A stretch of DNA of 32,000 nucleotides from Cuniculiplasma divulgatum (GCF_900083515.1 NZ_LT671858.1:660001-692000); one strand, 5' to 3'. Counted from the first letter of the stretch, positions 1 through 32,000 are shown. Notes: a model not told the origin generated them from the letters alone. Program-made: numbers and translations.

Positions 1-41
1 CGGTAAAAAAGATAGATAGACGGTATTTAAAAATATCGGTA
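1..41. repeat. Three direct copies of CGGTA(A/T-rich) at 1-5, 21-25 and 37-41, immediately 3-prime of the integrase stop codon; truncated by window edge
   Basis: Read directly: cggtaaaaaaga / cggtatttaaaaa / cggtaatttattt. CG-containing 5-mers are rare in this AT-rich sequence, so three in 41 nt is unlikely by chance. Confidence 0.4.
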
Positions 42-43
42 AT

Positions 44-1399
44 TTATTTTTTGATCCTTTTCTTAACGTCTTCTAATTTCCCATTCTTTTCTAATTCTAC
101 TAGTAGAGAAGCGAGGAGATCCAACTTAGAATCGTCAGGAAGATTATTCATGGTAGTCTTAAGTTCAGGACTTAATAGATCAGATTCCTGTAAGGTTTCC
201 ATGACCTTTTCCCTTTCTTCTTCAATCTTTACAAAGTCTTCCTGCTTCATTGGTGATCCACAGTTACTACAGAAGCGTGCTGACCCTGTATTGATTACGT
301 GACACCTTGGACATTTCCTATTAACCTTAGATAATGGTTTCTTTAATTCTTCGTCTGTTATTTCGATTCCCTGAGCCTTTAGAATTGCAGTTATCTGACC
401 TGTTTTGTCTAAGTGAGTGTAGTTGTCAGCCATTTTATTGGAAGCCCAGCCCATTTGCTTTACAAAGACCTGTAACGGTGTTTCTACTGCTAAGCGAGTA
501 GCACAACTATGCCGGAATAAATGCGGTGAAATTTGCTTGGTTATTCCTGCCCTGTTCACAGATTTCCTTATCAATGCCCTAAGGTCTTCATAGGTTAGTG
601 ATTCCCCTAAATTTTCCTTACCAATGCCTACAAACAGATGGTTGTTTTGGTCAAATCTATCCTTCTGGATATCCTTCAGGTATTCTATATATTGAGGAAT
701 GATTACTACGCTGTCGCCTGTAAGGACAACGCTTCTTTGCCTGTAGTTCTTTGATCCTTCAGAAATGTTTAGGACTGCGTAAAGACCGTCTGTGCTTTTA
801 CTAAAGTCCTTAATCTTTAGCTTAAGTAATTCGCTTGCCCTGATTCCTGAATCCCACAGAAGTGAGATTATGGATTTATCCCTAATATTCTTACACGCCT
901 TTAGGATTGCCTGTAGTTCTTCATAAGAAATCATTTGGTCAGGTCTTTTGTATCTGCTTCCTATTTTTTCACTGTGTATGTCATTCCAGAATTCTGGAAA
1001 GTCTTCCCTTTCTTCCTTAGGTAATTCTGCGTTGTATTTTTTGAAGCAGAATTTAACAAATTTCTTCATAGTCTTCTTAAGATCGGAGATAGTAGCAGAT
1101 GAGTAGTGAGTTCCCCTTATGGTTATTTTGTCCCTTAATTTTCCTATGACCATTAGCACGTCTTTTTCTTTAGGATTTATTCGACCCTTAGAGTCCAGGA
1201 TTTTATCCCCGAAGCTTTCGCCCAGTATCAGAAGTCTTTCGTAATAGTAGTATTCCCTGTGTTGTTTTATACCTGAGCCTTCCCTAAGAGTAAGGACAAA
1301 TTCAAAAATTTTATCCTTCAGTTCCTTTGGAAGTCCTGAATTTTCCAATCTTTTTTTGACGCTTTCCACATTTTTACTGACATTATATATTTCAGCCAT
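44..1399 (-). CDS. Tyrosine recombinase / phage-type integrase with C-terminal zinc-ribbon extension
   Basis: 451-aa ORF. Catalytic signature in the expected order: DSGIRASEL (Arg), HLFRHSCAT (His-x-x-Arg), GWAS, NYTH (Tyr327). It is followed by CPRC-x10-CSNC (residues 363-380) and an acidic helical tail. Confidence 0.8.
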   Translation of the reverse strand: MAEIYNVSKNVESVKKRLENSGLPKELKDKIFEFVLTLREGSGIKQHREYYYYERLLILGESFGDKILDSKGRINPKEKDVLMVIGKLRDKITIRGTHYSSATISDLKKTMKKFVKFCFKKYNAELPKEEREDFPEFWNDIHSEKIGSRYKRPDQMISYEELQAILKACKNIRDKSIISLLWDSGIRASELLKLKIKDFSKSTDGLYAVLNISEGSKNYRQRSVVLTGDSVVIIPQYIEYLKDIQKDRFDQNNHLFVGIGKENLGESLTYEDLRALIRKSVNRAGITKQISPHLFRHSCATRLAVETPLQVFVKQMGWASNKMADNYTHLDKTGQITAILKAQGIEITDEELKKPLSKVNRKCPRCHVINTGSARFCSNCGSPMKQEDFVKIEEEREKVMETLQESDLLSPELKTTMNNLPDDSKLDLLASLLVELEKNGKLEDVKKRIKK

Positions 1400-1409
1400 G
1401 ATAGAGAAA

Positions 1410-1422
1410 TTACGTAGCGTAA
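1410..1422. promoter_or_regulatory. Short inverted repeat TTACG-TAG-CGTAA between a TATA-like box (1421-1430) and the integrase ATG; possible operator
   Basis: Seen in sequence. 5-bp arms with a 3-nt spacer, 10-23 nt upstream of the ATG at 1399. It abuts ggtatatatt (minus-strand sense), about 27 nt upstream of the ATG. Confidence 0.25.
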
Positions 1423-1701
1423 TATATACCTATCGTTTTGAATTTCGGTCAGAGCATTTTGGTAAATTTAAACCAAGTTAATTTCCTAAACGTAGTTTCT
1501 TAACTTATATCGGTATTATACAGAGGAATCCAAATATGTTGATTTTAGGAGTTTGGTATCTTCTCTTTATAACCGGATTAAATTTATTATAAATATTGGA
1601 TAATATCACGGTTCGCAATCAATGCACATTCCATTATTAACATATAAGAACATCATAATTATCAGTGTGCCACTGGCAAAGATTTCCATTCCACATATTA
1701 T

Positions 1702-3255
1702 TTAGTTAATCTCCCCATATCCGGAACCGCCAGGGGTCATTAGAATTACTTCATCATTTGGCCCGAGTTCAGTTGTAAATTTGCTTCCCATTTTCTTTTT
1801 CTTACTACCATGCTTTATAAGCACAGATGATGGTTTTCCTTTTTTTCCTCCATTAAGTGCATACGGACTGATGATGAACCTATCTGCTATGAGGGAAAAG
1901 GAACTATTTTCCAGAACTCTGAAAGATCTGATAATACCATCTCCACCATTAAATTTCCCCTTGCCTCCGCTCCCTCTTCTAAGTGTATATGAGGTATAGA
2001 ACAGTGGATATTCCTTTTCGGCCACCTCCACGGGTGTATTCAGTGTGTTTGTCATATTACTGTGTACTCCTGAGTAACCTTTATGTCCTGGTCCAGCCCC
2101 GTTACCACCACCAATGGTTTCATAGTATGACCAGTACTTTCCATTTTTTCTTCTACCGCCAATCATAACATTGAACATCGTACCGGATGAGGCAGAAGGT
2201 ATCCCCTCAGCACACTGACTTAGTGCATGTAGCACCAGATCGGCAATTCTCTGTGTAGTTTCAACGTTTCCACCCGAAACTGGATATGGCCTATTGGGAT
2301 TAACAAGAGAACCTACAGGGGCAATTATGTTTATAATGGAATAGAAGCCTTCATTTGTTGGTATATCAATATTTAAAGCACTCCTTATGGCAAAGGAAGT
2401 AGCAGCAAAAGTCATGCCAGGTACGGCATTGAGGGGATATTCAATTTCACTTGAAGTACCGGTAAAGTCAGCTGTAATACCTCCCTTCGAAATTTTAATT
2501 GCTACCTGCAAAGGTACCTTTTCTTTACCAATTTCAAGATAATCAACTGCCGTAAAAGTTCCTTCGTTCCACTGTGACATGGCTCTTATGCTTAAAACCC
2601 TAGAATTTTCAAGGAGGTTTTCCCAAGATGCATACACTACCTCTCTACCGAATCTGCTAAACAGCTCACCAATCCTCTTTGTCCCAGTTCTATTGGCAGC
2701 AACCTGAGCATTAATGTCACCCAGTGCAGTCTCAGGATCTTTGAAATTATTCAGTATAATAGCCAGTAGTTCACCGTCTAAAGCATTATGTTTTACCAGC
2801 TTTACTGGAGGAATTATAAGACCTTCCTGGAAAAGGTTCTTAGCATTTGGATTAAGACTTCCAAAAACTGGCCCTCCAACATCCACTATATGCGCTTTGT
2901 TTACCACATATGCTACAATATTATCCTCAATATACACTGGCGCAATTAGGGTAACATCATTCATGTGTGTACCAGAAATATATGGGTCATTTGTCATTAG
3001 CATTTCTCCATCTTCAAGTATAATTTTTCTTTCCTTAAGCCAGTGCATAATATTATTTATTCCAATCCTGAATGATCCAAGATGCACTGGTATATGCTCC
3101 GCCTGAGCAACTATGACACCTTCAAAGTTAGTTATGGCGCAGCTGTGATCCATTCTCTCTCTGATATTAGGGGATATGGCAGATTTCTTAAGTGCCACCC
3201 CCATTTCCTCTGCTACAAACTGTGTTGCCTTGCTTATAAATTCCCAGTCTGCCAT
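1702..3255 (-). CDS. hyuB: Hydantoinase B / oxoprolinase family protein (N-methylhydantoinase B-like)
   Basis: 517-aa ORF with typical family blocks (HIPVHLGS, NDPY..GTH.ND, GGGxGAGP-like GGGNGAGPGHKG). It starts directly after the stop of the HyuA-like gene, with no gap. Confidence 0.85.
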   Translation of the reverse strand: MADWEFISKATQFVAEEMGVALKKSAISPNIRERMDHSCAITNFEGVIVAQAEHIPVHLGSFRIGINNIMHWLKERKIILEDGEMLMTNDPYISGTHMNDVTLIAPVYIEDNIVAYVVNKAHIVDVGGPVFGSLNPNAKNLFQEGLIIPPVKLVKHNALDGELLAIILNNFKDPETALGDINAQVAANRTGTKRIGELFSRFGREVVYASWENLLENSRVLSIRAMSQWNEGTFTAVDYLEIGKEKVPLQVAIKISKGGITADFTGTSSEIEYPLNAVPGMTFAATSFAIRSALNIDIPTNEGFYSIINIIAPVGSLVNPNRPYPVSGGNVETTQRIADLVLHALSQCAEGIPSASSGTMFNVMIGGRRKNGKYWSYYETIGGGNGAGPGHKGYSGVHSNMTNTLNTPVEVAEKEYPLFYTSYTLRRGSGGKGKFNGGDGIIRSFRVLENSSFSLIADRFIISPYALNGGKKGKPSSVLIKHGSKKKKMGSKFTTELGPNDEVILMTPGGSGYGEIN

Positions 3256-5235
3256 TTATTTCAACCTCAAATTCAGTTCTCCAAACTTTCCAACTTCAGC
3301 AGTCCACCTCTCAGGTATTAACGTTGTTGACCCTGGTTCATCCAGAAGAGCTAAACCATCTATTTTTGTACCAGATGGAAGTGCGTTTCTTGCATATACC
3401 GGTACATCAATAAATTCAGCTCCTGAATATACCTTTCTGAGTCCTGTTGAAACAGTCTCGCTCACATCTTCAACAATTTCAGGCTTATCCCTTCTTCCAA
3501 TGCCAAAGGCACGAATCGTAAATATTTCCACATCTCTATCAAGAGTAAACCCATAAGCTTCTCTGTGTAATTTTACGAATTCTCTTATGATCTTTTGTCT
3601 ATCAGGATCAGATACCTTTACGGTTATTTCCGAACCCTGACCCGTGTACCTGCAATCTGCATATAAAATAAATTCTTTAGTTCCGAATTTCGACTCAAGA
3701 GCTTCTTCTAGATCTTGGAAATCCTTCTGAATATTATCCGGGAAGGATTTTCTCATCTCATACTTCCAGTCTGAGTTGAGTAGTCCAAGAGCGCTAAAAA
3801 CTGCTGGGTCATGCGGAATAATGACTTTCCTTATGCCAATTTCCTGAGCTATCCTAACTGCATGTTGAGGCCCAGCACCCCCAAAACCAAAAAGCGTGTA
3901 TTCCGTTGGATCAATTCCTCTTTCAACTGTCACCATTCTGATGGCTCTTGCCATTTCAAGATCAACAAGTTCTAGCGCTCTTTTCGCAACTTCAAATGGT
4001 TGGCCGAGCCTGCTGAACGCTTTTATTGCTAGATCTTTTCTAAGCAAGAAATTGCTCCCTGACATCTGTTCATTGAGAATTCCAAGCACCAGATTTGCAT
4101 CAGTGATAGTTGGAAGTTTCCCTCCCCTGTTATATGCCACAGGACCTGGCTCTGAGCCAGCACTCATTGGACCAATGTTCATTCCTCCGGCAGAATCAAG
4201 CCATATAACGGTACCTCCACCAGCAGAAACTTCCGCGAGGTCAACAAAAGGATATCTCACAGGGTAACCACTACCCTTTATCATTCTTCCGTAATGCGAC
4301 TTACCACCAACTTCATATTCCGAAGTGATCTCAATCTGTCCATCTGTAACTGTGCCTGCTTTTGCAGTTGTACCACCCATGTCGAAACTAATTATTTTCG
4401 AAATTCCAATCTTTTCGGCTAATACACCTGACGCAACCACACCTGCTGCGGGACCAGATTCAATTATTCCAACTGGGTTATTAGAAGCTTCACTTTCATC
4501 TATCAGTCCTCCGGAATTTGACATCACACTTATTGGTGGTGACCCGAAACAAAGCAGATTACCTTTTAATTTTGATAAATAGCTTGATATTACCGGCATA
4601 AGCATACCATTAATAACAGTGGTAGATGTTCTTTCATATTCCCTGGGTTCTGGTGCAACAGAACTTGAAACAGTAACATAGCTGAATTCCTTAGACAGCT
4701 CATTTCTAACAAGCTCTTCATTCTTGCTGTTCACATAAGAGTGAAGGAAGGAAATGGCGACACTTTCTGGTTTAACTTTCCTTATCTTATCAACAAGTTC
4801 AGCAATCTCTTTCATTTCCGGTGTTTTTAAAATCTTTCCAGTAAAATCGGTTCTCTCATCGACCTCGAATCTTAGATTTCTCGGAACAATAGTTCTGGGC
4901 CTTTCAAATTCCAGATCGTAGAGGGATGGTCTATTCTGTCTTCCAATTTCTATTACATCTCTAAATCCTTTAGTTGTGATAAGCGCGGTTCTTGGTAACT
5001 TCATACCAAACTGCCCAAGTAGTGTATTTGTTGCAATCGTGGTCGCATGAACAAAATTATTTATTTGGATAACACCAGAGTCTTTTAATCCATTAACAAC
5101 TCCTATTTCTGGGTTTCCAGGGGTTGTGGGGACCTTAAGCTTTTTTACAACTCTATTATTTTCCAGCACTACTATATCTGTAAAAGTGCCACCTATATCA
5201 ACAGAAACCACTATCTTACCCATGAAACCACTCAA
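3256..5235 (-). CDS. hyuA: Hydantoinase A / oxoprolinase family protein (N-methylhydantoinase A-like)
   Basis: 659-aa ORF. N-terminal VDIGGTFTD ATPase motif and a second FDMGGTTAK phosphate-binding motif, both typical of the Hydantoinase_A family. Real start may be the internal MGKIVV. Confidence 0.85.
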   Translation of the reverse strand: MSGFMGKIVVSVDIGGTFTDIVVLENNRVVKKLKVPTTPGNPEIGVVNGLKDSGVIQINNFVHATTIATNTLLGQFGMKLPRTALITTKGFRDVIEIGRQNRPSLYDLEFERPRTIVPRNLRFEVDERTDFTGKILKTPEMKEIAELVDKIRKVKPESVAISFLHSYVNSKNEELVRNELSKEFSYVTVSSSVAPEPREYERTSTTVINGMLMPVISSYLSKLKGNLLCFGSPPISVMSNSGGLIDESEASNNPVGIIESGPAAGVVASGVLAEKIGISKIISFDMGGTTAKAGTVTDGQIEITSEYEVGGKSHYGRMIKGSGYPVRYPFVDLAEVSAGGGTVIWLDSAGGMNIGPMSAGSEPGPVAYNRGGKLPTITDANLVLGILNEQMSGSNFLLRKDLAIKAFSRLGQPFEVAKRALELVDLEMARAIRMVTVERGIDPTEYTLFGFGGAGPQHAVRIAQEIGIRKVIIPHDPAVFSALGLLNSDWKYEMRKSFPDNIQKDFQDLEEALESKFGTKEFILYADCRYTGQGSEITVKVSDPDRQKIIREFVKLHREAYGFTLDRDVEIFTIRAFGIGRRDKPEIVEDVSETVSTGLRKVYSGAEFIDVPVYARNALPSGTKIDGLALLDEPGSTTLIPERWTAEVGKFGELNLRLK

Positions 5236-5340
5236 ACTCCTGATCAGGTAAAGGTTATATTTTAAGGTTGATCTGCGTTCTATACTTCTTTCTTTGAAAG
5301 ATGTAATATAACAATAGTTTACAAATACTATTATGGAAGT

Positions 5341-6465
5341 TTAAAGTGAATTTCTAATATCGTCTACAATACTTTCAGCATCCTCTATTCCTACGGATAG
5401 TCTGTATGTTCTGTCTGTAATTCCAAGAATGCTCAATTCTTCATCATTTAGTGATCTATGAGACATGGTTTTTGGATGGGCTATAATGGAATTAACGCCT
5501 CCCAGTGTATTTGCAGGTCTTACTCTCTTAAGGGATTTGAAAATATGGTACGGATCATCATAATTATGAGTTATCCTAAAAGTGAGGACGCCACCATATC
5601 CTCTGAGGTTATCTCTGGAGTATTCAAAATCTTCATGATTTTCCAAACCTGGGTAGTCCACATTTTCTATTCCCTTTATGGAGGAAAGATTTCTTGCCAC
5701 ACTTATTCCGTTCTTGTTTATTTCTTTCATTCTTAATTGGAGTGTCTTTATTCCTCTTATGGTCTGATATGCTGTATTTGGATCCATATTGGTACCCATT
5801 GTTCTCCTTGTGAGATCGATCTTATCCATAATTTCGGCACTTCCAGATGCACTTCCACCTATGACATCATTATGTCCAGAAATGAACTTGGAAAGGCTGT
5901 GTATGATAATATCTGCCCCATAGTCTATGGGATTAATGTTCTCAGGTGTTGCAAATGTTGAATCACAAATTAGTATGCCTCCCATGGAGTGTACTATATC
6001 TGCTATTTTTCTTAAGTCATAAACTCTTAATGAAGGATTCGACACCGTTTCAACCAGTACCACAGATTTCTCGGTTATTGATCTCAACAACGAATCTGTT
6101 CCGGGATTTGTGATTTCACTTCTGATCCCCCACGTTCCCAAAAAATCCCTGATAAATCTGGAACTCCTGGCGAAGGTGTCAAGAGTTGTTACTACTCTGT
6201 CTCCAGGTTTGAGGAGTGAAAGTAGTGTTGTGGTGATAGCTCCCATTCCAGAAGAGAAACAAACAGTTTTCTCTGTTTTTTCAAGAATACTTATCTGTCT
6301 CTCAAGCTCCTCAACAGTGGGATTCGCCTCTCTTGAATATCTATATTTCTTTCCCTCGGGGAATACATAGGAAGACGTTTGAAAAATGGGGAAGGTAATT
6401 GGGAAATTCGGAGGGATAGCATTATCATTTATCACATGATCTTCGGTTTCATTCATAGACACCAC
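5341..6465 (-). CDS. PLP-dependent Cys/Met-metabolism enzyme (cystathionine gamma-synthase / beta-lyase / O-substituted homoserine sulfhydrylase family)
   Basis: 374-aa ORF with the PLP-lysine block HSLSKFISGHNDVIGG and GGVNSIIAHP near the C-terminus. Its start overlaps the thrB stop. Confidence 0.8.
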   Translation of the reverse strand: MVSMNETEDHVINDNAIPPNFPITFPIFQTSSYVFPEGKKYRYSREANPTVEELERQISILEKTEKTVCFSSGMGAITTTLLSLLKPGDRVVTTLDTFARSSRFIRDFLGTWGIRSEITNPGTDSLLRSITEKSVVLVETVSNPSLRVYDLRKIADIVHSMGGILICDSTFATPENINPIDYGADIIIHSLSKFISGHNDVIGGSASGSAEIMDKIDLTRRTMGTNMDPNTAYQTIRGIKTLQLRMKEINKNGISVARNLSSIKGIENVDYPGLENHEDFEYSRDNLRGYGGVLTFRITHNYDDPYHIFKSLKRVRPANTLGGVNSIIAHPKTMSHRSLNDEELSILGITDRTYRLSVGIEDAESIVDDIRNSL

Positions 6466-7369
6466 CAGAAGGATATGAATCTGCCATTATAAAGTCTAAG
6501 CCCCTGGAATGGAAGTAACTATCCAAATTCTTACTGATTTCTAACCTGTCTGTTTTTCTGTCAATGAAGCATAGCATTGCAGGGCCTGCGCCACTCAATA
6601 TAAGACCAATGGCACTATGCGCTTTGCATATATTCCTCACATCTGCCAGAAAGTTGTACCGGGTTTTTCTTGCCTGTTCCACTATGTGATCATCAAGACC
6701 GTATTCTATAAGATCTCGATCCCCAGTCAATATTCCTGCAAGTAGTGAATTTGAAAAATTTATGTTTTGTACTGCATCCTTAAAAGTTACCATATCAGGT
6801 ATGAGTTTCCTGTTTTCCCTCGTCTTATTCTTTGATGTAATCAGTGGAACAATTACCATAAATTCTATACCATCTGGCACATTGAACTTCCTGATTCGCA
6901 GAGGATTTACTGAAAATACTGCAGAGAAATTCCCTAGAGTGGATGCAGTTATATTATCAAGATGGGGACTTCCCGATGCATATTTTTCTCCATAGGATGC
7001 GTATTTTACTATATCATTCACAGAGAGATTCAGATTGAATAGTTCATTTATGAGTACTGAAGATGAAACTGAAGCAGCCCCACTGCTACCAAGCCCCATA
7101 CCTACAGGAATATTCGAGTTCACCTGCAGCGATATCTGGGAGCTAATATCAAAATCCTCTACCATTTTCCTCACCACATATATGGCACTGTTTTCTCTTA
7201 TGTCAACTTCATTCAAATTGCTCTTGAAGTCAATTTTAAATGGTCCCTGTTCATCTATGATTGATAGTTTCACATCAGAAAAGAATGCGTTATGACATAT
7301 ACCGAATGAATCAAATCCTGATCCCACATTTGCAGAAGAACAATAAACTCTCCTGGATACTGTTTTCAC
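6449..7369 (-). CDS. thrB: Homoserine kinase (GHMP kinase family)
   Basis: 306-aa ORF with N-terminal SSANVGSGFD and the GHMP motif PVGMGLGSSGAASV. Confidence 0.85.
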   Translation of the reverse strand: MKTVSRRVYCSSANVGSGFDSFGICHNAFFSDVKLSIIDEQGPFKIDFKSNLNEVDIRENSAIYVVRKMVEDFDISSQISLQVNSNIPVGMGLGSSGAASVSSSVLINELFNLNLSVNDIVKYASYGEKYASGSPHLDNITASTLGNFSAVFSVNPLRIRKFNVPDGIEFMVIVPLITSKNKTRENRKLIPDMVTFKDAVQNINFSNSLLAGILTGDRDLIEYGLDDHIVEQARKTRYNFLADVRNICKAHSAIGLILSGAGPAMLCFIDRKTDRLEISKNLDSYFHSRGLDFIMADSYPSGGVYE

Positions 7370-7432
7370 AACAAGGAAGTGATTGAAATTAATTAATTAT
7401 TTAGTCATTCAAAATTACTCTAAAGAATATTT

Positions 7433-7819
7433 CTACTTTCTGCTCTTTATAACATCAATAAGCAGCATCTTATCGTAGTCGATCTTGAATTTTATTTTTT
7501 TTGCCTTCAGAATCTTTGCAATCTGATCTCCGATCTCATGAATATTTTCATTTGGTGATAGTCTGGCAACTATCATTTCCTTTCTGTCCATAGGAAATAA
7601 CAGAGATAGATCTGTCTGATCGGAATAAAATCCCAGAGGCTTTTTATTATTGTTTATTTCCCTCATATTAAGCTCATACTTTACCTGTATTTGCTGTTCC
7701 TCTTCGGGGATCTGCTTCTTCTCACCCTTTATCACAGCAAATATCTCCGTAAACGCCTTATCCAGTGATTTCCATGAAAAATCATCATCGAAATAGAAAT
7801 GTACAGACCAGTTTTTCAC
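7433..7819 (-). CDS. Hypothetical protein (128 aa), no recognisable motif
   Basis: Clean ORF co-directional with thrB, 63 nt upstream of it. Lys/Glu-rich soluble-looking protein with no signal peptide or TM segment. Confidence 0.5.
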   Translation of the reverse strand: MKNWSVHFYFDDDFSWKSLDKAFTEIFAVIKGEKKQIPEEEQQIQVKYELNMREINNNKKPLGFYSDQTDLSLLFPMDRKEMIVARLSPNENIHEIGDQIAKILKAKKIKFKIDYDKMLLIDVIKSRK

Positions 7820-7902
7820 ATAACCATATATCTTGTCTTTATAATTAATTTGTTATAAGGAGTACAGTTTTTTCAGATACCAGTCTTGATACGAATCTAT
7901 TG

Positions 7903-7917
7903 AAAGATTTTAATATA
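7903..7917 (+). promoter_or_regulatory. BRE/TATA-like element for tRNA-Gln (aaagattttaatata)
   Basis: A-rich tract followed by ttttaatata, centred about 26 nt upstream of the tRNA 5-prime end at 7938. This is canonical archaeal promoter spacing. Confidence 0.4.
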
Positions 7918-7937
7918 GTTGTTAAATAGGGAGTCAT

Positions 7938-8010
7938 AGCTCTGTGGTGTAGTGGCCAAGCATAGTGGGCTCTGGACCCGCCGACGGCAGTTCGAATCTG
8001 CCCAGAGCTA
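7938..8010 (+). tRNA. tRNA-Gln (anticodon CTG)
   Basis: Hand-folded cloverleaf. Acceptor AGCTCTG/CAGAGCT with A1:U72, D stem GTGT/GCAT, anticodon stem GTGGG/CCCGC with loop CTCTGGA. T arm GGCAG-TTCGAAT-CTGCC, discriminator A. 73 nt, no encoded CCA. Confidence 0.9.
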
Positions 8011-8026
8011 CTTCAAGATGATTGGA

Positions 8027-8032
8027 TTTTTT
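8027..8032 (+). terminator. Oligo-T tract (tttttt) 17 nt after tRNA-Gln; probable archaeal terminator
   Basis: Seen in sequence. Archaeal RNA polymerase terminates at oligo-T runs. Confidence 0.35.
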
Positions 8033-8116
8033 GCTGGCATTTAAAATATACAAAATGATCGCTGTGATCTTTCAGAAGGCAATTCAAACTTAAATGTAAA
8101 TAGTTTGACTTAATAT

Positions 8117-8608
8117 GTGGTCATGGATTCAGGTTCCGATAACAGTGAAGATGTGAATAAGAGGTTCTGTGATCTTCTTGGGGATTTTATTGATAATAAC
8201 TCACCCTATTTTCAGTATGATTCCAGCATGAAACTGGCATTTTCATCCTTTGGACTTGCAATATCGACAGGAATAAGGATAGATGCAACCAGAGAACTTC
8301 TAGAAATGGCAGATAAACTCTATCAGAACATCTCTGACACTGATACAGTACTATCAGATGAGCACAGGAAGAAATTAAATCATGCCGATGATGTGTGGCT
8401 TGACATGAAGGCAAAGATGTCAGCAGGAGATATACGTGCTTCGCACCTTCTTGCAGCTCATGCACACCTATCTGATGCGCTTAGCTATCTGACAGTTATG
8501 AAGAACGATGAAAATTTCAGGGAATTTATTTCTGATTATAATATGAAATATCTATCAAAATTGAGTGTTTTTGTCTACAGGGAAGCCATAGGTCACGTTA
8601 TGCTTTAG
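8117..8608 (+). CDS. Hypothetical protein (163 aa from GTG; 161 aa if the in-frame ATG at 8123 is used)
   Basis: ORF with acidic, helical-looking composition and no motif recognised. Its 3-prime end overlaps the convergent epimerase-family gene by 11 nt. Confidence 0.5.
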   Translation: MVMDSGSDNSEDVNKRFCDLLGDFIDNNSPYFQYDSSMKLAFSSFGLAISTGIRIDATRELLEMADKLYQNISDTDTVLSDEHRKKLNHADDVWLDMKAKMSAGDIRASHLLAAHAHLSDALSYLTVMKNDENFREFISDYNMKYLSKLSVFVYREAIGHVML

Positions 8609-9437
8609 GCAGATCCCTTATATAATCTTCGAACTTTTTCTCGTCCTTAATGAACCTAATAACTGAACTAGTTTCTCTATAATAATCCGTTGTTAACCTA
8701 TCATAAAGTATCTTGTCCATCTTATTTTCTTCAATTAACTTTTCCTCAAGATTTCTAGATAGAAAACCGCTTGCCTCTTTTACTTCCCCTTTACCCATCT
8801 TTCTCCCATATATATTCATGGCATCGAGAAAGGTGATCATGGAACTTGAATTCGTATATATTGCCCCAATGGTCTTATCACTTTTTTTCAGTGTTTCAGC
8901 AAGATCATCCATATGCGTTGGACAAACTCTCCCTGTTTTTGGGAATTTATCGACACCCTTTGCAAAGAGATCATCAATAATCTTTAGAAAATTGTCGCCC
9001 TCCCCTCCGAATACAAATGATAACCTCACATTAAGATGATTCTTGGCCAGTGTGGTATTGTCCTCTCCTGTTCTCCTCGTTCTGAAATATTCATTGGTTC
9101 CATAATGGACATTAGCAGACGAAAAATAAATCAATCTCTGATTCTTATCAATCCTCTTTACCTCGTTTGCTATTGTTTTTATGCCCTGAACATTTGCATT
9201 GAAAGCCTCCTTCTCATTCTGCGAATAGGAATTGGCCATGTAATATATTATGTCAAATTCCTTAACTAATGGCAGTAATTTTTCCTGGTCTCCCACATCC
9301 CCCTCCATCCAGGTAAAAGCCTCATAACCCTTTTGATCTATCTTGTGGCGTGAATAGTATGAAGTTTCCTCATGATTCATTCTCTTCATTAGATTCCTTC
9401 CTATGTAACCGCTTCCTCCCACGAATAATGCTTTCAT
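8598..9437 (-). CDS. NAD(P)-dependent epimerase/dehydratase (extended SDR) family protein
   Basis: 279-aa ORF with N-terminal Rossmann motif FVGGSGYIGRNL. Specific substrate not assignable. Confidence 0.65.
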   Translation of the reverse strand: MKALFVGGSGYIGRNLMKRMNHEETSYYSRHKIDQKGYEAFTWMEGDVGDQEKLLPLVKEFDIIYYMANSYSQNEKEAFNANVQGIKTIANEVKRIDKNQRLIYFSSANVHYGTNEYFRTRRTGEDNTTLAKNHLNVRLSFVFGGEGDNFLKIIDDLFAKGVDKFPKTGRVCPTHMDDLAETLKKSDKTIGAIYTNSSSMITFLDAMNIYGRKMGKGEVKEASGFLSRNLEEKLIEENKMDKILYDRLTTDYYRETSSVIRFIKDEKKFEDYIRDLPKA

Positions 9438-9635
9438 TACACTGGTATCCAGCCAAACAAAATATATTTTGTTATTTTATTTAACCCGCATTTGTTTTCA
9501 TTTATTAAAAACATGGTTGCCTGAAAACAAAAAGAGCGTTTAGGATGGATATTATGGATCTTTTTTAAGAGCAATAGGTATTTAATAATTATTCATATCC
9601 AAGAATATTTTAATAGATATGAACAATATCAGTAA

Positions 9636-10385
9636 ATGAGTGATTATAGGGATTTTTTTGGAAAAAATGCTGAGAAATACGCAGCAAGTGAGAGTCACAG
9701 AAATGGGAAAGATCTTGAAATATTGATTAATCTGCTTGATCTAAAGGACTCTTACAGGTGCTTAGATCTGGCAGCTGGAACAGGCTTCACCTCCATTTCA
9801 CTGGCTAAAAAGGTGCAAAGTGTTGTTGCATATGATGGTACAGAGCAGATGCTTGAACAGGCAAAGATATTATCCGAGCAGGAGGGTGTTCATAATATAT
9901 CATTTGTACTTGGTAGGGTAGAAGATCTCCCATTTAATGAATCTGAATTTGATGTTGTCACAACTCGAAGGGCAGCTCATCACTTTCATGATAAGGATCA
10001 GTTTTTGAGGGAGGCATTCAGGGTAATGAAAAAAGGTGGTAAACTGGGAATAGCTGATCTAGTTGAACCTGAAACAGATGATCAGGGAAACTACAATAAA
10101 CTGGAAATTCTAAGGGATCAATCACATGTTAGGGCAGAAAAAATTTCACAGTGGAAGATTCTCGTTAAAAAGGCAGGATTTAACAATGTAATAGCTGAGG
10201 AAATGGTAGAGCCTACACATTTCCTAAAATGGCTATATCCCGTCGATGAGAATAGTAAGTCTGGAATGGATGTAAAAAAATACATTGAAAGTTTGGGCGA
10301 TGAAGATTTAAAGAAAATGGATTTTGATATTCATAATATGATTCTACAAAAGCATAGAATGGTTCTGACTGCAGAAAAGCCTTAG
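9636..10385 (+). CDS. Class I SAM-dependent methyltransferase (UbiE/type-11 family)
   Basis: 249-aa ORF with motif I LDLAAGTGF, the acidic post-I residue (AYDG) and motif III-like MKKGGKLGIAD. Confidence 0.8.
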   Translation: MSDYRDFFGKNAEKYAASESHRNGKDLEILINLLDLKDSYRCLDLAAGTGFTSISLAKKVQSVVAYDGTEQMLEQAKILSEQEGVHNISFVLGRVEDLPFNESEFDVVTTRRAAHHFHDKDQFLREAFRVMKKGGKLGIADLVEPETDDQGNYNKLEILRDQSHVRAEKISQWKILVKKAGFNNVIAEEMVEPTHFLKWLYPVDENSKSGMDVKKYIESLGDEDLKKMDFDIHNMILQKHRMVLTAEKP

Positions 10386-10432
10386 ATATAAAAGATCAGT
10401 AACTCAAATATTCAGGTTCAACATGGTGAATA

Positions 10433-11215
10433 ATGAGTTTAGTTAATCTGTATATTATACCACATGGAGATGAACTGATAGATCTTCCGGATAAGGAAAG
10501 CGTCACAATGAGGAATTATATAGCCGAAATAGCCGGAAACGATGACTCCGATGTAATTGTTATACTTTCTCCGCATGGAATGACCATAAAGGATCATATG
10601 GCTGTTATAAATACTGAATATTTCAGGGCAGAAACAAAACTTGTGAATAAGAAACTTGATTTTCTGTGCAGTAACGAGAGAAAACTAACTGAGGAAATAA
10701 TAGAAAAGTTCCCTGAATTCTGTCTGGATGTTAGATTTTCTACCTATTCTGGTGAGCTTAGTGTATTCCCTCTGGATTTTGGTAGTTCAATACCGCTATA
10801 TTTCTTCATTCAAAGAAAAATTGTGATGATAGGTCAGCCAAGGATAAATGACAGAGCAAAACTTGTAGATTTCGGAAAATCACTATTTCACATTGTAAAA
10901 AATTACCCAAAAAAGGTAAGTATCATATTGAGTGCAGATCAGGCACATACACATTCTGCAAAAGGTCCTTACGGCTATTCAGAAGATGCAGATAAATACG
11001 AGAAGATACTTGTAAACGCCATAAAGAATAATTCATTAGATCCAATATACACCATTGATCAGGAGACAGTAAACAGGGGAAAACCTGATAGTTTCTGGAA
11101 TATGTTGATATTAAAGGGTATAATGGATGAATCTGGGATAAAAATCATAATAGACTACCATTATGTTGCGGTTTATTTTGGTATGTTGCTTGCGCACTCA
11201 GTCACAGAAAAATGA
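10433..11215 (+). CDS. LigB/MEMO-superfamily protein (class III extradiol dioxygenase subunit-B-like)
   Basis: 260-aa ORF. His-containing blocks IIPHGDEL, ILSPHG and SADQAHTH sit at positions resembling the metal ligands of YgiD/LigB-type proteins. Similarity judged by eye only. Confidence 0.4.
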   Translation: MSLVNLYIIPHGDELIDLPDKESVTMRNYIAEIAGNDDSDVIVILSPHGMTIKDHMAVINTEYFRAETKLVNKKLDFLCSNERKLTEEIIEKFPEFCLDVRFSTYSGELSVFPLDFGSSIPLYFFIQRKIVMIGQPRINDRAKLVDFGKSLFHIVKNYPKKVSIILSADQAHTHSAKGPYGYSEDADKYEKILVNAIKNNSLDPIYTIDQETVNRGKPDSFWNMLILKGIMDESGIKIIIDYHYVAVYFGMLLAHSVTEK

Positions 11216-11288
11216 AAAAATAGCTATTATATTAAAATTTTTCAAATATAGTTTTTAATACGCTGAAGTGATTATTACATGAAGAAGA

Positions 11289-11867
11289 ATGATAACATTA
11301 GCAGCAAAAGCCAAATTACCAACTTTGGCAGGATTTTTTGATATATACACATTCAATGATGGGGAACCCAATGAAAATGCAGTAATTGTAAAGGGTGATG
11401 TCACAGGAAAAGAAAATGTTCCTGTTAGAATACACAGTGAATGCCTGACAGGAGATGTTTTTGGATCAAAGAGGTGTGATTGCAGAGACCAGCTACTGAA
11501 GTCTCTTGTATATCTGGGAGAACAACCCTATGGAATGCTTATTTATCTGAGACAGGAAGGCAGAGGAATTGGACTTGTAAACAAGATAAAGGCATATAGC
11601 CTTCAGGAAGAGGGATATGATACTGTTGAGGCAAACCTTAAACTGGGACTTCCAGCAGATCAGAGAGATTACACATTTGCAGTGGATGTAATAAATTATT
11701 TCAGGATAAAAAGCGTGAAATTAATGACAAATAATCCTGAAAAAATAAAGTTTCTTGAAGAAAACGGAATAAACGTCTCCGGGAGGATATCCATAAAAAG
11801 CCAGACGACGGAGTATAACAAATTCTACCTGATGACTAAGAAGGAGAAGATGGGTCACCAGATTTGA
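11289..11867 (+). CDS. ribA: GTP cyclohydrolase II
   Basis: 192-aa ORF with the zinc/substrate block [23 protein letters not shown], then [11 protein letters not shown] and TNNPEK, all diagnostic of RibA. Confidence 0.9.
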
Positions 11868-12023
11868 TCAGAAACTAAAAATCACTCATGGAAAAATTCT
11901 TTTTATTTTAACATAAATAAGCTGTTTTGCAACAGACTGTGAATCCTGTTAAATTCATGTACAATATATTTCTTGTTCTAATTGGGTGGCAAATGTTTTT
12001 TAAAAATAATACACTGATCATAT

Positions 12024-13109
12024 ATGACAGCCGTAAATGCTTATATAACCAATGCACCAGATGGTGGGATAAAATATGAACAAGTTGAAATCAAGGATTC
12101 TCCAGGCAACGTTTCACTAAAGCCATTAGTAACTGGAATTTGTGGAACAGACAGAGGAATTGTAAACGGGGCACTTTCCTTCGCATACAACCCGGAAGGA
12201 TATAATTTCCTGGTAATCGGTCACGAATCATTATGCATGGTGACCGCTTCCAAATCTAATAAATTCAAGAAAGGAGACATTGTTGTACCCATAGTAAGAA
12301 GGCCCGGTGATTGCCCAAATTGCAGGATAGGCAGGCCAGATAACTGCTCGGATGGGAACAAGCATGAAGCTGGAATTACAGGTCTTCATGGCTTCATGAG
12401 GGACTCGTTTAACGAATTCGATTACAATTTAGTTAAGGTTAAGGATACCGATCTTGGTGAAGTTGCAGTACTCACAGAACCCACAAAAAATGCTGTTAAA
12501 GCATTCGAGGTCTTTGATAAGGTAAGAAGCAGATTTATCTATGAAAATGAGTATTCAACTTTTGAAGGAAAGAACGCACTTATAATAGGTTCAGGTAGTG
12601 AAGCTTTTATTTACTCGTTCCTCGCAAGGGACTATGGTTTCAACACATACATGGTCAACAGGCATCCAATAGACCAGATACCCACAGAGCTCTGTAACGC
12701 ATTTGGAGTTAATTTCAGGGACACATCAAAAGAACCTGAATTTCCAGGAGAAATGAAGCTTGATTTTATAGTTGACACAAGCGGTGATCCTGCTACAGTG
12801 CTAAGGTTTCTAAGAAAGATGAACCATAATGGCATCCTCATACTCTTTGGAACAAATGGAAAAGCACCTCAGGCAGGATTGTCAGGGGAGGACATAGATT
12901 TCATCGTGGAGAGAAATATAACAATAGCCGGTTCAGTAGACGCCGCTGAGATCCATTACCTTAAGGCGCTGGATTATCTTTCAAAGTGGAACCGTCTTCA
13001 CAGGGGAATACTAAGTAGAATGATTACTAATAAATTTGCCCCTGGTGAACAGGGGGTTTTTAGCAAAAAGCCACAGGGAGAAATCAAAAGCGTAATTAAA
13101 TGGGAATAG
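12024..13109 (+). CDS. gdh: Glucose 1-dehydrogenase, zinc-dependent MDR family (Thermoplasma type)
   Basis: 361-aa ORF. Long blocks match my recollection of T. acidophilum glucose dehydrogenase: GICGTDRG, FLVIGHES, HEAGITGLHGFMRD, AVLTEPTKN, GSGSEAF, ILFGTNGKAP, IVERNITIAGSVDAA, GEIKSVIKWE. Confidence 0.9.
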   Translation: MTAVNAYITNAPDGGIKYEQVEIKDSPGNVSLKPLVTGICGTDRGIVNGALSFAYNPEGYNFLVIGHESLCMVTASKSNKFKKGDIVVPIVRRPGDCPNCRIGRPDNCSDGNKHEAGITGLHGFMRDSFNEFDYNLVKVKDTDLGEVAVLTEPTKNAVKAFEVFDKVRSRFIYENEYSTFEGKNALIIGSGSEAFIYSFLARDYGFNTYMVNRHPIDQIPTELCNAFGVNFRDTSKEPEFPGEMKLDFIVDTSGDPATVLRFLRKMNHNGILILFGTNGKAPQAGLSGEDIDFIVERNITIAGSVDAAEIHYLKALDYLSKWNRLHRGILSRMITNKFAPGEQGVFSKKPQGEIKSVIKWE

Positions 13110-13124
13110 GATATAGGTCAGGTA

Positions 13125-13988
13125 GTGAAAACAGAAATCTTTAGTGGGAAGGCGTTTTCGAGCAACATTGATAGGGAAACTGAAAAGCTGGTAGAGAGGT
13201 TTGTCAGCATACAGGGAAGAAAACCAAAGCTTCTCATAATAGATCCAACACAAAGTGAAGAAACAAAAGTTTATGGCAGAAGTAAAATCAGGAAGGCTGA
13301 CAGACTTGGAATAGAAACTTTCCCACTTTTTCTCACTTCCCCTGATTCAAATGGAAACCCGCTTGAAATTATGGAAAACATAATTTCTGAAGTTAATCCA
13401 GATGGAATAATTGTGGAAAGACCATATCCATTCTGGCTTGATTCATTTTATATAGAACAGATAATACCAGAATATCTCGATATCGAGGGAATTTCAATAA
13501 AATCACAGGGAAAGAACATGATCGGGTACCCATATATTCTTCCAGCAACTGCTGATGCTGCAATGCGGATAATATTGAGTCTGGGAGAAGATCACAGTAA
13601 GAATGTTTGTATTATAAACAGGTCAACAATAGTGGGAAGGCCCCTAGCAATGGCTCTTCTGAATAAGGATTTTACAGTAACCATGTGTCATAGCAAAACC
13701 AGAGATCTGAAGTCAATAACACGTGCAAGTGATATAGTTGTTTCTGCCATAGGAAAACCAGGTTATATAACTGCAGATTTTATATCAGAGGGTGCTTCAC
13801 TAATAGACATAGGAACAACTGAAGTGAAGGGTAACATTGTAGGTGATATAGATTATAATTCAGTATTAGGAAAGGCTGCATTTGTGACACCTGTACCAGG
13901 CGGAGTTGGGCCAGTAACAACATCAGTATTATTCAGCAATATGATGAAAGCTTCCATAGACAGAATTGAAGAAAGGCTTAATTTTTGA
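13125..13988 (+). CDS. folD: Bifunctional 5,10-methylene-tetrahydrofolate dehydrogenase / cyclohydrolase
   Basis: 287-aa ORF (GTG start) with NRSTIVGRPLA, CHSKT and the C-terminal PVPGGVGPVT motif. Confidence 0.85.
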   Translation: MKTEIFSGKAFSSNIDRETEKLVERFVSIQGRKPKLLIIDPTQSEETKVYGRSKIRKADRLGIETFPLFLTSPDSNGNPLEIMENIISEVNPDGIIVERPYPFWLDSFYIEQIIPEYLDIEGISIKSQGKNMIGYPYILPATADAAMRIILSLGEDHSKNVCIINRSTIVGRPLAMALLNKDFTVTMCHSKTRDLKSITRASDIVVSAIGKPGYITADFISEGASLIDIGTTEVKGNIVGDIDYNSVLGKAAFVTPVPGGVGPVTTSVLFSNMMKASIDRIEERLNF

Positions 13989-14067
13989 TCTCTCTCTGTT
14001 AATAAAATAGTCTGTGGGATAGAAATTCAACGGATAATTAATTAACTGGTAAGTTAATATCTTTTTT

Positions 14068-14790
14068 ATGGCTCTATCTGAGAAGGAAAAATTAGTTAAC
14101 TTTCTAAAATCTTCATTGAAGGATAAATCCGCAATTTTAGGGGTTAGCAGTGGAATTGACAGCTCACTGGTACTCATGTTACTTACGCTTTCCATACCAA
14201 AAGAAAAAATAATACCCATATTCCTTCCAGAGTCATCAGTAAGTCAGAATGATTTAAATGATATCATTGCACTGGAAAAAGCTTCAGGCATTAAAATAAA
14301 GACAGTATACATAGAGAACATAATCAAGGCATACAGCAATTTACTGGAAATAAAGGATATGAAATCACTGGGAAATGTAAAGTCAAGAATCAGAATGACT
14401 GTTCTTTATTATTATGCTAATATCAACAGTGGAATGGTTGTGGGAACAACAAACCTGACAGAATATATAACAGGATACTTTACGAAATTCGGAGATGGAG
14501 GCTGCGATATAGAACCAATCATAGGTCTTACAAAAACAAAGGTAAGGGAACTTTCTGCAGAAGTGGGTGTTCCAGAAAGCATAATAAAGAAGCCTCCCAG
14601 TGCAGGTTTATGGAAGGATCAAACTGATGAGAAAGAGCTTGGCTTTTCCTATTCATTAATCGACGAAGAGGTAGACTATTTCATCAGAAACGGAAGTTTC
14701 GAAGAAAATCATGTGGGTAAGAGGGTTAAATCCCTTTATGAGGCAAGCATGCACAAGAGAACACTTCCAGTGGGACCGGAAAAAGATTAA
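14068..14790 (+). CDS. nadE: NH3-dependent NAD+ synthetase
   Basis: 240-aa ORF with PP-loop GVSSGIDSS, GTTNLTE and KFGDGG motifs. Confidence 0.85.
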   Translation: MALSEKEKLVNFLKSSLKDKSAILGVSSGIDSSLVLMLLTLSIPKEKIIPIFLPESSVSQNDLNDIIALEKASGIKIKTVYIENIIKAYSNLLEIKDMKSLGNVKSRIRMTVLYYYANINSGMVVGTTNLTEYITGYFTKFGDGGCDIEPIIGLTKTKVRELSAEVGVPESIIKKPPSAGLWKDQTDEKELGFSYSLIDEEVDYFIRNGSFEENHVGKRVKSLYEASMHKRTLPVGPEKD

Positions 14791-14792
14791 CA

Positions 14793-16082
14793 ATGCTGAC
14801 ACTTGAAAGTAAGGATTTCATTCAGCTCAGTTTGCTTCTAGTGATCGCATCTTTCTCTATTCCTATAGCTAGGAAGGTATCACTTGTTGAAATTCCAATT
14901 CTGATATCTCTGGGATTGTTATTTGGACCAGGTCTCGGAGTAATTAATCATAGCTTTGCGGAGTACATGATTCAGGATTTTGCAGGATTTGGCGTGGGAA
15001 TACTCGGACTGGTAATCATACTGTATTACGAGAGTCATAACATAAATTTTAGGGTAATAAGGAAGTTTCTTCTTAACATCATATCCCTGAATACAGTAGG
15101 TATGGTTGTTACTTCTGTAGTTGCGGGCGTATTCTTCTCACTGCTCACAGGTGCGCCATTTCTGATTGGATTCCTGTTTGGAGCAATAATATCCCCAACA
15201 GACCCTTCAACCCTAATACCGCTGTTCAGGAAGATTAAGATAAAGGATGATTACTCGGGCACACTCATAGGTGAAAGTCTTTTCAATGATCCACTGGCAA
15301 TTATTCTTGTTACACTGGCTATATCATTCATTTATTCAGGATCTTCGTATTCTACACTTTTCAACAGTGTTACAGGTGCAGTGGGCATTATTGGTGGCAT
15401 TCCACTTTTCCTCGTGATCCAGATAGCTGTCCCATCGGTATTTGGAGTTGCCATGGGCTTCGGAATTATATATCTCAATAAATACCTAAATTTCGAGAAC
15501 CTTATTGTTGGTCTACTCCTTGGTGTGGTATTGTTTGAACTTACTGTGCTTTACGGATTAGGCATAACTCCATTCCCAGCAATCATTGCAACGGGTGCAA
15601 TAGTCGGAACATTCACAGACAAGAGTATATTCTGGTCAAGGGAATCAAATTTTCAGGAAAACCTCTCTTTCCTGGCACAGGGTATAATATTCATTCTGGT
15701 GGGGAGCCTAATAACGATTGGTGACATTACAGGTTATTTGCTGCAGGGCTTTATCCTTACACTCATTGTCATTTTTGTGGTAAGACCAATGGCAGTATTT
15801 ATATCATTACCACCTGGAAGATCCAAGAATAAGGGTCCGGCAAAAAGCTGGAGAACAAAAACTTTCATAGCGCTTTCAGGACCACGTGGTGTCGTTTCTG
15901 TGGTTGAAGGGGCAGTTCCCTATTCAATTGGATTACTGTCTGGTAATGCCTTACTGCTTAAATGGGGACTCGTACTTGAAATAGATGTTACTTTCATAGT
16001 ATTAATATCAATCCTTTTACAGACAATATACCTCCCAATAGTAGCAGGGAGATTATTGCCCCAGGATGCAACTCAAACCTGA
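14793..16082 (+). CDS. Na+/H+ (monovalent cation:proton) antiporter, CPA1/NhaP type
   Basis: 429-aa polytopic membrane ORF with SPTDP and ESLFNDPLAI blocks typical of NhaP/NHE exchangers. Starts 2 nt after nadE. Confidence 0.8.
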   Translation: MLTLESKDFIQLSLLLVIASFSIPIARKVSLVEIPILISLGLLFGPGLGVINHSFAEYMIQDFAGFGVGILGLVIILYYESHNINFRVIRKFLLNIISLNTVGMVVTSVVAGVFFSLLTGAPFLIGFLFGAIISPTDPSTLIPLFRKIKIKDDYSGTLIGESLFNDPLAIILVTLAISFIYSGSSYSTLFNSVTGAVGIIGGIPLFLVIQIAVPSVFGVAMGFGIIYLNKYLNFENLIVGLLLGVVLFELTVLYGLGITPFPAIIATGAIVGTFTDKSIFWSRESNFQENLSFLAQGIIFILVGSLITIGDITGYLLQGFILTLIVIFVVRPMAVFISLPPGRSKNKGPAKSWRTKTFIALSGPRGVVSVVEGAVPYSIGLLSGNALLLKWGLVLEIDVTFIVLISILLQTIYLPIVAGRLLPQDATQT

Positions 16083-17662
16083 ATTTCCTCTGTCATATCC
16101 AGAGATTGAAAAACCCTTCTCCTATCTTTATAAAACTGGTTTACCATATAATAGAAGTCCTTGTAGTTTGAAATTCCCTTTTCGATCATCTTATCCAATA
16201 TCCTTGTCCTGAGGTCTATCTCTTTCTCAAGTTCATCCTCAAATTTCCCCTCCTTCTCGGCTATTTTCTTTATGGCATAACTGAAGCCGGAATAGTTCTG
16301 GGTATCTGACTGTTCATTGAGGATGAATGCATTATTGATCAGTATATCCTTAGAAATGCTGTCCTGTCCAGCTATTTCTGAAATTGTCTTTATTCTCCTT
16401 CTTGATCCACGATCATCAGTTACATTCTGCAGTATTACTGCAACATCCAGTGTCAGGAGCAGATTTCTGGGAATGTTAATGGGTTTAGACTCCATCCTGT
16501 GAATGAAAGTACTAATATCATCTGCGTGGAAAGTGCCATAAACATATCTTCCAATGGACATTGCCTGGAATAGGGTGAACGCCTCAGCACCTCTTACCTC
16601 TCCCACAATAACGTAGCTTGGTCTCTGTCTCATAGTTACGGTAAGAAGGTCAAACATATCTATCTCCCCTGCCCTCTTTCCTGTTTCAGGGTCAAGTTTT
16701 CCATATCCCGTTCTTGTTACCATTGGAACCCAGTTTTCATGAACCAGGTTTATTTCTCTCGTATCCTCTATGGAAACAATCTTCTTTTGTGCAGGAATGA
16801 ATAAAAGTATGGCGTTCATTAGAGTTGTTTTACCTGTGGCAGTACCACCCACAACCATCACATTTCCGCCATATTCCGTAAGCAACCAGAAGTATGCAAA
16901 GACCCTGGTGTTACATAGAGACCTCTGTATTAGGTCAAGTGGTGTCAACGGCTCTTCCTTGAATTTCCTAATGGTAAACGATGATCCCTTATTTGTTATG
17001 TACTTCCCTATGGATGCAGATATTCTGGAACCATCTTCCAGTGTTGCATCAACAATGGGGTTTGATATGGATATATGCCTTCCCACGTCCTGAAGTATCT
17101 TCTTAACAAAGGTCTCGAGCTCTTCGACATCGTCATATATTATATTAGTTGGAATAAATCCAAAGGCCTTGTGATAAACGAATACGGGAACCCCAGGAGC
17201 ATCACAGGAAATATCCTCAATATTAGCATCCCTCATGATCGGATCTATTTTTCCGAACCCCTTTATATCTCTTTCAACATAGTATGTCAGGCTATCCATT
17301 TCATCAGGTGTGAAGGAGTTAGTCATTCTAAGTGCTTTTGTGAACTGGTCGACTGCATCATCCTTTGTTAGCCCACTTATGTTATACATTTCAGGGTCTG
17401 TTATGGATGCAATGAATTCATTCCTGTACTTAGCATATAACTTCGCAACTCTTTCTTTCACCTCAGGTTCATTAACCTCGTACCTGAAAATGGTAGCTCC
17501 TCTATCAAAATATACCCTTGAGAATACAGTCCCGGGTATCAACTCCTGAAAGAACTTATCCTCATTTGTCCTCTTCACAGTCCTGACAGGTGTTATTACC
17601 TGCCTGCTGAGGAATTTCCTCTTTTTTGTCTTCTTCTTTTTTGTTTTAGAAAATAAGGCCAT
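16073..17662 (-). CDS. FlaI/PilB/VirB11-type secretion ATPase, paralog 1 (distal gene of the operon)
   Basis: 529-aa ORF. Blocks: DPIMRDANIEDISC, GSSFTIRKF, Walker A GGTATGKTT, Asp box SIEDTREI, Walker B RPSYVIVGEVRGAE. The His box is altered to QAMSIGRYVYGTFHA. Lys-rich N-terminus. Confidence 0.85.
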   Translation of the reverse strand: MALFSKTKKKKTKKRKFLSRQVITPVRTVKRTNEDKFFQELIPGTVFSRVYFDRGATIFRYEVNEPEVKERVAKLYAKYRNEFIASITDPEMYNISGLTKDDAVDQFTKALRMTNSFTPDEMDSLTYYVERDIKGFGKIDPIMRDANIEDISCDAPGVPVFVYHKAFGFIPTNIIYDDVEELETFVKKILQDVGRHISISNPIVDATLEDGSRISASIGKYITNKGSSFTIRKFKEEPLTPLDLIQRSLCNTRVFAYFWLLTEYGGNVMVVGGTATGKTTLMNAILLFIPAQKKIVSIEDTREINLVHENWVPMVTRTGYGKLDPETGKRAGEIDMFDLLTVTMRQRPSYVIVGEVRGAEAFTLFQAMSIGRYVYGTFHADDISTFIHRMESKPINIPRNLLLTLDVAVILQNVTDDRGSRRRIKTISEIAGQDSISKDILINNAFILNEQSDTQNYSGFSYAIKKIAEKEGKFEDELEKEIDLRTRILDKMIEKGISNYKDFYYMVNQFYKDRRRVFQSLDMTEEIQV

Positions 17663-18517
17663 TTAGAGCACCCCTATTATCGCTAGAACCATTATACTTA
17701 TCAAAACCAATATTCCTGACATCATGGCACCTGAAGTTAGTCTTCCGTCCCTGAAAACTCCTGATATAAGTCCACTTGCAGCACTTTGAACAATTACACC
17801 TGCAGAGAATAACTTTTCTATCAGTCCATAGGAAGAGGAAGCAAGATTCAGAACGCCTCCACCGCTCAGGCCTCCACCTGCAATCTGCGGGAAGAAAAAT
17901 GTATCCAGCATAACAATAACAAATAGGAAGACTCCGAATGATGTTGCAAGGGTAGTAGAATAACTTCTCATATCGGCAAATCTACTTTCCCTCATTAGGT
18001 AGGTTTGTGTTGTGAAACTTGATACCAGGGATATAACATCAGATGTATTGCTGCCTGATTCACTTGCCTTTTTTATAATCTTGCCAACCCTTATAATGGA
18101 CGGTGATTTTAGCCTCTTCCCGAAATCATTCAGGGCAGTTTCTACCGGTATTCCAAGCTTAACCATTCCAGCTAGATGTTCAATTTCAATAGACAATGGA
18201 CCATATTTATTTTCCGCTGATCTCAGTATAGCTTCTGACATTGGAGTTCCAAAATTTGTATGTCCTGCAAGATCCCTAAGGAAATCAGGAAGTCTTCTTT
18301 CCGCTTCCTCTATTCTCTTAACTCTTGCAAAGTCCGCAAGACCAAATGGGAAGAACAGAATTACCATGGCAATGGAGGATAATGTCAGCGGATGAACCAG
18401 TGGGTTGAGATCGTTTATCTTGAAAAAATACCCAGTAAAGAATAAAACGAACATTGTTAGAACTGATCCTGCAAGCGCCACATATCTAAGTTCAACCCCA
18501 CCAATTTCACCCTTCAT
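17663..18517 (-). CDS. Polytopic membrane protein with one T2SSF (FlaJ/TadC-like platform) domain, C-terminal-half equivalent
   Basis: 284-aa ORF. N-terminal TM hairpin, then a cytoplasmic helical block (RLPDFLRDLAG...GIPVETALNDFGKRL...SGSN) and C-terminal TM segments. ATGA overlap with the upstream gene, and its stop abuts the ATPase-1 ATG. Confidence 0.65.
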   Translation of the reverse strand: MKGEIGGVELRYVALAGSVLTMFVLFFTGYFFKINDLNPLVHPLTLSSIAMVILFFPFGLADFARVKRIEEAERRLPDFLRDLAGHTNFGTPMSEAILRSAENKYGPLSIEIEHLAGMVKLGIPVETALNDFGKRLKSPSIIRVGKIIKKASESGSNTSDVISLVSSFTTQTYLMRESRFADMRSYSTTLATSFGVFLFVIVMLDTFFFPQIAGGGLSGGGVLNLASSSYGLIEKLFSAGVIVQSAASGLISGVFRDGRLTSGAMMSGILVLISIMVLAIIGVL

Positions 18518-19485
18518 ACATCCACCTCTCCAATGGTACTGCTAAGGATCAGAGCAAACATAACCGCTATTATTGGGATAATAAGGAACACAATTAGATA
18601 TAGCACAGTATCTGTCAGTGACCCTTCCCCTGGTATCACGGAAGTTACCGTACCTATGATTACCATTAATATTAGCGGGAACATAATTCCAACTATTATA
18701 TAACTTTCAGCGAGTACTGAGAGAGACTCTGTGTTCCTTTTTATTAGCGTGCTTAGTTCGGTCTGATACTGTACCGCCTTATCCTTGAAATAGCTCTTTA
18801 GGTCGCCACCAGAAGTGAGAGTGGTTATGATTCCCTGGAAGAATTCTGAGAGTCTCTGAGACGGAGAATTCGCGGCTCCATCCTTAACAGCATTGATTAT
18901 ATCCTCCCCAAACAATCTTGTTGAAACTGCAATGCTTTTTGCCTCTCTCGCAAGTTCACCATATTCAGTACTGTTTGAAAGCTCATACATAATATTTTCA
19001 ACTGGCATATCAGCAGAGGCCATTGTTGCGATGTAACCCATGGCCAGTGGCAGTACTGCGTCAATCTTTTTTCTTCGCGTACCAGCTATTGAATTTGGAT
19101 ATCCGGCCATGACAGCGAAATAAACAATGACTGCAAGGAACCAGAAGGCAAAGGAAAGATATGTGTAGGATGGAAATTTCAGTGAAAATATATTAACCGC
19201 AATAAAGCTGACGACCATGAATATGACTGCAATCATGATGCCTCTTGAATAATATTCTATAGCATCTATCGGCATTTTAGCCTTTCTCAGGCTCTCATCC
19301 ATTTTTTCAGTCTGAACATATTTTTCTACCAGATGTCCAAAGACTCTGACTGCGAACACGTCAAATATGGTAGGAGCTGGAATAACTACCTTTACGGGTT
19401 TTGGATTTAATTTTTTGTTCAGATTTGAGAGGAAACCATTGCTTTTGTTTTCCTTCTTTATCTGAATATCCTGACTTTTATGCAT
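18514..19485 (-). CDS. Polytopic membrane protein with one T2SSF (FlaJ/TadB-like platform) domain, N-terminal-half equivalent
   Basis: 323-aa ORF. TM hairpin, then IDAVLPLAMGYIATMASADMP...GEDIINAVKD...SGGDLKSYF helical block and C-terminal TM segments, the pattern of FlaJ/TadC family proteins. TAATG overlap with the ATPase-2 stop. Confidence 0.65.
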   Translation of the reverse strand: MHKSQDIQIKKENKSNGFLSNLNKKLNPKPVKVVIPAPTIFDVFAVRVFGHLVEKYVQTEKMDESLRKAKMPIDAIEYYSRGIMIAVIFMVVSFIAVNIFSLKFPSYTYLSFAFWFLAVIVYFAVMAGYPNSIAGTRRKKIDAVLPLAMGYIATMASADMPVENIMYELSNSTEYGELAREAKSIAVSTRLFGEDIINAVKDGAANSPSQRLSEFFQGIITTLTSGGDLKSYFKDKAVQYQTELSTLIKRNTESLSVLAESYIIVGIMFPLILMVIIGTVTSVIPGEGSLTDTVLYLIVFLIIPIIAVMFALILSSTIGEVDV

Positions 19486-21062
19486 TAAATACCACTCGCC
19501 ATTTTCATTGCAGTTTCTGGATCTTTATAATATATATTGATTATCCTTGTTATATTTGTATAATCTGTGATATTATTCTTAACCAGTCCGTCCAGTAGAG
19601 ACTTGCGCCTTTCAAACTCAAAGTTCATTTCCTCCTGAGTCCACTGTTTTGCATCTCTTATTTCATTCAAAATTTTGCTGAAACCTGAAAAGACCTGTTC
19701 ATTTTGGTTGAAGTCGTACGAAAATACCTTATTGTACATTATCTCTCCCGAATCCTGATCAGTACCAACAATTTCGTCAATCTCCATGAGTTTTCTCATA
19801 TTCCTGCTTCCCACTCTTACAAATTTATTGAATATCACAATATTAAGTGCACCGATAAGTACCCTTGGTATATTTAACGGGTTTGATTCCAGTCTGTTTA
19901 CAAGGGTTTCCATGGAATCTGCGTGAATGGTTGAGTAGGCAGTATGTCCTGTTGATATAGCCTGGAAGAGAGAATATGATTCTCTCCCCCTTATTTCACC
20001 AAGAACTATGTAGGTAGGTCTTTGCCTCATAGCCATCTTTACCAGTTCAAACATACCAATTGGTGGATTTTTTGAATCACCATTAGCGGTTGAATATATA
20101 CTTTCTCTGGTTGAAGTGGCTACCCAGTTCTGATGCATTATATTTATCTCCCTGGTTTCTTCAATAGAGAAAACCTTTGTATTAGATGGGATAAACATTA
20201 AAATTGCATTTATGGTACTTGTTTTCCCAACACCAGGAACACCAGCAATGATTGCGGATTTTAGATTTTCGACAGCGAACCATAAATATGTAGCGAGTTC
20301 AGAGGTTGCTGCACCATACTTTATCAACTCCACAGGCGTGAATGGAGATTCTCTAAATAGCCTGAAGGTAAAAGCAGAACCTTTGGTTGAAATTTCATTA
20401 CCAAATGTTAACTGGATTCTGTGACCCTGGGGAAAAGTTCCATCAATTATAGGTTCATTCATTGAAACTTCCTTTCCACACATCTGTGCAAGCCTTACAA
20501 CATATGAATCCAGATCCTTCTCATTATCAAAAACTATGTTTGTTTTAAGTGAACCGTGTATTTTGTGTTCAACATAAACTGGAATTCCAACTCCATTACA
20601 GGAAACATCCTCCACTAGCGGGTCTCTTACAACAGGTTCCAGTGGCCCATAACCTTCGTAATTCCTCTTAATGAAATACTTGATCTTATCCACTGTTCTT
20701 CTATTAAGCTTATATTTCCTACCTTTGAGATAGGAATCTATAACTTTCTCTATGGTTAATTGTGATAGATCTTCTGGAAGATTCTTTGAACTTTTAACAA
20801 TTTGTTCCATATTCTTTGATATTTTTTTAAGAAGTATCTCCTCATCTGAAGATAAAACAGGTTCATTTGCAATATATATTGATTCCATGCTCGTTGGATT
20901 CCATGAAATTTCAACAGTTACAGTCTGTGGTATGATATTATATTCATCAAGAATTTCGTACTTTCCTACACTCGGAACTTCAGTTATTCGTTCTTCCCTT
21001 TTGCTTGGGACATTTTTTACAGGTTTTTTTTCCTTCTTTTTGGTAGGAGAAAATAAAGGCAT
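19485..21062 (-). CDS. FlaI/PilB/VirB11-type secretion ATPase, paralog 2 (first gene of the operon)
   Basis: 525-aa ORF. Blocks: EPVVRDPLVEDVSC, GSAFTFRLF, Walker A GVPGVGKTS, SIEETREI, RPTYIVLGEIRGRE, canonical His box QAISTGHTAYSTIHA. Lys-rich N-terminus similar to paralog 1. Confidence 0.85.
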   Translation of the reverse strand: MPLFSPTKKKEKKPVKNVPSKREERITEVPSVGKYEILDEYNIIPQTVTVEISWNPTSMESIYIANEPVLSSDEEILLKKISKNMEQIVKSSKNLPEDLSQLTIEKVIDSYLKGRKYKLNRRTVDKIKYFIKRNYEGYGPLEPVVRDPLVEDVSCNGVGIPVYVEHKIHGSLKTNIVFDNEKDLDSYVVRLAQMCGKEVSMNEPIIDGTFPQGHRIQLTFGNEISTKGSAFTFRLFRESPFTPVELIKYGAATSELATYLWFAVENLKSAIIAGVPGVGKTSTINAILMFIPSNTKVFSIEETREINIMHQNWVATSTRESIYSTANGDSKNPPIGMFELVKMAMRQRPTYIVLGEIRGRESYSLFQAISTGHTAYSTIHADSMETLVNRLESNPLNIPRVLIGALNIVIFNKFVRVGSRNMRKLMEIDEIVGTDQDSGEIMYNKVFSYDFNQNEQVFSGFSKILNEIRDAKQWTQEEMNFEFERRKSLLDGLVKNNITDYTNITRIINIYYKDPETAMKMASGI

Positions 21063-21080
21063 TAAAACATCTAATATAAC

Positions 21081-21094
21081 GCATTAATTAAAGA
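21081..21094 (-). promoter_or_regulatory. TATA-like box (minus-sense tttaattaatgc) about 26 nt upstream of the ATPase-2 ATG; candidate leaderless promoter of the four-gene operon
   Basis: Seen in sequence. Spacing fits archaeal TATA-to-start distance if the transcript is leaderless. A second candidate, tttttatat, lies about 50 nt upstream. Confidence 0.3.
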
Positions 21095-21131
21095 TTATGG
21101 TTGTCAGAAAATATAAAAATAGAAATAACAC

Positions 21132-21143
21132 TAAAATATTATA
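21132..21143 (+). promoter_or_regulatory. TATA-like element (taaaatattata) upstream of tRNA-Ala
   Basis: Centred about 31 nt upstream of the tRNA 5-prime end at 21169. Confidence 0.3.
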
Positions 21144-21168
21144 CCAAAGAAGTATTATCGGGACTATA

Positions 21169-21240
21169 GGGCTGGTAGATCAGAGGTAGATCGCTTCCTT
21201 GGCATGGAAGAGGCCAGGGGTTCAATTCCCCTCCAGTCCA
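21169..21240 (+). tRNA. tRNA-Ala (anticodon GGC)
   Basis: Hand-folded. Acceptor GGGCTGG/CCAGTCC with the G3:U70 alanine identity pair, D stem GATC/GATC, anticodon stem CTTCC/GGAAG with loop TTGGCAT. T arm AGGGG-TTCAATT-CCCCT, discriminator A. 72 nt. Confidence 0.9.
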
Positions 21241-21375
21241 TAGGTAATGGTTTTGGGATTGCTGCGGTTTGAACCGTTGAACAATTTTGACTTTTTGTAC
21301 AAATATAAATTTTTCACGAAGCTGTATTTAATTCATAAAATTAAAGAGTTCTGTCTAATTGAATTAAAATTATGT

Positions 21376-22155
21376 TCAAATACCAGATCTGATACTTTTA
21401 TATATTCTTAGAGAAATGCCAAGGAAAACAAGCATTACTATGAGTAATATACCAGCATAAAAGAATGTGCCTGAAGTAACAGAAGATATAAGTGAATCTC
21501 TTAGTATATTGGCAATGAAACTCAGTGGATTTGATCCTGAAAGTGTTCTCAACCATAGTGGGGTAGTGGATGTTATAGGATAAAATGCAGTGCTTGCAAA
21601 GTCAAGCATAAAGAATAGAACTATTGTGATAGTGTTATATGCCTGCATGGACTTTGACAGTCCTGATATTATGAGGAATAGAGAGGAAAATAACATTGTT
21701 CCAACAACTATTGCAAATACTGACAGCAATATGCTTTCTGGAGTAACAATCACTGTAATAGGTATAAGTAGGGAAAATCCAAGCATGATCAGGGAACCAA
21801 CGAGTGCAAAAATAATGGAAACAGTTATAATTCCTAGAAGATAATCTATTCTTCTGAATGGACCAACCATTATCCTTTCAAACATACCCCATCTTCTGTC
21901 GGACCACAACATGCTTCCTCCTATATTTCCTGCAGTGAATGATTCAAGTGCTATAATTCCCGGGGCTAGAAACGTTGTATATGATACAGAACCACCCGAC
22001 TGGAGTGGAACACCTGTTGTGACTATGCCCTGAAACATGAATCCCATAACAAATAGATAGAGAGTAGGCAAACCAAGCATAAAGATAAGAGTTCCAATAT
22101 CAATGTTTACGATTATATTCCTGATGGTTAACCTTATAAAAGCAGGTATCTTCAT
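21376..22155 (-). CDS. ABC-2 type transporter permease
   Basis: 259-aa ORF with about six TM segments. ATGA overlap with the upstream ABC ATPase gene, the typical ABC-2 exporter pairing. Confidence 0.75.
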   Translation of the reverse strand: MKIPAFIRLTIRNIIVNIDIGTLIFMLGLPTLYLFVMGFMFQGIVTTGVPLQSGGSVSYTTFLAPGIIALESFTAGNIGGSMLWSDRRWGMFERIMVGPFRRIDYLLGIITVSIIFALVGSLIMLGFSLLIPITVIVTPESILLSVFAIVVGTMLFSSLFLIISGLSKSMQAYNTITIVLFFMLDFASTAFYPITSTTPLWLRTLSGSNPLSFIANILRDSLISSVTSGTFFYAGILLIVMLVFLGISLRIYKSIRSGI

Positions 22156-23087
22156 TTTTCAACCACCTTCATGAACACATCATCAAGAGTTGGATTATCT
22201 ATCATTATCTTGTCAGTCTTTATTCCCATCTCAGACAGATTTTGAAGTATTTTTCCAACTATAGTTTCTATCCTGTCAGATACCACCAGAATCTCATTAT
22301 TTGTAATATCAACCTCTGCAATATTTCCATTCTCAACTCCAGTGGTGATATCCTCTTTCTTAACACCTTTCTCAGAGGTATATCCTATTTTCAGTGTTCT
22401 TAACGAACCATATTTTGTCTTCAGATCTGATGATGTACCCTCTGCTACTTTTTTACCATTATTCACTATGCCAATCCTGTCACATATATAATCTGCCTCT
22501 TCGAGATTTTGTGTGGTAAACAGTACGGTCATTCCCTTCTTTGCCTGTGATTTTACATAATCGAGTATGGTCCTCCTCATTATTGGGTCAAGTCCTACCG
22601 TTGGCTCGTCAAGAAAGAATACGTCCATATTATGCATGAATTCCCTTGCTACCTGCACTCTTTTTTTCTGACCACCACTCAGGTCATACATTCTTTTTTT
22701 CCTTAGTTCATCAAGATCAAAAAGTTCTATAAGCATCTCCTTCCTTGATTTTGTCTCCTCTCTTGGCAATTCCCACATCATACCATACAGTTTGAAGTTA
22801 TTTTCAACTGTGGTAAAATCAAAAGCTTCCTCCTGTTGTACCACACCTATCCTTCTTCTAATTTCAGTACCGTTCCTTGAAACATCGAGACCCAGAACCT
22901 CCGCTACACCAGAATCATATCCAATAAGAGTTGTAAGAACTTTTATTGTTGTACTCTTTCCAGCGCCATTTCTTCCAAGCAGACCGTAAACTTCCCCTTT
23001 CTTTACATTGAATGAAAGATGATCAACTGCTAGTTTCTTTCCATCGTATGATTTCACAAGTTCATCCACAATTATAGCGTCTTGCAC
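22152..23087 (-). CDS. ABC transporter ATP-binding protein (DrrA/ABC-2 exporter type)
   Basis: 311-aa ORF with Walker A GRNGAGKST, Q-loop, signature LSGGQKKR, Walker B VFFLDEPT and H-loop region. Confidence 0.9.
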   Translation of the reverse strand: MQDAIIVDELVKSYDGKKLAVDHLSFNVKKGEVYGLLGRNGAGKSTTIKVLTTLIGYDSGVAEVLGLDVSRNGTEIRRRIGVVQQEEAFDFTTVENNFKLYGMMWELPREETKSRKEMLIELFDLDELRKKRMYDLSGGQKKRVQVAREFMHNMDVFFLDEPTVGLDPIMRRTILDYVKSQAKKGMTVLFTTQNLEEADYICDRIGIVNNGKKVAEGTSSDLKTKYGSLRTLKIGYTSEKGVKKEDITTGVENGNIAEVDITNNEILVVSDRIETIVGKILQNLSEMGIKTDKIMIDNPTLDDVFMKVVEK

Positions 23088-23218
23088 GTGACCATGATGC
23101 TATAAAAGATAAAAAGAAATTGTATACACTTAAATGGCAAAAACATTTTCGAGAAAAAACTTAGAAATGTTCTTTCAGTTTAAGGAAATACACTCATATA
23201 CAATTAAGTAAAGCTTAG

Positions 23219-23479
23219 GTGGTTAAAATGATTGAGGAGGATTACAGATACATCAGTTGCGGTGGTGATCCACTAACTTATCTGAAGAGTGCATTTAAAG
23301 CCATGAAAATCGAACTTGAACCAGGACAGGAGGGAAGAATGCTTCTCACGAAGGAGAAATTTCCCTATGAAAGGAACATATTCTCATCACTGGCGACTCA
23401 AAATGCAATGGACATCACAAAATTTGAGGAGAAGGATGGAGAATTAACCATAGAAATGGTTAGGAACCAGCAGAATTAA
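23219..23479 (+). CDS. Small hypothetical protein (86 aa from GTG; more likely 83 aa from the ATG at 23228), possibly TusA/SirA-like fold
   Basis: aggtgg Shine-Dalgarno-like sequence about 7 nt before the ATG at 23228. The layout (C-x-x-x-P then helix, PG..l.l, C-terminal DGE..I.I.R) loosely resembles TusA-family proteins. Weak. Confidence 0.4.
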   Translation: MVKMIEEDYRYISCGGDPLTYLKSAFKAMKIELEPGQEGRMLLTKEKFPYERNIFSSLATQNAMDITKFEEKDGELTIEMVRNQQN

Positions 23480-23568
23480 AATAAAAAAAGTCTATTTTAC
23501 TTTTAGGAATTATCATTGTATAAGTAAGTTTTGGGAAACAGTTTTATTAAATCCCGCGTTCAAAATAC

Positions 23569-26121
23569 ATGAATGAAAATTATCCAAAGTTGGCCTATAG
23601 ATTTCAACTTAACAACAATTTCACATTTTATGATGTTATCAGTACTATCCCATATCTGGCAAATTTAGGAGTGACACATATATATGTTTCTCCCATCCTC
23701 AAGGCTAGATCAGGAAGTTCTCACTGTTATGATATTGTTGATTTTAGATACGTAAACGAGGAACTTGGAGGGGAAGAGGGATTGAGAGAGATGGTTGATA
23801 GGGCAAGGGAGAACAATATGAAAATTTTAATTGACATAGTACCAAATCACATGGCTTACTCCCTTGAAAACACCTATATTCTTGACTTCATCAAAACTGG
23901 AAACCCTGATATACTGAGGTTATTCGACATTAAGCAGTCTCCATTGGTTATGGATGGAAAACTCATTTTTCCATTTCTTTCCTCTCCTTTGAATGATCTA
24001 ATAAATATGGGAAAGGTGGCTATAACACTGGAGGGTGATATTTACTTAGATTTTGATGGAAATAAAATTCCCTGCTCTGACAGATCTAAGGAGTGGATAA
24101 TTAGAAGATCAGGAGAGGAATTCCTGAGTGTGAATGCAATATTTGATAATAATGATGATTTCACGAAGAAGCGTATCGAAGAAATAATTCACGATGTAAA
24201 TGGAAACAGAGATTTACTTAACAGTTTCATTGATTTGCAGAACATTATACCAGAATGGTGGCAGAGTAGCGGGAAAATCTTGAATTACAGACGTTTTTTC
24301 GCTGTAAACGATATGATTGCACTGCGTTCGGAAGATGCAACGGTAATAGAATCGAGACACAGTACAATAAGGAGACTAATAGAAGATTATGGTATTTCTG
24401 GACTTAGAATTGATCATCTTGACGGAATACATGATCCAGAATCATATCTTCACTTCGTACAAAGCGAGCTCCATCCTGAATTCATAATAGTAGAAAAAAT
24501 CTTATCAGAAAACGAGTGTCTAAGTAATAAGCTGAAGACTGACGGCACAACAGGATACGATTTTCTCTGGAAAGTGATATCGCTTTTTACGGATTACGAG
24601 GGTTTAGACGAGATCAAAATAAACTACAATAATGATCAGGGGAAATATGAGCAGACAAAGGCAGATGAAGAACATTTAGTTTATAATCTTAAGGATCTAT
24701 TTATGAACGAAGAATTTGCTGGGGATATACTCAATCTATCGTGGAACATATATGAAAATCTGGTTTTAAGGGATCACTATGAATTCTCAATAAAACAAAT
24801 TGAAAACGCAATAAAAATTTATTTCAAGAATTTGAAAAAATACAGAAGTTATTCAAATCTTAATTCAATTGGGGAGCTTTCAGAAGATTTCACTAGAATA
24901 GGGCTAAAAACCAATGATCCAGTACTCGTCACGGCCGGTGAATATCTCAATCACAAACATAAAATGGGTGCTGATGCGTTCCTTCAACTTCAGGAATATT
25001 CTGGCGCAGTAATGGCAAAATCAGTGGAAGATAGGGCATTCTTTGCCTACAACCCATTTGTTTTTCTGAACGAGGTGGGAGGTAGCGTGTGGAATAGTGC
25101 CGTATCTAATAAAAACTTTATAAAGTTCCTGAATGAAAGAAAAAAATTTACACATTCAATGAATGAAACTTCAACTCACGATACAAAATATGGGGAGGAT
25201 CTTCGTGCTTCAGGCATAGTGATTTCAGAATTCCCGGATCTTTTTAGAAAGGCAATAGAAGAGGCCAGGAACTCATATATAACTGAGGGATTGGCAGGGA
25301 GATTGCGCAACGAACATTTATATTATATAGTTCAAATGGTGGTTGCATCTGTGAAGTCAAGAGGATTATACAAAAGTTATAAAGATTCACTAAATTCACA
25401 CATCATAAAAGCAGTGAGAGAATCAGGATTAAAAACAGGATGGAAAAACATTAATGTGGAATATGAGAAAAGCTGCATAGAATTAACGGAGAAAGTTGTT
25501 GAATTTGCAGAATTAAAACCCTCCTCAAACATAGGCAGATTATCTCAAATGTGTAAAGAGTATGGGCAGTTGAATTCCATATCCATGCTTGTTTTAAAGT
25601 TCATGCTTCCAGGATTCACATCAAACTATCAGGGTTCAGAAAACCACAACTATCACTTTACAGATCCAGACAACAGGATTCCAGTGGACTATAGTTTACT
25701 GAAGGATCAATCAGATCTTGACCTTAAAAAAGATTACCTCTCCATAGACAGTTTATACGAAAATGGATTCAAACTTTCTCTCTTCAGGAGACTTAGTCAG
25801 ATCAGAGAAGAGAATCTATCTCTTATAAATGAAGGTGACCTCAGTCTTCTAGAAACTCAGGGAGAAGGGAGTTCAAGCGTAATCATAATAGGAATTAGAA
25901 AGAAAAATAGGCGGCTCATAATTTTCACTGGTAGATACTTTTCAAAAATAAAGGAAGGAAGTGCTCTCAATTATAGTAATACATTTTTAAGTCTTAATAA
26001 GGAATGGCAGGGGAAGTACACTGATCTGTTAAGCAACTCCTCGTTAGAAATAAGAGAAAAAGTGAATATAAGCGATCTAATGAAGCACAATTCATTTTTG
26101 ATTATAAAGGCTGATGACTAA
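23569..26121 (+). CDS. treY: Malto-oligosyltrehalose synthase (GH13)
   Basis: 850-aa ORF with VTHIYVSPILKARSGSSHCYDIVD, DIVPNHM, GLRIDHLDG (nucleophile region), IIVEKIL (acid/base Glu) and TSTHDTKYGEDLR, the TreY signature set. Confidence 0.9.
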   Translation: MNENYPKLAYRFQLNNNFTFYDVISTIPYLANLGVTHIYVSPILKARSGSSHCYDIVDFRYVNEELGGEEGLREMVDRARENNMKILIDIVPNHMAYSLENTYILDFIKTGNPDILRLFDIKQSPLVMDGKLIFPFLSSPLNDLINMGKVAITLEGDIYLDFDGNKIPCSDRSKEWIIRRSGEEFLSVNAIFDNNDDFTKKRIEEIIHDVNGNRDLLNSFIDLQNIIPEWWQSSGKILNYRRFFAVNDMIALRSEDATVIESRHSTIRRLIEDYGISGLRIDHLDGIHDPESYLHFVQSELHPEFIIVEKILSENECLSNKLKTDGTTGYDFLWKVISLFTDYEGLDEIKINYNNDQGKYEQTKADEEHLVYNLKDLFMNEEFAGDILNLSWNIYENLVLRDHYEFSIKQIENAIKIYFKNLKKYRSYSNLNSIGELSEDFTRIGLKTNDPVLVTAGEYLNHKHKMGADAFLQLQEYSGAVMAKSVEDRAFFAYNPFVFLNEVGGSVWNSAVSNKNFIKFLNERKKFTHSMNETSTHDTKYGEDLRASGIVISEFPDLFRKAIEEARNSYITEGLAGRLRNEHLYYIVQMVVASVKSRGLYKSYKDSLNSHIIKAVRESGLKTGWKNINVEYEKSCIELTEKVVEFAELKPSSNIGRLSQMCKEYGQLNSISMLVLKFMLPGFTSNYQGSENHNYHFTDPDNRIPVDYSLLKDQSDLDLKKDYLSIDSLYENGFKLSLFRRLSQIREENLSLINEGDLSLLETQGEGSSSVIIIGIRKKNRRLIIFTGRYFSKIKEGSALNYSNTFLSLNKEWQGKYTDLLSNSSLEIREKVNISDLMKHNSFLIIKADD

Positions 26122-27910
26122 ATTGAAACCAGACACTCTATCGTACCGGAAACTCAGTTATGAGGATATAGGACTGTGGAAGAATGGCAGCGAACTACTT
26201 GCAACAGTATGGGCACCTTTTGCAAAAAAAGTTGAGATCAAAATAGATGATCAGAAACTTATGGAATTGAGGAGAAATGACTATGGTATATGGGAAGGTT
26301 CTTCAAGCTTCAGGGAAGAATATAAGGAATACAGCGTAATACTCAATGGAAGAGAAAGATTACCAGATCCTGCTTCAAAGTATCTAGTGAATGGAGTTTA
26401 TGGTTATAGCACCATAGTCGATTTAGACTTCAAAAATAATCTGGACACTGGCATTAATATAGATCTCAAGAACGCGGTTATCTATGAATTACATACAGGT
26501 ACTTTCAGCGAAAAAGGTAATTTTGCAGGGATCAAGGAAAAACTAGACTATCTTGAAAAACTTGGAATTAATGTAATAGAATTAATGCCAATAGCGCAGT
26601 TTGAGGGAAGAAGAAACTGGGGCTACGACGGTGTGTTCCCTTACGCTGTCCAGAATTCCTATGGCAGTATATCAGAACTGATCAAATTAGTAAAGGATGT
26701 CCATTCAAGGGGCATTTCCATAATTCTTGACGTTGTCTATAATCATGCTGGACCAAGAGGAAACGTATTAAATAGTTTTGGACCATATTTTTCGGATAAA
26801 TATAAAAGTCTATGGGGAAATGCCACGAACTTTGATGGCCAATGGTCAGATTACGTGAGAAATTTCTACATTCAAAACGCAGTATACTGGATTGACTTTT
26901 TTGGATTTGATGGACTCAGGCTCGATGCAATTCATGGTATTTATGATAATTCCCCAGTACATTTTCTTAAGGAACTCAGGGCAGATGTTAACAAATATTT
27001 TGAGAATAGTAATAAGAAACCAATATTGATCGCAGAAAGTGATGCAAACAATCCACTCACCATATCTAGCATCGACCAGTGTGGCTTTGGAATGGACGCT
27101 CAATGGTGTGACGATTTTCATCACTCTATCCATTCATATCTGACAGGAGAAGGCCAGGGATATTATTCTGACTATGGGCATTCATGGCAAATACTGAAGG
27201 CCATGGAAAGTGGTTTTGTTTATCGCGGGGAATATTCCATGTTTTTGAAAAGAACAAGGGGTGTGAGAGGTAAACAGATAAGCCCTAGCAAATTAATAGT
27301 ATTCTCTCAAAACCATGATCAGGTAGGAAACCGTAAGAATTCAGATCGTAATGGCAGCTACTACGGAAAAGAAAAATCATTGCTATTTGGGGCAATATGT
27401 CTCTTGTCACCTTATGTTCCTATGATATTCATGGGAGAAGAGTTCTTCTCGAAAGATCATTTCTGGTTCTTCATTGATACAGATGATGCTACCTTTGCAG
27501 ACATTGTTAGAAAGGGAAGAAATGAAGAATTCTCATATTTCACAGGCAATGTAGATATACCAGCACCTAACTCATATGAGGCATTTCACGAATCGCAATT
27601 AAGCTGGGGAGTTTTGAATAATAATGAGAATCTGGAATATTTGAGAGTTTATCAACAGTTGATAGCCATAAGAAAGAAATATAAACTCGGATATGGAGTT
27701 AGATTTGAGACAACATTGATTGGAGAAATTTTAAATATAAACTATTTCATTGATAAAAATAGTAAATTGTTATGCTTTTTCAATCTTTCAGGCAAATCAG
27801 TAAATATTAATCACATAAAGGGTGATGTAATTGTGAGCAGTACGGATAATACCTTGTCAAATTCCAAAATTGAGGCATATGGATTCAGGGTTGTATTTTG
27901 TTGTAATTAA
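26114..27910 (+). CDS. treZ: Malto-oligosyltrehalose trehalohydrolase (GH13)
   Basis: 598-aa ORF with WGYDGV, LDVVYNHAGP, GFDGLRLDAIHGI, ILIAESD and FSQNHDQVGNR. It overlaps treY by 8 nt. Confidence 0.9.
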   Translation: MTKLKPDTLSYRKLSYEDIGLWKNGSELLATVWAPFAKKVEIKIDDQKLMELRRNDYGIWEGSSSFREEYKEYSVILNGRERLPDPASKYLVNGVYGYSTIVDLDFKNNLDTGINIDLKNAVIYELHTGTFSEKGNFAGIKEKLDYLEKLGINVIELMPIAQFEGRRNWGYDGVFPYAVQNSYGSISELIKLVKDVHSRGISIILDVVYNHAGPRGNVLNSFGPYFSDKYKSLWGNATNFDGQWSDYVRNFYIQNAVYWIDFFGFDGLRLDAIHGIYDNSPVHFLKELRADVNKYFENSNKKPILIAESDANNPLTISSIDQCGFGMDAQWCDDFHHSIHSYLTGEGQGYYSDYGHSWQILKAMESGFVYRGEYSMFLKRTRGVRGKQISPSKLIVFSQNHDQVGNRKNSDRNGSYYGKEKSLLFGAICLLSPYVPMIFMGEEFFSKDHFWFFIDTDDATFADIVRKGRNEEFSYFTGNVDIPAPNSYEAFHESQLSWGVLNNNENLEYLRVYQQLIAIRKKYKLGYGVRFETTLIGEILNINYFIDKNSKLLCFFNLSGKSVNINHIKGDVIVSSTDNTLSNSKIEAYGFRVVFCCN

Positions 27911-27951
27911 CTCGAGACAGCGAAATCCATTAAGTTTTATCTATCATTTCT

Positions 27952-29046
27952 TCATAAAATTACGCATTCTCTTGACATTGAGTTGAACGCAACACATTTG
28001 CTTCCATTAAAGTAATTTGTATCTTCAATTCTGACACCTCCCAGATTCTCAATGTACACTCCAGGTTCTATTGTAAAAACAGAATTTTTCAGAACTCTGT
28101 AATTATTTTTTGGAATTAAGTATGGCTCCTCATGTACTTCCAGTCCTAGCCCATGACCCAGTCTATGTATAAAGTATTTCCCGTAACCCTTACTTTCAAT
28201 TATGTTTCTTGCGTTGCTATCCATTGCAGCATATGTTGTATCCTCTCCTATCATATTTCTCGTATCTTCATTAGCCTGCTTAACAGTTTCATATACGTCA
28301 AGCATCTTTTCACCAGGATCACCAAGGAAGAAAGTTCTGGTGCTGTCAGAAGCATAACCTTCATATTTCCCACCATAATCTATAACCACTGAGTCTCCCA
28401 GTTTTGCTTTTGTATTATCCGGAGAATGATGAGGCATTGCAGCATTTTTTCCAAAAGATACAATTGTAGAAAAGGCAACTCTAGACAGTCCTTGATTGAA
28501 AAATTCATTTTCGAGTATCCTTGAGAACTGGATTTCCGTTATTCCAGGAATAAGTTTTTCCAGGGATGCTTCAAGAGATTTTTCAGACCGTTTGACTGCC
28601 TCTCCTATAGCCATCAATTCATGCTCATCCTTCCTGATCCTCAGCTCTGTAAGTATATCATCCTTTAATTGTAACTCTTTCTTTAGAACCCTGTTCATCT
28701 CGTATAAATGAAAGAACTGGAGTCCTCCTTCAACTGCAATATTCTTAAATCTGCTTAACAGCTCACCGGTCATATTATAGGGATTATCATCATCGTTCCA
28801 TGATAATATATTTCTTATAGGGGTTTCTTCAATTATCTGTTCCTTCATTAAAGAAGGACAGACGACTGTAAAATTGTCAGCATCTACAATCAGGAGAGTC
28901 AGTCTCTCCATTGATTCAGCTTCCATTCCCGTGAAGTAGGTGAAATTTGCACCCGGAGGAATTAGAAAAGCCTCAACTGAAGCCTCATCCATTTTCCTTC
29001 TTAGCTTTTCAATTCTGTTCTTAAAAGTAAAATTATCCAGTTTCAT
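27952..29046 (-). CDS. pepQ: M24-family Xaa-Pro dipeptidase / aminopeptidase P
   Basis: 364-aa ORF with metal-ligand blocks VVIDYGGKYEGYASDSTRT, HRLGHGLGLEVHE, FTIEPG and VRIED. Confidence 0.85.
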   Translation of the reverse strand: MKLDNFTFKNRIEKLRRKMDEASVEAFLIPPGANFTYFTGMEAESMERLTLLIVDADNFTVVCPSLMKEQIIEETPIRNILSWNDDDNPYNMTGELLSRFKNIAVEGGLQFFHLYEMNRVLKKELQLKDDILTELRIRKDEHELMAIGEAVKRSEKSLEASLEKLIPGITEIQFSRILENEFFNQGLSRVAFSTIVSFGKNAAMPHHSPDNTKAKLGDSVVIDYGGKYEGYASDSTRTFFLGDPGEKMLDVYETVKQANEDTRNMIGEDTTYAAMDSNARNIIESKGYGKYFIHRLGHGLGLEVHEEPYLIPKNNYRVLKNSVFTIEPGVYIENLGGVRIEDTNYFNGSKCVAFNSMSRECVIL

Positions 29047-29076
29047 AATGTGATATAATTAACCAGATATTAGCAA

Positions 29077-29658
29077 TTATGTAATATAAGAAGTGGCATC
29101 AGAGTCAAAATTATTTACAATCTTCATTTTACTTCCGTCTCCACTGGGTAAGAGAAGAAGGCTGGGATAAAGGTGCCACAGGTCAGAGGCTCCAATTCTA
29201 GCTGCAATATGATCCTCTCCAAAGGTCATCTTTGTTACAAAAGCTGTCATTCTCCTTGCTTCCATCTCATCAACATATCCAACAGAGTGAATGTATTCAT
29301 GTGCTAGAACCGTGAAGAGGAATGAATTAAATTCTTTTGTTGTGTGAGTGGCTGAACGCATATACCCAACTATAGTTTCATTGAGAACTATATAATTTCC
29401 TCCAAGTTGCCAGTAGGCACCTATGGTGTTTGGGAGGTTTGATAGGGCTAACCCCAAACCAGTTCGTTCCTTCCCTAGAATATTCTTTACGCTTTTCTTA
29501 ACAAGTTTGAATATCCTGTTATAATCGGTTCTTTCAGATTCAAGTATTTGGTCACCGAAAGTGCTTATATGTGGAAACTTATCTTCATTGAATGAGAAAC
29601 TAAAGTCTGAGTGGTTACGTTCTCCAATATTGGTTACTTCATCAGATAAAAATAACAT
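29077..29658 (-). CDS. Putative zinc metallopeptidase (HExxH; SprT/WLM/DUF45-like layout)
   Basis: 193-aa ORF. GAYWQLGGNYIVLNETIV is followed about 25 residues later by LAHEYIHSVG (HExxH). Family assignment by eye only. Confidence 0.45.
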   Translation of the reverse strand: MLFLSDEVTNIGERNHSDFSFSFNEDKFPHISTFGDQILESERTDYNRIFKLVKKSVKNILGKERTGLGLALSNLPNTIGAYWQLGGNYIVLNETIVGYMRSATHTTKEFNSFLFTVLAHEYIHSVGYVDEMEARRMTAFVTKMTFGEDHIAARIGASDLWHLYPSLLLLPSGDGSKMKIVNNFDSDATSYIT

Positions 29659-29678
29659 TTTAGATCACAGCAGTTCCA

Positions 29679-29700
29679 TATTTATTGAATATTTATTGAT
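29679..29700. repeat. Tandem 11-mer tatttattgaa / tatttattgat in the promoter region of the HExxH gene
   Basis: Read directly. On the minus strand it gives two aataaata TATA-like boxes, the proximal one about 25 nt upstream of the ATG at 29658. A third TTTATTGA copy lies at 29851-29858. Confidence 0.5.
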
Positions 29701-29926
29701 TACGATTATTTTGTAAAGATTAAATCTATCTTATTCTTAATTTAATTAATGTTTATATCAAAATCAATGTAATATATAAAGACGGTACTTGGATAATTTT
29801 TTTATTAATAAGATGTGTATTGAAAATTATAGAAAATGATACGGGGTAACTTTATTGATGGTTACGAAACAACAGAAAATGTATTAAAAACTAATAACAA
29901 CTTGTCGCATCACACTTTTACACTTA

Positions 29927-29999
29927 TGCGGGTGCCGGGATTTGAACCCGAGGCACGAGCTTGGCAAGCTCGCGTGTTACCAGGCTACACCACACCCGC
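29927..29999 (-). tRNA. tRNA-Gly (anticodon GCC)
   Basis: Reverse complement folds as acceptor GCGGGTG/CACCCGC, D stem GTGT/ACAC, anticodon stem CGAGC/GCTCG with loop TTGCCAA. T arm TCGGG-TTCAAAT-CCCGG, discriminator A. 73 nt. TATA-like aaaatttatta lies about 29 nt upstream (30021-30034). Confidence 0.9.
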
Positions 30000-30046
30000 T
30001 TCGAACCCTTATAGTTAGAATAGTAATAAATTTTAGGTTTAATGAT

Positions 30047-30715
30047 CTATCTGATTCCCTCCAATGTTTCCATACTGGAAAGTATTTCCCAGCCTACTGT
30101 CCATATGGTCAGTTCATCGTCAAATATGGAAATTGGGTTCAATTTCTTGTATACCGGACTTACAAAATCACCCTCAGAGAAACCTCCTATAAATACGCTG
30201 AAATCGGTTTTCCTAGTGAATAGATTGCTTGGTTTTATTTTTGCACCCTTCGGAGAAAGTAATATGCTGTCGTAACTATCATGGATAATAGAATCCCATT
30301 TTCCCTTTTCAACGTTCATTAGGATTTTTCCATCTGGTGACTCTACTTTTCCATTCCTCAATAATTTCTCCATCAAACCAATGAATCTATTATAAGACTT
30401 AGGAATTCTGGTTTCCCTATTTATTCTGATGATCTCATCATTTTTAGTATGAATTATAGTTTCCAGATAGCCCAATCTGTTTAGAATGGAATCCTGAGTC
30501 ACGTTCAACAGGTGATAAAATATGTCTGGCCTTCCCACTCTATTAGATTTTCCCGGAAAAGCTCTATCTATTGCACCATGCATATAATTGGAATCAAGAA
30601 TCATATCTTCTGGTCTTTTGTTTCTAGTATTAGCAATCTTTCTGATCTGATAATCGTCACACATCTCCTCAGGTACGAGTTCCAGTTCTGAGTCAATAAT
30701 GTTAAGTTGAAGCAT
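30047..30715 (-). CDS. nep1: Ribosome biogenesis SPOUT methyltransferase Nep1/Emg1 (SSU rRNA pseudouridine N1-methyltransferase)
   Basis: 222-aa ORF with blocks matching archaeal Nep1: ELELVPEE, ILDSNYMHGA, VGRPDIFYH, ETRIPKSYNRFIGLMEKLL, FIGGFSEGDF, LTIWTV. Confidence 0.8.
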   Translation of the reverse strand: MLQLNIIDSELELVPEEMCDDYQIRKIANTRNKRPEDMILDSNYMHGAIDRAFPGKSNRVGRPDIFYHLLNVTQDSILNRLGYLETIIHTKNDEIIRINRETRIPKSYNRFIGLMEKLLRNGKVESPDGKILMNVEKGKWDSIIHDSYDSILLSPKGAKIKPSNLFTRKTDFSVFIGGFSEGDFVSPVYKKLNPISIFDDELTIWTVGWEILSSMETLEGIR

Positions 30716-30780
30716 AAGTACCCATATGATTACATTTTAAATATGTCTTTTCTGCATTTTAGATGGAATCGCTGGGAATG

Positions 30781-30790
30781 ATTAAAATAT
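30781..30790 (+). promoter_or_regulatory. TATA-like element (attaaaatat) upstream of tRNA-His
   Basis: Centred about 28 nt upstream of the tRNA 5-prime end at 30814. Confidence 0.35.
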
Positions 30791-30813
30791 CTTAAAGAAT
30801 TACAGTGTCACAT

Positions 30814-30886
30814 GGCCGGGTTGGGGTAGGGGATATCCTTGGGGACTGTGGATCCCCGGACCCGGGTTCAATTCCCGGACCCGGCC
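30814..30886 (+). tRNA. tRNA-His (anticodon GTG) with genome-encoded G-1
   Basis: Hand-folded. G-1 lies opposite C73, acceptor GCCGGGT/ACCCGGC, anticodon stem GGGGA/TCCCC with loop CTGTGGA. 4-nt variable loop, T arm CCGGG-TTCAATT-CCCGG. Confidence 0.85.
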
Positions 30887-31575
30887 CTTTCTTAGTAGTC
30901 TGGTGTGTTTCCGGGATTTATAAAAGTAAATTAAGACATGCTATTATAAAGAGAAAGATGTGAGCATTCACAGGGATAATAAGATTAAAAAGAGAGAGGT
31001 TTTGATTGCAATAAAAGGTTGCCTCATCGAATCATATTGAATAATTTATGTTATTTCGTCATTTCCTTCCTCATGGATTAAAGGAGACTTTTCCTACGTC
31101 ACACTTTCAGACAATAGCTGACGCGTAATCTCAATAAATTTTGATCAAATAAAAGCATTGATAAATAATCGCATAGGTTCTATAATGGAATTAAGATTCC
31201 TATTCCTCGAATGCTTTTCACTATCCTCTGTCCATGACATTATAATGATGGAGTGAAGATATTTTAGTTTCTTCTAGTACAAGCATAAACGCATTTTCGA
31301 GAACCAGGGTAAAATGCCCAGATCATGGATCAAAGATTGCAAATGTCCTCTGAGAAAAGCGGAATCCAGTTTACACAGATGGATCTAAATTCTGGCATAT
31401 TAGTTAGAGACAACGAATGCTGGATTAATTCAGTTTAACTCTTCGGAGTTGATATATTCCATTCATTAGAAGAGAATAAGACATTTTATAGATGAAAATG
31501 TGACACAGATATTCAATGCGTATTGAGGTACCTTTTAATCGTTTTTTGGTGAGATCAGGAAATGAATAATTTAAA

Positions 31576-32000
31576 CTATATATTTGAAACTATCTTGATG
31601 GTTTCCAGAAGTGCAACAATTATGAAAACTGTCCCGAGGAAATAATAAATAGTCTTGTCTTTCATTCCAAGAGCTCTTTTGGCAAAATAAAGTCCAGAAA
31701 CCAGTGATACCAGACCTATAATTATCCCTCCAATTAGATCAATATCATTGATTATGAAATAAACGGCAGTTCCACTTAATGCCGAGACAAACATGGACAG
31801 TGTAGCGGTCCCCACCATGGTTTTCGCATCCAGTGAATAAAGGAGCATCATAACAGCGATAAACATTATGCCACCACTTGTTCCGAGTGTGCCAGTCATA
31901 ATCCCTATTGGTAAACTGATTAGAAACCCGAGGTAGTTCGGATGGGAAATATCACGATGTCTGATCTTTAACCCCTTTTTTGCCCGTTGGAATGACTGCT
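31576..32000 (-). CDS. TauE/SafE (DUF81) family membrane transporter, 5-prime-truncated by window edge
   Basis: The listed 107-aa ORF begins at an internal Met. I translated the frame by hand and it stays open from 31899 to 32000 (…GFLISLPIGIMTGTLGTSGG…). Gly-rich TM repeats (GTLGTSGG, GGIIIG) fit the second half of TauE/SafE proteins. Confidence 0.55.
   Translation of the reverse strand, partial: QSFQRAKKGLKIRHRDISHPNYLGFLISLPIGIMTGTLGTSGGIMFIAVMMLLYSLDAKTMVGTATLSMFVSALSGTAVYFIINDIDLIGGIIIGLVSLVSGLYFAKRALGMKDKTIYYFLGTVFIIVALLETIKIVSNI

Follow-up and report, generated by a model that had tools for sequence, protein, structure and literature searches.

Two layout features of the locus considered here had been noted before in archaeal type IV pilus (T4P) loci: according to Makarova et al. 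(2016), euryarchaeal loci of Clades 1 and 2 often have two tadC-like genes, and one locus of Aciduliprofundum boonei carries two ATPases. In the acidophilic archaeon Cuniculiplasma divulgatum itself, such a locus was catalogued in 2016 by Golyshina et al. in Sci Rep (PMC5155288), the ATPases, CSP5_0712 and CSP5_0715, being listed under arCOG01817 and the TadC-like CSP5_0713-14 under arCOG01808; the same work reported several pilin genes, distributed over three or more loci, and the absence of archaellum genes from the genome. In 2025 the names CdiPE1, CdiPFa, CdiPFb and CdiPE2 were given (ISME J wraf176; PMC12448462), with the Aap pilus of Sulfolobus acidocaldarius as the naming template. According to this description of the two ATPases CdiPE1/E2 and the split CdiPFa/b, all four genes of the operon are expressed (RNAseq), the pili of C. 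divulgatum are abundant, the cryoEM filament is built of the pilin CdiPB, no twitching was seen, and the pilin genes cdiPA and cdiPB are located about 500 kb from the motor operon (PMC12448462); the literature likewise places the pilins CSP5_1254-1255 / CSP5_RS05915 about 500 kb off (PMC12448462, PMC5155288). The need for a second ATPase was "enigmatic" to the authors of 2025 (PMC12448462).

Other described systems resemble this one in part. Aap (AapE, AapF, AapX, AapA/B), also an archaeal pilus for adhesion, likewise combines a FlaI-like ATPase with a platform of the PilC type; however, its ATPase is single, its platform gene is fused, AapX is essential, the pilins are adjacent, and twitching occurs. 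In CdiP, by contrast, the ATPases are two and the platform is split, AapX is absent, and twitching was not seen (PMC12448462). The Epd system of Methanococcus maripaludis (EpdL, EpdJ, EpdK) and the bacterial Tad system (TadA/CpaF, TadB, TadC) share with CdiP two adjacent platform genes of one T2SSF domain each, which represent the N-half and the C-half of a full PilC and are both required (Denise et al., 2019, among other sources), and their pilins, too, can be short and adhesive. Unlike CdiP, they rely on one secretion ATPase, accompanied by an accessory ATPase of the FlaH or TadZ type, and their platform genes precede the ATPase gene (Denise et al., 2019). As to bacterial T4aP with PilB/PilT(/PilU), they also have more than one paralogous hexameric secretion ATPase per filament system, but their retraction ATPases PilT and PilU are short and often have their genes at other loci, while in CdiP the platform genes stand between the genes of two full-length paralogues of the FlaI/GspE2 type. 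The structures of GspE2 (2OAP/2OAQ) and FlaI (4II7/4IHQ) were solved as homohexamers and come from single-ATPase contexts. The baseline of the initial annotation, one fused PilC protein and adjacent pilins, was thus too narrow: split platforms are known in archaea (EpdJ/EpdK; Denise et al., 2019), and pilins encoded in trans are common (Makarova et al.).

The window, i.e. the whole 32-kb stretch of DNA analyzed, is C. divulgatum S5 DNA and contains four minus-strand genes, CSP5_0712-0715, which are very probably the motor and platform genes of the CdiP type IV pilus (Table 1). Gene content and order are identical to those of CdiP, the pilins are remote, and for two proteins out of four the identity is 100%, the downstream ATPase matching C. 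divulgatum SIM52668.1 across 529 aa and the 323-aa platform protein matching "Flagellar assembly protein J1" of C. divulgatum; the ORF of the latter also matches CdiPFa as printed in the PMC12448462 supplement. The four-gene layout is real, yet already known. The initial annotation had presented the arrangement as uncatalogued, although the same four genes of the same organism were published in 2016 (PMC5155288) and in 2025 (PMC12448462), and it had itself stated that an already catalogued pilus locus class would refute its claim; this is what we found, because the locus had been catalogued and named in these works and both layout features had been noted by Makarova et al. (2016). Reported here first are the spread of the cassette, the purifying selection acting on it, the intact catalytic residues in both ATPases and the His-box arginine of the downstream one.

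The descriptive part of the initial annotation was accurate: the ORFs, their order, positions and strand were confirmed, as were the neighbors, an NhaP antiporter, tRNA-Ala and an ABC-2 exporter (NadE and FolD genes are also present among the window neighbors), and all three coupled junctions were read directly in the sequence. The upstream ATPase gene and the CdiPFa gene are joined by TAATG, base 19485 being common to the stop of the former and the start of the latter; the CdiPFa and CdiPFb genes share ATGA in a 4-nt overlap (18514-18517); and the TAA of CdiPFb is followed by the ATG of the downstream ATPase gene with zero gap.

Table 1. Features of the CdiP motor/platform operon and its surroundings (window coordinates).
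Feature	Position	Strand	Length	Remarks
Upstream FlaI/GspE2-type secretion ATPase (ATPase2 of the initial annotation)	19485-21062	-	525 aa	Probably CSP5_0715, one of CdiPE1/CdiPE2
CdiPFa, platform N-half	18514-19485	-	323 aa	One T2SSF domain
CdiPFb, platform C-half	17663-18517	-	284 aa	One T2SSF domain
Downstream FlaI/GspE2-type secretion ATPase (ATPase1 of the initial annotation)	16073-17662	-	529 aa	Probably CSP5_0712, the other of CdiPE1/CdiPE2
Candidate promoter region	21063-21100	-		TATA-like AT-rich TTTAATTAAT at 21083-21092, -30 to -21 from the first ATG
Na+/H+ exchanger (NhaP)	14793-16082			Neighbor of the operon
tRNA-Ala	21169-21240			Neighbor of the operon
ABC-2 permease and ABC ATPase	21376-23087			Neighbors of the operon

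Pfam detects T2SSF in both platform proteins (E 5e-14 in the 323-aa and 2.6e-11 in the 284-aa protein). On the NCBIfam ArlJ models, the 323-aa protein aligns with positions 4-242 of 555 and the 284-aa protein with positions 271-544 of 555; therefore, they represent the N-half and the C-half of one platform protein, a mapping that holds on the ArlJ/UpsF models, while no similarity between the halves was detectable by BLASTP. This is the split platform of Tad/Epd (T4cP) systems as defined by Denise et al. (2019), with TadC corresponding to the N-half and TadB to the C-half. The 4-nt overlap of the two genes might be regarded as a frameshift remnant, the locus being then a degraded duplicate with a recently frameshifted pilC/flaJ and a redundant second ATPase, which we consider next to impossible. 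The platform is split in each of the 83 related loci examined (83/83), down to relatives of about 25-30% identity and into Poseidoniia, and a separate gene occupies the CdiPFb position in 48 complete Thermoplasmatales cassettes. In the comparison with a colinear relative, 81% identical in nucleotides, dN/dS is 0.007-0.010 for each of the four genes, and the cassette proteins are 97.5-98.2% identical, vs. 88-92% for NadE, FolD and the ABC ATPase; strong purifying selection acts on the entire cassette. Besides, every catalytic residue is kept in both ATPases across about 50 orthologues of each, and all four genes are expressed (PMC12448462). The duplicate was rejected on these conservation data, no fused gene having been found in close relatives, and the split is, in agreement with the initial annotation, not a recent frameshift product. 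Homologues of 517-563 aa, which could have been taken for fused platforms, turned out to be N-halves with a low-complexity N-terminal extension.

Among the loci examined, the order ATPase-Fa-Fb-ATPase was found in 55 from Thermoplasmatales-affiliated genomes and in 6 further ones of Thermoplasmatota, those of A. boonei and of a Natronoplasma genome among them; more distant relatives have a single ATPase, a split platform and adjoining pilin-like genes. The Clade 2 locus of A. boonei has the same T2SSE-T2SSF-T2SSF-T2SSE order, its upstream ATPase groups with that of the window, and its downstream ATPase also lacks the first histidine of the His box, having Lys instead. It differs in that a pilin-like gene has been kept next to the cassette, the N-terminus of its product being class III-like (MRRIRRKEEGIASTVGTI...), and its downstream ATPase is only about 42% identical to that of the window.

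Both ATPases contain Walker A, the Asp box, an atypical Walker B with the catalytic Glu and the His box of VirB11/FlaI-family secretion ATPases, and Pfam detects T2SSE in both (upstream, E 1.9e-28; downstream, E 2e-26) and PilB3_C in the upstream one (34.5 bits). Together with the adjacent PilC/TadC-type platform, encoded here by two genes with T2SSF, and with the arCOGs given in PMC5155288, they agree with an assignment of the locus to the euryarchaeal Clade 2 T4P machinery. The Tad-type layout of the platform does not extend to the ATPases: with the TadA model TIGR03819 they score 136-155 bits vs. a cut-off of 373, the CpaF structures are far more distant from them than GspE2 or FlaI, and the window contains no TadZ- or FlaH-type accessory ATPase, EppA/TadV-type peptidase or secretin.

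Considering that sources annotate the proteins as FlaI/FlaJ and that the window scans found no pilin gene adjacent to the operon, one could take it for an archaellum remnant or for a non-pilus secretion or DNA-uptake machine with non-pilin substrates. We find this very improbable. The FlaI equivalog NF058587, whose cut-off is 550, gives 372-377 bits (372 for the upstream ATPase), and 53-82 bits are reached with the ArlJ models, whose cut-offs are 400-550; the window contains no arlB/C/D/F/G/H, archaellin or stator genes, and none are reported in the genome as regards the archaellum (PMC5155288). Oxyplasma meridianum possesses the cassette besides a separate archaellum operon, and next to the cassette elsewhere in Thermoplasmatota are pilin-like genes of the DUF7289 type, whose N-termini are class III-like. 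C. divulgatum, finally, makes abundant T4P, and the suggestion of the initial annotation that the substrates are perhaps not pilins is not supported: the filament consists of the pilin CdiPB (PMC12448462).

Its other suggestion, a type-IV-filament machine with substrates encoded elsewhere, is supported by the remote position of cdiPA and cdiPB (PMC12448462). Two FlaFind-like scans in six frames revealed no ORF with a class III signal peptide in the 32-kb window, just as the initial annotation had stated for the vicinity of the operon, the sole matches being internal segments of a platform gene, and tblastn of pilin-like proteins from related loci against the window gave no match; nor is there a prepilin peptidase gene in the window. 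We infer that the operon assembles CdiPB, because its ATPases are the only T4P-type ones reported in the genome. Very probably, then, the CdiP type IV pilus has its cytoplasmic motor and its membrane platform encoded by these four genes: the 323-aa and 284-aa proteins would pair to form a PilC/TadC-type platform, as TadB/TadC and EpdJ/EpdK do, and the two ATPases would jointly power the insertion of pilins processed by a prepilin peptidase, with the remotely encoded CdiPB as the major and CdiPA as the minor pilin. The product would be an adhesive, non-twitching filament.

As for the two ATPases, they can be aligned end to end, as had been claimed, with the secretion-ATPase motifs kept in both (34% identity over 478 aa, E 3e-109, N-terminal regions included). 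The closest solved structure by sequence is Archaeoglobus fulgidus GspE2 2OAP (367 bits for the upstream and 384 for the downstream ATPase), while S. acidocaldarius FlaI (4II7/4IHQ) scores 251-264 bits, covering the N-terminal and ATPase domains. In neighbor-joining (NJ) trees, the upstream ATPase clusters with its upstream counterparts in all cassettes that have two ATPases (bootstrap 60-76%), the downstream clade has a bootstrap of 100%, and the two paralogues are strict sisters in 0 of 100 replicates. Judging from these sequence comparisons, the paralogy of the two FlaI/GspE2-like ATPases is old. Neither shows any exchange, over about 50 orthologues per ATPase, at the Lys of Walker A, the catalytic Glu, the Glu of the Asp box, the two Arg fingers or the second His (conservation 100%), and hydrolysis of ATP is predicted for both. 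In the upstream ATPase, the His box is canonical (T-G-H...H) and Walker A is derived (G-x-P-x-x-G-K-T-S), the Pro of the latter being present in 100% of 49 orthologues. In the downstream one, Walker A is ancestral-like (GGTATGKTT), and the first His of the His box is replaced by Arg, the preceding Thr being mostly gone; Arg occupies this position in 54/54 downstream orthologues, vs. His in 49/49 upstream paralogues and in 22/22 single ATPases, and downstream ATPases of other lineages have Lys or Gln here.

Both ATPases probably act in one machine, the downstream paralogue being specialized at the His-box element that couples neighboring subunits. They might, as one doubtful version of this, form an obligate mixed motor, e.g., an (E1E2)3 hexamer on (FaFb)n, with the downstream paralogue as a specialized subunit. 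The genes are tightly coupled, and both ATPases occur in the same order in every locus whose contig reaches far enough; their divergence is complementary, with the invariant Walker A Pro in one and the invariant His-box Arg (Lys/Gln in other lineages) in the other; and in PilB the Thr/His pair lies where neighboring chains touch, and a role in cooperativity was proposed for it (PMC5424180). In AlphaFold models of CpaF:CpaG:CpaH, one TadB/TadC heterodimer spans two neighboring ATPase subunits (PMC11300603). The strongest residual co-variation is that between the ATPases (partial r 0.57, vs. 0.54 for Fa-Fb), an exploratory value confounded by shared fold and phylogeny, and paralogues can co-vary without physical contact. 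Moreover, it is not obvious how the C2-symmetric working cycle of PilB/CpaF could run in a ring that alternates A-B-A-B-A-B, and complete active sites with Arg fingers in both proteins imply no obvious mutual dependence.

Two separate homohexameric motors could instead use one platform, either for extension and retraction or for different pilin sets or conditions, a reading we hold as tentative. The paralogues of bacterial T4aP work in opposite directions, an analogy raised in PMC12448462, paralogous ATPase/TadC modules were proposed to share pilin sets (Makarova et al.), the pilin genes of C. divulgatum are several and scattered (PMC5155288), and the age and distinctness of the paralogues fit as well. 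However, there is one platform pair for two motors, twitching was not seen (PMC12448462), a single ATPase can work in both directions in archaea and in Tad systems (PMC12448462, PMC11300603), and neither ATPase is a member of PilT/PilU: TIGR01420, whose cut-off is 319, gives 36-44 bits, and neither protein has lost any of the FlaI-like N-terminal region.

Speculatively, and with less than even confidence, we suggest that the cassette is an obligately two-ATPase motor ancestral to a large part of Thermoplasmatota, in which the downstream paralogue, with Arg, Lys or Gln at the inter-subunit coupling element, either co-assembles with the upstream one into a mixed ring or alternates with it on Fa/Fb. 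If so, archaeal type IV filaments would have their first described case of a heteromeric or tandem motor, and the second ATPase that puzzled the authors of PMC12448462 would be accounted for.

As to expression signals, no SD-like motif was seen ahead of the first ATG of the operon when the sequence of the candidate promoter region was read, which, together with the position of the TATA-like element, suggests that the first gene may be leaderless. An SD-like GAGGTGG is located 5-11 nt 5' of the CdiPFb ATG.

The cassette CSP5_0712-0715 comprises two secretion ATPases, which bracket a platform protein encoded in two halves (Fa, the N-half, and Fb, the C-half), and our ORF calls reproduced the gene order and the positions that the initial annotation had given for it. 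The junctions, also as described there, were read from the sequence: in the first one, TAATG, base 19485 is common to the upstream ATPase and N-half genes; the two platform genes overlap by 4 nt (ATGA); and the TAA of the C-half gene is directly followed, with zero gap, by the ATG of the downstream ATPase gene. Purine-rich SD-like motifs lie 5' of the internal starts of the third (GAGGTGG) and the fourth gene (AGGGGTG); the first gene lacks one and is preceded instead, at -30 to -21, by a TATA-like, AT-rich stretch, TTTAATTAAT. Start signals of this kind are common where an operon opens with a leaderless gene and continues with coupled ones, and such an organisation would fit here. The N-half and the C-half map to the N-terminal and C-terminal halves, respectively, of the full-length platform (NCBIfam ArlJ, UpsF and BasF models), and no similarity was detectable when they were compared with each other; the two ATPases share 34% identity across 478 aa. 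The two ATPases resemble each other in their Lys-rich N-terminal tails (MALFSKTKKKKTKKRKF and MPLFSPTKKKEKKPVKN), a motif that is common to close relatives only, its conservation being lost deeper in the clade.

Features of the window, with positions, strands, product lengths and domain assignments
Feature	Position	Strand	Length	Domain
Upstream secretion ATPase	19485-21062	-	525 aa	Pfam T2SSE
Platform N-half (Fa)	18514-19485	-	323 aa	one Pfam T2SSF domain
Platform C-half (Fb)	17663-18517	-	284 aa	one Pfam T2SSF domain
Downstream secretion ATPase	16073-17662	-	529 aa	Pfam T2SSE
Tyrosine recombinase	44-1399	-		Pfam Phage_integrase (E 4.6e-27), C-terminal zinc-ribbon
tRNA-Gln	7938-8011			
Two overlapping ORFs	23569-27910	+	850 and 598 aa	alpha-amylase (GH13) catalytic domain in each

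Identity is 100% between the downstream ATPase and C. divulgatum SIM52668.1 (across 529 aa), and likewise between the platform N-half and the C. divulgatum "Flagellar assembly protein J1", which means that the window derives from C. divulgatum S5 or from a strain that cannot be told apart from it; the N-half ORF also agrees with the CdiPFa sequence in the supplement of PMC12448462. The arrangement, initially regarded as uncatalogued, is in fact known, since the exact locus of the exact organism has been published and its filament solved. Golyshina et al. (2016; PMC5155288) assigned CSP5_0712 and CSP5_0715 to the secretion ATPases (arCOG01817), found the TadC-like CSP5_0713-14 (arCOG01808) in the same cluster, placed the pilins at separate loci and likened the layout to that of Aciduliprofundum. 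In a 2025 ISME J paper (PMC12448462) the genes are named CdiPE1, CdiPE2, CdiPFa and CdiPFb, every one of them is reported to be expressed, and the pilus, solved at 2.6 Å, is made of CdiPB (CSP5_RS05915), with cdiPA and cdiPB at a distance of about 500 kb from the operon of the machinery; adhesion was seen, twitching was not. Related layouts were described by Makarova, Koonin and Albers (2016; PMC4858521), namely two tadC-like genes in many euryarchaeal Clade 2 loci and two distinct ATPases within one locus in A. boonei. To this the present comparison makes modest additions (the cassette is widespread, the platform was split before the ATPase was doubled, and the downstream ATPase has an Arg/Lys/Gln signature in its His box), which could guide experiments on the second ATPase.

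Among T4P loci, this one belongs to the euryarchaeal Clade 2 class. By sequence, A. fulgidus GspE2 (2OAP) is the closest to both window ATPases (384 and 367 bits), followed by FlaI (251-264 bits) and CpaF (116-134 bits), and both proteins fall below the equivalog cut-offs of ArlI, BasE, TadA, VirB11 and PilT. The split platform is shared with the Epd and Tad systems, which differ, however, in ATPase type, accessory genes and gene order. Nor is the locus an archaellum, as Oxyplasma meridianum possesses both the cassette and a separate archaellum operon. The cassette of this organism (L054; NZ_CP133772, 812707-829537) is complete, with two ATPases and a split platform, at 40-50% identity; the accessible text of PMC12448462 deals, for O. 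meridianum, with the archaellum only and holds no discussion of pilus machinery that we could find.

Although the two-ATPase layout is stated to be unique to C. divulgatum in the same paper, it is widespread and conserved across many Thermoplasmatota. When an alignment of N-half homologues was used to scan genomes, 77 loci were obtained, whose ORFs were then called and compared by BLASTP with the four proteins of the window. In 55 of the loci the order ATPase-Fa-Fb-ATPase is found wherever the contig allows (48 of the 55 cassettes are complete). These 55 loci are Thermoplasmatales-affiliated (Cuniculiplasmataceae, E-plasma, O. meridianum and many MAGs labelled Thermoplasmataceae), and their proteins are from 98% down to about 40% identical to those of the window. 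The downstream synteny NhaP-NadE-FolD is common to 40-47 of them, which indicates that the cassette has been kept at one chromosomal site throughout this radiation. The other 22 loci, more distant ones (Poseidoniia, other Thermoplasmatota and one MAG labelled Halobacteriales), contain a single upstream ATPase and split Fa and Fb, the second ATPase being absent; several of them have same-strand pilin-like ORFs. The cultured genera Thermoplasma, Picrophilus, Ferroplasma and Acidiplasma occur neither among the 77 loci nor among the named protein matches, which does not imply a true lack of the cassette.

The four-gene cassette was also found in six of six further loci: A. boonei (L081), a Natronoplasma genome (L082), L078, L080, L083 and L084. 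In all six it is flanked by a gene for a pilin-like protein of 277-321 aa with an EEG(V/I)A-type N-terminus (two of the six also match Pfam DUF7289); neither the window nor the 55 loci have such a gene. In the Natronoplasma-like loci a conserved ORF of 74-75 aa (L082, 2981-3208; L084, 2984-3208) is situated just upstream of the cassette; its product, very basic and containing cysteines (MKHKRKSKR...CDVKGCDEE...CKEHYKEYKK), could be a small zinc-binding regulator.

As for the pilins of the window itself, the initial observation that no ORF with a class III signal peptide lies near the operon can be extended to all 32 kb, for two six-frame scans matched only internal segments of the platform gene; tblastn of pilin-like proteins from related loci against the window gave no match. 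The NhaP antiporter, tRNA-Ala and ABC-2 exporter were correctly named as neighbours, and NAD synthase (NadE) and FolD are there too. The Na+/H+ exchanger gene (plus strand) and the downstream ATPase gene have convergent 3' ends with a 10-bp overlap (16073-16082).

The split of the platform is not a frameshift artefact. N-half homologues of 517-563 aa could be read, from their length, as fused PilC, and this would have suggested a clade-specific split; however, alignment A1 rules this out, as the long homologues have a low-complexity N-terminal extension and the same C-terminus as the short ones. Since the split Fa and Fb are also found in the 22 single-ATPase loci, and the extensions in A1 are not fusions, the split is older and wider than the ATPase doubling; the same two observations exclude a recent frameshift in a single platform gene. 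Charged low-complexity N-terminal extensions of 200-400 aa occur in the N-halves of many MAGs labelled Thermoplasmataceae, bringing the total length to 517-721 aa (L018-L042, e.g., L034 3809-5974 and L028 6849-8825; proteins P0019-P0027); Cuniculiplasma N-halves are devoid of them. In one locus (L013) the upstream ATPase has 840 aa, and one ORF of 399 aa stands for the platform, a gene of its own for the C-half being absent; truncation or an error of assembly could account for this platform. An upstream ATPase of 734-736 aa in L008, L009 and L046 marks a sub-lineage with a 200-300-aa N-terminal extension.

Both ATPases look catalytically competent and strongly constrained. Relative to a colinear locus (L007; 81% nucleotide identity) the cassette proteins are 97.5-98.2% identical, and NadE, FolD and the ABC ATPase 88-92%; all four cassette genes have a dN/dS (Nei-Gojobori) of 0.007-0.010, a rough estimate as synonymous sites are near saturation, yet far below 1. 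In about 50 orthologues of each paralogue, conservation is 100% for Lys/Thr of Walker A, for the catalytic Glu that follows an atypical Walker B, for the glutamates of the Asp box, for the second histidine of the His box and for both Arg fingers. The upstream paralogue retains the ancestral T-G-H...H His box and has its P-loop altered to G-x-P-x-x-G-K-T-S (Pro 100%), while the downstream one retains an ancestral-like GGTA(T/S)GKTT and has mostly lost the Thr before the first His-box position, so that the changes are complementary. This first position is occupied by Arg in 54/54 downstream ATPases (in the window, within SIGRYVYGTFHAD), by His in 49/49 upstream and 22/22 single ATPases, and by His in 129 of 150 representatives clustered at 50% identity. 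Among the best 119 database homologues of the downstream ATPase it is Arg in 45, Lys in 69, unscorable in 5 and His in none, and each Lys-type protein checked comes from the downstream position in a four-gene cassette. In L078 and L080 both ATPases have Gln at this site, and neither copy has the canonical T-G-H. The second His of Geobacter PilB contacts the γ-phosphate as a ligand, and the Thr between both histidines is at a backbone contact with the neighbouring packing unit, for which inter-chain cooperativity was proposed (PMC5424180). The downstream substitution affects this inter-subunit contact pair, which suggests that the downstream paralogue is probably an active ATPase with altered subunit coupling.

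Neighbour-joining trees of the ATPase core domain (256, then 210 domains; 100 bootstrap replicates) recovered the Arg-type downstream clade with 100% support and a clade that unites the upstream ATPases of every two-ATPase cassette (those of A. boonei and the Natronoplasma genome among them) with 60-76%; the downstream Arg, Lys and Gln types formed one clan in only 2-3% of replicates, and backbone branches were very short (0.01-0.02). The upstream and downstream Thermoplasmatales clades were strict sisters in 0/100 replicates, and in none of 100 were the two window ATPases mutual closest relatives. This topology implies that the duplication predates the divergence of these lineages. The Lys-type downstream ATPases are the closest to the single ATPases (distance 0.76 vs 1.0 for the upstream clade), with a backbone too short to tell which of the two copies is their orthologue.

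In the working model, which follows from family knowledge and from PMC12448462, the platform halves would associate, like TadB with TadC and EpdJ with EpdK, to give the counterpart of a single PilC; hexameric ATPase activity would be relayed through the platform, and processed pilins, supplied in trans, would be added at the filament base. Strict co-occurrence of both ATPases, the fixed gene order and the complementary motif changes fit one shared machine, short of proof, as do the top residual co-variations in an exploratory, suggestive mirror-tree analysis (partial r 0.57 for ATPase-ATPase and 0.54 for Fa-Fb). As to the division of labor, each ATPase might form a homohexamer of its own and serve a different task, or, only slightly less likely, the two might build a motor that is mixed or alternating; neither reading reaches even odds, and what likelihood is left goes to regulatory or partly redundant roles. 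A PilB/PilT-like pair is a weakened reading, because neither protein resembles PilT and twitching was not seen in C. divulgatum (PMC12448462). The comparative results sharpen the question of the second ATPase's job and offer concrete mutational and structural targets for archaeal pilus motors.

Two more features of the window deserve mention. The tyrosine recombinase gene at its very start, to which tRNA-Gln is the nearest tRNA, may lie at the border of an integrated element. The two GH13 ORFs, adjoining the ABC-2 exporter, look like a tandem glycoside hydrolase pair.
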